Below, in pieces: positions 1-64,000 of a DNA stretch of 64,000 bases. The stretch lies in IMG/VR virus record IMGVR_UViG_3300038468_000190, positions 64,001 to 128,000 of that record; one strand, written 5' to 3'. The notes beneath the pieces are model-generated. The model searched no databases and was not told where the DNA came from. It saw nothing but the letters and a program-made list of their open reading frames with translations. Source of the stretch: a virus. Within the stretch, counting starts at the first letter, position 1, and each line of letters starts with the position of its first letter. The translations under genes and the position numbers were made by a program.

Positions 1-744
1 ACATTCCCCATGTGGCCGCATCTCGAGCGCATCATCGAAAACCGAAACGGCCCGGCGTGCGCTCGGGACCGGCGTAATACCGCCTCCTACTACCTCTTTT
101 GCATGGCGCGGAGCGCGATGCTGAAGAGCGCCATGCGGGTGAATCGGTTCGAGAGCACGCACTTCGGCTGGATCAATATCTGCATCGAGCGGATGGGCTT
201 TCGTAACCTCGCGCATCTTGCAGGGGCGCTAGCCTGCAATCGGTCGAAGTTCTCGTGCGCTCAGATCGACTACATCCCGAAGAGCGTGCTCGGCTCCCTA
301 CCGGCGTTCTTCGGCAGAGAAGGCTGCCGTGATCCGCATAGCCCCGAGCGGTCGTCGATGTGTAGCGGCTTCTTTACGGGCGACGTCAAACACATGACCG
401 AGGTCACGAGCCTCGTGGAAACGAAGTTTCTCGAGTGCCTCGCTCTGGGCTACGGCCACGCCGACGAGCAGCTCTTCGGGCTCGTGCATGCGGACCGCCC
501 GGGGCTCTTCGATTTGTATCCGGCCGACTACACCGAAATGGTCACGAACTACGCGGCGGTCCACGAGCGGCCGGGCAGTATCCTGAATACCGTCATCGCG
601 GGGAGCCTCGCTGCCGGCGACAGAGCGGTGACCGAGCGGGCCGTTGCCGCTGTCTGGGACGGTTACGTAGCGGGCAAGTGCCAGCTTACCGATCGAGAGC
701 TCGAGGCCCTGCTTCACGCCAGGAGTACTTGTACGCCACCATGA
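1..744 (+). CDS. HtrL/YibB (WlaTC)-like putative glycosyltransferase, 5'-truncated by window edge
   Basis: Frame open from base 1; NRFESTHFGWIN, CSGFFTG and GYGHADEQ motifs resemble HtrL-family proteins; paralogous to 1341-2153. Confidence 0.6.
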   Translation, partial: TFPMWPHLERIIENRNGPACARDRRNTASYYLFCMARSAMLKSAMRVNRFESTHFGWINICIERMGFRNLAHLAGALACNRSKFSCAQIDYIPKSVLGSLPAFFGREGCRDPHSPERSSMCSGFFTGDVKHMTEVTSLVETKFLECLALGYGHADEQLFGLVHADRPGLFDLYPADYTEMVTNYAAVHERPGSILNTVIAGSLAAGDRAVTERAVAAVWDGYVAGKCQLTDRELEALLHARSTCTPP

Positions 745-1327
745 GCTCCGACTTCGGGCAGTCGACGACGAAGTAGGGTGCGTCGCCGATGACGTCGAGG
801 ACGCTCGCCCAGAGCGTCGTGCGTAAGGAGCTCCCGGGCTGAATATCCTCGAGTACGAAGACGCCACCGGGACGGAGGTGAGGCCAGAGGTTCTGGAGCG
901 TGGACAGTTGCGAGGCCGCGTCGTGGGCGCCGTCGTCGATGACGATGTCCATAATCGGCTGGTCGCTCCGAAAAAATCCGTCGACATCGGTCCTCCGCGT
1001 CGAGTCGCAGAGCGCCGTCTCGATGCGCTCCTCGGAGAATTGCGTGTCCTTCTGTACGTCGAAACCGGTGACCCAGGCCCGCGGAAAGTATTCTCGCCAC
1101 GCTCGGAGCGACGCCCCGGGTCGATAGCCCGGCAGATCGTGGCCGTACATCGAGCTCTCCGCTCCCGGGGTCAACGTGCCGATGCCGATCTCGAGGAGGC
1201 GGACCGGTCGGCTGCGATAGGGCGCAAAAATCTCGCTGTAGGTCCTCGCGTAGCCGTTCTGGCCCTTGTCGGTTCCGTGTCGAGCAAAAAGGGAAATGAG
1301 CTCTAGCTCGAGTGCCGATCCAGGCAT
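686..1327 (-). CDS. Class I SAM-dependent methyltransferase (sugar O-methyltransferase-like)
   Basis: GTDK N-terminal motif, LLEIGIG motif I, GFD, DIVIDDGAH, LRPGGVFVLED. Confidence 0.85.
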   Translation of the reverse strand: MPGSALELELISLFARHGTDKGQNGYARTYSEIFAPYRSRPVRLLEIGIGTLTPGAESSMYGHDLPGYRPGASLRAWREYFPRAWVTGFDVQKDTQFSEERIETALCDSTRRTDVDGFFRSDQPIMDIVIDDGAHDAASQLSTLQNLWPHLRPGGVFVLEDIQPGSSLRTTLWASVLDVIGDAPYFVVDCPKSELMVAYKYSWREAGPRALDR

Positions 1328-1340
1328 CGTTGGTTCTCCT

Positions 1341-2153
1341 TTAGTACGAGCTTCGGAGCGCCCGGCAGCGCCGGAGCCCCTCTTCTAAGTTCCCGTCCTC
1401 GAGCGCGCGGACGGCCATGTCGAGGATGAGGGCCTGGCTCCCCCGGACCCGCCGCCAGTTCTCGGCGAGCGAGGGGTGGTCGCCATAGTACGTCTCGAAC
1501 CGCTCCGGGTGCCGGAAGAGGACGCGTCCGATGAGCATCTCGTCCGTCGCGACGTAGCCCAAGTCTAGCGAGAGCTCCCACTCCTTCTCCATCTCGGCGG
1601 CAAGCCATCGGATCTCCGCCGGTCGCGCCGACCAGAGCCCACCGCCGACGGGCCACCAGTGTCGCTCGTAGTAGCGGTCGACGGAGTATCGCGCCGAGCG
1701 GGGCACGTAGGAGATTTCCGAGAGCCGGATCTTCCCCGGCTCGGGAGGCCTCGCGAGGACCTCGTGGAGCGTCTCGCCCTCGCGGTGAGGCAGGCAGAGG
1801 TCGGCCCACGTGAGCACGGCGTCTGCGTTCACTTGGGACGCGGCGTCGACCATCCAGGAAATCCGATGCCGCATGAGGCAGAAGTAGCGCGGCGTGTCCT
1901 TCAGAGGGTCCCATCCGATCCGCGAGTGCTGGAGATTTTGGGTGATGCGATCGATGTCGGAAAAGTCCGGTGCGATGACGGGTACGGTCAATATCCTGCG
2001 GAACGCCGTCCGCTCGATAAAGTCGTCGTCCGCGTAGACGACCATCGACACACCCGCGTGACCGAGGAGCCAGGATGACCGAACGGCCCACTCAGCGGTC
2101 GGCGTGCGTCGCTCCTCGAATTTCTCGAGGTTGTAGAAGCCGGTGACGATCAT
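1341..2153 (-). CDS. HtrL/YibB-like putative glycosyltransferase
   Basis: Start chosen at ATGA overlap with upstream gene; IVTGFYNL, TWAD, GGGLW, GYVATDEM motifs parallel the ORF at 1-744. Confidence 0.55.
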   Translation of the reverse strand: MIVTGFYNLEKFEERRTPTAEWAVRSSWLLGHAGVSMVVYADDDFIERTAFRRILTVPVIAPDFSDIDRITQNLQHSRIGWDPLKDTPRYFCLMRHRISWMVDAASQVNADAVLTWADLCLPHREGETLHEVLARPPEPGKIRLSEISYVPRSARYSVDRYYERHWWPVGGGLWSARPAEIRWLAAEMEKEWELSLDLGYVATDEMLIGRVLFRHPERFETYYGDHPSLAENWRRVRGSQALILDMAVRALEDGNLEEGLRRCRALRSSY

Positions 2154-4228
2154 GGCCATTGCCGGATGCTCCGGAGCACCAGCTCGACATCGAACGTCGC
2201 CCAGCGCGCTTCTCTGTCCTCGACGCCGTAGGTCGCGATGAGCCGGCGGCCGAGTTTCGCGAGTCCGCAGCAGTACTCGACGCCTGCGTGATCGAAGTAC
2301 CAGGGGAGCGACACGCCGACCACGGTCGGGACGTCGCCTTCGAGGAGCACCCAGCGGTGGCCGTAGATCGAGTATTCCCAGCTCGCCGTATTGGGCATGT
2401 ACGCCGTCTCGTGGACGACAGCGAGCCACCGATTGCGAGAGATCTGTACGGGCGAAGAGCTCCCCTTGAAGCGAGCGAGGCGCCGGGCGGGCGTGTAACG
2501 CCGAAACTCTTGGCAGGCTCCGGTCTCCGTGTCGACTTCGACGATCACGAACGGGTCCCACGAATAGATGACAAGGAGCGTCCGCTGTCCGACGTTGCCC
2601 TCGATGGACCACGGGACCCAGTTTTTCTCGCGTGCACCGTCGTGCTTCTGACCGTAGTCGAGCGTCTTCAATTCCGCGACGCTCCGGAGGTCGTCGCTCA
2701 TGCGACCGAGGACGACTCGCGGCCAGCCGCCCGCGCCCGGCGTTTGGCAGCTCGTCGCCGTAAACCAGAGCGCCCCGTTGTGCCGTACCCAGCGCTTGTC
2801 TTCGAGCCCCCGGATACGCGTGAGCTCCCATTCGGCAGGGAGCGTCTCCTCGATTTCTACTGCGTCGCTCGTCACGACGAGTGCGTCGTCATTGAGCTCG
2901 GCTTCCGAGACGGCGCCGCGCGTGAGAAACGTCCCCCCGTGCGGGTCGTAGTAGCGGCCGTTTCTTTGGGTGTAGTTCACGAGGCGAAGGTGCACATCGA
3001 AGGAGTTATAGGCCTTCGCGGCCGGCGCGATCGTTGGGTTGGTCGCGACGTACGGCAGCCCGTATTTGTCGTCGAGTCCCGCCGGCACGGGGAAGGTCCC
3101 CTTCCCGAGGCTCGGAAACTCCGACAGGTAAAAGGTCTGATTGCACGCGAAGTGATCGTAGCGATCGGCCGATTCGCCGCGGCGAAGAACGAGCTTCTCG
3201 GCCGCTTCGGCTCCTATCGCTCGGCCTCCGACGGCGTAATAGCCGACGATCGAGGTCTCGTAGAGCGGCTCCTTGTCGTTGGCATCGGATTCGACGAAGA
3301 GCTTATCGCCCGAGCGCGGGAGCGCCCTCGCCCTCTCCGCGAACATGAACGCGAGGTTGTTCTTCCCTGCCAGCCGAAAGTGCGTCGCGAGGCGCGAGAG
3401 GGGCTCGGCTCGATGGGGCCGTTCCTCGTGGGCGCGAAGGAGCGCGGCCATACCGGCATCCTCCTCTCCTAGCGCGAGGAGCGCGCGCCCGATCTTGTAG
3501 AGCGAATACCAGATTTCTTCGTCCCAGCCGCCGAGGAGGCGCCGCCGCGTGTAAAAGGGGATGGCCTTTGCGAACTCGCCGATGTCGAAATACGATTGAG
3601 CGAGGTAGAAGAGGTAGCGCACGTTGTTCGGCTCGGTCTCGAGCCCCTCGGTGAGCAGGCGAATGTCCCGTGCGGTCTTGTCTCCCTTGGCTCCTCCGTC
3701 GCCTATGTCCTGGATCCAAAGGTGCGGCATTGGCGTCGGTGTGCAGTTGGGCTCGGGGCTCCAGTACTCGTGCGTGACGCCGACGCTCGTCCACTTGTGC
3801 GACAGTCGGCAGAGCCGGGTGTTCGACCAGCGGAGATCTCCCGTCCGCTGTTCGACCTCGTACCAGGGCTCGGTGAGCTTCTGTCGGTCGAAGAGCCCGG
3901 TCGAGTGCAGGATCATGTCCGCGTCGAGGCAGAGCATGTAGGTCCGCGCTGGGGGCCAGTATATGGCGGCTCGCTCGGCGGCTCGCTCGGCGGCCCGGGT
4001 GCGGTTATGGCCAAAGTTTCGCCACGGGTCGTGCCACACGACGGTCCGAAGGTTGTGCGCTCGGCCGAAGTCTTCGATCTTCTTGACGGTGTCGTCGGTC
4101 GAGCCGGTATCGGCCACGAACACCGCGCTCAAGAGCGGCCGCGCGCTCTCGAGGCATCGCTCGATGACGCGCGACTCGTTCTTGACGATCATGGATAGGA
4201 CAAGGCGGATCTCTAGGTCGTCGGACAT
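2150..4228 (-). CDS. GT2-family glycosyltransferase + TPR + glycoside-hydrolase-like beta-propeller fusion
   Basis: MIVKNESRVIERCLES, DTGSTD, LDAD, VTHEY; TPR RYLFYLAQSY; C-terminal GLEDKR, EKNWVP, GVEYCCGL, YGVED. Confidence 0.85.
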   Translation of the reverse strand: MSDDLEIRLVLSMIVKNESRVIERCLESARPLLSAVFVADTGSTDDTVKKIEDFGRAHNLRTVVWHDPWRNFGHNRTRAAERAAERAAIYWPPARTYMLCLDADMILHSTGLFDRQKLTEPWYEVEQRTGDLRWSNTRLCRLSHKWTSVGVTHEYWSPEPNCTPTPMPHLWIQDIGDGGAKGDKTARDIRLLTEGLETEPNNVRYLFYLAQSYFDIGEFAKAIPFYTRRRLLGGWDEEIWYSLYKIGRALLALGEEDAGMAALLRAHEERPHRAEPLSRLATHFRLAGKNNLAFMFAERARALPRSGDKLFVESDANDKEPLYETSIVGYYAVGGRAIGAEAAEKLVLRRGESADRYDHFACNQTFYLSEFPSLGKGTFPVPAGLDDKYGLPYVATNPTIAPAAKAYNSFDVHLRLVNYTQRNGRYYDPHGGTFLTRGAVSEAELNDDALVVTSDAVEIEETLPAEWELTRIRGLEDKRWVRHNGALWFTATSCQTPGAGGWPRVVLGRMSDDLRSVAELKTLDYGQKHDGAREKNWVPWSIEGNVGQRTLLVIYSWDPFVIVEVDTETGACQEFRRYTPARRLARFKGSSSPVQISRNRWLAVVHETAYMPNTASWEYSIYGHRWVLLEGDVPTVVGVSLPWYFDHAGVEYCCGLAKLGRRLIATYGVEDREARWATFDVELVLRSIRQWP

Positions 4229-4327
4229 GTGTAGCTCCCGGGCAAATCTAAGCCCAGATCCGGTCGCCGGGCGAGCCCTTTCAGGCTGGGCTTCCCTTGC
4301 TCGCTTAACCGGGCTATTCTCGTCAGC

Positions 4328-4774
4328 ATGTTCGGGTCGTCAGCGGACGTATTCGAGAACATCCCGCCTGAAGTCACTCGCGAGTCTGGCCCCCCGGCCC
4401 CGGCTGGCGTCGGTGCGACGCCCGACGGCCTAGGCATGCAGGGCATGGGAGCGTACGCCACGGCGATGAGCGGCAAGGTCGACTTCCTCGAGCCCGGCGA
4501 CGCGTCGCCCGAAGCGGCTCTTCGGAGCGCGGGGCTCGTGTCGCTCGCCGCGGCAGTCGCTTTCGGAGCGGGACTCGCGCTCGGCGGAGGCTGGGGCGCG
4601 ATAAGCGGCATCATGCTCTCGGGCTCCGGCTTCAACATTTACCGAGCGCAGAAGTGGTGGGGCTCGCCCGAGCCGAGCGAGAAACACGAAGCGGTCGTCT
4701 CGGCGATCTTCGGCGCGATTGGTCTCGCTGCCGGCGGCTACTCGGCATACAAGGCCTACCAGGCGAAAGGTTAG
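4328..4774 (+). CDS. Hypothetical membrane protein
   Basis: 148 aa with 2-3 Gly/Ala-rich hydrophobic segments; first gene of a long + strand operon. Confidence 0.6.
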   Translation: MFGSSADVFENIPPEVTRESGPPAPAGVGATPDGLGMQGMGAYATAMSGKVDFLEPGDASPEAALRSAGLVSLAAAVAFGAGLALGGGWGAISGIMLSGSGFNIYRAQKWWGSPEPSEKHEAVVSAIFGAIGLAAGGYSAYKAYQAKG

Positions 4775-4775
4775 T

Positions 4776-6943
<2,168 letters not shown>

Positions 6944-6954
6944 TCGACAATGAG

Positions 6955-8484
6955 ATGACGATCAGGGCTGAAACGGGCACTTCTGGGCGAGGTACGCCGC
7001 GCGTCCCGCCGGGTGCCAGCGCCACGGGACTGACCTTCGACAGCCCGCAGGATCTTGCCGCCTATAACGCGACTGCGTTGCCGCATGACTCGGTCGTCGA
7101 GGTCGGCGTGGTGCACGACTCGTATCGTTACATCCCGTCGCCGAGCGCCGAGCTTCTAGCAGCCGTAGATGGCTTGAACGTCATCGCGCCTGTCGCGCCC
7201 GCAGGTGCGGTATTCGAGCGGCTCTATCTGCCTAATCAGGTAGCTTGGTACCAGACAGCGTGGACGATCGATCCGGTAGCGGGTGACGACCGCAACGCCG
7301 GCACGGCTCTGTCGCCGCTCAGGACGCTGAACGAGTGGGCTACCCGCATGCAGAACGGGGTCGTACAGCAGGACGTCACCGTCACCGTCCTTGCCGGCAC
7401 CGCCAACACGAAGCCGATCTACCTCCGCATTCGGATCAGCTACGCGGCGAGCGCGATCATTCGAATCGTCGGCACGGTCACTCCTGATGCCGGCCACACG
7501 GTGACGGCCGTCACGGCGAGCGTTCCGACGACTTCCGCCGGAACGAACGTGCGCGGATTCATCTCGAGCGCAGACGCTTTCACGGACAAGTCGCGCATTC
7601 GGTTCACGTCCGGCGCTCGGAGCGGCTACACGTGCCAGGTAACGGGCTTCAACGTCGTCAACACGTCGGCGTTCATATCGACCCCGGGCATCCTCTCGAA
7701 CCTTCACCCGCCGAACTCTATCTCTCCGGCCACGGGGTTTCCGGCGATCAACGACACCTACGTCGTCGACACGTTGAACACCATCGTCGACACGACCGAC
7801 ATGAACATCGAGGTCGACGGATCTGGTCGATTGATCTTCGAGGACGTGAATCTCAGAAACATCTCGAACCCGCAAAACCTCATCGTTTGTCGCGGCGCAA
7901 ACCCTGGGAACTTCGGTTCGTCCGTTCTTTTCTACAACTGTATCGCCCCGAGCGGCGCAGAGGTCATCTGGCTTTCGGACTCCGAGTGCTCGTTCGTCAA
8001 CTGCGCGTTCGACGCCTTCTTCGCGTCGGCCAATAACTCGGTCGTCTTCATGCGCACGTGCGTGTTCCGTCTCTTGAGCGGCAGCGGCCTATCGTGTCAA
8101 GCCGTCGAGGGCGGCTACATCCAATTCTCGAGCCCGAATTGCTTCGACGGCGCCGGGATCAATATCGACGACGGATTCATGGAGTTCAACAGCGGCGACG
8201 CGCAGTGGTGCGACGGGCCTGGAGGAACCGGCCTTCAGACCTTCGGCAAGGTGTACGTGCACAGCGGCTTTCTCATCTGGGGCGGCAGCGCCAACAGCGG
8301 GAACAACTTTGCGCGCTTCCTTCGAGTCTTCTCGGGCGGCGGTATCTATTCGACGACAGGCGCAGCGCCGACAGTCGGCCCGAACGTCACGAGCGATGTT
8401 TTGGTCGGTAACTTTGCCACCAGCTACGCCGCTATTCCGTACGTCAACGCCACGAATCTGGCGGCGTACACCACGATCGCTTGA
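6955..8484 (+). CDS. Putative tailspike/fibre protein with beta-helix-like C-terminus
   Basis: IDPVAGDDRNAGT..PLRTL motif often precedes beta-helices; Ser/Asn/Gly/Cys-rich strands. Confidence 0.55.
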   Translation: MTIRAETGTSGRGTPRVPPGASATGLTFDSPQDLAAYNATALPHDSVVEVGVVHDSYRYIPSPSAELLAAVDGLNVIAPVAPAGAVFERLYLPNQVAWYQTAWTIDPVAGDDRNAGTALSPLRTLNEWATRMQNGVVQQDVTVTVLAGTANTKPIYLRIRISYAASAIIRIVGTVTPDAGHTVTAVTASVPTTSAGTNVRGFISSADAFTDKSRIRFTSGARSGYTCQVTGFNVVNTSAFISTPGILSNLHPPNSISPATGFPAINDTYVVDTLNTIVDTTDMNIEVDGSGRLIFEDVNLRNISNPQNLIVCRGANPGNFGSSVLFYNCIAPSGAEVIWLSDSECSFVNCAFDAFFASANNSVVFMRTCVFRLLSGSGLSCQAVEGGYIQFSSPNCFDGAGINIDDGFMEFNSGDAQWCDGPGGTGLQTFGKVYVHSGFLIWGGSANSGNNFARFLRVFSGGGIYSTTGAAPTVGPNVTSDVLVGNFATSYAAIPYVNATNLAAYTTIA

Positions 8485-8495
8485 CGGGCTAGCCC

Positions 8496-9002
8496 ATGTC
8501 TTCGACGCGCATAGGTAACGGAGTGGACATCGAGGCGTCGGCGGCCCCGGCCGTGAGCGGAGCCAGCGTTGCGCGCATCTACTTCGATTCGACGACGTTG
8601 CAGCTCATGCTGTCGCAGAACGCGGCGCCGTTTCAGTACATGCTCGCCGACGGCGCGTACTGGGGGTTCAATGCGCCTGGCAATAACGCCTTCGGCACAC
8701 CGTTCCAGGCCGTCAACGCCGCTGCCGAGATCAACGGGCAATGGGCAGTTCCGAAGGACGGCACCCTCGCAGGGCTTGCGATCCGCGCACTCAACGCGAA
8801 CTTCTCTGCGGCAGGAAACTGCACACTAAATGTCGGCGGCGTACCGTCCACGCTCGTCGCCGCGTACGCCGGCACAGGCAACCTGTTCGCCGACGACACG
8901 CACTTGGTGCAAGTCGTGCGCGGGGATTTGATCTCGATCCAGGTATCGGCGGCGCTCACGAACAACCCGATCTTTGCGAGCGTTCTCCTTTTACCGCGCT
9001 GA
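8496..9002 (+). CDS. Putative structural protein, paralog of 9007-9528
   Basis: Shares RAL.AN.SAAG and RGD..SIQ...ALTN with next ORF. Confidence 0.6.
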   Translation: MSSTRIGNGVDIEASAAPAVSGASVARIYFDSTTLQLMLSQNAAPFQYMLADGAYWGFNAPGNNAFGTPFQAVNAAAEINGQWAVPKDGTLAGLAIRALNANFSAAGNCTLNVGGVPSTLVAAYAGTGNLFADDTHLVQVVRGDLISIQVSAALTNNPIFASVLLLPR

Positions 9003-9006
9003 AACC

Positions 9007-9528
9007 ATGGGCACGCGACTCCAAGTGATCGACTGGCCGAACAACGGCGGCGGTATCCCTACGGGTGTCTCTGTCGCCGGAGACGCGCGCATGAATCTCG
9101 CGAACGCGCCGAGAGAGCTCTTTATCTCCCAAAACGGATACCCCACGAACGAGGTCATGCTCGGCTTTCCGCTGTCGTGGGGCGCCGATAACCCGGCGAA
9201 CAACTCGTTTTTGGGGCATTGGGATTTCTTGGAAAACGCGGTCGAACTCGGTACGAGAATTCCAGCACCGTTTCGCGGAACGATCTACAGGCTATCTGTG
9301 CGCGCGCTCGACGCCAACTGGAGCGCTGCGGGCCGCATTTTCACCATACGGAAAAACGCCGTCTCGGCCGGCATCGCATCCAACGCAACCGCTACGAACA
9401 CGAACCTGGTCGGCAACACCGCGACAGCGACGACATTCGTTCGAGGAGACGCGCTCTCGATTCAACTCACCGGCGGAGCCCTCACGAACCGAATCTGGGC
9501 TACGGTCTTTCTCGTCCCAACCGGCTGA
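9007..9528 (+). CDS. Putative structural protein, paralog of 8496-9002
   Basis: Motif similarity to previous ORF; ATG at 9007. Confidence 0.6.
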   Translation: MGTRLQVIDWPNNGGGIPTGVSVAGDARMNLANAPRELFISQNGYPTNEVMLGFPLSWGADNPANNSFLGHWDFLENAVELGTRIPAPFRGTIYRLSVRALDANWSAAGRIFTIRKNAVSAGIASNATATNTNLVGNTATATTFVRGDALSIQLTGGALTNRIWATVFLVPTG

Positions 9529-9541
9529 AAAGGCGAAAAAC

Positions 9542-9856
9542 ATGGATCCGCACGTGAATGGCCCTGCAATCACCCCACGCGGTGAAGTCGCGCCCGGCGC
9601 CTACTACTTCTACAACCGCGGACGGGCCGAAGCGGTGCCGCTAGCGCTCGTCGACATCGGCGACGAGCTCTGGATTGCCCTGCCCGGCAGCCGCTTACGT
9701 TTTACCGGCTGGGCTGTCGTCTCCGTTAGTGTCGGCGCAAAGTTCCCCATCGAGCCTGGCACCGTCGCGCCTGTGTCGGCGCACGGCAAGCAATGGATGG
9801 TCTTCGAACGCGCGCCTGGGGATACGTTAGTGCTCGAGATCGTTGAGCTGTCTTGA
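9542..9856 (+). CDS. Hypothetical protein
   Basis: Co-oriented ORF with AAAGG upstream. Confidence 0.5.
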   Translation: MDPHVNGPAITPRGEVAPGAYYFYNRGRAEAVPLALVDIGDELWIALPGSRLRFTGWAVVSVSVGAKFPIEPGTVAPVSAHGKQWMVFERAPGDTLVLEIVELS

Positions 9857-9917
9857 CGTAATGTTTGCGCTTGTACGATAATCCTCTACGTAATCAGAAA
9901 GCCAAGCGGTAACGAAC

Positions 9918-10655
9918 ATGTCGCGCTACGGAAGCATCGTCTTGGGATTGGGAGCGAGCACGACGCGCGTCGTCCGGGCGACCGATCCTGCCATCCTCGA
10001 GTCGCTCGTGAACCAACAAATCACGGCACTCGGCGGGGGCTTTACGATCGTTGCTCTGACGCTGGCAGGTGCCGGTAACGGGCAAGCGTTCACGGTCACG
10101 ATCGAGGCTGGGGCGGCGGCGGCTGTCCTAGGCGGGTTTCTTGCGCCGCCGACTGTTCGGTGCGTAGCCGGATCGGATCCCGAGGCGCTTCGTGCCGGAC
10201 TCGAGTCGAAGATCACGGCTCCCGGGACGCTCGCCGACGTGCAGGTCGCCGGTAGCTCTGCCGGCAACTACTTCATGGCGATGGCGGTCTTCGGGAGCCT
10301 GCTGGCGACGGGGGCAGCGGGACCTACGGAAACACGCTCGAACAAAGGCATGCCGGCCCTGACGACCGTCAACGACGGCGATCAGGGATGCGCAACGGCC
10401 GTGACGACGACGCCGGCGGCGTCGAGCGCGGCGGGAGGCTACGTCGGCGCCCGCGTGAACGGTGTCGGCGCGACGACCGGCGACGGCACGACGGTCGGAG
10501 TCATGTGTTACTTCTCCGGGACCGGCGGAGCGACCGCGCGAGCGATGAAGGACATCGTCGCGGGCGACACCTTCCACTGGAATCAGTCCGTCGCCGGCTA
10601 CAACCTCGACGCCGCGACGGACATCATCGACTACATGTACGGCGTGGACAGCTAA
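9918..10655 (+). CDS. Structural protein sharing the N-terminal module of the collagen protein
   Basis: MSRYG start, TLAGAGNG.AFT.TIEAG, D.QVAGS shared with 5609-6943. Confidence 0.75.
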   Translation: MSRYGSIVLGLGASTTRVVRATDPAILESLVNQQITALGGGFTIVALTLAGAGNGQAFTVTIEAGAAAAVLGGFLAPPTVRCVAGSDPEALRAGLESKITAPGTLADVQVAGSSAGNYFMAMAVFGSLLATGAAGPTETRSNKGMPALTTVNDGDQGCATAVTTTPAASSAAGGYVGARVNGVGATTGDGTTVGVMCYFSGTGGATARAMKDIVAGDTFHWNQSVAGYNLDAATDIIDYMYGVDS

Positions 10656-10674
10656 TAGCTCGGCAAGGTTTGCG

Positions 10675-12147
10675 ATGCCGCCCATCCTTGTAAACCCAGC
10701 GCAGCTGGATCCGAATCAGATAGGCACGTCTCTGGGTATGGTGCAGCCGAAGCAGGTGCGCGCGCTCGCGCCGACGCTCGCCATGCTTGATCTCACGCAG
10801 ACCACGGGCTCCATCGTTGCGTTCGATACGCTCCGCGCGACTGCAACTACGACCGATGACGAGGACAAGCACGTCACAACAGGCGTGGACCTCTACGACG
10901 ACAGCGGGGCGACGTTCGTTGCGTCGATGCTCGAGGGCCCGGCTGGCACATGGACCGTCACGGTCGCTGCCGTAACCGAGGGTGCGCACAATTACATCGC
11001 ACGTCGGAGTTTTGCGTCTGGAACGACCGATAGCCCCGTGCAGTCGCTCACGGCGCTAGGGCCACTCGCACCCAACGAGGTGACCTCGGCGACGCTTCTT
11101 GCCTGGTATCGATGTCCGGAATCGATCGAGATGCATACGCAGCTCCGTGGAACGAACACGGTGACAATCGCGTCCGCGTCGACCCTTATCGGTCGCACGG
11201 AAAACGTCATCCTTATCATTCAAGCCGGAGGTCTTCCGGGTACAGGAACCTTCCTTTCGTATATCGACGGTGGTGGCACTCCGCTAGAGGGAGCGCCGGT
11301 GACTATCCCCACGGCTCCCGGAACCTACACCCTTCCGGGAACCGATTTGACCGTGACGTTCCAGCAAGGCGTCTCCTACGGCGCCGGTACCGGGTACAGG
11401 GGCATCGTCTCGAAGTTTCTGGACAAGGTCGGCGCTTACCCAAACTCGACGAACAACTTCATCAACGATGGAACGAGTCCCAGCAACGATTCTCGTCCGC
11501 GCATTGCTGCCACGAACAACAGCGCAAGCACGCTCGGTGGAATCAACATGCTTGGCGCAACGGCTGTGCGATTCGATCCTCTCCTCGGCCAAAACGGTTT
11601 CATGTGGTGCACCGCCGGAAGCATCGCGACCGCTTTCAGCGGAGCCGATGTACCGTTTGGGTTTTTCATGGTCGTAAGCGTCGGCCAAGCGCACATCCCG
11701 ACCGTTGCCGGACAGAAAAGATGTTTCTACGACGTCTCGAATTTGACTGACGCGGATGTGCCGAGAATCTCGATGAATTGTCAGTTGGCTGCGACTGCTC
11801 AGACGGGCCTGTTCAACCCGCAAAAAGTTGGCGATACGGGTACGAACAAAAACAACGTGTCCGGCGGCGGGCTCTTTGCCGAGGTCTATTTATTGGAGGA
11901 CACTTTCGACGGAAGCCTTCGAAAGGTCGTGGCAAATGCGGCTGACCAGCTCGGCGGCGATGCCGGCCCACCGGTAGACCAGAGTGGGCTCACGATCACG
12001 ACGACGCGTTTCGTCATCGGCCAGCGCCAAGATCAAGCGGGGAAAAACGACGCGGGAACCTTCGACCTGGGCGAATTCGTCATTTTCGATGGTCCGATAA
12101 CCGATGAGCTCGAGCTCTGGCAGCACCGGGCTTACTACCTCACATGA
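10675..12147 (+). CDS. Putative virion protein with Ig-like and lectin-like regions
   Basis: GTWTVT....EGAHNY Ig-like segment; LLAWY and LGEFVIFD ends typical of LamG-like domains. Confidence 0.5.
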   Translation: MPPILVNPAQLDPNQIGTSLGMVQPKQVRALAPTLAMLDLTQTTGSIVAFDTLRATATTTDDEDKHVTTGVDLYDDSGATFVASMLEGPAGTWTVTVAAVTEGAHNYIARRSFASGTTDSPVQSLTALGPLAPNEVTSATLLAWYRCPESIEMHTQLRGTNTVTIASASTLIGRTENVILIIQAGGLPGTGTFLSYIDGGGTPLEGAPVTIPTAPGTYTLPGTDLTVTFQQGVSYGAGTGYRGIVSKFLDKVGAYPNSTNNFINDGTSPSNDSRPRIAATNNSASTLGGINMLGATAVRFDPLLGQNGFMWCTAGSIATAFSGADVPFGFFMVVSVGQAHIPTVAGQKRCFYDVSNLTDADVPRISMNCQLAATAQTGLFNPQKVGDTGTNKNNVSGGGLFAEVYLLEDTFDGSLRKVVANAADQLGGDAGPPVDQSGLTITTTRFVIGQRQDQAGKNDAGTFDLGEFVIFDGPITDELELWQHRAYYLT

Positions 12148-13727
12148 GCAAATACCCGAATCTTTTGCCTTGGGTCTGCCCTGCCGGGGTCCTCTCCCTG
12201 ATTAATTCTTGGGACGCTTGGGTGAAGGGTCAAACGGCGGTCTTCGGTGTCGCGACGAACATGATCGACGACCCCGGGGCTCCGACCAGCATCACGACCC
12301 GCTACGGCTACCGGGCACCGCGAAAAAGCGATGGGAGCGCCTACCCCGATAACTGGTACCTCCTCGGTTCTTCCGAAGGTGACGCCGCCGAGCAAGCCGT
12401 TTTTCTCGACCAACAGGAAATGCTCGGTGCCGTGGGCGCGATGCGGATGATCCTCTGGTACCCGAATCGCGCCGACGTGTCCGTAGGCCCAGTTCCGGAT
12501 GCCAGTGACATCTACGATGCCTCCGTGGCGCGTTATCTCGCGATGACGACGGCAAATCAAAACCTCTCGAAATTTTGCCTGAGTCTTCAGCCGGCCTTTG
12601 CGGCCTACGACGGAAATAACCCGGGAACCTGGGGAAATTACACGGCATTTGTGAATAGCTGGGTAACGCTCGCGCTTCTTGAGCAGTACTTGAAGGTTAC
12701 TCTTCTAGGTGTGCCAAATCGCCCCGTCTTCGGTATGTATTATTCAGGGATTTCCAATGATTGGCACCTGAATTTAGCTCGGGTGACGACCTTGACGAAT
12801 GCCATCACTGCTGCCGGCCTTGGTCCTCCCGTGTATATGTTTCTCGGTACCAGCGGCGCCATGGCGACGCGCGTGACGGCGTCCAATACCCTCGGCGCCC
12901 AATACTTTACCGGCTACTTGCCGGGCTTCGGCGCCGGACACCAGCCCTGGAAAAGTCTCGATGCGCCTGCATCAACGGGCTGCAAGGCTTACGACAACCC
13001 GAGCGGTCTGAATGCGGGTCGTGCTCTCGAAATGAGTCATTGTGTCGATAACCGACCAAGAAATTCGGCAAACCCGTGGACGGATCTTCCGACGTATACC
13101 GAGCTCGAACAATTCGAACGGGATCGCTACGCAACCGCGCGCTCTGCGCGCCGCACGAACCCGAACGCGTTTCTTTCGAGATACAGCGCGTGTGAAATCG
13201 ACGAGGCCATGGTGTTTTTTCCGAGCGAACAGACGCTCGCCGAAAGCGTGAACAGCCCGGCGCGGGGAATTTTTCTGGACGCGATGGCAAATGTCCGCAA
13301 TCGGACCTTTCCGAGCACGTACACGGACGCGTACATGGCGTGGACCTTCCACGCGGACGTCGGCGCGAGCCTTCCTGCCGGCTGGGCGATCGTTCAGGAC
13401 CTCGCGGGCACGGCCGGCGGCCTTACGGGCTCCGATCAGTACGCGGTCATTCGAAACACGACGACCACGGACCCTCGCACGTGGACGACCGTTACCACGC
13501 GTTATCGCGTCTACGGAACCCTCGGCCCGGGTCTCGGCCACATCGGTTTTTCACTCGATGGCGCTGGCGCGGTCGACGTAAATCAGGACGACGGTGGCCC
13601 GACGACCCGCTACAGCCAACTGCTCTATGATTCGGGCCCCATCGCGAACACGTCGCACACGCTGGCAATCGCCCGGATCTCCGGCCAGGCCGAATTTTCC
13701 AAAGTGCGAGCTGGTCGGTCCCGTTGA
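12144..13727 (+). CDS. Putative glycoside hydrolase/depolymerase-like protein with carbohydrate-binding C-terminus
   Basis: YLKV...NRPVF segment reminiscent of GH71/GH99-like enzymes; C-terminal GTLGP..G....SLDG...SHTL sandwich. Confidence 0.4.
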   Translation: MSKYPNLLPWVCPAGVLSLINSWDAWVKGQTAVFGVATNMIDDPGAPTSITTRYGYRAPRKSDGSAYPDNWYLLGSSEGDAAEQAVFLDQQEMLGAVGAMRMILWYPNRADVSVGPVPDASDIYDASVARYLAMTTANQNLSKFCLSLQPAFAAYDGNNPGTWGNYTAFVNSWVTLALLEQYLKVTLLGVPNRPVFGMYYSGISNDWHLNLARVTTLTNAITAAGLGPPVYMFLGTSGAMATRVTASNTLGAQYFTGYLPGFGAGHQPWKSLDAPASTGCKAYDNPSGLNAGRALEMSHCVDNRPRNSANPWTDLPTYTELEQFERDRYATARSARRTNPNAFLSRYSACEIDEAMVFFPSEQTLAESVNSPARGIFLDAMANVRNRTFPSTYTDAYMAWTFHADVGASLPAGWAIVQDLAGTAGGLTGSDQYAVIRNTTTTDPRTWTTVTTRYRVYGTLGPGLGHIGFSLDGAGAVDVNQDDGGPTTRYSQLLYDSGPIANTSHTLAIARISGQAEFSKVRAGRSR

Positions 13728-13797
13728 TCCAAGGCTGACGAGCCGGTAGGCTAACGCTAGTCCGAGCGGCCGTCGGCCGCCTGAAAGGAGAGCGACG

Positions 13798-14262
13798 ATG
13801 AGCGTATTTCGAGGAGCCAGAGTGGACGGCGCCGAGTACTTCGATGACATCACGGGTCAAAACGAGGACGCCGGCGTCTTTTCGGGTCTCGGCAGCGACG
13901 ACTACGAGAACACCAAAGAGACGGTGGGCCCCGAGGGCCTTAAGGTGCAGATGAATTGCCGTGTGTGCAATCAGCGCCACGAGATCGTGCTCGAGTGGCA
14001 AGAGCTCTTCATCGTCGGCAGTAACGGTCCCGGCAGGAGCCTCTTGAAGCCCACGGGCTGGGAATACAGCGAGAACAACGCGAAGCTCTACCCCGCGAAC
14101 GTCCCATGCAAGAAATGCCGCGCGCCGATCTGTCCGCAGGTCTCTCCGGACGAAGCCCGCCAGCTCGTCAACGACGCCGTCAGCCGTAACCTCGTCTCGA
14201 GCGAGGCCGCGGCGCACTGGAATCAGCAAGTCCAGTCCGTCCGGGCGGCGCGCGGCGGCTAG
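13798..14262 (+). CDS. Hypothetical Zn-binding protein
   Basis: CRVC and CKKC pairs; AGGAG upstream. Confidence 0.65.
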   Translation: MSVFRGARVDGAEYFDDITGQNEDAGVFSGLGSDDYENTKETVGPEGLKVQMNCRVCNQRHEIVLEWQELFIVGSNGPGRSLLKPTGWEYSENNAKLYPANVPCKKCRAPICPQVSPDEARQLVNDAVSRNLVSSEAAAHWNQQVQSVRAARGG

Positions 14263-14300
14263 GCTCCGTCTCCGGAGCCCACCTGAGAAACGCGCGCATC

Positions 14301-14852
14301 GTGACTCGAGCATGTCCGACGATTCGCACGAGCCTAAGTCTCGACGAGGCCGAGGCCGTCATCGAGCCGTACTTCACGGCCGTGAAGGAGCGTTTCGTCG
14401 ACGCCGGAGCGACGCTCACGAAAAAAGTCCGGCTCGAGCTTGCCGCCTGGGCGCATGACAAGCCTCGCCACTTTGCCGCGACCGAGGATACGGGCCGCGT
14501 GATCATCGTCGCGCCGGAGTTTACCGAGCTTCCCGAGGACACGATCCTCGCCATCCTGAGCCACGAATTCGGCCACGCCGTGGACTTCCTCTATCCTGGG
14601 GAGTTCGTGCTCATCGACGACGGAGAGCTCGTCCGGATGCCGAAAGTCCCGGACGGCGCGCTCGGGGCGCGGGGCGAGGAGGCGTCGATCGCGCGCGCGC
14701 GCGCGTGGCGAGACCGCGACAAGGACACGGTCGAGCGCACGGCGGACGCCATCGCCGAGCACTTCACCGGTAAGACCATCGGCTACGCGGGGCCGTGCGA
14801 GCTCCAGTCGTTCGAGAGGGGCGTGAGACCACGGAGGCTCGGGCTCCGGTGA
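14301..14852 (+). CDS. Zincin-like (HExxH) metallopeptidase-domain protein
   Basis: ILSHEFGHAVD followed by ERTAD. Confidence 0.65.
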   Translation: MTRACPTIRTSLSLDEAEAVIEPYFTAVKERFVDAGATLTKKVRLELAAWAHDKPRHFAATEDTGRVIIVAPEFTELPEDTILAILSHEFGHAVDFLYPGEFVLIDDGELVRMPKVPDGALGARGEEASIARARAWRDRDKDTVERTADAIAEHFTGKTIGYAGPCELQSFERGVRPRRLGLR

Positions 14853-15478
14853 GCGACGCGGGAGCGAAGTACAAGGCGCTTCTTCGTGAGCTCGTCAGGG
14901 CGCGTGTGAACGCTCGCGGCGAGCTTCCCATGCATGTCGAGTCCCGCTACGTCGAAAAGCTCGACGAGCTCTGGAAGGCGATGGACGGCGCCGAGAGAGG
15001 CGCGATCGAGCGTGAGCTCGCCGACAAGGAGTTCGGGTGCTGATGGCCGCCTACGACTCGAACTTCGCCTGGACCGGCAACGGTGTCTCCTGGTGGTCGA
15101 ACACCGCGCAGGATACGACCACTGTGCCGTTCTTCCACTCGACAAACCACCCTGTGGATCGGGCCCTCCGTAGCCGGCGCGCAAAGTGGCTCGACCGCGC
15201 GGAGAGCTTCGAAGAGCGAAAGCGGCGAGAGGCGCGGGAGCGGACGCTCGCAGCGATCCTCCTCCGAAAGCTCCTCTCTCCCGAGGCCCTGCCCGAGCGT
15301 CAGTACGATCGCGACCGGCGCGAGGGCCGCGCTGTCGGGGTCGACAGTCGGTATCGCGTGATGCTGTGCTGAGCGCTTTGGGGCTTGACGATTCGTGCGG
15401 CGATGCCCAAGCTCAGCAAAGCAATGCACCTCTCTCGAGCTTGACAGTCAGCCCCGCTGGGGCGCCGAGACGGTAACA

Positions 15479-15509
15479 GCCTGGAAGACCTCTGGTTTTC
15501 CGGGCTTTT
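15479..15509 (+). terminator. Probable intrinsic terminator or processing hairpin
   Basis: GCCTGGAAGACC-TCT-GGTTTTCCGGGC then TTTT. Confidence 0.55.
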
Positions 15510-15515
15510 GCATTT

Positions 15516-15590
15516 GCCCCTCTAGCTCAGTGGTAGAGCATCCGGGTGTAATAACCCGGGAGGTCGGTCGTTCAATTCGATCGAGGGGCT
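15516..15590 (+). tRNA. tRNA-like gene with a 20-nt anticodon arm; identity unassignable
   Basis: Acceptor GCCCCTC/GAGGGGC, D arm GCTC-AGTGGTA-GAGC, T arm GGTCG-TTCAATT-CGATC; anticodon arm TCCGGGTGTAATAACCCGGG. Confidence 0.75.
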
Positions 15591-15652
15591 CTGGGGCTCG
15601 GCCTGCCGTGTATCCTGCCTCGGCGGGATGGCGGCAGGTCCGCCCCAGCCAC

Positions 15653-15730
15653 GCGCGGGTAGCTCAGCGGCAAGAGCACTCGACATAAGCATTCGAGCGG
15701 TCGGTGGTTCGAATCCACTCCTGCGCGCCA
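15653..15730 (+). tRNA. tRNA-like gene with a 9-nt anticodon loop and encoded CCA
   Basis: Acceptor GCGCGGG/CCTGCGC-G-CCA, D arm GCTC/GAGC, stem CTCGA/TCGAG around CATAAGCAT, T loop TTCGAAT. Confidence 0.8.
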
Positions 15731-16110
15731 TGGACAACGAAAAACTGTACGTCGTCGTGAGAAGCGATCTGCCAGCCGGGGCGATGCTCGCCCAGTCCGC
15801 GCACGCGGCGGTGGCGTTCGGGTTTCGGCACCCAGAGCTCGCTGCCGAGTGGTTTTGGGACTCGAACAATCTCGTCATCCTCGAAACTCCGGACGAAGCG
15901 TCGCTTCGCGCGCTCGTCACGAACGCGCGCGTCGCCCGGATCCCCTACGTGCTCTTCTCGGAGCCGGACTTCGACATGGCCGCCACGGCGGCGGCGTTCG
16001 GGAAGGAGGCGAAGAAGATGCTTCGCGGCCTGTCGCTCGCGCTCCGGGAGCGGCCTACTTCTTCGTCAGGATCCAGAGCGCCCCGAGCGTCACCAGTAGT
16101 AGGAGCGTAA
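15730..16110 (+). CDS. Peptidyl-tRNA hydrolase Pth2-like protein
   Basis: KLYVVVRSDL, AQSAHAA, LVIL, F.EPD motifs; ATG overlaps the CCA end of the tRNA. Confidence 0.75.
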   Translation: MDNEKLYVVVRSDLPAGAMLAQSAHAAVAFGFRHPELAAEWFWDSNNLVILETPDEASLRALVTNARVARIPYVLFSEPDFDMAATAAAFGKEAKKMLRGLSLALRERPTSSSGSRAPRASPVVGA

Positions 16111-16507
16111 GCACGATCGTGACGCCGGAAAAGCCGAGTAGCTTGAACGTGTTCTTGCCGACCTTCACCTCGAGCTCGGAGAGCGGCGTCTTGATCTTCG
16201 CCTTGGCCCGGACGCTCTCGATGCCGCGGGATAGGGCCGACTCGATCTTCTCGAGCTCCGCCTGACTCGGGCGGTCGTCGAGCTTGTCTTCGATGCTGTC
16301 GAGGCGGCCGTTGACGAGGGCTACCTGCTCGGAGAGCTGGCGGCTGAGGAACGTCGTCTGGTCGCGGATCTGGTCGCGCACTGCCGTGAAGAGCCCGCGG
16401 AGCTCGCCGAGATCGTGCATGATGATGCCGCGCTCTTCGTCGACGGCGTCGAGCCGGCGCTCGATGACATCGATCCTCGCGTCGGCCTGGCCGTTCTCAC
16501 CGACCAT
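16055..16507 (-). CDS. Coiled-coil protein with C-terminal transmembrane helix
   Basis: Heptad-rich body; terminal hydrophobic helix. Confidence 0.6.
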   Translation of the reverse strand: MVGENGQADARIDVIERRLDAVDEERGIIMHDLGELRGLFTAVRDQIRDQTTFLSRQLSEQVALVNGRLDSIEDKLDDRPSQAELEKIESALSRGIESVRAKAKIKTPLSELEVKVGKNTFKLLGFSGVTIVLTLLLLVTLGALWILTKK

Positions 16508-17071
16508 TGGCTGGATGCTCCATGAAGCTCACGCGCTCATCGAGCTCGAGGGTCTTCAGTTTTTGCGCCGAGAGCTCCTCGAAAAAGGTCGACAGCATGC
16601 CTGTCAATCGATCGACCTTGCCCTCGAGCCGGCCGATGGCGGCCATCACGGGATCGGCATTCTCCGGCTTGGTCGGCGTCTCGTCGCTCTTCATGGGCCT
16701 TACCAGCGGATGCGGGCGTTGTTCAGGGCGTGTCGGCGCGCCTCGCACGGCGTGCAGGGCTTCTGTCCGAAGAAGCGCGCGATGGGTTTCGCAACCGCTG
16801 CAACGGCGTCGCCGAGGCCGACGGCGCGGGGCCCGGCGGTGTGCGCCCGATGCGCCATCGCGAAGCCGCGCGCGGGCTCGCTACCTACCGCGAGGCCGCG
16901 CGCGCCGCACACCGTGCACATGACCTCGTACTTCGTCGTCCAACCGAGCTGCTCCACCGGAGTTACGAGTACCCAGGGGATTTCCGGCGAATACGGGATC
17001 GGCGCTCCCATGTCGCCTATCAGACTACCAAGGCTTGCGGGAGGCGGCTAGTTCCGGCATGATCCGGGTCA

Positions 17072-17653
17072 ATGAGTACCGCGCCCTACGTGCTCGGAGC
17101 GATTGCCGGCCTCGCGATCGTCAAGACGTTCTTCAGGCCATTTCGCGCGGTTGTCAAAGAGGGAAGTGTAGGTGCTTGCCCGGGTACTCCGAGTCGCGGA
17201 GCGTGTGATCCGAGTCTCCGGATAGATACCCCACAGGGTAGTCCTGTGTACTCCACGGTGGCCGGCAGAGTCGTCGCGGCGGGCTCGCACTTCGTGCTCG
17301 TCGCGAGTCTCTACGAGCCGGTCGTCGTGATGATGGACGGTGTCACGCCGGTGACGCTCCATGACGGTCAGTACGTCGGGCGCGGGCAGAAGCTCGGCGA
17401 GTCGTCGGGTCACGTCTACTTCAGCGTGACGGAATTTTTGCCGGGCGGAGGCGCGGTCGCTGTCGACCCCTCCTCGTGGCTCGCGAGCCGTGGACAGAAG
17501 ATCGCTCACAAGAATCCCTCTCCCGGCTCTTCGTGGTGCGAAGGCGGCAGGCACATCGAAGTGCCGGTCGCGGCTGGGCGCGGCTGCGATCTCCATGAGC
17601 CGGACAAGGGCGGTTTTGCGCTTCTGCCGGTGAGCGTGACGGTCGACAGGTAG
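17072..17653 (+). CDS. M23/LytM-like fold protein lacking canonical Zn ligands, N-terminal anchor
   Basis: GSPVYSTVAGRVV, GQYVGRGQKLG, GHVYF; no HxxxD or HxH. Confidence 0.55.
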   Translation: MSTAPYVLGAIAGLAIVKTFFRPFRAVVKEGSVGACPGTPSRGACDPSLRIDTPQGSPVYSTVAGRVVAAGSHFVLVASLYEPVVVMMDGVTPVTLHDGQYVGRGQKLGESSGHVYFSVTEFLPGGGAVAVDPSSWLASRGQKIAHKNPSPGSSWCEGGRHIEVPVAAGRGCDLHEPDKGGFALLPVSVTVDR

Positions 17654-17984
17654 GCAGCGCTGTGACGAAGGACGTTGTGCTCGAGGATGTGAGGCGCTTC
17701 GCGGAAGAGAGCAACATCCGTTTCGGCAAGGACGAGCTCACGGCGAAGCTCGACGTGGAGATCCAGGAGATATTCGAAGCCATCCACGTAGCGTGGCGCG
17801 GTAGTCGCTCGAAGCGGGGGATATGGGTCGCGGACGGCTGCAAGATCGGGAACATCCTCGCTCCGGAGCATGATATCGACAGAATCCTCCGGGACGCGTC
17901 CGGTGCGCTCGGCATCGAGCTAGCGGCTTCTGATTTGTGGGAGGATGCAGCGATGCGCCTGCGTTCTCGGAGGACTCAGGCGCC

Positions 17985-18806
17985 GTGCTGAAGCCCGCTC
18001 CGTCCGAATGGCGAGACCTTCGCAAGGGGATGAAGGGGCACGACGTTGCCGCCTGGCAGGCGGTCCAGCGCTACGAGGAGAGGCCGAACGAGTGGAAGTA
18101 CCACTGGCCGATCGGGGTCGACGGCGACTTCGGCCCCGTGACGGAAGCGGCGACGTGGGTCTACCAGATCCGGCGAAAGCTCCCCCCGAACGGCGTCGTC
18201 AATTCCGTCGTGAGGTCGTTCATTGACCCGACGCTCTTCATCGATCCGGCGCCTCCGCCTGACGCGGGCCTGCCTCCGATCAAAGAAGTCCGAGCGAAGT
18301 ACTGGCGCTGGGCGAATCGCACGCGCATCGACACGATCGTCTTTCACTCCGCGGAGCTCGGCGAGTTTCTCTCGAGCGCGGAAGCCGTAGCGAACTACTT
18401 CCACATGGGGCCGCCGAAGCCGGCGAGCGCGCACCTCACCGTCGACGTCGACAGCATCGTGCGAAGCGTCCCGGACGAGCACATCGCCTTCCACGCCCCC
18501 CCGAACGACTGGTCCCTCGGCATCGAGCAAGCCGGCTACGCGAAGCAGAGCCGCGACGAGTGGCTCGATCCCTACGGGCAAAAGATGCTCCGGCTCGTTG
18601 CGAAGCTCACGGCGTTCGAGGCGAAGAAGTGGAATATCCCTCTCGTCTGGCTCGCCGTGGACGAGCTCAAGCAGGGGGCACGCGGCCTCTGCACGCACAA
18701 CGACGTCCGCCTCGCCTTCGGGCAGACGAAGCACACCGACCCCGGCCCGAACTATCCGAAGGACGTGGTCCTCGGATGGGCGGTAGAGGAGATGGAGAGG
18801 CTATGA
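17985..18806 (+). CDS. N-acetylmuramoyl-L-alanine amidase (Amidase_2) with peptidoglycan-binding domain
   Basis: LRKGMKGHDV..WQ, VDGDFGP.T; IVFHS, SAHL, AFHA, SLGIE, HTDPG; GTG start after GGAGGA. Confidence 0.9.
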   Translation: MLKPAPSEWRDLRKGMKGHDVAAWQAVQRYEERPNEWKYHWPIGVDGDFGPVTEAATWVYQIRRKLPPNGVVNSVVRSFIDPTLFIDPAPPPDAGLPPIKEVRAKYWRWANRTRIDTIVFHSAELGEFLSSAEAVANYFHMGPPKPASAHLTVDVDSIVRSVPDEHIAFHAPPNDWSLGIEQAGYAKQSRDEWLDPYGQKMLRLVAKLTAFEAKKWNIPLVWLAVDELKQGARGLCTHNDVRLAFGQTKHTDPGPNYPKDVVLGWAVEEMERL

Positions 18807-18993
18807 GCGAGCCCGTAGATCTCATCGCGCGCTGCGACGTGAACGGCGAGCCCTGCTCCAACATGCAGAACGTCGCGGGACTCGGCATCGGCTGCCTCTG
18901 CGAGGTCTGCTCGACCTGGCGCACGATGAATGCGCCAGTGCTCCGCTCGGCTCCCGTGCTGGGAGCGCGGACAACGCTCGACAAGGTGATGGC

Positions 18994-19269
18994 GTGGCTC
19001 GGATGGTGAGAGCCGAGCGAGACCCGAGCGGCCGCTTTCTTCCGGGCCACGCGGTCCATCCGCCGCCGATCCCGCGCGTGTCGCCCGGTCCCGATCGACG
19101 AAAGGCCTGCAGCCAATGCGGGCTGCCCTTGCCGGTCGATTGCTTTACGCGCGATCCGCGCGCGCCGGACGGTCGGGAGCGCCGATGCAAGGCCTGCCGA
19201 TACGAGCGGCGCGAGGCCCTGAAACGCGGCGCAGAGAAGCGGCGGCCGTGGGGGCTCAAGCGGCTATGA
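18994..19269 (+). CDS. Small Zn-finger protein
   Basis: CSQC...F.RD....DG....CKAC; GRFLPGH. Confidence 0.55.
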   Translation: MARMVRAERDPSGRFLPGHAVHPPPIPRVSPGPDRRKACSQCGLPLPVDCFTRDPRAPDGRERRCKACRYERREALKRGAEKRRPWGLKRL

Positions 19270-19423
19270 GCCGGCAGAAGCGGATCAGGAAGGCACGCGC
19301 CGCGAAGAAGCGTGAGCGACGACGGATGTCCCTCATCCGCGAGCTTCAGCGTCGGCCGATCCTGGAGCGGTCGTTCGTGCCGTTCTACGTCGAGATCGAA
19401 TGGGAGACGAAAGGAAGCAGCTG

Positions 19424-19801
19424 ATGGCCCTACTTACGCCGAAACGGATCAAGGCGGTCATCAAAGCCGCCCGCTACCACGTGTGGGAGATGGGCATTCG
19501 CGACAGAAAGAGCCCGGTCCGTCAGGTGAACCGCCATCCACTCCTGCTCGGTCCCGCCAAACAGCTCGCGCGCATCGGCGCGACCGAGGGCAAGCACGAC
19601 CGCGCGGTCACCACGAACCCCCGTGGCAGAGACTTTCGGATCATCGCTCAGTACGAGGCCCGGACGGGCGACAACGTGACCGGGGAGGTGTACGCGGGTC
19701 GCGCGCGTCGGAAGAAGGCCCTCAGAGAAAACCCCGTCATGGTCTTGCGAGAAGACGAGCCGCCTGAGATCCTTGCCCCGAACGAGCCGGCTCCCGAATG
19801 A
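19424..19801 (+). CDS. Basic hypothetical protein
   Basis: TGATG and ATGA coupling on both sides. Confidence 0.55.
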   Translation: MALLTPKRIKAVIKAARYHVWEMGIRDRKSPVRQVNRHPLLLGPAKQLARIGATEGKHDRAVTTNPRGRDFRIIAQYEARTGDNVTGEVYAGRARRKKALRENPVMVLREDEPPEILAPNEPAPE

Positions 19802-20286
19802 GCGCCGAGCTCACGCCGTGGATGGAGGACAAGCTCGCCGAGCTCCTCCGCTTCGCCGATAGAAGCGGCATCCGGGCCGAGGTCGTCTCTACCAGGCGGA
19901 GCTGCGCCGAGCAGAACGCCATCTACGCGGGCGGCGTCGCAACGCAGGCCCGAGGCTGCCAGTCGTGGCACGTCTGGGGGCGCGCGGCAGATCTGCGGCT
20001 CTATGGGCCGGTGAGTAATTACGCCCTCCTCGGCGAGAAGTGGAAAGAGATGGGCGGCGTCTGGGGCGGAGACTTTCTCGTCCACGGCAGTCCCGACCCC
20101 GGCCACTTCGAATGGCATCCCGGGCTCAAGATCAGCGACGTGTGCCCCGATCCCGATGTATGCCCAGCGGCCGGCGACTGGCCCGAAGACAGGCCGCTAT
20201 TCGCGCGCCCCGCGGTGCGCTGGGTTTTCGGCGCTCTAATCGCGGCGGTAGGGATCACTCTGGCGCGCCGGGTCCTCACCGGGTAG
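19798..20286 (+). CDS. M15-family peptidase (L-Ala-D-Glu type) with C-terminal transmembrane helix
   Basis: RS..EQ..IY, SWHVWGRAAD, WGGDF, DPGHFE. Confidence 0.85.
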   Translation: MSAELTPWMEDKLAELLRFADRSGIRAEVVSTRRSCAEQNAIYAGGVATQARGCQSWHVWGRAADLRLYGPVSNYALLGEKWKEMGGVWGGDFLVHGSPDPGHFEWHPGLKISDVCPDPDVCPAAGDWPEDRPLFARPAVRWVFGALIAAVGITLARRVLTG

Positions 20287-20350
20287 AGTCTCTTGTCGTA
20301 GACCCCGGTGTCGAGCCATAGCCGCCCGGGCTCTCGAAAGGGAAAACCCC

Positions 20351-20899
20351 ATGGCTCTCTCAGTTATCTATTTCGAGCAGACCAACGGCGTAGACGATTT
20401 CATCGTCCGGAGCGCGCAAGCCGCCGACGCCGAGGAGATGGAGCGCGTCGTGGCCCAGCACCTCGCGGAGATCGTCGCCGTGAACGCGGCCATCCAGGAT
20501 CCGCAGGAGAAGTTTCAGGCCGTGGACGCAAACCTCGCCGGCGCAGGCGACGGCCACACGTTCCTCTTCACGGTGACGTTCACGAGGACCCGGCTCGCAG
20601 CCGTCCAGAACCTCCTCTTGAACGAGGCGACGGCTCTGCCGCTGAATCCTGCCGCGACGTTCGTGGACCCATCGCTCTTCGTCACGCGCTTCGCGGTCGG
20701 TAGCGAGCAGGACTCGATCGACGCCGTCACGAGGAAGCTCCTCAGCGACGTCTTGGCGGGCGTCCCGCCGGTCCAGGGACGCGTCACGGGCTTCTCGCCG
20801 TTTTTCGCAATAGCGGGCGGCGCCAAGGGACAGCGCTTCATGGTCGGAGTGGGCATGCTGCCGTCCGAGGACATCCCGACGCCTCCGCCTCCGCAATGA
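20351..20899 (+). CDS. Member of the LAGAGxG paralog family
   Basis: NLAGAGDGHTF and AGGAKGQRFM. Confidence 0.7.
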   Translation: MALSVIYFEQTNGVDDFIVRSAQAADAEEMERVVAQHLAEIVAVNAAIQDPQEKFQAVDANLAGAGDGHTFLFTVTFTRTRLAAVQNLLLNEATALPLNPAATFVDPSLFVTRFAVGSEQDSIDAVTRKLLSDVLAGVPPVQGRVTGFSPFFAIAGGAKGQRFMVGVGMLPSEDIPTPPPPQ

Positions 20900-20914
20900 T
20901 AGGGAGGCCGCGGC

Positions 20915-21352
20915 TTGGATCTCGACAAGAGCGCGTCGGCGCGAGCTGACTTCATTCAGGCGACGGAGGCTGGTGAGCTTCACAGCCTCTTTGCGCGGAA
21001 GATTCAGTCACTCGTCGACGAAAACGAGGCGCGGCAGAAGGAGAGCCCTCCGCGCCCGCCGCTCGGGATTGCCGAGATAGAGGTCGCGTCGTTTCTTCAC
21101 GGCTTCATGATGGTGCTCTTCGTGTCGACCGACGCCGCGCTCTGGCCGCCGGGCTCGCTCCGGCGGCTCGTCGGTCGGTTCTGGCTAGCGGCGGACGCCG
21201 AGAGCCTTTCGGACTATCAGGAGGCCGCCATCGCGTCGCTTCGTAACGGCTCGAGCCTCCGGCACGTGAAGATGAGCCTCGCCGGAGGCATGTCCGGACG
21301 TGTCATGGTGTTCGTGGGCGCCGAACGCATAGTCGAGCGCACAGTCGAGTAA
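20915..21352 (+). CDS. Hypothetical, possible distant member of the same family
   Basis: FIQA.EAGEL, WLAADAESL, SLAGGMSG in equivalent order. Confidence 0.5.
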   Translation: MDLDKSASARADFIQATEAGELHSLFARKIQSLVDENEARQKESPPRPPLGIAEIEVASFLHGFMMVLFVSTDAALWPPGSLRRLVGRFWLAADAESLSDYQEAAIASLRNGSSLRHVKMSLAGGMSGRVMVFVGAERIVERTVE

Positions 21353-21402
21353 AGGGAAAATATTTCGCACATCGCGCCCGGGCGCGAGGGAGAATAGGCC
21401 AC

Positions 21403-22299
21403 ATGACGACGTTCGGAACCATCGTACCCGATTTCGACGAGCCCGAAGAAGAACCCACGGTGCTGTTCATCGAGAGCGCGGATCCAGTCGATCTCGAGAC
21501 CCGCGTGAACGCCGCGCTCGCGGCCATGGATCCCGAGGCTTCCGTCGTCACGAACATCACTCTCGCCGGAGCCGGCGACGGTCATACGTTCGTGGTGCTC
21601 ATCGAAAGCATCTCGCCGGTCGGCACGCCGAACGGCCTTGTCGCCGGCAGTTTTGGCGGAGTCGCCTCAAGTCTTGTCCGCTGCTACCTCGGCGGTAGCG
21701 ACGAAGAGCTCGCAAAAGCGCGCCTACGTGCCGGGGTGCCACCGCCGATCGTTACGGGAGACCCGCCGCTCACAGTCCCCTACGTGCTCGTCGACGAGCA
21801 GGTCGCGGGCGGCGCCAAGGGCCAGCGCTTCATGGGGCTCGAGATCTATACGGTCGTCTCGATCCCGCAGGGTATCTTCCTCCGACCGCGCGTCCTCGGC
21901 GTCGGCACCACCAACCAGGCGCTCGGCGCCGGACAGACGATCCTTACGTTCGCGAGCATCGAGAACGAAGCGAAGTTCAGCCTCCTGTCGCCGCAAGAGA
22001 TTAACTACACCGGAAACCAGGCCTTCATCGTGCTCGTCGAAGCCAGCGTCTCGGTGACCCAGAACGGCGCGGGCGATTTCACCGTGGCGATCGTGAAGGA
22101 TCCCACCGGGACGCCGGAAGTGGTCGCGAGCATGACCAGTCACACGGGAGCCGGAGAAACCGACACCGTCGCCGTGTTCGGCTACTCGGATATCTTCCCG
22201 CCGCTGATCCAGGACACCAAGTTCGGGCTCATCGTGACATCGACGGCCGGCGTCTCCGCGGGAGCGCAGCTCCGGATTACCGCCGAGCTCGCGCCCTAG
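21403..22299 (+). CDS. LAGAGxG family protein with beta-sandwich C-terminal domain
   Basis: TLAGAGDGHTFVVLIE, QVAGGAKGQRFMG. Confidence 0.7.
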   Translation: MTTFGTIVPDFDEPEEEPTVLFIESADPVDLETRVNAALAAMDPEASVVTNITLAGAGDGHTFVVLIESISPVGTPNGLVAGSFGGVASSLVRCYLGGSDEELAKARLRAGVPPPIVTGDPPLTVPYVLVDEQVAGGAKGQRFMGLEIYTVVSIPQGIFLRPRVLGVGTTNQALGAGQTILTFASIENEAKFSLLSPQEINYTGNQAFIVLVEASVSVTQNGAGDFTVAIVKDPTGTPEVVASMTSHTGAGETDTVAVFGYSDIFPPLIQDTKFGLIVTSTAGVSAGAQLRITAELAP

Positions 22300-22528
22300 A
22301 CCGTTCGGGGCGGGCGGCTCAGTCCGTTTCGAAGCGGCGAGTGCCGGTTTTGCCAAAAGCCGCAGGGAGAGCTCTGCTCCGTCGACGTCCCCTCACTGGA
22401 GCCGTGGCAGTAGTAGATGTCGTAGGACGAGCCGTAGCAGTCGCCACTACAGTTCGGGCAGATCCAGAGGCGCCTCCCCCCGGCAACCGTGTAGTCCATC
22501 ACGAAGGCGTCCCGGAAGGGAGCCTTGT

Positions 22529-22702
22529 TCACGGACGCTTCTCCTGGGCGTTCTCGATGAGCTCGCAGATCACGCTGTTCTTGCTCACGATCTTGCCGCC
22601 CGCGATGCGGCTCGAGACGAGCCTGAGGACCTTCTGGTGAAGGTGCGGGGGCATACGAAGGATCATCGCGTGGCGGTCCTTGGGCCTCGACTTTTTGGCC
22701 AT
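22529..22702 (-). CDS. Arc/Mnt-like ribbon-helix-helix DNA-binding protein, 57 aa (absent from ORF track)
   Basis: Hand translation MAKKSRPKDRHAMILRMPPHLHQKVLRLVSSRIAGGKIVSKNSVICELIENAQEKRP; LRxP and SxNS.I pattern. Confidence 0.7.
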   Translation of the reverse strand: MAKKSRPKDRHAMILRMPPHLHQKVLRLVSSRIAGGKIVSKNSVICELIENAQEKRP

Positions 22703-22718
22703 CTGGGAGCGATTTACA

Positions 22719-22738
22719 TAGCACTGATATCAGTGCTA
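22719..22738. promoter_or_regulatory. Perfect 20-bp palindrome, probable operator
   Basis: TAGCACTGATATCAGTGCTA, 16 bp upstream of the RHH gene start. Confidence 0.7.
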
Positions 22739-22753
22739 GCCAAGGGCCCTCTC

Positions 22754-23122
22754 TCAGCGCTTTTTCGCCGTCGGATCCTCGGGGCGAGGAAAGAGCGGAT
22801 CCGTCGCCGGAGCCCGCGGAAAGGTCGCGCTCGATTTGCGGCGCAGGATGGGCTCGACGGGCGTGTCCTCGGTCGTCGTGGCGAGGGGCGGCGTCTGCAC
22901 GCCCGTCAGGGCCTGGATGCGGATACGGGTCATCCGCATATCGAGCTCGATGTGCTGCAGGGCCTCGACGGCGTCCCGGAGCGCCTTCAAGTCGAGGCGC
23001 TCGAGGACCTCCAGGGCACGCAAGATGTTGTTGCGGTCGATCTTCTGAAAAGTCTTTTCCATGCGATGCAGGGCATCGAGCGCGTCCTCGATCGATTGGA
23101 CGAGGGCGGGATCCTTGTCCAT
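22754..23122 (-). CDS. Hypothetical helical protein
   Basis: Co-oriented ORF in - strand cluster. Confidence 0.55.
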   Translation of the reverse strand: MDKDPALVQSIEDALDALHRMEKTFQKIDRNNILRALEVLERLDLKALRDAVEALQHIELDMRMTRIRIQALTGVQTPPLATTTEDTPVEPILRRKSSATFPRAPATDPLFPRPEDPTAKKR

Positions 23123-23123
23123 C

Positions 23124-23498
23124 CTAGATTTCGGGGCCTGGCCTCGGCGCCCCGCCCGGACTTCTGAGAAGCGACCACATCCAGATGGCCGCGCCTAACC
23201 CCACGAACGCGCTCAGCATGAGCTCGTTACCGAGAGCGCCGCGAAGCGCCCGGGTCGCGTAGTATCCCCCCACGAACGCGACCACGTCGCCCGTGTGGTT
23301 CTCGAGCGACTCGGGGCGCGTGTCGGGAAAGAGCGGCCGGACGAGCTTTTTGACGTCGTCCTCGACGAGCTCGAAGAGAACGTGCGAGCCGACCGCGACG
23401 GCGGGCGGGATCCGGGACGCCTCGAAGACCATGCCGAGCGCGGCGTGGCCGACCGAGTAGCGATCGAAGAAGCCGGGCATCTCGCCGTCTTTTGCCAT
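23124..23498 (-). CDS. Membrane protein, possibly metal-binding
   Basis: S.GH, FE..E, ES..N..GD among hydrophobic helices; start at TGATG overlap. Confidence 0.55.
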   Translation of the reverse strand: MAKDGEMPGFFDRYSVGHAALGMVFEASRIPPAVAVGSHVLFELVEDDVKKLVRPLFPDTRPESLENHTGDVVAFVGGYYATRALRGALGNELMLSAFVGLGAAIWMWSLLRSPGGAPRPGPEI

Positions 23499-24076
23499 CA
23501 GCTGAGCCACCTCCAGACAGCGCCGCTCCAGCCCGCGTAGCCGGCGGCGTTCGGGTGAAGGCCGTCGGGACTTCTCGGGATGTCGAGCTCGGCCGATCTG
23601 AAATAGAACGGAACCCGGGACTCGATGAGCTCGGAGACGCCGTGCTCCTCGAAGGGAAGGGTCGGCGGCCCGATCCACACGACCTCGGCGCCGCTCGCCC
23701 GAAGCTTCTCGAGGAGTTCGTCGACGAAGGGCGCTTGTCTCTCGGCGGCGCCCCGGCCGAGCGCCTCGTCGTTCGTGCCGAGACTGACGAGGACGATGGT
23801 CGGGCGGAAGGATTCGAGCTCGCTCTCGAGCCAGTCGCTCCGAGCCCACTGGTCGATGCGGCTACCGGTGATGCCGCGGCCGGCATAGGCCTCGACGGCG
23901 CTCTCGCCGGCGAGCTCGCGCATGTGGGGGTCGAGCCCGACGGCCATGCTGTCGCCAACGAGCAAGACCCGGCTCTTTTCCGTGAGTTTGGGGCGACGCG
24001 TAGCGGCGGCGACGAGCCCCACCCCGAGCACGGTGAGGAGCCCGCCGAGGAGCCAACGTCTGTCCACGCTCGCCAT
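23498..24076 (-). CDS. SGNH/GDSL hydrolase with N-terminal membrane anchor
   Basis: VGDSM, G, LGTND, DGLHP blocks. Confidence 0.9.
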   Translation of the reverse strand: MASVDRRWLLGGLLTVLGVGLVAAATRRPKLTEKSRVLLVGDSMAVGLDPHMRELAGESAVEAYAGRGITGSRIDQWARSDWLESELESFRPTIVLVSLGTNDEALGRGAAERQAPFVDELLEKLRASGAEVVWIGPPTLPFEEHGVSELIESRVPFYFRSAELDIPRSPDGLHPNAAGYAGWSGAVWRWLS

Positions 24077-24400
24077 GTTAGCATGGCCGCTCTCCGTGTA
24101 GAATCAGTGTAAAATGACGTGCTCTCGGCCCCCGGATGCTCGGGGCGCGAGGCGAGACCCGAGCGAAGAGACGGATCCCCCATGGAACTCTTAGACGACA
24201 TCCGCACACAGCTCAGCGAAACGATTCGAGAGCTCACCGAAGATCTCGAAGAGCTCCGTAACGCCGTCGACATGGAAGAGGCGGTGACCGAAGATCTGGA
24301 AGAGCGCGTGAAGACGCACGGCGCAAGCCTCCTCGCCGCCACCGGCGCCTACCGCGCGCTCGAAGAAGCTTCGTCGGAGCTCGACGACGACGAGGACTGA

Positions 24401-25045
24401 ATGCTGAATCCGTGCGGCGGCGCGCGCTGGGAGACCCTGCCGGGCGGTCTCATCGAGATCGAGGGACAAGGCACCCCGGCATTCGAGCCGGGGAGCGAGC
24501 GCTTCCGTCAGATGGAGCAATCGTGGCAGAACTGGCGCCCGCTCATCCTCTCGAACGCACGCGAGAACGGCATCCCCGCGCGCTGGATCCTCGCGACCAT
24601 CTGTCAGGAGACGGGGCCATGGTCCGATGACCCGGACAAGCAAGCGGGCATCGTGTCGTTCGACGGGGGCGTCGGCGTCATGCAGATCACCGACAAGAGC
24701 CTCGGTAACCCCGCCGACATGCTGGACCCCGCCGTGAACATCGCCGTGGGCTCGGCCCTCCTCGGTAGGCTCGCGCGCCAGTACGACGGAGAACTCCCGG
24801 AAATCGCCGCGAGCTACAACGCCGGCCGCGTGCGCTGCGGCGCCTCCGGCAATCCCTGGGGCATGGTGATGACGGGCGACTACGTCGGCGGCGTCATCCG
24901 CTGGAACAACGCCGCGGTCCTCTACATGAATCTCGAGCCGCCGCGCCTCATGCTCGGGCTCAGTCTCGGCGCCCTGGGGCTCGTTACGGCCGCCATGCTC
25001 GTCGGGCTCCTTCCGACCCCGAAGCCCCTCCGGAGGCTCCTTTGA
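24401..25045 (+). CDS. Lytic transglycosylase (SLT) with C-terminal transmembrane helix
   Basis: ICQET, GVMQI, DPAVNI..G, ASYNAG. Confidence 0.85.
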   Translation: MLNPCGGARWETLPGGLIEIEGQGTPAFEPGSERFRQMEQSWQNWRPLILSNARENGIPARWILATICQETGPWSDDPDKQAGIVSFDGGVGVMQITDKSLGNPADMLDPAVNIAVGSALLGRLARQYDGELPEIAASYNAGRVRCGASGNPWGMVMTGDYVGGVIRWNNAAVLYMNLEPPRLMLGLSLGALGLVTAAMLVGLLPTPKPLRRLL

Positions 25046-25917
25046 GAAAGAAGGAGTGGGTCGAGACGCTCCTCGGTAAGCGCGAGGCCATCGAGAAAGC
25101 GATCGGATTTCCGCTCGGCGACATGCTCGGCTGCGGCCACTGGGGCTGCGTCTTTCGGAGCACGGAGCCCTGGGTCGTGAAGCTCTCCATCGATCCGACG
25201 GAAGGGCCCATCTGGTCGAAGATCGTGGGCCTCGTGAGGGACGAAACGTGGGGCGACCGGGGCTTCGTAGAAGTCAAGAGCATCACGCGGCTCCTCCCCG
25301 ACTTGAAGGTCGGAGGCCGGACGCGCAAAGTCTGGGTGATCGTGCGCGAGGCTGTCGAGCCCGTCTTTCGCGAGTACTCGCTCCGGGAGCTCGGCGAGAA
25401 GGGCCGGGGCACGATCATGAGGACGAGCCGCTTCACAAGCGAGATCCTCGGGCTACCGGGCCCGATAGGCCAGTTCGATCGGTATGTCACCCAGGGGAGC
25501 CACGAGCAGAAGGACTTCGCGAGCGGACTCGTCGGGCTCTACAAGTACCGGGACCTCGCGACCATGTGGCACATGCTCGCCGAGCCCCGGCGGAGCCGCC
25601 TCTGGGGCGAGCGCATGGAGTTTCTGAAGCAGCGAACGCACAGGGAGGCGAAGCGTCCCGTCATCGCGGAGCGGATCGAGCAGGTCTTGAATTACTACTT
25701 TCACGGCCCCCACATGGCGCCGCTCGGCGAGTCGCTCTCGATGCTCGCCGTTCACGAGGTCTACCTCCGCGACGTCCACAACATGAACATCGGCTGGCAC
25801 GTCGGCCGGAGCGACGACGACTGGACGCGCGTCGTCGTCTTCGATCCGGGCCACACGCCGACCGGAGCCGAAGACATCGAAAGCGTCCTCCTCCAGAACC
25901 CAAGGGAGGCGCTCTAG
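25042..25917 (+). CDS. Protein kinase-like fold protein
   Basis: LGCGHWGCVF, VVK, E, DVHNMN, FDPG. Confidence 0.7.
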   Translation: MRKKEWVETLLGKREAIEKAIGFPLGDMLGCGHWGCVFRSTEPWVVKLSIDPTEGPIWSKIVGLVRDETWGDRGFVEVKSITRLLPDLKVGGRTRKVWVIVREAVEPVFREYSLRELGEKGRGTIMRTSRFTSEILGLPGPIGQFDRYVTQGSHEQKDFASGLVGLYKYRDLATMWHMLAEPRRSRLWGERMEFLKQRTHREAKRPVIAERIEQVLNYYFHGPHMAPLGESLSMLAVHEVYLRDVHNMNIGWHVGRSDDDWTRVVVFDPGHTPTGAEDIESVLLQNPREAL

Positions 25918-26876
25918 TGGGAAACTACGCGCTCGGCATCGTCGTCAATCCGAAACTCAAGGTACCCGTCCTGGTCCTCGCCGAGGGGGCCGACATCACG
26001 ATCACGGCGATGGACGCTGAGGGGTACGAAGATCTCGGCTCGGGCTACTACGGCATGAGCGACTCGATTGCCCAGATGCTGGGCCTGCCGCGCTCGCACA
26101 CGCCCCACGGCGTCACCGTCGAGGGTCAGGGCTACGGCACGTGCCTCTACACGGCGCTCTGCCTCGGCGCCCACCAGAACTTCGAGGCGCACGAGGGCCA
26201 TCCGAATCGCTACCGCATCCAGAGCTACGGGCCCGACGGCGACGGCATTTGCTCGACGACCGACGATCGATCGAGCGAGGCCGACGAGTGGTGGCGGCGC
26301 GCCCGGAGGCTCGGGCTCGCGCGAGAAGTCGAGGAAGAGCAAGAAGAGGAGGACGTCGACGTCACGAGTAACTTCGACAGTCTCATCGAAGGCGAGAGCG
26401 TCGACGACGGCGTCGTCTCCCGCGTGAACACCATCAGCGTCGACGTCTCGAAGTCGGTCTCGGGCGACGTCTACCTCTGGGACAGCGCCTCGGGGCACCA
26501 CCTCGTCGTCGCCGACTTCACGATCCCGATGGCGTCCGGCGCCGAGGCGAGCGCGCTCTGGCAGCGCATCGGCGAGCCGAAGCTCGTGACGGAGGTGTCG
26601 CTCGAGCTCATCCTCGCGCTCGATGTCCGGGGGCTCGACATCTCCGGAATAAACCTCCTCGGGCTTTTAGCGAGGGAGGCCGGGGCGAGCGACGAGGCCC
26701 TCCACGATTTCCGCTTCCGGTGGGAGGCGGGTCTCGATCCGTCGGCGCCCGTCACGCAGATGCAGCTCGCCTTCAAGAAGAACTCTTCGGAGGCGCGCCA
26801 CGCGGCGCGCGCCGTCCGAGAGGCGGCCGAGTACAGGAGAGACGCCGGCTGGGAAGCGCTCGAGAGCTTGCCCTAA
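25917..26876 (+). CDS. Acidic protein with GNAT-like acetyl-CoA-binding motif
   Basis: GTG overlaps kinase stop; VEGQGYGTCLY and RSSEADEWW. Confidence 0.45.
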   Translation: MGNYALGIVVNPKLKVPVLVLAEGADITITAMDAEGYEDLGSGYYGMSDSIAQMLGLPRSHTPHGVTVEGQGYGTCLYTALCLGAHQNFEAHEGHPNRYRIQSYGPDGDGICSTTDDRSSEADEWWRRARRLGLAREVEEEQEEEDVDVTSNFDSLIEGESVDDGVVSRVNTISVDVSKSVSGDVYLWDSASGHHLVVADFTIPMASGAEASALWQRIGEPKLVTEVSLELILALDVRGLDISGINLLGLLAREAGASDEALHDFRFRWEAGLDPSAPVTQMQLAFKKNSSEARHAARAVREAAEYRRDAGWEALESLP

Positions 26877-27358
26877 CGCTTCATGACGAGCGCGCCGAGG
26901 AGCGCGCCGACCGCGAACGCCACCCCCACGAAGGGCACCATGGACGGGCCTTTGCAGACCGGTAGGGCGTTGATCGCGTGATCCATCGCGGTCTGCGTGG
27001 CGTCCGGGACGCCCGGCGCGTAGGCCGCGTTGATGGCGTCACACTGGGCTTTCGGCATCGCGGTGTGGTCGGTATTCAGGCAGTCCATGAGCTCCTGCGA
27101 GAGACAGTCCGGAAGGGCCGCGGTGGCCGGTCCGAGCACACTGGCAGCGCCGAGTCCGTAGAGCACGACAGACAGGTTATCGCTTTTTGCTTGGCCGGGA
27201 AAGCATGAGATCTTCGAAGAACTCGTAGTCGAGCCATTCGTAGTAAAGAGAGCCGCAGAAGGGGCAGTGGCTCTTGGCATGGGGCCCGGGCCGGAGCAGA
27301 AAGTGCCGGTCGCACTTTCCGCATCGAAACCGGCCGAGCTCCCGGGCCGCGCCTGTCC

Positions 27359-27712
27359 TCAAATCCGAAAGAGGGTCGCGCCCTTGTGCCATCCGACGGG
27401 CTTTACTCCCTCCGAGGGGTCGTGGCAGTGCCACATGACGACGAGCCCGAGCATGGCCCCGTCGTCGTCGACGAAGGTGTCCGTCGCGCCCATGGGGAGC
27501 GACAGGGCCGCCCTCGCGCGCGCGGACGCCGTCCCGCTCACCGGCCCCGAGTAGAGCGTCCAGCCGCCTGGGACAGCCGGCTGGGGGCTCGGGGGCGGCG
27601 TCTTACAGATGGGCATCTCGTCCTCGATCGGCGCTCGGAGGAGATACGCGAGCGCCGCCGCGCCCGCCGCCGCGATCCCTCCGCCGAAAAATAGGAGCGC
27701 TCGCCTCTGCAT
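27359..27712 (-). CDS. Hypothetical protein with N-terminal membrane anchor
   Basis: TGATG coupling; hydrophobic N-terminus. Confidence 0.55.
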   Translation of the reverse strand: MQRRALLFFGGGIAAAGAAALAYLLRAPIEDEMPICKTPPPSPQPAVPGGWTLYSGPVSGTASARARAALSLPMGATDTFVDDDGAMLGLVVMWHCHDPSEGVKPVGWHKGATLFRI

Positions 27713-28686
27713 CAGCGGAAATGCCTCCCCAGGTTTTCGAGGAGCTCCGTTTCCCTGATGGGCGGCTCGTAGGGCGTCGCCATCGCACCCGGGTCGAGAA
27801 TGACCATGGAGAGCGGCCGCACGTCGCCCTCGATCTCCGCGTGGACGCGCCAGCCGACGTTCAAGAGGTGAAGGTCCTGAAAGACCAGGTCGCCGTACTG
27901 GACGGCGCTGAGCAAGGTCTGCCCAATGATGTCGCCGTAGCGGTTCACGTAGCCGTGGCCGCGCATCTTCTCGATGGCGGCGAGCATTTCCTGAAACGCC
28001 CTGTCGGCGATGTCCTCGACCTCTTCTTTCGAGAGGCCGTCGTACGCGCGGCGCATGAGCTTACCGCGCCAGGAATGGAAGATGAGCGCGTGCCGCCGGT
28101 AGTCCTGGAGCGACATCAGGACGATGAAGAGCTCGCGCATCCGGACCTTCAGGTCTTGAGGAAACGTCGAGAGCGCGTCGCTCATCGCCGAGAGCGACGG
28201 TTCTTTCGGGTCGATGCCGGCCCGCTCGAGAATGGCCGGCGTCATACCGAGCCTGCGGAGCGTTTCCTCGGTCGCGAAGTCCGGGCGCCGGAGCACGGGC
28301 TCCGCCGCCTCGCGCACGATGCCATAGACGGGCATCTCTTCGCTTCCGAAGATGACGTCCGGGTGGATCCGAACGACATCACGAACACGAAGGAACGCGT
28401 CGAGCTCTGCCGAGACCTCGGAATCGCCGAGGAGCTCGGCCATGTAGGCCCAGATGGGGCCCTCGGTCCGGTCGCGGGTGAGCTTGACGACCCAGGGCGG
28501 CTCGGAGTCGAAGACGCAGCCCCAGAGCCCGCAGCCGAGGAGTTCTCCCATCGGGACAGCCATCGTCCGCCGAAACCGGTCGAGGTTTGCCTCGAGAAAG
28601 GAGGACCAGGCGCGCTTGGCCGCAAGCTCCTCGGTGAGCCCCTTGTCGAGCTCGATGGAGGTCATGGGCGCGCGGTTACGACGCAC
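27712..28686 (-). CDS. Protein kinase-like fold protein, paralog of 25042-25917
   Basis: LGCGLWGCVF, PWVVKL..D.TEGPIW, DLHLLNVGW, LDPG. Confidence 0.7.
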   Translation of the reverse strand: MRRNRAPMTSIELDKGLTEELAAKRAWSSFLEANLDRFRRTMAVPMGELLGCGLWGCVFDSEPPWVVKLTRDRTEGPIWAYMAELLGDSEVSAELDAFLRVRDVVRIHPDVIFGSEEMPVYGIVREAAEPVLRRPDFATEETLRRLGMTPAILERAGIDPKEPSLSAMSDALSTFPQDLKVRMRELFIVLMSLQDYRRHALIFHSWRGKLMRRAYDGLSKEEVEDIADRAFQEMLAAIEKMRGHGYVNRYGDIIGQTLLSAVQYGDLVFQDLHLLNVGWRVHAEIEGDVRPLSMVILDPGAMATPYEPPIRETELLENLGRHFR

Positions 28687-28741
28687 CCGAAGGATTCTAA
28701 GTGAGGTCCCGGCCGGAATCGAGTGGGATCGGTTCGGGTCC

Positions 28742-28830
28742 CTGACGAGCTAGATCATCCATGGCGGTCGGCTGACGAAAACGCGCGAGCACCCGATTTC
28801 CTCTTCCTGACGAACGGCAATAATCACTGG
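28742..28830 (-). repeat. Decayed repeat remnants at the array trailer
   Basis: CTGACGA at 28742, CTGACGAA at 28772, CTGACGAACG at 28807. Confidence 0.55.
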
Positions 28831-28855
28831 AAGCACGCCTGCTGCTGGTTGCGGC

Positions 28856-29900
28856 CTGACGAACGCCATCGGTCACCGTAGGCCTTCCACGCGATGAATC
28901 AGATCCTTGCCGAGTGGTCGCACCCTCTGACGAACGCCATCGGTCACCATAGGCCTTCCGAGCGAGAGCGTTGTGCAGGCGGCCGCGGTGATGCGAGCTG
29001 ACGAACGCCATCCGTCACCCGGAGCCCTTGCGAGTAATATTGAGTGGCATGCCCGCGGGGACCTGAGTACTGACGAACGCCATCCGTCACCGTAGGCCTT
29101 CCGAGCTCGATGCGCCGGTTGCGCCTGTCGAGCCCGTGGGACTGACGAACGCCATCCGTCACCGTAGGCCTTATACGAGTCGCCCGAAAACATGGGCGCC
29201 GATGGGTGATCGAACTCTGACGAACGCCATCGGTCACCGTAGGCCTTCCGATGGCGAACGACAGGCGTCCGCACCCCGGACCGAACTGCTGACGAACGCC
29301 ATCGGTCACCGGAGCCCTTTGCGAGGTCGAGATCGAAATACGCTCGCCTCGTCCGAACTCTGACGAACGCCATCGGTCACCGGAGCCCTTGCGAGTCGCC
29401 ACCGCCGTCGAGAACGGCGAGCTCCGGAGCACCTGACGAACGCCATCCGTCACCGTAGGCCTTCCGAGAAGCAGTGCGGCGTCTGGTACAGCCAGCGCGC
29501 AACCCTGACGAACGCCATCCGTCACCGTAGGCCTTCCGAGCAGTAGCCGCGCCGGATGGATGGCGCTAACATTCGCACTGACGAACGCCATCCGTCACCG
29601 TAGGCCTTCCGAGTTTCCAACGGAGAGACTTGTACGGACAGAAAATGTCTGACGAACGCCATCCGTCACCGTAGGCCTTCCGAGTTCTCCGCCTGCGGGA
29701 CTTCCGGCACGCGATCCATCTGACGAACGCCATCCGTCACCGTAGGCCTTCCGAGCCGGAGGGCGGAGGGAATGATTCCGGAGAGACTCTCCTGACGAAC
29801 GCCATCCGTCACCGTAGGCCTTCCGAGCTTTCTTTTTCGCCTCTTTAGACCTCTGCGCGTCTTCCTGACGAACGCCATCCGTCACCGTAGGCCTTCCGAG
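28856..29900 (-). CRISPR. CRISPR array: 15 repeats (36-bp consensus) and 14 unique spacers of 34-37 bp
   Basis: Repeat (- strand) CTCGGAAGGCCTACGGTGACGGATGGCGTTCGTCAG; + strand starts 28856, 28927, 28998, 29070, 29142, 29217, 29289, 29360, 29433, 29505, 29578, 29649, 29720, 29792, 29865. Orientation inferred from degeneration toward low coordinates and a G:U pair in the 3' hairpin. Confidence 0.97.
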
Positions 29901-31774
29901 CCGTCCCCTCGGAGCCGAGTGACTCCGAGGCTTTGCGGTGCGGTTTGCGAGCGGTGCAGATCGTCGGCTCTGCACTCGGCCGTAACTCGTGGAAGTTGTT
30001 CGTCGTCGGCTCTCGCGTCGCTGGACCTCTCGAATGGGCTAGGGTGATCGATAGCATTCGGCCCCGAAGGGCCATCCGGTTGGTTCGCGGCGCCGGTAAT
30101 GGCTCCGTTCCCCGTTCCACGCTTGTGGCGTGTCCGGTTCCGAGGGCGATCCGGCGGCGTGGAGGCCGAAGCCTCCTCCGCCGTGGTTCCGGTTCCACTC
30201 GGCATTGTCCGAAGGGCGGAGCCCTCCGGGTTTCCCCCGGCGAGTCCCGCCGGAGTTACTGGTGCGCCCGAAGGCGACCTGTAGTCTCGAAGATTCTTGG
30301 CGCTGTTCACTTCGCGGTCCTCGGTGTGGCCGCACGCGGGGCAGTGGAAATCCGGGTAGCCCGGATCCGTGTCCCTGACGTTACCGCACACCGAGCAGCG
30401 CCGCGAGCTCGCGAATTCTTTCTCCGCGAACTCCGTCGTGCCGCCGGCCCATCCCTGCTTGTATTCGATGCGCCGGCGGATGTCGCCCATGCGGGCAAAC
30501 TGCACCCAGCCCGAGACGCGCTTTCGCGTCTGCTCGCCCGCCTCGGTTTTGCCGGCACGGGCCTTCATGTCCGCCACGAACGCGTCCCTCATGACGAGCG
30601 TCCCGGCGCCCGTGTCGACGACGGCGCGCGCGGCGCGGCCGGCAATGTAATCGCGGAGCTCGGTCGCGCGGCGCGAGTAGAGCGCCGCCTGAGCCTTGGC
30701 CCGGCGCCAGCCGTTCGACTGGATGCGGTCTTTGCGCGGAGTGGTCTTCGGGTAGGCCTTGTGCCGGCGCGCCATGCGCCGCTGCCAGAGCGCGATCTTC
30801 CGCTCGTAGGCCGCGAGGCGCTTCTCTTCTCGGATGCCGACGATGTCCACCTCGCCGCCGCTCGTCACGACGAGATGCCGGACGCCGACCTCGACGCCGA
30901 CGCGCTTGTCCGTCCGCGTCACGGGTCGCTCCCGGAGGGCTCTGCCGGCTCCACGGGGCCCAGGACTCGGCCGCGGCACAGTCCCCCTGAGCGAGACGTA
31001 CCAGCGCCCGCCCCATTCGCGAAGGCCGACGGCGGAGCACTGCCCGCCCCCTATGAACCGATGCGAACCCTCCTCGGTCGACGGAAGATAGCCGCGCTCC
31101 TTGAGCTTCACCCAGCCGACGCCTGGGATCTTGATCGCCCGCTCCGTCACGCGAAGCGCGCTCGGCTGGTCGGCGTGCCAGCGGCGGTTATCGCCGGACC
31201 GAAAGCGGGGCTCTCCGAGTTCGCAGCCGGGCGCTCCGCGGCGAGCGTCACACTCGGAGTGATCGCCGCGCGCGTGCTTCTTCAGCCGGCGCCAGAAGTG
31301 CTTGTAGGCATTGCCGACGTCGGCGGCCGCTTCCCGAACGGCGAAGGCACTCACCTCCGTCAGCCAGCGGAGCTCGGCCGAAGCGTGCTTAACCGCCGTG
31401 AGCTCCTTGTGCAGGGCATCGGCGTTCGGCATGGACTCGGGCTCCGCGTACGGGAGCCTCACCTGAAACTTCCAGAGCGTCCGTGGCGCCGCGCCGCGCT
31501 TGGCGCGCTTGGCCAGGCGCTCCGCGGGCTCTCCGAAGACGAGGGCGTGAAGGCCGAGCCCGAGCCACCACGCGGCGAGCCCGGTAGCGTGATCGAAGCC
31601 GGCAAGGGCCCGAAGGCCGCTAGCGACAGAGTAGATGCCGTACTCGGCGCGCCAGCGCTCGAGAGTCCAGTTGTACGCCACGCGTGCCGCTGCGATGTGC
31701 CGCGCGAGCAGGCGCCGTTGCTCGACAGTGGGGTCGAGCTCGGTGCGGTAGGCGCGATCGATCATGTCGGTCAT
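29882..31774 (-). CDS. TnpB/Cas12f-like RNA-guided protein with substituted RuvC triad (predicted nuclease-dead), CRISPR-adjacent
   Basis: AYRTELDPT.EQ...ARVAYNW N-terminus, PRFR, IKIPGVGWVKL, WYVS, GVEVG (RuvC-I), VMRD (RuvC-II), IEYK..W.G, SSRRCSVCG/CPACG zinc finger, DREVNSAKNL (RuvC-III). Confidence 0.9.
   Translation of the reverse strand: MTDMIDRAYRTELDPTVEQRRLLARHIAAARVAYNWTLERWRAEYGIYSVASGLRALAGFDHATGLAAWWLGLGLHALVFGEPAERLAKRAKRGAAPRTLWKFQVRLPYAEPESMPNADALHKELTAVKHASAELRWLTEVSAFAVREAAADVGNAYKHFWRRLKKHARGDHSECDARRGAPGCELGEPRFRSGDNRRWHADQPSALRVTERAIKIPGVGWVKLKERGYLPSTEEGSHRFIGGGQCSAVGLREWGGRWYVSLRGTVPRPSPGPRGAGRALRERPVTRTDKRVGVEVGVRHLVVTSGGEVDIVGIREEKRLAAYERKIALWQRRMARRHKAYPKTTPRKDRIQSNGWRRAKAQAALYSRRATELRDYIAGRAARAVVDTGAGTLVMRDAFVADMKARAGKTEAGEQTRKRVSGWVQFARMGDIRRRIEYKQGWAGGTTEFAEKEFASSRRCSVCGNVRDTDPGYPDFHCPACGHTEDREVNSAKNLRDYRSPSGAPVTPAGLAGGNPEGSALRTMPSGTGTTAEEASASTPPDRPRNRTRHKRGTGNGAITGAANQPDGPSGPNAIDHPSPFERSSDARADDEQLPRVTAECRADDLHRSQTAPQSLGVTRLRGDGSEGLR
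29901..30285 (-). ncRNA. Candidate structured RNA (omegaRNA/tracr/leader-like) overlapping the effector 3' end
   Basis: At least six hairpins, three with cUUCGg loops on the - strand. Confidence 0.5.
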
Positions 31775-31776
31775 GG

Positions 31777-32028
31777 TCAAGGGGTCTTCGGGACGGCGCA
31801 CTCGATGATAAGGGCGTTCGGGGACTCGCGGTAGGTGCAGGCGCGGGCGTTCGGGGAGGGCTTGGGACCGTCGCCGATGGTCCAGTGAGCCAGGAGGCAG
31901 AAGCCGACAAATGCGACGGCGCCCAAAAGCCAGAGGAATGGCCCGGGGACGCCCTTACGCGCGGCGACGATCACGCCGACCGTACACACGATGGAGAGCG
32001 CGACGTTCATGTGCTCGAAGAACGTCAC
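31777..32028 (-). CDS. Small two-helix membrane protein
   Basis: GTGA overlap with HD gene; stop 2 nt before effector ATG. Confidence 0.6.
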   Translation of the reverse strand: MTFFEHMNVALSIVCTVGVIVAARKGVPGPFLWLLGAVAFVGFCLLAHWTIGDGPKPSPNARACTYRESPNALIIECAVPKTP

Positions 32029-32939
32029 GGCGCCTTGCCTTTCACGAGCTCGAGGAGGCGCTGGGAGTTGTGCTCGAGCTCGAGCAGGCGCAGGGCGTTG
32101 TGCTCGTAGAGGAAGGCGATGTCCTTCTCGAAGAGCGGTATCGCCACGCGCGGCTGCGCTGCGCTGGGCGGATCCTGAAGTGCCGCTCCCAGAGGAAACC
32201 GGCAGACCGCAGGCCATCGCTCGTCGTTGATGTGCTCCGGAAGCATCATCGCCGGCACGAGCCCGAACGACCCGTCCAAAATCTCGGGATACGGCTCGAC
32301 GCCAGCCGGCCAGTTCTCGTCACGCGTGTTCGGCATGAGAACGGGACAGCGCCGCTCCGTCTCGCGCATCCGCTGGTCGACCCTGCCGACGATGCGCCCA
32401 TGCGGAGCGCGGAGTAGATGGAGCCCGAAGTGCGAGCGGATAGCCTGGGCGACGCCGCGCTCGATGTCGTCTAGCGGGGAGCGCCCGTCGTAGACTCCGC
32501 GGCTCCGTCGAAGCGTCGTTTTGAGAGGCCCGGACAGATCTCCGATGTACGCCTCCTGAGCGTCGTGAAGGAGCGCCTCGAGCTGGAGCGCGTAGTCGTC
32601 CGGATGCTCGAGGCTCACGACGAGCCACACCCAGAGCGAATGCTCAGCGACGGAGTAGCCCTTACCGGTGTGTCCGACGAAGCGGTTCAGGTGGGCGAGC
32701 GAGTGCGCAATATCCTTCAGGCGGACGTCGCCCGGCTTCGGGCTCAAGAGATCGAAGCCGACCCCACTGAACGTCTCGATGATGGTCATGGGCTTCGGCC
32801 GCGTCTCGGCGAGGAGCGCCTCCGCCGCCTCGCGCCAGGTGGCGAAGTCGTCGCCGCCGACCGTGAGGCCTTCCATGGGCGTGAGCTCCTCGAGAGCTGT
32901 CTCGAGAAGGTCGAGGGCGGTTTTGAGGTGGTCGGTCAT
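32025..32939 (-). CDS. HD-domain phosphohydrolase (YfbR/YfdR-like 5'-deoxynucleotidase)
   Basis: DIAHSL...NRF.GH, YSVAEHS, LLHDAQEAYIGD..GPLK. Confidence 0.85.
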   Translation of the reverse strand: MTDHLKTALDLLETALEELTPMEGLTVGGDDFATWREAAEALLAETRPKPMTIIETFSGVGFDLLSPKPGDVRLKDIAHSLAHLNRFVGHTGKGYSVAEHSLWVWLVVSLEHPDDYALQLEALLHDAQEAYIGDLSGPLKTTLRRSRGVYDGRSPLDDIERGVAQAIRSHFGLHLLRAPHGRIVGRVDQRMRETERRCPVLMPNTRDENWPAGVEPYPEILDGSFGLVPAMMLPEHINDERWPAVCRFPLGAALQDPPSAAQPRVAIPLFEKDIAFLYEHNALRLLELEHNSQRLLELVKGKAP

Positions 32940-34794
32940 CGGTGATAGTTCGCGAAGTCTCGAATGGCCCTCCGGAGCATGACCCCCTCGAGCCCGCAAT
33001 GGCCGCACGTGTCGGCGAGGGTCGCGTCGGACGCGTATCCTGCGAGCGCCCGCAAAAACCTCTGGAGCATGCGAAGGTGGTCGATGAAGCTGTGGTAGGT
33101 GTTCGTGATGTCCCGGAGTTCCTGGACCTGACGGTCGATGCTCCGCGCGAAGTCGGTCTTGTGATCCTCGTACTGGGGATCGAAGTCGGTGGGGCCGGGG
33201 CGGCTCATGACTCGAGGCTCTGTTTAAATGCCGCGAGACGCTTCCGGTCCTGCATCTTAAAGCGGCGTATTTCGACGCTGGGCGCCACCGAGCGGAGAAG
33301 CGCCTCGGCTTCTTTCATTCGGCCATCGAGCACTCTGGCGGCGCCCATCGTGCCCCGTCGCCAAGTCTGCACGCACCTCATCAGCGCCACGAACAGCGCT
33401 CGGCGCTCTACCTTGATGTCCGGGTCCACCTCGGGCTCGCCGCTACCAGGGGCCGCGTACGAGTCAGGGTCGATCGCGGTGCTCAGCAGGGAGTACGCCT
33501 CCTGCGCAATCGTGAGAGTGCGGATATGCTCTTGCAGAAGTTCTGCCCGCGTTAGCCCCTCTAGCCATTCTCTCGAGTCGTCCGGATCGGCGGCGCCGCA
33601 CCAGAGCACCTTGGCAGCCTCACGCATTGCGTAGGCCAGATCGATCTCGGATAGAAGCTCGTGGGCCACGTCGTGAAAATCAACGCGGTCCACGCCATTT
33701 AGTTGGAGGATCGCATCCGCGAGCGCCTGCGCGTCGTCGGGCCTGCCGTAGTCGTCCAGCGTGACAGCTAGTCCGTTGGTGTAGGCATTGTCGGCTTTGC
33801 GCTTGGTCGGCCGCAGCTGCACTTTCTTGGCCCGCCTGGTCTTCCTCATGTCTTGAATGCTTTCTCTGCTCGCCGCCTCCGGAGCTCGTGGGCGCGAGCC
33901 CAGCCCGAGTCCGTGAGCCAGAACCTCGGATTCGCCCCCGTGCCGCGCCACTCGAGAAGCCCCGCGGCGACCAAGTCGTCGACCGCGTCCCAGTCGTCGT
34001 GTCCCTGGATCTGCGATCCATCGCGGAGCGTCGTCGAGTACTTGCCCGACCAGGTCCCGCCGCTCGGCACCATGAACTGTGGATGGCGTTCGGGGTTACA
34101 GCTCAGGCGTCGAAGGTCCGGGTATCCCCTACTGTCGACACACACGGTCTCGATGTAGAGAACCAGGCTGTCGTGGTTTTTCCCGAACAACTCCGGCAGG
34201 ACTCGATCGATCCTGTCCGGGGGCGCTTGTCGGCGCTCCATCGTGGTAGCTCCTTGTTGTAGGAGCGAGCCTACTCGTCTCGGTCGGCCCGCGCAAACTC
34301 TTGGACGTCCCTCCAGAACCGTTTAGTCACCGGATCGGTCGAGGCCCGGATGATTTTCTCGCACTCCAGGTCGAAGCCCTCCGGATCCGTGAGGAGGATC
34401 GTCCGTAGCTCGTCGGCCGTCACACGGGCGGAGGAGGGGTCTCTCGCCAAGCGGGTATCCATAAGTGTGGCCGGAAAGTGGGCCGGCTGGGAAGGGGGGA
34501 AGGGATGTTCAGAGGGTGTAGTAGTTCTCGATGAGCTCGAGGAGCCGGCGTCGCCAGTCGATGGGAGCAAGGAGCCACGTCTCCCCTCCGGGCGCCGAGC
34601 CCATGTCGTAGAGCGCCTCGTGGATGCGGCGCGCCAAAAGGTGCGGATCGGGAAGCCTGTGTGCCTCGAGCCGCTCTACCTTCGCGTGGAGCTCCGCAAT
34701 GATCCGCTTGTCGAAGGCCGCCTCCTCGCGGAGCGTCTTGTTCTCGAGCTCGAGAGCCCTGAGCCGGCGCTCTCGCTCTGCGTCGGGGGTCGTG

Positions 34795-35574
34795 TCAATC
34801 ACCGGAAACCTCGCGGGGCATACAGAGCAGGGTCTCAGCCTCGCCTACGGCGTTTAGCCCCTCCTGGTCGAGCACGGGACCGAGGTGGCCGGTGTGGCGG
34901 ATCTCCTGAATCGTGTGCGTCTTGTCGAGAAGGAGCATGTACTCCTCGCTGAGAGAGCCGTGGTGCTCGAGAAAGAGGATCGGCTTCTGCCCGAGCAGGA
35001 GCCCCGCTCCGCGGAGGACTTCATGCTCGTGCCCCTCGACGTCGATCTTGATGATCGCTCCACGGGCGTCGCAAGCCGGGGTCACATCGCTGTTGCCCAT
35101 GACCATGAAGTCGAGCGTCTCTCCGCGGACGCTCACGGTTTGCGCTCCACCGCGGGTCTGCTCTACGGTCCCGCCGCCGAGCTCGTGGTCGCGATACGAG
35201 AGGACCAGAGCCGCGGGCTCCTGCGTCGCTGCGCACTGAAACGTCGTTACGCGGCGCCTGTAACCGTTGACGTCAAGAGTCTTTTGCAGGAGCCCGTAGA
35301 GGCGAGGATGCGGCTCGATGGCGACGACCCGCCGGTCGCCGATACGGCATCCTAGCAAGGTGTACCAACCGAAGTTCGCGCCGACGTCGATGAGCGGCCC
35401 CGTCGGATACCGGCGGAGCGCCGATGCAAAAGCGCTCGTGACCCAGGGCTCCCAGTCGCCCTCGGTCAAGAGGTGCGGCGCGAGCGAGGTGTCGCGGGTG
35501 TCGACGTAGATCTTGTCGCCGTGCCGCGTCGTCGTGAGCGCGGTGAAGTCGCCGCAGTAGTGGGAAATGTTCAT
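34795..35574 (-). CDS. FkbM-family methyltransferase
   Basis: WEP, IDVGANFGWY, AIEP, KIDVEGHE..VL.G. Confidence 0.9.
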   Translation of the reverse strand: MNISHYCGDFTALTTTRHGDKIYVDTRDTSLAPHLLTEGDWEPWVTSAFASALRRYPTGPLIDVGANFGWYTLLGCRIGDRRVVAIEPHPRLYGLLQKTLDVNGYRRRVTTFQCAATQEPAALVLSYRDHELGGGTVEQTRGGAQTVSVRGETLDFMVMGNSDVTPACDARGAIIKIDVEGHEHEVLRGAGLLLGQKPILFLEHHGSLSEEYMLLLDKTHTIQEIRHTGHLGPVLDQEGLNAVGEAETLLCMPREVSGD

Positions 35575-38060
35575 GGGGACTCCGGGGGTTTCGTTTCGGC
35601 CGAGGCAAGTAGCGCGTCCCTCCACGCTTCCCAGGCTCGGAGCTGCACCGAGACGAGGTTCAGCATGGGCAAGAGCTGCTTGATCCAGGCCTGGTGTTTT
35701 CTGAGCGTCTCGTAGTGGATGTCCAGGCGCTGCTCGTTGGCGTGCTGCCAGTAGAGGAGCGCGACCGTGTTGAAGAGCGACGCGAGGAAGGTGACGAGCA
35801 GCATCCAGCTCATGGCAGGGGCTTTCTGGCTGGGGCCGGCGCGAGCGCGATCTCGTCGAGCAGGTGGGCGACGAGCATGAGGTCGTGCTCGTCGTCGGGG
35901 CGTACCGAGCGGCGCCTAGCCACCCGGCGGAAGCGTGTTGGCGCTCTGGTGGATTGCCACGCCCGCGAGCCCCGGCGCCTGGGTTTCGAGCAGGTGGGCG
36001 ACGAGGGCGACCTCGCGCGCATCGACCGGGCCGACCGACTGCCGCCGCGCCACGCGCTGCAGCGCAGTAGCGTTCTCGCGGATGGCAACGGCCCGTGACG
36101 GCGGGTGCGGGTTCATGGAGTGACTCCTTTCTCGCGGAGCGCGCGAGCCTCGTAGGGCTCCTCGGCGATGACGCGGAGCAAGCGCTCGGAGATGTCGACG
36201 TAGAAGGTCGACGCGACTTCGTAGAGCGACGGGCCTACCGGCAAGAGCCGGAGCTCGGTGCGTAGCGCTCCAGTAAAGATCGTCTGATCGCGGTCCCCGG
36301 TGATCGCGATGCGGCTCTCTGCCCAGGAGCCCACGATGGGATCCTTGCTCTTCGGCTCGAGGGGCCCGCCGGCGCATCCGGTCGCGAGGAGGAGCGCGAG
36401 CGCGAGCATGGCTCCGGACGCCCCCGGCCCGAACTCCATGAGGCCTTGCCCGTCTCCGAAGCGAGACGGATCGAGGTACTCACGGCGGTCGATGTTCACG
36501 ATGAGGAAGCGCTGCATGCATGCGACCGAGGGCGACTTGGTTCTGTGGTGCCGGCGAAACTCCGCCTCCAGGCGAGCACAGCATCCAGGAAGAAGTGCGC
36601 TCTGCCAGGATTGTCCCAAACGAAGGAGCCCTCGTTACTCACTAAGTCGTTGGCCGATTGCAGGACATCCTCTATCGCATCCCACTGCTCCTGGCGCAGC
36701 GACGTGGAGATTATTGCGTGCTCGTTCTTGGTTACCTGCTTTTTCTTGGTCAATGAGATCTTCCGTCTCGTGCCGCGGTGCGCACGGTTTCTGATTCGGG
36801 AATGCTTCACGTTTTTCCCTTAGTATTTTGTGGGGCTCCACCCACACGGTCCACTCGTGCGTTTTGCGATTCCTGTGCTGCCGCCTGCCAGTAGTGGCGC
36901 CCCAAGGCTTGCGAGAGCGACTCGGATGTCGCACCTGACTCGCACTGCGGGAGCCTCGCGAGCGAGTGGACTCCGTACTGTCCGGAGAACCGCGCCCCGA
37001 CCGAAGAGTCAGCCCGATGAATGACCCCATCGAGATAAGCATAGCGCTCTCCGAGTACGACGCCGTCGAGCATCGCGGCCATGTCACGAACCCAGTGATC
37101 AATGATCGTGACAGATGATTCCATTCCAAAACGCCTGATGTCACCGAGAGCGATCTCTCGGAGAGAGCACGGAGCCTCGACCGCCACCGCAAATGTGAAT
37201 GCCTTCCTACACGTCGTGCATGAAAAAAGCCAACCGCATCCGCACCAGGGGCAGTCCATTTGCATCGGGGCGGCGATCATCGCTTCTTCCGTCGGGCAGA
37301 CACAGAATGAAATCGGATGCGGTCCTGGGGCTCTTGTTAGGTAAAGACTTTTCTGGGTCAACGGATTGCCTCTTTCTTGTCAGGGTAGTTTCGGACAGCC
37401 GCCTTCTGATGCTTCACGGTACTCATGCGATTATTTTCTGCCCCGCTCACGTAGAAGTCGAATCCAAAAGTAGACAGCGGCGACCGGAATCGCCGCGAAC
37501 ATGATGAGCATGTGCGCGCGTGCGCTGAACCACGCAACCGTCCATTCGGACGTAAAAAGCACCATGCCCCAAACGAGAACCGTCATGACGGTCCAGACGA
37601 ACACGTTCGCCTCGAGCTTGTAGCGCTCGTTCTTGATCCACTGCCCGCACGTAGGGCATTGGGTCATAGAAGCAGGTGCGCGCCTGACCGGCTCCGTTGG
37701 AGTTGTCGTTTCCTGATGCTTCATGAGGGCTCCTTTGAACGTCCGTCGCTGGGAGTCATGGCTCGTTCGTCCACTTCTCGAGACGCCGCAGCCGCTCGAA
37801 CTCGAGATCGAGATGGCCGTTGTACTCGTAGTTGCAGCGGTACCCGTCCGGGAACCGGTACCAGACGACACCTACGTCAGATCGGTACTGGCGCCCGTCC
37901 GAAAGCTCGAGCTCGTGCTCCCCGTCGATTGTCCGGATAGCGATTGCCCTCGGAAGTCCCGTCGGGCGAGCCTGCCGCCGCGGCCATAGCTCGTAAAGCT
38001 CACGCGCGAAACTGCCGATTACGATCCCGGCGATGAGCGTGATAGCGGCAACCGACATGC

Positions 38061-38639
38061 CTACGTGCCCGCCTTGCAGTAGAACGACGTCTGTGACGGA
38101 CTGGTCGGGTACACGCAGCCGCACGCGTCGTCGCTCGTGCAGCACACACCGAAGCCGATGTTGCACGTCGTGTCGCAGACGACGCCGCCACAGCACGGGC
38201 CGTGAATGCACGGGTCTTCGACGTAGCCGCCGGTGCCCGCGCCGGCCGTTCCGCCTGCGCCTCCGGTCGCGCCGCCGGAGCCGATAAGCCCTCCTGTCGA
38301 AGCTCCGGCGCTCCCGCCCGTGTCGACCGTGGGAGCCCCGCCAGTCGCGCCCCCCGCCGCAGGGACGCCCGCGCTGCCTCCTGGCGAGGCGCCGCCCGTC
38401 GGTTGCAGGATGCCGCCGGTACCGGCTCCGCCTGTCGCGAGCGCTCCGGCAGTGCCGGCGCCGCCCGTGTCCGCGAGCGCGCCGCCCGTTTCGGGGGCGC
38501 CGCCGGTTTCTGGACTGCCGCCAGTGTCCGAGCCGCCGGTTTCTGTGGGGGCGCTCCCGGCGCCCGCGACGCCGGCCGCAGTCGAAAAGGCGTCGCTGCA
38601 GGCCACGCAGCCGAGCGCGACGACAATGAGGGTTCTCAC
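38061..38639 (-). CDS. Lipoprotein with TGG-repeat linker and Cys-rich tip
   Basis: VRTLIVVALGCVAC lipobox-like; repeated TGG; nine Cys in the last ~40 aa. Confidence 0.7.
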   Translation of the reverse strand: MRTLIVVALGCVACSDAFSTAAGVAGAGSAPTETGGSDTGGSPETGGAPETGGALADTGGAGTAGALATGGAGTGGILQPTGGASPGGSAGVPAAGGATGGAPTVDTGGSAGASTGGLIGSGGATGGAGGTAGAGTGGYVEDPCIHGPCCGGVVCDTTCNIGFGVCCTSDDACGCVYPTSPSQTSFYCKAGT

Positions 38640-41600
38640 GAGGGGCTCCTTTTGATGGGGATCACGACCCCGAACGACAGGCACCCGAACCGGATGTCGT
38701 CGTCGGTCTTGCCCGGCTCGAACGTCTCGTCCGTACCGAAGATATCTATGATACCAAACCCGCGCGGGATCGAGGAATACCACTCCCCCGGAAAAAGCCA
38801 GAGCTCGTGCGTGCCGCCCTCGTCCACGTCTTCGTAGCGGGCTCCGCGGCGGCGTGCGCCGGGGCCCGCGCTTTCCTCGTCGACCTCTCGAAGCGCCGAC
38901 CAGCATCGGCACCCGCGCTCCTTGAGCTCTTGCCGTGACGCGGAAGAGAGGGCCTCCCAGTCGTCCGGACTGGACGGCGGCGCGGCAGGCCCGGGCTCGC
39001 CCGCGGGCCGCGTAAACTGCGGCGTCGTGACGATGACCTCGTCGTCGTCTTTCGCGCCGATGGCGTCCCGCACGGCGTCCGCGAAAGGGGCGACGCCCCG
39101 CTTTGGAAGTTTGCCGGTTGCCATTCAGAGATCTCCTTGGACTAGCCGGTCGCGAAAGCGCCGGCCCATCTCGAAACCGCGGCGCCCGGAGCGCGTGTAG
39201 GCAGGCAGGTCACGTCGTCCATCGAATCCCGCAACGAAGGCTCGGACGAAGATGGGGCCGATGTGGCTCTCCGCCATAGTAACGGGCCCGAACGAGGCTC
39301 CGATTGCTTGTGAGCAGCCAAACAGGGCTCCGATAGGACAGCACTCTCGCGACTCCTCCGAGAACGTGACTCCTGGCCGGATGGTCCAGCCGGCCCTGCG
39401 ACGATCTGCGCAGGCGACCGCGATGGCCTCCTCGAGCTCGCTGAGGGCCTCGGGCGACAGCTTGTCCTCGGTATTCTCGTCAGGTCTCATGGCCACCAGG
39501 GCTCCTTGACCCAGGCAAGGAAGGCCGCGCGGTGCGCGGAGTCCCACACGCCGAGGGCTTCGTGCATGTCGAACTTCTGCCCGTTCTCGTAGGGGTTCCA
39601 GACGGAGACGAGAAACCGGAGGCTGCAGAGGGCGCCGTGACCGAAGCCGCCGCGCCTGATAGCGCGGAGGAGCGGCCGGGCGTCCGTCCAGGGGCAGACG
39701 AGCGAACGGGCGCACTTGTCGACCTCTGGAAACGAGAGCGCGAGGGCGGTCATGCGTTCGTGAGGGGTCATGGTCACGTCCAGAAGAGGTGCGTCCCGCC
39801 GACCGCGGCGATGCGATCCATGATCGCGGCCACGCGTACGGCGTCGGCAGCCACGCCCGTGTACGGGGCGTCATCGCGCTCGCGGATGAGCCGCTCGAGC
39901 TCGGCGTCGTAGCCGGGCACCACGAACGCGCACGAGAAGTTTCGGACGAGCGAGCCGTCCCACTTCCACATGTAGGGCTTCGCGCCGTGACGGTCGGCTC
40001 CGTAGAGATTGATGCTCCCGAGCCAGCATTCGCCGTGGTCTTCGGCCATCGCCTCGATGACTCGACGGCACGAGTCGTTCAGGTCGGTGTCGGCCTCGAC
40101 GGGCCAGCCGTCACCCTCGCGTACGCTCTTCACGAACGCGACCGTGTGCTCGGCGCGGGCCTCTTGGGTCTTGGTCATGGGTCTCCTATGTGCGCCTCCG
40201 CGAAGTCGATTGCGAGGGTGTTCGTTTGATCCAGAGAGCCCGGTCTCGGTTGCGGCGCCGGACGCGGGTCTCGAGCCTTTTGCACGCGACCCCAAGATCG
40301 CTCACGAACTCGTCGTCGAAGATCTCGGGTTCCCGCTGCAAGTCGTCCACGAATGCGTCTCCCATGGGACTACCAAGGACCCACAGGATGTGGGAGAGGG
40401 CCCGCGCACGCGTCATCAGAAAACTACCTCGCCGCAGTGCGCGCAGGTGCCCCTGCGGACGAGAGTCCCGACGCGCATGACGAGCGGCACGTCGTGCCGG
40501 CCGCGCGCGCACCAGACGTCGGCCCAGTGCGTGGCGCGCGGACACGTGGAGTCGATCTTGTGGCGCGCGCCGATGCGGCAGGCGAGACATTCTCCGCGCG
40601 CCGCGGCCCGGAGCTCTTCCTCGATGTCGATGCGCAGGGCGCGGTCTAAGTCGAGCTTCATTCAAGAACCCTCCCGAAGTCGACCCGAAGATACCGACGG
40701 GCATCTTCCAGCGTCACGTCGAAAAAGAAGTGATGGTTCCACTTACCGGAGTAAGGATTCAAATGGAGGACGCCAAGCGTCTTGGCTGCCTCCACGTCCT
40801 CGAATCGGGTGAACACGGAGGCCCCCGCTCCGGCGATGTTGGGTCGGACGGAGATCCATAGGTCCCCCGCCCTGGTCCGGAGCTTGTACGGGTACATGCG
40901 CCCCACGGTCTTCTCGGCTCCGAGACTCTCGACGAACTTCACGAGCTCCGCTGCATAGCCAGCGTTGGCCAGCTCCCAGTTCTTTTTGCGCCGAGGAGCC
41001 CGGCGTTCGGGTTTGGTCATGGGGTCAGACCTCCTCGATATCGAGCGTCGACAGGATGTCCGAGCGCAGCGACCACGCCTCGTCGCCGCCATCCTCGTAG
41101 AGCCGACGGAGAAGGACGTGGAGCTCGTCCGGGTGCACGCGGACCTCGCCCGTCGTGTGGTCGGCGCTTGAGCGCTCGGTCAGCGCTTCCAGGTGCGAGT
41201 CGATGCCCTGATTCCAGGCCGCCGCGATAGCGCGCCACTCGTCTTTGCAGCGGATCGTCATCGGGTATCCGTCCGGACACTGGTCGGCACAGGCCTTTTT
41301 GATGACCTCGTCTGGGCAGGTTCCGAAGCTGTAGCGGCTCATGATTGCCTCGCTGGAAAGCCGTGGAGCTTGAGCACGAGATCCTTTGCGGGATCGGCCG
41401 GCTCCGCTCCGGACTGGTAGCGGAAGAGTGCGGCGTTGAGGTCGCCGTGCATGTACTCGCGCGCGGTCGTCCCGATCTTGTTCACTGGACGCTCGAGAGC
41501 CGCCTCGTGTGCCGCGGCGTCGGCGATCATCGCTTCCGCCGCGCGTCGAGCCTTCGCTCGGACGCGTTCGGGGTAGCTCTCGCCGCTGAATGACTCGAGC

Positions 41601-44600
41601 GGCGCACAGGCGCCGTAGCCGACCAAGGCCTCGACTTTGACGAGGTCGCTTGGTGGGCCATGCTCGATCTCGTCGTAGCCGACGGAGTCGAGCGCGCGCC
41701 GGATCTGTTCGTCCGAGAGCTCGGACAGGTTCACCGAGCACGTCTCGGCGTAGTACTCCGCCCAGCCGTCCCGCCGACAGGCGCCCTCGCCGCAGGCGTC
41801 GAACATGTTCGTGAAGCGGATCACGAACCACGTCCCGTCCGGCGCCTGGCGCGTCCACAGGCCGTGGTAGCCCGCCCAGTCGACGTCGGAGCCGATGTCC
41901 GTCCAGCCTTTCATGGTTGTCCTTGTGGTGCGACGCGGATCTCCTCGAGCGTCGCCAGCGTGCGCGACAGGGACGCGTTCAGGTCGTCGAGCGCTTCGTC
42001 TTCGAGCTCGGTGCGGAGGTCAGCCCAGATGGCTTTCTCGGATTCGTAAGAGCAGCCGCCGAGGGATGCGGTGCCACGAAAGCCTTTCCAGGCCGCCGTC
42101 ACGAGCACGCTGCCCCAGGCGGCATAGTTTCCGTGGGCGAGCTCGCGCCGGATCCAGGCGTAGCATTCTTGGTCGACTGAGTCGTCGCCACTCGCCATGG
42201 CGTTGCCTTCGATGGGCAGGTCGTCCACCTCGAGCGTATACGTAAACTCGACCTCGTCGAGTCGCGTGAGCTTGCGAAGCGTCATGACACACCTTCGCCG
42301 GCAAGCGTGAAGTCGACGTGTCCGCGCGCGAGCAAGGTCTCCACAGGGTCTTCCACTTGGTAGTTTGGAAACCACCAGATACGGCCGCGCACCGTCGGTG
42401 CGCCAGCGTCCGAGAACGTGAGGTCATCGGTGACGATGGGCGCTGAGGTCAGGGCCCCGATCCATTCGGGAGCCACGTAGCTCCACCCGATGCCAAAGTA
42501 GCCGTCGAGCAGTCCGCTCCAACGGTCGCCACGCATGGCTTGCAGATCCTCCAAGTCGTCGTTCGGGCCGATGGAGAACCGTAGGTTCCCGTTTGGGAGC
42601 ACGTCGAGCGTCATGACACACCTTCTCCGTTCGGGCATCCGGGCATGCCGCAATTGCACCCGGCGTCGCTCCGCGGCGCGGGAATGTTGAGAGCGTTCCT
42701 GAGAACCTGGGTCTCTGCGGCCGTTAGCAGGAAGTAGCGGACGGCGTCGTGGAACGCATCGATGTAGGGGCGACGCTCCGGGCCGCGCTCTCGGTCCTCC
42801 CAGTAGTGGACGAACGCGAGCGCCGCCTTGATCTTCTTCGGGTTCATGGAGCCGCCTTACGCCGCACCATCAATGCCCGCCGAGTCGGTTTCAGATACAT
42901 GGACATGAGGTTCGCGACCGTATCCTCGTCTTGCCGACTGAGCCGCTCCCTGTACTTCCGAATTGCCTCATCATAGGCCTTGCGGCGGGCGCCGCGCACC
43001 CCGTCGCCCACAAGGGCGACCTCGCGCTGGAGCGCAAACTCAGTGGCCTCAAAAACGGCGCGGTTCAATGGGCCCTCTCGCCGCTCATGGCGAGACCCCT
43101 TCCGCTCCCGGGCAGAGCTCGAACCTGTAGCGCCAGTTTGCGAAGGCCTGGCCGTTCGAGAAATACCACGTGAAGCGATGCCCGTATTCGCCGGGCGCGC
43201 AGTTCAGGTTGAGGCCCTCGACCCGCTTGTTGTCAAACCGAGTGACGGCCCAGTCCGGCCCCCACAGCAAGGGGCCGACCTTGACGCCTCCCACCATGTG
43301 GGAGTCGAAGTGTCCGCCGAGGGCCATTACGCCTAGCTGAAGACTCGTACCGACGGTTCTACGCTCGGGGATGTTCATGTTCAGCCTTCTTGGCTTCGTC
43401 GATCGGCGTGTGCAGCGCCGCGTCGAAGACTTCTGCGATGTAGTCCTTGATCTCGTTGCGGTTCCGCCCCCCGATCGTGAGCCGGAACCCGAACGCGAGC
43501 GACGGGCGCACCACCACGCGGTGCGTGGTCCAGCCGTCGTAGAAGCCGTGTTCGTTCATGTGATGAAAGTCGACGTCGAACACGAGGCTTTCCCCGGTGC
43601 TCTTGATGTCGTCGAGCTTGGTGCCGTTGTCGAAGCCGGAACCGCTCGGAAGGTAGCGCTTGACGAGCTCGGCCGCGCGCGCCTCGTGATATCGATCGTG
43701 CCACTCGTCGTTGCCGCTGCGACGGCAGTTGTCCCGCGCGATGAGGATAGACGCCAGTACTTGGTACAGGGGTTTCGGGGTCACGTCAGTAGCCTCCTCT
43801 GAAGTGCTTGAGCCGGTACTCGTGAAACGGTCGCAAGTGTTCGCGTGCCCACTCGCGGGCGAGCCGTCGAGTTTTGAACGCTCCTCGACTGAGGACAGAG
43901 AAGGGTCCCGTTCGCTCCGTCGGATGCCAGGGGGTCGGCAGATCCGACCACGGGAGAAGGATCGTGAAGTAGCCCCGGTTCGCCTTACGGCGCAGGCGCG
44001 CGAGCTTGCGCCGCGTGACTTTGTAGGTTCGATTGGGCATCGGCTAGTAGCGGATGACGCTCCCCCGTTCGAGTTTCTTGATCTCCGCCGGGCGAAGTTT
44101 GCGACACGGTGTGCCGCCTTGTCGTCGGGGCCCCACGTGCTTGGTGCAGTAGGCGAACCCCCGGTTGTCGACGTGCGACACGGGATCCCTACACGAGAGA
44201 TCCATGTCGCACTGTAGTTTGCGGGCGGTCATGCGAGACCCCCGGCGAACGGTTCGAAAGCCCACTGCCCGGACCCCTGCAGCGTCGGCGCGTGCTTACA
44301 GTGGCCATGGTGTACTTGTCCCATGCTGGCGAGGTGCGCCGCGCAGATCGGGAACCGGCGAGTTTCGCCGTGGAGAGTGAACGCGGCGACTCCGATCGCT
44401 TCGTTCTGGTCGGGTGTGGGGCGACCGTTGCAGTCGATCCACTGGATCTGACACGTAGGGCGTTCGGGAGCGTTCACGCGGCCGCCTTTCCGCTGCGAAG
44501 AGTGTACTCCCCGACGAACGGCGTGCCCGGCTGGCGCTGGACGCCCACGTTGACCCCGCCCCGCGGCTGGCCAGCGGCGCGGCGCACTACGGCGCGGCCG

Positions 44601-45057
44601 AGCACCGCATACACGGCGCCGTCGCCCGGGCGTTCTGCGACGCCGCGGAGGTACTCGCGAGCGCGCTCGCGTTCGGACGGAGCGGCGACGGGGGCCGCGG
44701 CATGCGCCGGGAGCTCCGGACGCTTGGCGAGCGCGCGATCGATCGCGCCTTGTAGGTCCCGGACGTGCGCCGGGCCGACCCGGACGACGCCACCTAGCTC
44801 GGCTGCGAGACTCGTCGCGGCGCGCGCCGTCACTGCGAGCACGATCGCGATGCGCCGGTCGCCCGCGGAGTCGTTTACGGTCGCGCTCCAGGCCGCGATC
44901 TGCCGCCCGTTCTCGAGGGCTACGCGGATCGCCCGCGCTTGCTCTGAATCGAATTTGTTGACCATTGCCGTTTCCCTTTTTGAGCCCGGCTGCCCGGGTT
45001 TTGCGCCCTAGCGGCCGAGGAACGGCCCCCGCCGGGGTGCTCCGGCTGCCTCGAGAC

Positions 45058-45130
45058 GACGTTACGAATAATCTACCATGCATAACGTCTCACTGGTAGA
45101 CGTTACGATAACTGTGCTTATCATAACGTC
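45058..45130. promoter_or_regulatory. Two tandem 32-bp inverted-repeat sites; the second is a dif/lox-like 13-6-13 site
   Basis: GACGTTACG-N14-CATAACGTC at 45058-45089 and 45099-45130. Confidence 0.75.
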
Positions 45131-45244
45131 GGTCCCTGGCGCCGGCGTGCGCCGGGGGCCGTTCCCCGGGCCCGGGGCTGTTCCTGGGCTCCTAGGGCGC
45201 AAACGGCGACCGTCGGAAAGGACGGCCGGCACGCGAAAGGGAAG

Positions 45245-45403
45245 ATGATGACGTTTTCGGATGCGGAATTCGCCGCGTTTCTCCGAGAGGAGCTCCGCGC
45301 GTATGAAGAGGGCGAACACATTCCGCCCTGGCTCTCGCGCGACGAGGCGATCGAGCAGACTGAACGCGAGCTCAAGCGGCTCGCACGGCAGAGCGAACGC
45401 TAA
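45245..45403 (+). CDS. 52-aa acidic protein, first rightward gene (absent from ORF track)
   Basis: AAAGGGAAG then MMTFSDAEFAAFLREELRAYEEG. Confidence 0.55.
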   Translation: MMTFSDAEFAAFLREELRAYEEGEHIPPWLSRDEAIEQTERELKRLARQSER

Positions 45404-47832
45404 GCGGGGGCGCGTTCCGCGCCTGCTGGGCTCGCAAAGGGAAGATTCGTCTACGTCCGCTGGTGGCGGATACCAAGCTCCCGGACGTAGCGCAGTTTTG
45501 AAAGGGAAGAACGATGCGGAAAACGTACCCGGAATGGATCTGGCGCACATACGACGTCAGGCCAACGTGGGCCTACGAGGCCACGATAGAGGAGTGGGCG
45601 AGCCACGCGTACGCGACGGTCGCCAGGGGCCTACGGCCCGCGTGGTTTCTGGCAGAGCTCCACTCGCACGCCAACGTCTCGCGGGGGACCCGATGACGCG
45701 CACATTCGTTCTCACGAACCGCCACGACCAGCGCGGGATCCAGATCGGGATCCGTCCCCTCTGCGTGGTCGCGTTTCACTTCTGGCGCCGCTACCGCGGA
45801 TCGCTCGGATGGACGCTGACTTTCGCGTTCGGGCGCGGCGCGGGCTGCCGATGGGGTCGCACGCTGTACTTCTCGCGCGGCGCGAAGGGTGGCCAGCGCT
45901 ACCTCTACAAGGCCGCGGGCTTTCGCGCCGGCTTCACCCAGAACGCCAACGAGACCCCCTACTCTTTCGGCTCTTGATCATGTCCGACCTCCTCGACACG
46001 TTCGCCCAAGACTTGGCGCACGCCGCCATGGCGGCGCACTACGGCGAGGCCGACCGGATCGACGATCCGCTGCTTCGCGCCGCGGGCGAGATCTACCTCG
46101 CGTTCGAGAGCGGCCACGTAAGCGCGCCGCACCCGCACGCGTCCAACGGCCGGCTCAGGTTCGCCGTCTATGTGAGGCCCCGATGAGTGAATTCACCGAT
46201 TCAATCGAGCGCGAGCTTCGCGGCTGCGAAGCGTTCAGCGTCGGGTCGTGCCCCGGCTGCTCGGAGTGCGGGCTCGGCGAGGATCCCAGCGACACGGATC
46301 GCGAGCTCGCCGAGGAGTCACGCTTCTCCTGGCGCGCATGCGACTCGTGCGGGAGCACGTTCGGGGGCGACCGGCACCCGGCGCACTACCTCGACGACGA
46401 GCGCGCGATCGTCCACGTCCACGTCTGCACCGATTGTCTCTTCTTCCACGCGAACGGCGACGAGCCGGACGACTGGAGCAAGCACCCATGAACAAGGAAC
46501 TAGAAGCACTTCTTCTGTCCGCCGCGAAAGCGCTCGACCTCGGCGTCGTCGGCGTAAACCCCGAGCGCGCCTGTGACTGGGGTGTCCCCATGGGGGTCCT
46601 GGTACTCGAGGGCCAGACGATCCCGGGCCACTCGAAGAAAGCCCGCACGGCGGGCTACTACACGCCCTATTCCGCATGGCGTCCCCCGTCCGGCAAGTGC
46701 TTGTTCGTGGACCACGTCGAGCACGGCGACGGCAAGAGTCACTACCAGATCTTCCTCCTGTCGGAGGACACGACGGGCTACGGGGCGTTCAACGGGCGGC
46801 ACGACGGGTTCTCCCTGTCGGAGATGAAGGCGTACCTCCGCGGCGTCGCCGACGGCGCGGACATGATTCCAAAACCACGAAAGGGACGACGATGACCGGC
46901 GCTGAGGTCACGCGCATCGCACAGAAACTCGTGGCTGACATGGGTTACGAGGCTGCGTTACAGGACGTCCGGCGCCGGATTCGGTACATGCAAGGGGCGC
47001 ACCCGAGCTACGGCGCATTCTGGGAGTCTGTTTTGTTAGAGCTCCTGGCGGCCCGCGTTGTCTGCCACGCCATGCGCCACCTGTCCCCGACTCCGGAGCT
47101 CAAGGCGAGCGGCCGGTGCCCGAAACTCTTCGAACGAAAGGATCTCCCGTGAGCGACGTTCGCATCGAAACAGGCGGACGCCTGTCGTCGATGGTTCTGA
47201 TTACGCCGGTGTCCTACGTCGGGCGCCAGTGGATCGACGAAAACCTACAGGTCGAGGGCTGGCAATGGCTCGGCCGGAGCCTCGCCGTCGACAAGCGATA
47301 CGCTGCGCCCATCGTGGACGGCATGATCGGTGACGGGCTAGACGTGGAGGCCTCCTGATGAATCGCCTCATCCTCACCGAAAACGACCTCGCAACGCTCG
47401 TCAATGCGCTCCACGAGGCCGCCGGCCAATGCCGGCTGGACGCTGAGCAATTCCCGGCGCTGCGAAAAGCCTCACTCGAGTCCGCTGAGCAGTACGAGCT
47501 CTTGGAAGAGAAGCTCGCCGAGGCCGACTCCATCATCGTGGAGCGGAGCCCATGAGCGCCGCGGCAACCGTCTGGTGCGCCGACTGTGGCGACGCGTACG
47601 ACGCGCCGCTCGGCTGCTGCCCAAACTGCGAGTGCGTAGAGAGGCTCACCGAGCGCACGAAGATCATCGTCACACTCGAAGTCGCCGGCAGTCCCGACGA
47701 CGCCATGACGGCGGTCGACCAGGCCCTGGACGAGGGCGTACTGCAAGACTTTCTGAATCAGCACGACATCGAAGACGTCGGTCCCGTGCACGTGCTCACC
47801 GCGGTCGCCCGCTTCGACGGATCGGAGAACAC

Positions 47833-49374
47833 ATGACACCCAGCCAGAAAACGAACGTCGACATTTCGGCCTTGCTCCGCGCGCGAAACACGCTTGTCTG
47901 GATCACGTCGCGGGAGGAGGTGCGCGTCGAGCGCGCCATCATCGAGGCGGCCGGCGCGGCGAAGTTCGAGACGCGGTTTTGGGACTGCGCGACGGGTCTC
48001 ACGGCTTCGGACGGCAAGGTCCTCGCCAACATCCCGAACGCCTACTCCGTGCTCGAGAGGATCCGCGACGACAAGGCGCGCATGCTCTACGTCCTCCGCG
48101 ACATCCCGGCGTGGTTCGATCCGCAGGTCGTCCGGATGCTCCGCTCGCTCGCCAGGAGCCTCCCCGGCGCGCCGAGGGACGAAGCGCGGGCCATCATCAT
48201 CCTCACGCCGCGCGGCGAGGTACCGCCCGAGCTCGCCGGCCATGCGACGGTCATCGACTATCCGCTGCCTGCCCGCGACGAGATCGCCGAGGTGCTCGAG
48301 ACGGCGCTCGGGGGATTGCCGGACGAATTCCGAGCCGCCGCGACCCCCACGAACGGCCTCCGAGAGCAAGCGATCGACGCCGCCGTCGGCCTCACCGCCG
48401 AGGAGGCCAGTAACTGCTACGCGAAGAGCCTCGTCACGACGAAGCGGATCGATCCCGCGCAAGTCTCCTCGGAGAAGCGCCGGGTCATCGCTCGAGAGAA
48501 AGTCCTCACCTGGTACGATCCGGAGCCCCGCGGGCTCGACGCGGTCGGCGGCCTCGAGCTTTTGAAGGACTGGCTCAAGGCGCGCCGCTCGGCGTTCTCG
48601 CAAAAGGCGAGAGACTTCGGCCTGCCCGAGCCGAAGGGGTGCCTGCTCGTGGGCGTCCCCGGCGGTGGGAAGAGCCTCACGGCCAAAGCCATCGCGACCG
48701 CGTGGGGCATGCCACTCCTGCGCTTGGACCTCGGCGCGCTACGGTCGAAGTACGTGGGCGAGAGCGAGGGCAACATCCGAAAGGCCCTGGCGGTCGCCGA
48801 GACCGTGGCGCCGTGCGTGCTCTGGCTCGACGAGATCGAAAAGGCCCTGGCGGGCGCGACGGGCGCTCAGGGCGACGGCGGCGTCTCAGCGGACGCGCTC
48901 GGCGCGGTGCTCTCCTGGATGCAGGAGCGCCAGGCGCCGGTGTTCGTGGTGGCGACCGCGAACAAGGTGAGTGACCTCCCGCCGGAGCTTCTCCGGAAGG
49001 GCCGTTTCGACGAGCTCTTTTTCGTGGACCTACCGACCCCAGCCGAACGCAAGGCAATCCTCCGGACGACCCTCGCGGCCTTCAAGCGGAGCCCGGACGG
49101 CATCGACGAGGACGCCGTCGCGCGGGCGACGCAGAGCTTCACCGGCGCCGAGATCGCGGCCATCGTGCCCGAGGCGATGTTCGTGGCGTTCGGGGAGGGG
49201 GAGCGCGCGATCCAGACCGAAGATCTCCTCGCCGCCGCAGCGCGCGTCGTGCCGCTCGCCGAGACCGCAAAGGAACAACTCGCCGAGCTCCGCGCCTGGG
49301 CCAAGGGCAAGGCGCGGCCCGCCGCGACGCCCGTCGCCGAAGCGCCTCGTAAGCCACGGGAGCTCGACCTCTGA
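47833..49374 (+). CDS. Ycf46-like AAA+ ATPase
   Basis: EEVRV, VGGLELLKDW, GVPGGGKS Walker A, LWLDEIEK Walker B, TAN, PPELLRKGRFD. Confidence 0.92.
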   Translation: MTPSQKTNVDISALLRARNTLVWITSREEVRVERAIIEAAGAAKFETRFWDCATGLTASDGKVLANIPNAYSVLERIRDDKARMLYVLRDIPAWFDPQVVRMLRSLARSLPGAPRDEARAIIILTPRGEVPPELAGHATVIDYPLPARDEIAEVLETALGGLPDEFRAAATPTNGLREQAIDAAVGLTAEEASNCYAKSLVTTKRIDPAQVSSEKRRVIAREKVLTWYDPEPRGLDAVGGLELLKDWLKARRSAFSQKARDFGLPEPKGCLLVGVPGGGKSLTAKAIATAWGMPLLRLDLGALRSKYVGESEGNIRKALAVAETVAPCVLWLDEIEKALAGATGAQGDGGVSADALGAVLSWMQERQAPVFVVATANKVSDLPPELLRKGRFDELFFVDLPTPAERKAILRTTLAAFKRSPDGIDEDAVARATQSFTGAEIAAIVPEAMFVAFGEGERAIQTEDLLAAAARVVPLAETAKEQLAELRAWAKGKARPAATPVAEAPRKPRELDL

Positions 49375-49405
49375 GCTCCGCAGAACAACAAGGGAAGAAC
49401 CGACC

Positions 49406-50152
49406 ATGACCACGACATCGCTCCTCAAACCAGGGTTTCTCGTCAGTCTGAAGACGTCGCTACAGGGCGGCGTCTCCTACCATCGGGTCGACCTCGACGC
49501 CGACCGGCCCGAGGGCGACCCCGCGGCCATCGCGCGCTGGGAGACCACGCGCCGCATCGACGACCCCGACGAGCACAAGCGCGCGACCAAGGCGCGGAGC
49601 GCCGCGAGCTCGCTCATTCGAGCGGTCTGCACGCATACGGCGTTCGGGCTCTTGTGCCCGGAGTCCAAAGCGGCCGAGCTCGACGAGGCGATCCAGGGCG
49701 CGCAAGCGCTCATCGACGCTCACAACCAGGCGGCGCACTCGACCCACGTCCGGGTCTACGTGCTCCGCGGCCGCATCGCCTCGACCGACGAGGAGGCCGT
49801 CAGGGCCCTGTCGAGCGAGGTCCGAGAGGTGCTCGAGGAGATGCAGGCCGGCATCCGTCGGGTCGACGTCACGGCGATTCGAGAGGCGGCCACTCGAGCC
49901 CGAAAGCTCGGCGCGATTCTCGACGCCGACCAGGCCGCCAAGGTGAACCGCGCCGTCGAGGCGGCGAGAGACGCCGCCAAGCAGATCGTCAAGCGCATCG
50001 ACGTCGAGGGCGCGGAGGCCGTGCGCGCCGTGGCCGAGGGCATGAGCGGGCCGATCGAGCAGGCGCGGTTTTCGTTCCTCGAGATCGAGGAGAGCATCGC
50101 CACGCCCGTCCACGTGCCGGCCCAAGCGGCCCGTGATCTCGAGGTGCAGTGA
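49406..50152 (+). CDS. Helical hypothetical protein coupled to the AAA ATPase
   Basis: AGGGAAG upstream; C-terminal R.L(D/E) tail like that of the ATPase. Confidence 0.65.
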   Translation: MTTTSLLKPGFLVSLKTSLQGGVSYHRVDLDADRPEGDPAAIARWETTRRIDDPDEHKRATKARSAASSLIRAVCTHTAFGLLCPESKAAELDEAIQGAQALIDAHNQAAHSTHVRVYVLRGRIASTDEEAVRALSSEVREVLEEMQAGIRRVDVTAIREAATRARKLGAILDADQAAKVNRAVEAARDAAKQIVKRIDVEGAEAVRAVAEGMSGPIEQARFSFLEIEESIATPVHVPAQAARDLEVQ

Positions 50153-50155
50153 GCC

Positions 50156-50491
50156 ATGCCCTGCGACACGGTACGTCTCTCGCCCGGCCAGACCCTGGCC
50201 GAGCGGATGGCCCAAGTGAAGGCGGCCCTTCAGCGTCTCGAGCAGAAACTCCAGAGCGGCGCCGTGCGCCTCGGCATCGGCCCGAACGGCGCCGTGGTCT
50301 TCCAGGGCTGGGCGGACAGGGACGGCGTGACCGACGTCTGCGCGTACCGCTCGCTCGCCGCGGAAAACTCCTGGGCGCTTCGCCAGGCCGTCGCTCGCGC
50401 CGAGCAATTCAGCGGGCGCAAGGTCAACGTGAACGCCGTCGCCGCGGGCGTGCACTCGCACGACGGCGGCCGGTCATGGGACAAGCACTGA
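50156..50491 (+). CDS. Hypothetical protein of the AAA module
   Basis: Third gene of the cluster. Confidence 0.6.
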   Translation: MPCDTVRLSPGQTLAERMAQVKAALQRLEQKLQSGAVRLGIGPNGAVVFQGWADRDGVTDVCAYRSLAAENSWALRQAVARAEQFSGRKVNVNAVAAGVHSHDGGRSWDKH

Positions 50492-52168
50492 TGGCAAACG
50501 ATATCGAGTACGCCTACGACGGGGAATTCTGTCTGGAGATCCAGAAACGCCACAACTGGCCCTGGTACATCGGCGTCGGTCCGTGGCGCAAAGAGCTGGA
50601 GGGGCGCGTGGCCATCCGGATACCGACCGGTGGCATCGCGTCCGGCACCATGCTCGTGCCGCGCCCTGAGTACGACAGCTTGCCCGACGCGATCAAAGCG
50701 AAGCTCGGGCCTCCCAAGGAAGCGCTCGAGGATACGCGCGAGCAGGCCGACGCGGCCGAAGCACTGGGCCGGGCACTGGTCGCGCTCAGCCGACGAAGAA
50801 CACGGAGACGCTGAGAGCATGAAAGCAGAGATCATCGACCTCGGAGGCGGCGAACGCGTCGTCATCGGCAAGATCAAGCCGCTCGGCGCGCGGGAGTTTT
50901 GCCGCGAGCTCCACCGCGGCGAGAGCGGGAAGTTCGCAAACATGCACGTCCTACTCACTCGGGATGAGCTCGCCGAGCTCGGCGAGGCGGTTCGGGCTCT
51001 TCTCGAGGCGGCCAGCCCTGTTCCCTACGGCCCGAGGATCCCGGTCGACGAAGCCGAGCTCCGGCGCCGGTGCCAAGAGTGCGGAGCCCCCGCGACCTTC
51101 ATGCGGACCGATACAATCGTCGGCGGGGGGCACCGCAGGACCGTCTACTGGTGCGATGAACATGACGACGGCAGAGCCGAGATGGAGCCGTGATGACAAA
51201 CGAGGAACGTATTGAACGCGCCGAGCGGTACGTCGTGAAGCTCCTGACGTCCCAGTACCGGGACCGCATCTCGAACCTCGAGAGCAAGAACATCGGCCGG
51301 CAGTCCAAGGTGCAGAAACGATGGATCGCCGAAGCGAAGGCGGCGCTACAAGCCGCAGAAGACGACGCCCGGATCATCTTCCGGGAAGTGATCGAGGGCA
51401 GACTGGAGCCGTGATGCAAGCGAACAAGGACCACCTCCTCCACATCGGAGAACTACTCGGCATCGTCTTCGGCGGCAGGCCCAATACGGTGCAAGTGCTG
51501 TCGGCAATCGCTGCCAAGATCCGAGACATCCACGTGGCGATCATCCGGCTCTACCCGGACGACACCATGCTCGGCGGGCACCCGGCCGACTGCAAGCGGC
51601 GCATCGATAGGCTGCTCGCCGCGGGCGCGACCAAGGCCGCTCGAAAAGGCCTCCTGTGACCACCGCGCCGCGGAAGAACGGCTTCTTTGGTGGCCACCTA
51701 CTCTGGACGTGAACCATGGCAAAACGCAAAGCAGTGCTCCGCGTCACGGTGGAGTTCGACGATCGGGCAACGAGCGAGGTGCTCTTGTGCGGAGCACTCG
51801 ACGACTTCCTGCGAACCGCACCTGGCAAGCTCGCCGAGCCCGGCACGCCGATCTACGCAGTCTTCGGGCCGTTCGAGGTAGCCGTACCCGACTGGGCGCC
51901 GAATCCGACGGTGGCCAAGCCCGAGAGCTTATGTGCCGTGCGGGACTGCGGACGCGCCGGCGTGAACGCGACGTGCCCCTACGACGGCTCGAGTCACGGC
52001 CACGGCCGCGTCCACTACGAGTGTCACAAGCGCTGGGTCCCGTGGACCGAGCTCGAGTTCGAGGACCTCGCCGTCGGCGGCTGGCGGCTCATCTGCCGGG
52101 AGCACCTCGACCAAATGAACTCCGAGATCCAACAAGAGCAGGCCCAGAGGGCCGAGAGCACCACGTAA

Positions 52169-52612
52169 ATGTCCGACAACCGCTCAGCCTCGGAGCTCAT
52201 CAAAGAGCTCCGAGACCAGATTGCCGCGCTCCCTTCCGACAAGGAAGGTTTCGGGCGCGACGTCGCGCTCAGCCTCATGGATCTCATCCTCGAACGCGTC
52301 GGCGCCTGGCCTCCGTTCCCTGCGTCCGGCGAACGCCCCGGCATCGAGTTCAGTCTCGGGCTTTACCGGCACTACAAAGGGGGTTTCTATACGGCGCTCG
52401 GGCTCGTCTTCCATCACGAGAGCCGGCAGCCGATGGTCCGGTACATCTGCCACGAGACCGGCACCGAGAGCGTGCGCTCGCTTTACGGTCACCCCGGCGA
52501 TCCCGACGGCTGGAAGGACCGCGTCGAGTGGGAGGACGGCGGAATGCTGCCGCGCTTTTGCTATGCGGGTCCGCCGGGACACGCTGAGATCGTCCGCGTC
52601 CTCCTCCCCTGA
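52169..52612 (+). CDS. DUF1653-like protein
   Basis: GLYRHYKGGFY, HHES....MVRY. Confidence 0.7.
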   Translation: MSDNRSASELIKELRDQIAALPSDKEGFGRDVALSLMDLILERVGAWPPFPASGERPGIEFSLGLYRHYKGGFYTALGLVFHHESRQPMVRYICHETGTESVRSLYGHPGDPDGWKDRVEWEDGGMLPRFCYAGPPGHAEIVRVLLP

Positions 52613-54307
52613 AACCCTTTGGGGGCTCCCGGCCTGGGTTAGCCGGCGGTGCGGTTCCTTCCCTCTTCCTCACCGTCCGCCCCGGCCGGGGGCTTCCCAT
52701 CTAGCCCGCACGAAAGGACACTTCTACCCATGCACCGCCTGACCCCCGTGAACGCCGTTCTCGCGGGCGCGCTCGCGCGCGTGATGCCGCGTGGCGAGGG
52801 CAAGGTCGACTGGCTCGACGTCGCCGATGAGTTCGTCCTGGCGACGGCGCACACGCTCACCATCCTCGACAAGAAAGACTACGACCGCTGGGACGGCGAG
52901 CTTCGCCGGGCCAAGGAGTACCTCCGAGCCCTGGGAGTCCAGATGCCATGACGACCAACATCCGCGAGGATCACGCCGTTTCGTTCGTGGAGCTCGTAGA
53001 GAAGCTCGTCGAGCTCGCCGTCCGGGACTCGATCGGCCCCGGCCAGTGCATCGCTGCGCTCAAGGTCGCGGCGGCGTCGCTCTCTCTCGAGCTCCCGACC
53101 GAGGTCGTCCGGGCAGGCCGGGCCTTCGGCAAGGACTTCGCGACCGAAACCCCGGAGGGGGCACTTCGCGGCATGGCGCGCCGCGCGCTCGACGAGAGCG
53201 AGAAGGCGATCCCGGAGACCCTGCCCGACCAAGCGCTCAAGGACCTCGTACGGCGCGCCACGAACGCCATCACCGCCATCGACCAGAAAGACGGCCTCGG
53301 GACGCTCATCGTGCTTCACATGGCGTCGCACATTTCGATGGCCATCATGAAATCGCAGAGCACGGAGGACGAGCTCGCGATGAAGCTCACGAAGTTTCTG
53401 ACGGCGCGCCGGATGATTGCCCGGATCGAAATGGACGTGCAACAAATCGGGCATATGACCCGAGGAGGAGACGCATGACCGTCGCCGCCAAGGACGCCGT
53501 GGCCGGCAAGATCTACCGTCTGACGCGCGAGAGCGGCACGACGTACTACAAGATCTGCGACGCGGCCTCGGTCAGGCGCCTCGAGAAGCGCCTGTCGACG
53601 CAAAGCATCCAGAGCATGAAGCCGGCGGACAGGTTCGCGTGGGCGGCCATCGGCCGCTGCCGGAGCCGCGGGCACGTCCTGTCCGTGCGCATCCTCCGCT
53701 ACCGTGACGACGGCGGCAGGCCCCACGAGGCCAAGGCGTACGTCGACTTTCCTCCGGACTACGTGCTCCGCGAGGTCGAGCGTCCGCCGGGCTACAGCGC
53801 CGGACGGCGGCGCGGACTGGACAACGGCGGGGCGGAGGCGGAAGATTCATGACGACCATGGATGATCCGACACATCCGGACGAAGGCGGAGATGTCGTCA
53901 CGGACGACACGACGGTCGGTGAGCTACAGAAATGGCTAGCCGATCACCATGTGACGCTCCGCTTTCGGCTCGTGCCGATATTCCCGCTCGCTCCCGTCGC
54001 CTCGCTCACGAAGAAAATCAACGAGGCTATTAGCCTCCGACGCCACTATCTGACATTCAAACGGAACCGCACATGACCGGCCCGGTCGAGCTCGTAAGTT
54101 TCCGACGGCCACGGCTGCCATGTCGGCGTACGACGCCGACCTCATCGCTCGCGGCTGGCTCATCGACGAAACGGCAGCGCGTCCGGACAGGGAGACCAGC
54201 CGGGTCCGGCGGTGCCTTCACGGCGTGCCGCAGGACACTTGGTGTGCCGACTGCGGCCGAGACGAATTCCTCGAATCACCGTCCGAGCCCGGACAGGAGC
54301 CCCTAGC

Positions 54308-54838
54308 ATGACCCGCTCCACGTACATCACCGTGCCCGCCGACACGCGCCGCTTCTCCTGGCGAAGCCCGAACGGCAAGACCGGCTCCTTCCGCCCGAAC
54401 GGCCCGATGACGCTCGAAGGGCGGCGCGCAGACTTCGCGGAAAACCCCACCGGCTGGTCGAGCCGTGCGCCGATCTACGCCGCGCGCATCTTCGTCGGGT
54501 TCAACGTGGGGCCGAGGCCGCGCTGGACGATGAGCGACGTCGTCCAGATCGTGAAACGCGTGCGTAAGCGCCAGGTCGGCTCCCCGGACGCGACGTTCCT
54601 CTATCAGCGCGGGCTCTACACGAGCAAGGAGGACCGGTCGGTCGTCGACGAGAAGGGCGCGCAGATCATCATCCTGAACCTCTCGGGCGCGACCGTGAAG
54701 GAGTTCCGAGCGCAGATGATCGAGCTCGGTGAAGAGATTGCGGAGAAGCTCCGTCAGGAAGAGGTGATCGTCGAGATCCAGAAAGGCGGCGTCTCCAAAG
54801 AGACGATCGGGATCACGCCCGTCAGGAGAGCAGGATGA
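54308..54838 (+). CDS. Hypothetical protein
   Basis: Clean alpha/beta ORF with G.Y...E and L.QEEV. Confidence 0.6.
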   Translation: MTRSTYITVPADTRRFSWRSPNGKTGSFRPNGPMTLEGRRADFAENPTGWSSRAPIYAARIFVGFNVGPRPRWTMSDVVQIVKRVRKRQVGSPDATFLYQRGLYTSKEDRSVVDEKGAQIIILNLSGATVKEFRAQMIELGEEIAEKLRQEEVIVEIQKGGVSKETIGITPVRRAG

Positions 54839-56500
54839 GCGCCGAGGAACTCCTCAGGGACGTGCTCGCGTCGGTCGAGCTCGCCGAGGTAGACCCCCGC
54901 CGCGTCGTGGTGCGCTCGTTCCAGCTCGGGCTTCTCGCCGCAGTCGAAGAGTGCGAACGCCTCGCCGCGTCGTCTCCGGCTCTGAAGGATGACGTGCTGA
55001 AGCTCGCCGTGCGACTCCGGCATCGGGCGAAGGAAGCGCGTCTTTGATCCCCAAGACAAAGCTCTTATTCAACGGCGATGATGGCAGGAAACCGCAAACC
55101 GAGGCGCGCCGTTACGTGTACCGGATCCTCCGCACGATGCTCGACCATGAACTCCAGGACCGCGACGGATGGATGTTCGGTGGTGTCGAGCGGGAGCCCG
55201 ATGTTCGCCGACTGACGAAAGCAGTCGAGGCGGTCAAGAAAGAGCTGCTTCGCAAGGTGGCTAGGTGAGCGAAGAAAGCGAGCGTGCGCCGTGAAGCAGT
55301 CGGAGCTACGTGGCCCGGACTACCGGATCAAGAAAGAGAGGGTTCATTGACCCAGCCAATCGGCACGCAACGGTTTTGGATCTCCTGGTGGGGAGGTGAC
55401 GGAGAAGACTGCCGCCCATGCTATGTCGACCTCGCTCCGGAGTTTCCGTGGTGGTGCTCCGGGGAGCGCGAAGGAGACCCGCCATTCTCGCTCTGCGCCG
55501 TGGTTGACGCGCTTAATGAAGAGTGCGCGCTGACCATGGTGCGCAAGTTCTGGCTCGAAGCAGACCTGATATTCTGCAAACCGAAACCGGATGGGTGGAT
55601 GCCAGAACCGACGCGCTTTCCGCCGAAGGTGAGCGTGCTGGAGAAACCTGCGGTGCGACCGTGAAGCAATCAGGAAAAGGCAGATCAGGCGCCGCCATGA
55701 GATTTCTTGCGTTTCTTCCTGCGCTCGGCATCGCTGCGTTCTTTATCGGAGTCTTCTACGGACGCTCGGTAGAACGCGAGCGCGAGGCGCCTCTGCTCAA
55801 GGCCTTGACGGACCGCATGCGCGTCTCCGAAGACAAGCTCGCGGCGTGCTCGTCGAAGCTCCTCACGGAAACCCGCGGCGCCGACGCGATGCTCGAGTGG
55901 TACGAGCAGTGCCTCGACGGCCGCACGTGCACCACGGCCGGCCCGGGCCTCGAGCTCTGGCGGCACTTCAAGCCGCCGACGCTTCCGCACCACTCGCTCG
56001 AGCCATCGACCGATCTGCCCGTTGCCAAGAATCCTCCGGTGCAACCGTGAAGCACGGAGGCCACGTAGTCCCGTCGCTTGTGGATCTGGAGGAAAATCCG
56101 GACGCAATCGCCGAAGCCGTGTTCGAGATGGTGCTCGCGGCTCTGCCGCCGGAAGTGCTCGCGGCTATAGGCCCGGAAGTGCTGGACCGCTTGCGCCAGA
56201 ATCATCTCGCTCGAGTTAGGGACGCCCGACCCAGGGCGCGCAAATGAAAGGTGCCCTCATGAAAGCCAAGCGAGTCGCACGTAAGCCGTTGACACGTGCG
56301 GAAGCCGAACAGTGGGCCGTCGACTGTGAGAGACGCGCAGCGGAATACTACAAATGGTCATGCCATAACAGCGACTTCACCCCGGACCTAGACCCGCTCG
56401 CTGCACGAGACCGCCGCCATTCGGAGGAGCTACGCGCCGAGGCAGCGCGGTGGCGCAGAATCGGCGAGGCCCTCGGTCGTTAAAGAGAGAAAGGACCCTT

Positions 56501-56695
56501 ATGAAAGCCAAGCAGTTCGTACGTGACCACGTGCTCCCAGCCGGGGGCGAGCTCCTGAAGAAGGACGGTGACCACCACGTCTACCGCTTCCCGAACGGCC
56601 GCGTGATGGTCGTGCCGATGGGCGGTAAGCACAGCGAGGCCAGGCCCTACCTTGTCCGGCGTCTTGAAAAGCTCCTCACCGGCGCGGGCACATGA
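56501..56695 (+). CDS. HicA-like mRNA interferase domain protein
   Basis: 64 aa; KDGDHHVY...NGR.MVVP; AAGGA upstream. Confidence 0.6.
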   Translation: MKAKQFVRDHVLPAGGELLKKDGDHHVYRFPNGRVMVVPMGGKHSEARPYLVRRLEKLLTGAGT

Positions 56696-56785
56696 CGCTC
56701 GTCGTCGCCGGGGTGGTCATCTTCTCGCTCGGCTTCGTCTTCGGCTTTGTCATCGCAGAAGCGCTCCCCCGCGACTGAGCGGCAT

Positions 56786-57220
56786 TCACCGAAGACTCCG
56801 TAGCATCCCACGGAACGCGTCGTTCGAGAGAGCCCTGACCCCGAAAAGATCTGTCCTCCGGTCTCTCACGATGCGACCCGCCCTTGCGCCGCTCATGCCG
56901 GTCAGCATGTGGATCGCGAGCGCCGCGACGAGCGCCGAGCGGTTTCGTCCCATGTTGCAGCTGATGAGCACGCGGCGGCCTACCGAGACGTCGTGAGCGA
57001 CGGCGCTCGCCGCTCGCCAAGCTTCTCGCCAATCCTCGTCACTCGGCCGCCCCGTGTCATTGAACGGGAACCGCCGTACGATGACACCAGGGAAGCCGTA
57101 GGCTGGCGGCTGGTACTCGAGACTCGTGAGCACGATGACGTCGAAGCGCCCGCCGTAGTATCCGGGCTCGGGGGCACTGCCGACCCAGATCCCACGGTAG
57201 ACTTCTGTTGCGTCGAGCAC
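56786..57220 (-). CDS. Dual-specificity/tyrosine phosphatase
   Basis: IWVGS, FND, VLISCNMGRNRS (CX5R). Confidence 0.85.
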   Translation of the reverse strand: MLDATEVYRGIWVGSAPEPGYYGGRFDVIVLTSLEYQPPAYGFPGVIVRRFPFNDTGRPSDEDWREAWRAASAVAHDVSVGRRVLISCNMGRNRSALVAALAIHMLTGMSGARAGRIVRDRRTDLFGVRALSNDAFRGMLRSLR

Positions 57221-57270
57221 GACAGTCGACTTTAACCCAAAAGGGTCCTAGGAATCGAGCCTCCGCGATA

Positions 57271-57283
57271 TTATCGTAACGTA
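57271..57283. promoter_or_regulatory. Single copy of the 45.1-kb site arm just before the recombinase start
   Basis: TTATCGTAACGTA versus reverse complement of 45099-45111, TTATCGTAACGTC. Confidence 0.65.
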
Positions 57284-57284
57284 G

Positions 57285-60200
57285 ATGTTCTCGGAGAACC
57301 GTCCCGAGCTCGCCCTGCTTCGCGGCAAGCGCGGCCCCGACGTGCTCGAAAAGTGGACGGCTGTCTTCGGCGAGGGGCGCCAGGATACGACCGCGCGCTA
57401 CCGGGAGATCCTCGATCGCATTGCGCGCCCTACCGCCGGCGAGGGGCCGTACGTCGGCCGTTACTCCAAGGAGACGGGGCGCGCGTACGGGCACGCCATC
57501 GCCGAGTTTTTCGAGTGGTGCGCACGGCAGCATCGCCGGCCCGTCCTACCCCGCGAGGTCAGCCGGCGAGACGCCGAGGACTACGTCGCCTGGCTCGCCG
57601 ATCGGCCCTTCAGCCTCGAAGAGGAGCGCCTCCGAGACGGCGACGCCGAGGGCCGGCTTACCATTTACGAGGCCGTGAAGAAGCTCGGCTCGGCCGATCT
57701 CTCGAGCATCCGGGCGGAGCTTCCCGAGCGGCTCGGAAAGAACAAGGCCGCGCTCGCGCACGAGCTCGGGCGGATGGTCCTTCACGATCTCCTCGTCCGG
57801 AGCCCGACGCTCGACGAGCTCAGAAAAACCGATCCGCAGATCGGCATCCGTCACTTCTCCGTGCCGATGCCCGGCGGCGGCGCCATGGATCTCGACGACG
57901 TCTTCGTCTACTCGACGCCGGAGCCCCGCGGCCTCAGCCGTTCGACGATCGCGCTCCGGCTCTCCGCCCTCTCGCGCTTCTGGCAGGAGCTCTGCCGCGG
58001 CGATCCGGAGACGCCGCCGCTCGTACGGTTCAACGTGTTCGACGAGATCTTGTCGCGCGTCTCGCGGGGGCTCGCGGCCGATAAGCGCGCCGCGCGCGCG
58101 CGTAAGGCCCGGCTTACGCCCGAGCTCGTCTCGCGCCTGCTCAATGCGGCTGACGGCCAGACGCTCGTAGAGAAGCGCGACGCGGCGCTGTTTTGGTTCG
58201 TGGTGCTGATGGGCTCGCGCGTCAGCGAGGCGCGGCTCATCCTCCGGGACAAGCCCCGCGACGTCCACCACGCGCCGGGCTGGCTCGAGCCGCTCTCGAC
58301 GCCGGTCGTCGTCGAGCTCGTCCGAAAGGGCGGCGTCCACCATCGCTTGCCCTATCCGCCGTACGCCCTCCGAGCGCTCTACGCGTTTCAGACCGAGCTC
58401 GAGCGCCACGCCGCGCCCCGCGGGAGCCAATCCGAAGATCCGCGCTCGCCCGGCTACGTCCAGCCGCGCTCGCCCAAGTGGCGCTACAAGGCGCTAGCCG
58501 AAGAGCCCGACGCGCCGCTCTTTCCTCCGGTCGTCTTCTGGGGCGCAAACTCCCCCGAGCTCTACGAGGAGCAGAAACCGAATCCCCTTCGGCCCGACTA
58601 CCGCCGGCCGATGAGCGCGGCCGGCGTCCGGGCGATCTTGAAGAAGATCGCCAAGAAGGCCGGGCTCTCGCCGGAAGAAGAGCGCGCCGTCCACAGCCAC
58701 GCCTTCCGGCACTTCGCGGCGACGGCCATGGCCCGTCGCGGTAAGCCCCTCCGCGAAATCAAGACCCTCCTCGGCCACTCGAGCATCACCGTCACCGAGG
58801 GCTACGTCGAGGACGAGACCGACTTGGCCGCGCTTTCCGGTCAGAACGAAATTCTTGACTACATCGCGACCGGCGAGACGGCGCCTGGCGCGCCCGCCCC
58901 CGCGCCCGCGCGCGTGGCGCCACGAGCGCCTCCAGAAGCGCCGCCGGCTCCCCCTCGGGTCATCGAGACGGTCGGCGTCAGAGCCCCTGAGAGGCGCCCC
59001 GAAGAGCCGGGATTGCCCGCCGAGTCGCCCACCGCCCGGAAGGGCCCCGAGACGCACGAGGTCGGAAGGGGCCTCGTCGCCGTCTCGGAAAAGGGGCCGC
59101 TCCCTCCCGACCGATTCCCCGGAAAGCCCGACGTCTCGGCGGGCTCGCCCTACTACGCCTACGCCGACATCGGCTCGGAAGACGCGGCCGACAGAGAGCC
59201 CATTCACTTCACCAGGGTAGGGCCCGCTCGAGCCTCCACGCGCGCGACGCTCTACGAGAAGGCCGGCAAGAAGATGGTCCAGGAGGATCCGTTTCTCGCC
59301 CGCCACTACGATCCGTGGCCGCTCGGCTACGGGATTGGCGAGACGTCGCTCCTTCCGTGGTTTGCGCGCGGCGCTGCCTCGAAGCACGGCGACGTCGTCG
59401 TCGACGTCCGCACGCGTACGGGCGAAAAGAAGAAGGCCGTCGTCCCGCCGCTTCCCGTCTTCGCCCCCGAGCAGCTCTACTCCGAGCTCAAGGCGAAGAC
59501 GCTCTTCTCGCGGGTCGAAGCGATGCGCGAGCGGTTCCTCAAAGAGGAGCCGACGAAGGCGTTCGGGCTCGACAGGTGGTGGGGCGCCTTTCAGGAAATC
59601 AGTAAGGGCCTCTCGGCTGGCACGAAGGGGAAGTTTCGATTCGTGCCGTTCGAGTCGGCGGGGGCGGTCGGTAAGGACGTCCGCGCCCACGACGACGAGT
59701 ACCTCGCCGCCTGGCTCGAAAAGAACGCCGGCCGCTACACGACGACCGTGAGGGCCTTCGAGAGCATCGAGCGGCCGCGCGGCGGGGCGCGCGACGAAGA
59801 AGAATGGGCCGCCTTCCGGGAGGCGTTTGCAAAGGCGTCGCTCGTCGGCGTGAGCCCGGCGGAGGAACTGCCGGACTGGTTTATCTTGGACGATCCCGTC
59901 AAAGACATCTGGAAGCAAAACCCGGAGGAGTGGGAGTGGTTTTCGAAATGGATCGGCGCCGTGACGGGCCAGAAGCTCACGAGCGCGCGAAAGGACGAGC
60001 GCGCCTCCGAAGTCCGGCTCGCCGAAGAAACGCGCCGCACGCGGATCGACGAAGCCCGCGAGCTCCTCAAGGCCTACTTCGAAAGCGTCGAGACCCTGCA
60101 CCGCGCGGGGCGCGCGCGCGACAAGGACGAGGCCGACAGGGAGCGCGAGACGATTGCCCTTCTCACCGAGCGCCTGGGAGCCCTCGGCGTCAGGGATCCG

Positions 60201-61124
60201 AAGACGGCCAAAGAGCTCCCCCGCACGCTCTCGGCGCGGATCGAGACGCTCCTCTCCGAAGCATTCCCCGAAGCCGGCGTCGAGCTCGTCGACCCGAACG
60301 TCCTCGAGAGCTCGCTCTTCGACAAGGAGTCATTTCGGATTGACAGGTTCGAGCACACGATTGTCCACACGGAAGCTTTCCGCGCGGAGTTTGCCGAGCG
60401 CTACGACGGGCGGGACTCGGAGTGCGTGATGCGCCGCGCGGCGCGCGGAATGTGGGAGCACGTGAAGCGCCATGGCATTCCGATCCAGCGCGGCACCGAG
60501 CGGTCGAGCGAGTACAGCCTTCTCTACTCGGTCATGCTCTCGTACATCGCCTGGATCGTCCCCTGCCCGCCGGACATCGAGAAGCGCATGACCGAAGTCA
60601 CCAAGGGCGAGCTCACCGGCGAGGAGGCGCGCCTTCGCTACCTCGGAGCGTTCCGGAAGGCGTCCGCGCGGCTTCTTCGCGTGACGCGTGACCACGACGA
60701 GGAAGAGCTTCTCGAAGCCGCGATGGACGAAGGGCTCGACGCGATGGGCGCGGCCGAAGTCCTCGAAGCCTCCCTCGTCGAGGACAGCCTCCGGGCCGCC
60801 GTAGCGCTACCGAGCGCGCCGGTCACCGAAGCTCTGGCCCGCACGGCCGTAGAATCCGGCGCCGTCGCGGTCAGTAGCCGCCGCCCCGCCGTCATCGTGG
60901 CGCGACGCGTGGGCCGGCAGGTCGTTCGCGACGTGCCGGTGCCGGCTGCTACCTACTTCTCGGTCGGCGACGACGACGAGGATGCCGAGCTCGCGCCGAA
61001 TGCGCCTCCCCGGCGCTACCTGACGCCGAATGCTCTTCGCGCGGGCCTCGCCTCCATGCGCCGGCCCGAAGAGACGATGCCGTCCGTCCTCCGTATGATG
61101 ACGGCGATGACGATCGGCTTTTAG
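57285..61124 (+). CDS. Very large tyrosine recombinase (1279 aa) with ~750-aa unrecognised C-terminal extension
   Basis: SRSTIALRLSAL..F, RDAAL, GSRVSE, RKGG, HAFRH, LLGHSSITVTEGY: intact R-K-H-R-H-Y set. Confidence 0.9.
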   Translation: MFSENRPELALLRGKRGPDVLEKWTAVFGEGRQDTTARYREILDRIARPTAGEGPYVGRYSKETGRAYGHAIAEFFEWCARQHRRPVLPREVSRRDAEDYVAWLADRPFSLEEERLRDGDAEGRLTIYEAVKKLGSADLSSIRAELPERLGKNKAALAHELGRMVLHDLLVRSPTLDELRKTDPQIGIRHFSVPMPGGGAMDLDDVFVYSTPEPRGLSRSTIALRLSALSRFWQELCRGDPETPPLVRFNVFDEILSRVSRGLAADKRAARARKARLTPELVSRLLNAADGQTLVEKRDAALFWFVVLMGSRVSEARLILRDKPRDVHHAPGWLEPLSTPVVVELVRKGGVHHRLPYPPYALRALYAFQTELERHAAPRGSQSEDPRSPGYVQPRSPKWRYKALAEEPDAPLFPPVVFWGANSPELYEEQKPNPLRPDYRRPMSAAGVRAILKKIAKKAGLSPEEERAVHSHAFRHFAATAMARRGKPLREIKTLLGHSSITVTEGYVEDETDLAALSGQNEILDYIATGETAPGAPAPAPARVAPRAPPEAPPAPPRVIETVGVRAPERRPEEPGLPAESPTARKGPETHEVGRGLVAVSEKGPLPPDRFPGKPDVSAGSPYYAYADIGSEDAADREPIHFTRVGPARASTRATLYEKAGKKMVQEDPFLARHYDPWPLGYGIGETSLLPWFARGAASKHGDVVVDVRTRTGEKKKAVVPPLPVFAPEQLYSELKAKTLFSRVEAMRERFLKEEPTKAFGLDRWWGAFQEISKGLSAGTKGKFRFVPFESAGAVGKDVRAHDDEYLAAWLEKNAGRYTTTVRAFESIERPRGGARDEEEWAAFREAFAKASLVGVSPAEELPDWFILDDPVKDIWKQNPEEWEWFSKWIGAVTGQKLTSARKDERASEVRLAEETRRTRIDEARELLKAYFESVETLHRAGRARDKDEADRERETIALLTERLGALGVRDPKTAKELPRTLSARIETLLSEAFPEAGVELVDPNVLESSLFDKESFRIDRFEHTIVHTEAFRAEFAERYDGRDSECVMRRAARGMWEHVKRHGIPIQRGTERSSEYSLLYSVMLSYIAWIVPCPPDIEKRMTEVTKGELTGEEARLRYLGAFRKASARLLRVTRDHDEEELLEAAMDEGLDAMGAAEVLEASLVEDSLRAAVALPSAPVTEALARTAVESGAVAVSSRRPAVIVARRVGRQVVRDVPVPAATYFSVGDDDEDAELAPNAPPRRYLTPNALRAGLASMRRPEETMPSVLRMMTAMTIGF

Positions 61125-61606
61125 CGATTGCCGAGCACCGTGAACGCGCTCGCGAGGTCCTCGAAGTAGAGGCCGTTCGCGATGGTCTGGATGAGGAGGT
61201 AATCGTCACCGCTTCCAGGCGTCGCATCGATCGGCGTCCGCTTGTAGATTCCGACGACCAGCCCCGTGAACTCCCGGCTCGTCCCGCCGGCAGGATCGGT
61301 GCTCCCGTCACTCACGCCAGTCGCGTCGATGCGCAGGACCACGTTTCCGAGAAACTCGGTGACCGTATCGTTTTCCGGATCCTCGATGACGTCGAGGTTC
61401 AGCGCGGCCACGGTGCCGGCCTGCACGTCCTGAACGAGCGCATTGTCCCAGAGCACCGTGCGCGTCTCCTGGGGATCGTTCTGGCTCGAGGCCTCGGCGA
61501 TCACGTTACCGAAGCGCGGGCCCTGAGGCTGAAGGGTCGGCTGAAGAGTCGCCGAGAGCGACGTCTTCTGGATCCGGGCAGCCACTACCTTGAGTACGTC
61601 CGCCAT
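61121..61606 (-). CDS. Hypothetical, paralog of 61610-62071
   Basis: S.E..G.VV..Y...LLI.T.NGLY.E...NR shared. Confidence 0.65.
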   Translation of the reverse strand: MADVLKVVAARIQKTSLSATLQPTLQPQGPRFGNVIAEASSQNDPQETRTVLWDNALVQDVQAGTVAALNLDVIEDPENDTVTEFLGNVVLRIDATGVSDGSTDPAGGTSREFTGLVVGIYKRTPIDATPGSGDDYLLIQTIANGLYFEDLASAFTVLGNR

Positions 61607-61609
61607 AGT

Positions 61610-62071
61610 TCACCGGTTCGGGACGAGCGCGATGTGCGTGATGGGCATCTCGTAGTAGAGGCCGTTCGCGGTGCGGATGAGAAGACGCGCGATGCCGCCG
61701 TTTATGACGTAGACGTCGACGACCTCGCCCACGTATTCGTTCGAGAACTGGACCGTGATGTCAGGGACATCCGGGTCGCTCGCCTGCTTCAGGCCGACCA
61801 CGACCTTGTCCATGAACGCCTGCCTCGTCAGCACATCCGGAGGCGTCACGAGATCGAGCGCGTCTTCCCGCACGCCGCTCGCCATGAGGGCGCTCGCGTT
61901 GATCGCCCACGTGATGCCGTTATCCGCAACGGTCGCGATGATGAGGTTCGGGGCGCCGGCGACGATCCGCGTCACGACCGCGAGGACCGGCGGCTGGGGA
62001 TTCAGGTGGCCGGCGCCGAGGGTAGAGCTCGTAAGCTTCGGTCGTACCCGGTCGCCGACGGCGATGGCCAT
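61610..62071 (-). CDS. Hypothetical, paralog of 61121-61606
   Basis: Same C-terminal motif. Confidence 0.65.
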   Translation of the reverse strand: MAIAVGDRVRPKLTSSTLGAGHLNPQPPVLAVVTRIVAGAPNLIIATVADNGITWAINASALMASGVREDALDLVTPPDVLTRQAFMDKVVVGLKQASDPDVPDITVQFSNEYVGEVVDVYVINGGIARLLIRTANGLYYEMPITHIALVPNR

Positions 62072-62078
62072 GCCAGAG

Positions 62079-62108
62079 AGGCTAACCGCCCGGGGGCCGC
62101 CCGGTCAA
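62079..62108 (-). promoter_or_regulatory. Possible sigma70-type promoter
   Basis: TTGACC-N18-TAGCCT, 7 nt before the ATG at 62071. Confidence 0.4.
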
Positions 62109-62115
62109 GCGGCTC

Positions 62116-62748
62116 TCACGATCGGCGCAAATACCTGCGTTCGTCATCGAACATCATGCTGTGCTCGATGAGCTTTACCGCCCGGTGCTCGCCCGAGAGG
62201 GCCTCGATGATGAGCGCTCGGGCAATCGCCGTCGGCGTCGTGCCAATGGCCGCCGCCCGGCGCTTCAGGGCACGGTTTGCGCCCTGCGTGATCGTCGCGC
62301 GCTCGAGAAACGGCGACCGCTCCGCGGGCTTTCCCATCTTGTAGCGCTTGCCCTTCCAGTACCAGAAGGAGAGCGCGCCGGGCTCCTTGTCACCCATCAG
62401 GTACTCCTGAATCAGAGCCCGAAGAAGCACCGGCCCGCGGAGCTCCCGATACGCGCACTCCTCGAGCCACGCCTTGTGCACCGGCGGCGGCATGAACAAG
62501 TGAAACTGGTAGTAACGCTTGAACCGCCCGCTCTCGTCCGGACGCGCCGACGTGATCCTGAGGCCGTTCTTCGACTTTTGGATCTTCGCCTCGGCGCGCG
62601 CTTCGAGAAGGAGCTCCGCTTGCACGCCGAGCCGCTCGGCGAGCGCGTCGATCTCGTCGTCCCTCGCGGGGAGCGTCGCCCACTTCGTTCCGAGGAGGCG
62701 CTCGAGAAGCCAGCTCCTGAACGAATAGACGCGCTCCCAGCCGCTCAC
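62116..62748 (-). CDS. Hypothetical protein with two ribbon-helix-helix-like segments
   Basis: FHLFMP...LLRALIQEYL and ATIT...ALKRRA...IARALIIEAL. Confidence 0.5.
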   Translation of the reverse strand: MSGWERVYSFRSWLLERLLGTKWATLPARDDEIDALAERLGVQAELLLEARAEAKIQKSKNGLRITSARPDESGRFKRYYQFHLFMPPPVHKAWLEECAYRELRGPVLLRALIQEYLMGDKEPGALSFWYWKGKRYKMGKPAERSPFLERATITQGANRALKRRAAAIGTTPTAIARALIIEALSGEHRAVKLIEHSMMFDDERRYLRRS

Positions 62749-63048
62749 GACGCCGTCGTGTCCTCTTTCATCTTGATGTGCGTGCAGTAGACAACGTCCT
62801 CGGGATGGATCGCAATCACCGCCGCCTCGCCCGGCTCTGGGATCGGAGCCCGCAAGAGGAGCATGAGTTTGCCCTCTTCCTCTCCCGGGGCGATCGACAA
62901 GATCCCCTTCAGGTACTCGCTCGCCCTGACCCCCGAACCGTCGCGCGCGATCGTCGGATCGTACGAGAACTGCACCCCCATGTACGGGTAGCGGAGCTGC
63001 AGCATCACGGGCTTTCGGTCAAACTCGAGCCAGCCAGTCGGACCTCGT

Positions 63049-63723
63049 TCAGTTTCGGACATGTGCGATTTCTCCTTCGGTTGACACACCGGTCGGAGTG
63101 ACCAGTGTCACGACGCCGATCGCCGCGAGTATCTTCATTGGGGCGCGGCTTCCTAGCACACGCTCGAGGTCCGCATCACGGACTTCTCCCCTCGAGTGAA
63201 GGAGCGCCACGAGCCTCCAAAAACGGATCCGGTGCGCCCGGATGATCGCGCGCGCGTAGCCGTAGGCAGCCCGTAGGAGCTCCGACTCCTCGGCCGTGAG
63301 CGGCTCCACGAACATCTTCGAGAACGGCACCGTCACGGCCGGGGCCGAAACCTTCGGCTCGTAGCCGGCGGCGATGAGAGCGGCGGAGAGGGCCCGAGCC
63401 TTGTCGAGATCGGAGGCTGCCGGGCCACTCCGAAACCGGCCGAAAACCTGGAGCTCTCCAGCAATCCCCGCGAGGAGAACGACGAGCTCGGCCCACTGCG
63501 CCGCTGAAATGTCCGGGACCGGCCTCCCCGCGCAGAGCGTCTTGCCGCTGTCGTCCTCGCAAAGAACGGTCACCGTGCCGACGTGCGTCGCTCCCCAGGC
63601 AACGATCGCGTGCCCCGCTTCGTGCGCCGAGACGCGGCCACGCATGCTTTGGAGAGGGTGGAGCTCCGAGGAGCGCTCGGTCGGCGGCCTAGCTTTTCTC
63701 CGGAACCAATCCCAGATGTTCAC
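63049..63723 (-). CDS. FtsH/M41-like zinc peptidase domain without ATPase
   Basis: AHEAGHAIV, LLAGIAGE, ASDLDKA. Confidence 0.75.
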   Translation of the reverse strand: MNIWDWFRRKARPPTERSSELHPLQSMRGRVSAHEAGHAIVAWGATHVGTVTVLCEDDSGKTLCAGRPVPDISAAQWAELVVLLAGIAGELQVFGRFRSGPAASDLDKARALSAALIAAGYEPKVSAPAVTVPFSKMFVEPLTAEESELLRAAYGYARAIIRAHRIRFWRLVALLHSRGEVRDADLERVLGSRAPMKILAAIGVVTLVTPTGVSTEGEIAHVRN

Positions 63724-64000
63724 GGCTGCCTTACCGCCGTGCCAGGCGCGAGCCCATCCAGCGGATCACCGTCTCCCCGCTCGATCGCTTCCTCCCGTAA
63801 CCGGATGGCCTCGGCAAGGTAACGCGCCGACTCGAGGGCGGCTGCCTCGTCGTTCGGGCGGAAGGCGAGCTCGGCGCACGCGAAGCGCTGCACCGACAGA
63901 TACCTGAGGCTCGGCTTCTTGTCGTTCTCCTGGCCCGGGCGGTACTCGCGCCAGATCGCGTCGCGCGTTTTCTTCCTGAGCGCGAACCAGTGGGCCCTGC

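Follow-up and report, generated by a model that had tools for sequence, protein, structure and literature searches.

What kind of RNA-guided system is formed by a phage gene that resembles the transposon nuclease TnpB, departs from it at every catalytic position and runs directly into a CRISPR array? The question is raised by IMG/VR record IMGVR_UViG_3300038468_000190, a wetland phage genome of 140,124 bp that CheckV rates as 100% complete, from which we analyzed a window of 64,000 nucleotides (positions 64,001 to 128,000 of the record). The features listed below are numbered within this window.

A TnpB-derived gene that ends inside a CRISPR array

The effector gene, the array and the adjoining reading frame lie on one strand:

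29882–31774, minus strand: effector gene, TnpB-derived, 630 aa (ATG at 31774, TGA stop at 29882–29884)
28856–29900, minus strand: CRISPR array, 15 repeats of 36 nt (CTCGGAAGGCCTACGGTGACGGATGGCGTTCGTCAG) with 14 distinct spacers of 35–39 nt
28742–28855, minus strand: decayed repeat remnants at the distal array end, in units ending ...CGTCAG
31777–32010, minus strand: upstream ORF for a 77-aa two-helix small membrane protein (GC3 0.87)

The effector scored 139 bits against the NCBIfam model guided_TnpB (NF040570; cut-off 100), placing it in the TnpB superfamily, and matched the Pfam families HTH_OrfB_IS605 (PF12323) and Cas12f1-like_TNB (PF07282), with the HTH, RuvC and zinc finger layout of that superfamily. 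The core of its AF2 model reached a pLDDT above 85, and Foldseek with this model returned TnpB structures 8iaz/8h1j as the top matches (TM 0.78). The profile of its family gave 179 bits on ISDra2 TnpB, 151 on RdCas12n and 64–67 on LaTranC. It falls within the typical (DRDxN) clade of TnpB. In the profile search it fits none of the curated Cas12 families, a result compatible with the suggestion of an independent TnpB-to-CRISPR transition. In the ATG form it is identical to database protein P0002; an alternative GTG start lies at 31801 (29882–31801, minus strand).

The array has a period of 71–75 and overlaps the gene, the effector TGA occupying positions 17–19 of repeat 1. Repeats 1–7 are identical, and mutations are found in the distal repeats. 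An array lies directly 3′ of the gene in 11 of the 14 family loci with usable downstream sequence (L001, L122, L002/L049, L043, L044, L045, L047, L126, L127 and L129), and the sequences of L123 and L124 end within a first repeat. A single RuvC-fold effector adjoining an array, a pairing kept by at least 11 homologous loci, is a type V arrangement. In run X1, contigs connect 29069 with 29865 through identical repeats, a junction indistinguishable from assembly collapse. Spacer GC differed marginally from that of the genome (0.62 versus 0.656; P = 0.049).

Searches of the whole 140,124-bp record found no Cas1, Cas2, Y1 TnpA (PF01797) or serine recombinase (PF00239), and hence no association with a TnpA of either type anywhere in the genome. 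No transposition gene was detected by Pfam and PHROG scans of the ten neighboring ORFs, or by tblastn of ten window neighbors (largely the same ORFs) against the family loci, and the latter comparison also revealed no accessory gene conserved beside the module. The effector is surrounded by a phosphatase-like gene, a methyltransferase and genes without assigned function. Only 2 nt separate the stop of the 77-aa ORF from the start of the effector, and this ORF is probably in one operon with the dNMP-phosphatase-like gene (32025–33008); a longer, 146-aa gene at 31777–32217 was rejected, only its last 77 codons looking coding. A sigma-70 promoter scan of 28500–32300 returned none. Together, these results bear out the anatomy described in an earlier note made from the letters alone, namely a ~630-aa ORF of TnpB layout that begins 2 nt from an upstream stop and ends inside the first of 15 repeats with 14 different spacers, and they extend its report of missing tnpA, cas1 and cas2 to the entire record. 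With no Y1 TnpA or serine recombinase genome-wide and an array in at least 11 homologous loci, its view of a domesticated TnpB derivative carrying its own array in a phage also holds.

A conserved non-canonical RuvC site

Four features of the effector core are relevant to catalysis and to its integrity:

30890–30892, minus strand: RuvC-I position, Glu295 in GVEVG (canonical Asp), from HMM alignment
30587–30589, minus strand: RuvC-II position, Arg396 in LVMRDA (canonical Glu), from HMM alignment
30311–30313, minus strand: RuvC-III position, DREVN with Glu488 where canonical DRD has its second Asp, from alignment
30332–30397, minus strand: zinc finger CxxC...CxxC (C460, C463, C478, C481)

We mapped the triad by HMM alignments to ISDra2 TnpB (8h1j/8bf8), 8iaz and RdCas12n (9j09). 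The three independent alignments agree that E295, R396 and E488 occupy the catalytic positions, with E295 on D191 (RuvC-I), R396 on the Glu of RuvC-II and E488 on D361 (the latter Asp of the DRD motif), so that the three substitutions proposed earlier for these codons do fall on catalytic residues and the canonical D-E-D triad of the transposon nuclease TnpB is absent (E295/R396/E488). The zinc finger, already thought to be intact, has four Cys that are invariant in the family.

The effector family comprises 57 proteins and is monophyletic (support 1.0). Its carriers are phages of ~120–140 kb from soil and wetland, and identical sequence is present in two wetland studies; among GTDB species genomes we found no family member, only distant Streptomyces TnpBs. 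The RuvC-II residue is Arg in all 57 proteins, RuvC-III is Asp or Glu in 57/57, and RuvC-I is Asp or Glu in 56/57 (E in 48, D in 8, S in 1). The resulting triads are ERE (27), ERD (22), DRE (8) and SRE (1), with neither DED nor D-R-D among the 57. Since acidic residues are kept at RuvC-I and RuvC-III and the Arg is invariant at RuvC-II, the Glu/Arg/Glu site is, as judged from these alignments, a conserved non-canonical site and not the product of drift. No relative at 33% identity or above has an intact triad, and nucleotide differences in the effector core are distributed 71/49/181 over the three codon positions, a pattern that marks the gene as being under purifying selection and not a decaying copy. 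The comparison with close homologs that the earlier note had proposed as a check on decay consequently favors a maintained gene.

A compensating Glu was sought in β-5 and its vicinity across 48 aligned members, and none was conserved family-wide. In these members, 100% acidic columns are confined to RuvC-I, RuvC-III and the GDI/GEF position, which is present in canonical TnpB too; intact acidic residues elsewhere, which the same note had named as evidence against its proposal, were not found family-wide beyond these. Glu448 in β-5 was rejected as a family-wide substitute, being present in only 25/48 members; Glu448 or Glu449 occurs in 31/48, and Asp/Glu at position +1 in 33/48. A lineage-variable substitute Glu may exist.

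These observations make the term "nuclease-dead" plausible and not proven: the substitutions are at true catalytic sites and no substitute Glu is conserved, and on the other side Asp/Glu persists at RuvC-I and RuvC-III. In favor of the term are the lack of a conserved compensating Glu and the tolerance of near-perfect self-matching spacers (see below); against it, an active site that has been rearranged could be sustained by the conserved acidic residues. Their retention suggests that the pocket still binds metal and could catalyze something. Conserved RuvC-II rearrangements, some virus-specific, are argued by Altae-Tran et al. 2023 (PMC10691335) to remain active via a relocated Glu, and Cas12m clades with conserved non-canonical triads bind DNA without cutting it (PMC10442227). 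From sequence comparison, the effector described here probably binds rather than cuts DNA.

A sister protein, at locus L140, has the canonical Asp-Glu-Asp together with the same scaffold and array. Because this DED sister shares both, the CRISPR link is older than the Glu-to-Arg change. The clade contains DED and Arg members of the same architecture, so the step from nuclease to altered site is directly testable by residue swaps; if true, the passage from DED to xRx within one array-linked clade would provide a natural before-and-after pair for nucleases becoming binders.

A candidate scaffold RNA within the coding sequence

The last part of the ORF appears to have a second role as RNA:

29885–30259, minus strand: ORF tail, residues 506–630 (125 aa), candidate scaffold RNA from disorder, fold and covariation
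30028–30064, minus strand: anti-repeat, ~164 nt upstream of repeat 1, pairing with 29/36 repeat bases
29941–29953, minus strand: conserved nucleotide motif CGCTCGCAAACCG, from the family-locus alignment

As protein, the tail is predicted to be disordered (AF2 pLDDT ~35); as RNA, its predicted fold is rich in hairpins with C-UUCG-G loops. Differences by codon position in the tail (25/22/31) lack the bias seen in the core, and across family loci the tail shows nucleotide conservation and covariation. We read it, on this comparative evidence, as a tracrRNA/ωRNA-like scaffold similar to that of TranC systems.

RNAalifold predicted a long-range duplex between anti-repeat and repeat, with compensatory pairs at 19/30. 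Paired cells amounted to 83.6% compared with 69.5% after shuffling (0/500 shuffles reached the observed value), and pairing fell to 33–45% when the partners were slid. The best duplex was formed with the locus's own repeat in 6/9 lineages. Duplex energy alone was borderline in the window (17/300 shuffles), and in the per-locus energy test it was significant in 6/10 loci, L001, L044 and L045 being among those where it was not. The 3′ hairpin within the repeat, which had been likened to that of type V crRNAs, showed no covariation (284/500 shuffles reached the observed value), in contrast to the anti-repeat pairing, and that likeness is not supported. The structured RNA encoded by the tail includes an anti-repeat in covariation with the repeat, which makes the system tracrRNA/ωRNA-like and not one with a hairpin-only crRNA; an anti-repeat both complementary to and covarying with the repeat is the mark of a tracrRNA-dependent type V system.

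The motif CGCTCGCAAACCG is exact in 10 of the 14 array-bearing or array-truncated loci, where it lies 47–58 nt before repeat 1, and a one-base variant occurs in 3 further loci of the 14; its core, CTCGCAAACC, is present in the DED sister locus. An Rfam search of 28600–32100 matched no family. Another duplex of the repeat, a strong one with plus-strand positions 27515–27554, was rejected and taken as chance, since these positions belong to a coding ORF at a distance of 1.3 kb and the duplex is not conserved. A tracr-like RNA wholly in coding sequence, with the stop codon in the first repeat, would be an unusually compact gene–RNA overlap, of interest for the way in which tracrRNA and crRNA arose from a divided ωRNA and for designing miniature CRISPRi tools.

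Spacer matches and the likely role of the module

Two spacers of the array nearly match the phage that carries them:

29469–29504, minus strand: spacer 6, 33/36 to the phage's own genome (53449–53484), mismatches at 2, 4 and 7
29106–29141, minus strand: spacer 11, 35/36 to a collagen-like fiber gene, mismatch at 7
6472–6507, plus strand: near-protospacer of spacer 11, within the fiber gene (5609–6943)

The near-match of spacer 6 lies within a gene for a 276-aa protein with no assigned function. In the related phage G001, a spacer matches its own genome at 34/37 compared bases, with mismatches at 15, 35 and 37 (16 in place of 15 if the spacer starts one base earlier) and the seed intact. Altogether, three spacers in two related phages are 1–3 mismatches from conserved genes of their carrier. 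The search for protospacers with a shared TAM or PAM that the earlier note had suggested yielded no full match, and no clear motif is common to the sequences 5′ of the three near-matches to self (CCCG, CGGG and GGGC). Likewise, blastn of the whole array at E up to 1 gave no match among 50,697 GenBank phages, a 24-kb stretch had none by megablast, and exact 22–24-mers of spacers 4, 6 and 12 were not found in IMG/VR; with no full-match protospacer, no PAM and no target class are therefore established. Within the PAM-proximal seed, the targeted genes as carried by the phage itself diverge from the spacers, and the three matches to phage genes point to competition among sibling phages. Near-perfect spacer matches to conserved genes of the carriers offer a concrete model of phage-against-phage competition.

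The account we lean towards, with belief and doubt about equally weighted, is that of a phage-borne, transposase-free, TnpB-derived type V-like module that most likely acts against sibling phages by binding without double-strand breaks. It would consist of three parts on one strand: the 630-aa effector, a scaffold with its anti-repeat in the last ~375 nt of the ORF, and an array beginning where the ORF ends. A single RNA would be transcribed from the operon, and the anti-repeat would pair with each 36-nt repeat, with repeat 1 in cis and with the others in trans or at long range. The near-full-length duplexes would probably be cut by a host RNase, and the effector would load scaffold:crRNA guides in which the spacer follows the repeat on its 3′ side. 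The complex would most likely bind matching double-stranded DNA and block transcription or replication; binding is preferred to breaks because the RuvC-II Glu has become an invariant Arg and no substitute Glu is conserved. The acidic RuvC-I and RuvC-III residues may hold the displaced strand via a metal ion, as in Cas12m2, or alternatively may serve RNA processing. The likely targets are close relatives of the phage with which it competes for a shared host. More speculatively, the Arg pocket, flanked by Asp or Glu at RuvC-I and RuvC-III and never by Asp at both, might be a newly evolved functional site through which a nuclease of the TranC type became a natural, multiplexed CRISPRi weapon against sibling phages. 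As part of that scenario, translation would perhaps run through the embedded tracrRNA to the conserved TGA of repeat 1, and could thereby tie the making of the effector to the release of the scaffold and the transcription of the array.

The most substantial rival, less probable in our judgment and still deserving serious attention, is that the effector remains a nuclease with a rearranged active site, a conventional anti-phage or anti-MGE cutter like Cas12r, in which the RuvC-I and RuvC-III acids and a lineage-specific acid, or the Arg itself, support cleavage or nicking. The strict conservation of the acidic residues and of the motifs GVExGV and DRExN agrees with this, as do the DED sister clade with the same array architecture, the dependence of Cas12r interference on its RuvC, and the prediction in PMC10691335 that conserved RuvC-II-rearranged TnpB clades, including virus-specific ones, are active. 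Seed mismatches in spacers 6 and 11 are also what avoidance of self-cleavage would produce; in G001, however, a 34/37 match to self is tolerated although its seed is intact, unless that site lacks a PAM. Cutting is further opposed by the invariant cationic Arg at a metal-ligand position, by the lack of any family-wide acidic residue outside RuvC-I and RuvC-III, and by the absence of a D-R-D triad in the family, which suggests re-adapted geometry.

A repressor of the TldR type, with the array mainly regulating the phage's own fiber, unknown-function and phosphatase-like genes, would also suit an effector without the nuclease triad and the three spacers lying 1–3 mismatches from carrier genes. 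We think this improbable: only 2/14 spacers match self, the matches are within coding regions and not at promoters, the mismatches of spacers 6 and 11 affect the seed, the region of greatest sensitivity for binding, and a 14-spacer array with distally decaying repeats resembles an acquisition record. As for a decaying TnpB/IS remnant beside chance or degenerate repeats, a view that could appeal to the non-canonical triad and missing transposase, the conservation data refute it almost entirely, through the 57-member family with its strong third-codon-position bias, the arrays after the gene and covarying anti-repeats in at least 11 loci, and the identical sequence in two wetland studies.

The module adds an independent lineage to the few natural RNA-guided effectors with conserved non-canonical RuvC (Cas12m, Cas12k, dCas12f and TldR), with a distinctive chemistry, the invariant RuvC-II Arg, in large environmental phages. 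Cas12k of CAST V-K lies adjacent to Tn7-like tnsB, tnsC and tniQ. TldR has a single adjacent guide, no array and a linked, regulated host gene (fliC or oppF), whereas a 15-repeat array stands here in a phage operon, which sets the module outside the TldR group.

Cas12m (V-M), a mobile-element-borne system of inter-element conflict that binds and silences DNA without cutting (PMC10442227, PMC11656645), is similarly compact and of type V, and its RuvC triads too are conserved in non-canonical form (HDD, HEK and HQK). It is of a different lineage, needs no tracrRNA, has other triad chemistry and occurs mostly on plasmids; only the zinc finger and RuvC-III match (43–53 residues, E 1e-6 to 8e-4), the Foldseek TM is 0.37–0.41, and profile membership is lacking. 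CRISPR-linked dead Cas12f and dCas12f-sigmaE (Hoffmann et al. 2026, PMC13472631) are also naturally inactivated miniature effectors, some beside arrays and with a proposed role in transcriptional control. dCas12f, however, is a member of the Cas12f clade and lost RuvC-III by C-terminal truncation, whereas the RuvC here is full-length with substitutions; Foldseek ranks 9n9m and 9n9c 29th and 35th, and the NCBIfam Cas12f2 models (NF049972 and related) give 13 bits against a cut-off of 450, outside that family.

The one phage analog examined by experiment, Cas12r from the Thermus Lalka phages (bioRxiv 10.64898/2026.04.20.719267), is active as a nuclease. By description it shares a phage TnpB-like effector followed directly by a short array, no cas1/cas2, a TnpB branch not previously CRISPR-linked and a role in mobile-element conflict; it differs in its 564 aa, 29-bp repeats, lack of tracrRNA, PAM ARG, restriction to thermophiles and active RuvC, with D238A abolishing interference. 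TranC, the transposon-CRISPR intermediates of Jin et al. (Cell 2025, via PMC13565253; LaTranC structures 9jfo/9jfq), have in that account a TnpB-sized effector from IS605/IS607-type TnpB, no adaptation module, and an ωRNA whose functions are divided between a tracr-like scaffold and a crRNA array immediately 3′ of the gene, all as here. Relative to the same account, our module differs in the RuvC-II Arg, the scaffold wholly within the ORF and the ~120–140-kb phage carriers, and its family profile reaches only 64–67 bits on LaTranC (E 1e-16 to 1e-17). Cas12n (V-U4; RdCas12n 9j09) is an early TnpB-derived, array-linked and tracrRNA-dependent effector too, although RdCas12n has a DED triad and scores 151 bits with the family profile versus 179 for TnpB. 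The uncharacterized V-U6 to V-U45 groups (PMC10691335) are likewise early array-linked TnpB derivatives, some with altered catalytic sites. ISDra2-type TnpB is the best match in both sequence and structure; the module departs from it in having no TnpA, no transposon ends, a multi-guide array, E-R-E and ~220 additional aa, and resembles it in a guide scaffold that overlaps the 3′ end of the ORF with the guide 3′ of the scaffold.

The effector and its family

29882-31774, minus strand: effector ORF, 630 aa from the ATG, identical to the database copy P0002

The TnpB-type ORF of about 630 aa described in the earlier note was borne out by the NCBIfam model guided_TnpB, which the effector passes with 139 bits (cut-off 100), and by Pfam matches to HTH_OrfB_IS605 and the Cas12f1-like TNB zinc-finger domain. 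The AF2 model was confident in the core, with residues 506-630 disordered, and its top structural matches were TnpB (TM 0.78, target-normalised), followed by Cas12p, Cas12f, and Cas12m. Using the family profile and the single sequence as alignment input, and ISDra2 TnpB (8h1j/8bf8), 8iaz, an AI-designed TnpB, and RdCas12n as references, we found that every alignment sets E295 at the RuvC-I Asp and R396 at the RuvC-II Glu, confirming the non-canonical positions; E488 aligned with the second Asp of DRD, which by direct count is D361 in native ISDra2 numbering.

Word-indexed and exhaustive searches gave a family of 57 proteins (481-717 aa, 33-80% identity) that form one clade with support 1.0 in a 200-sequence tree. 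RuvC-II is Arg in 57/57, while Glu or Asp is present at RuvC-I in 56/57 and at RuvC-III in 57/57. The triads were ERE (27), ERD (22), DRE (8), and SRE (1), with neither D-R-D nor DED among the 57 proteins. Core codons of the window and of the 80%-identical locus L123 differ 71/49/181 times at positions 1/2/3, indicating purifying selection. On sequence grounds, we place the effector in a conserved family and do not regard it as a relic. The nearest relatives beyond this family are ordinary DED TnpBs of ~400 aa, and no curated Cas12 model fits either the Arg family or its sister DED clade. Among the distant TnpB matches, P0089, P0100, and about 16 others carry His at RuvC-I and form a group of their own (triads HEE, HQE, and HED; AAHLG motif), another conserved non-canonical RuvC lineage.

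The array and the predicted scaffold inside the ORF

28856-29900, minus strand: CRISPR array, 15 repeats of 36 nt and 14 different spacers of 35-39 nt
30028-64, minus strand: anti-repeat, inside the ORF tail, pairing with 29/36 repeat bases

The array was recovered with the previously reported number of repeats and distinct spacers, and decayed repeat remnants lie beyond it. The ORF does stop inside the first repeat, as had been noted, its TGA occupying positions 17-19 of repeat 1. The stop is a TGA at position 17 of the repeat in seven lineages and lies at position 11 or 14 in two; in L129 it falls 1-5 nt upstream of repeat 1. All family loci examined keep the ORF open through the scaffold, which we read as a tracrRNA/omegaRNA-like RNA. 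One 19-kb contig from the wetland run X1 joins repeat 12 straight to repeat 1, with 795 nt missing (29069-29865), which reflects either a variant with a shorter array or a collapse of the assembly over identical repeats. Spacers 1 and 5 of the L047 array (6896-7260) are identical, pointing to internal duplication of a repeat-spacer block.

The 125-aa ORF tail is predicted to be disordered, and its codon-position differences (25/22/31) show no bias. Its RNA folds into hairpins, four with C-UUCG-G loops, and the 13-locus scaffold alignment has 56% nucleotide identity, compared to only about 40% protein identity, with a near-invariant CGCTCGCAAACCG motif. RNAalifold recovers the long-range anti-repeat:repeat duplex, in which 19/30 pairs are compensatory. 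The own repeat is the best duplex partner in 6/9 lineages, among which the repeats are quite different, and the anti-repeat offset is similar across lineages (-158 to -219 nt). Pair counting gave 83.6% paired, compared to 69.5% in shuffles (0/500 reach the observed value) and 33-45% with slid partners. By energy alone the duplex of the window is borderline (17/300 shuffles), and the energy test was not significant in L001, L044, and L045. The 3′ hairpin within the repeat proposed in the earlier note showed no covariation. A GC-rich segment at 27515-27554 (plus strand), inside a minus-strand ORF, reached -45 kcal/mol with the repeat, beyond the 0.1% background. This complementarity is not conserved and was judged a chance match.

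An array directly follows the gene in L001, L122, L002/L049, L043, L044, L045, L047, L126, L127, and L129, and contigs L123 and L124 end within a first repeat. The sister-clade protein P0088 (L140:1350-1950), on a low-GC contig, has a canonical D-E-D triad, and its locus holds a CTCGCAAACC core, an anti-repeat, and at least three 36-nt repeats, with the stop 1-5 nt upstream of repeat 1. Because this DED sister has the same layout, we regard the CRISPR association as older than the Glu-to-Arg change. TranC is the nearest concept in architecture. No array is visible at three loci with Arg at RuvC-II (L052:6300-7600, L121:7650-8480, and L128:5420-5804), which may be single-guide or orphan forms. 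L121 is on a 912-kb contig, close to a reverse-transcriptase gene, and in L128 scaffold-like motifs persist past an earlier stop codon.

The phage genome and spacer matches

The window spans bases 64001-128000 of a single 140,124-bp contig (65.7% G+C), an IMG/VR virus record with CheckV completeness of 100%, and identical sequence is present in wetland metagenomes of two studies. Its phage-type genes include:

5609-6943: collagen-like tail fibre
57285-61124: integrase-domain protein, 1279 aa
in the window: endolysin
in the window: SLT transglycosylase
in the window: dNMP-phosphatase-like gene
in the window: FkbM methyltransferase

The tyrosine-integrase domain of the 1279-aa protein is confined to residues ~210-530, the protein being exceptionally large for an integrase, and the fibre gene has long tandem repeats (9-nt and 63-66-nt units) at 6006-6498. 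The lack of cas1, cas2, and tnpA noted earlier extends to the whole 140,124-bp genome, in which Cas1, Cas2, Y1 TnpA, and serine recombinase were not found. The effector does start 2 nt past the stop of an ORF for a 77-aa membrane protein, whose GC3 of 0.87 supports its being coding; a longer reading of this frame, of 146 aa in total, was rejected, its extra part being non-coding.

Spacer 6 matches the phage's own genome at 33/36 bases (mismatches at 2, 4, and 7) and spacer 11 the fibre gene at 35/36 (mismatch at position 7). One spacer of G001, a related complete phage, matches its own genome at 34/37 compared bases and the window's genome at 30/37. No other protospacers were found by blastn of the array against 50,697 GenBank phages or with exact 22-24-mers of spacers 4, 6, and 12 in IMG/VR. 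These data fit spacers that come from sibling phages, with self-copies that would escape via seed changes; that the array serves autoregulation of the phage's own genes is the weaker alternative. Spacer 11 has two more sites in the fibre-gene repeat tract, at 6172-6207 (30/36) and 6265-6300 (29/36). A spacer common to G001 and L122 (L001:8110-8147 and L122:7963-7999) differs between them at a few positions, and the L122 version matches the G001 genome better than G001's own.

DNA binding or cleavage

The nuclease-dead state predicted in the earlier note is plausible. A cationic Arg occupies a metal-ligand position and spacers with near-perfect self matches are tolerated, but acidic residues are strictly retained at RuvC-I and RuvC-III. 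Cas12m clades with conserved HDD, HEK, or HQK triads silence without cutting (PMC10442227), and it is an even call, made from sequence, whether the effector likewise binds DNA without cutting it. The effector could instead be a nuclease with a rearranged active site, which we consider rather doubtful. The retained acidic pair would suit such an enzyme, conserved rearrangements have been argued by Altae-Tran et al. to imply activity (PMC10691335), and phage Cas12r is an active nuclease (bioRxiv 10.64898/2026.04.20.719267). However, among 48 aligned members no acidic column besides RuvC-I and RuvC-III is conserved across the family, and beta-5 Glu448, a possible mimic of the relocated Glu in RuvC-II-rearranged TnpBs, is present in only 25/48.
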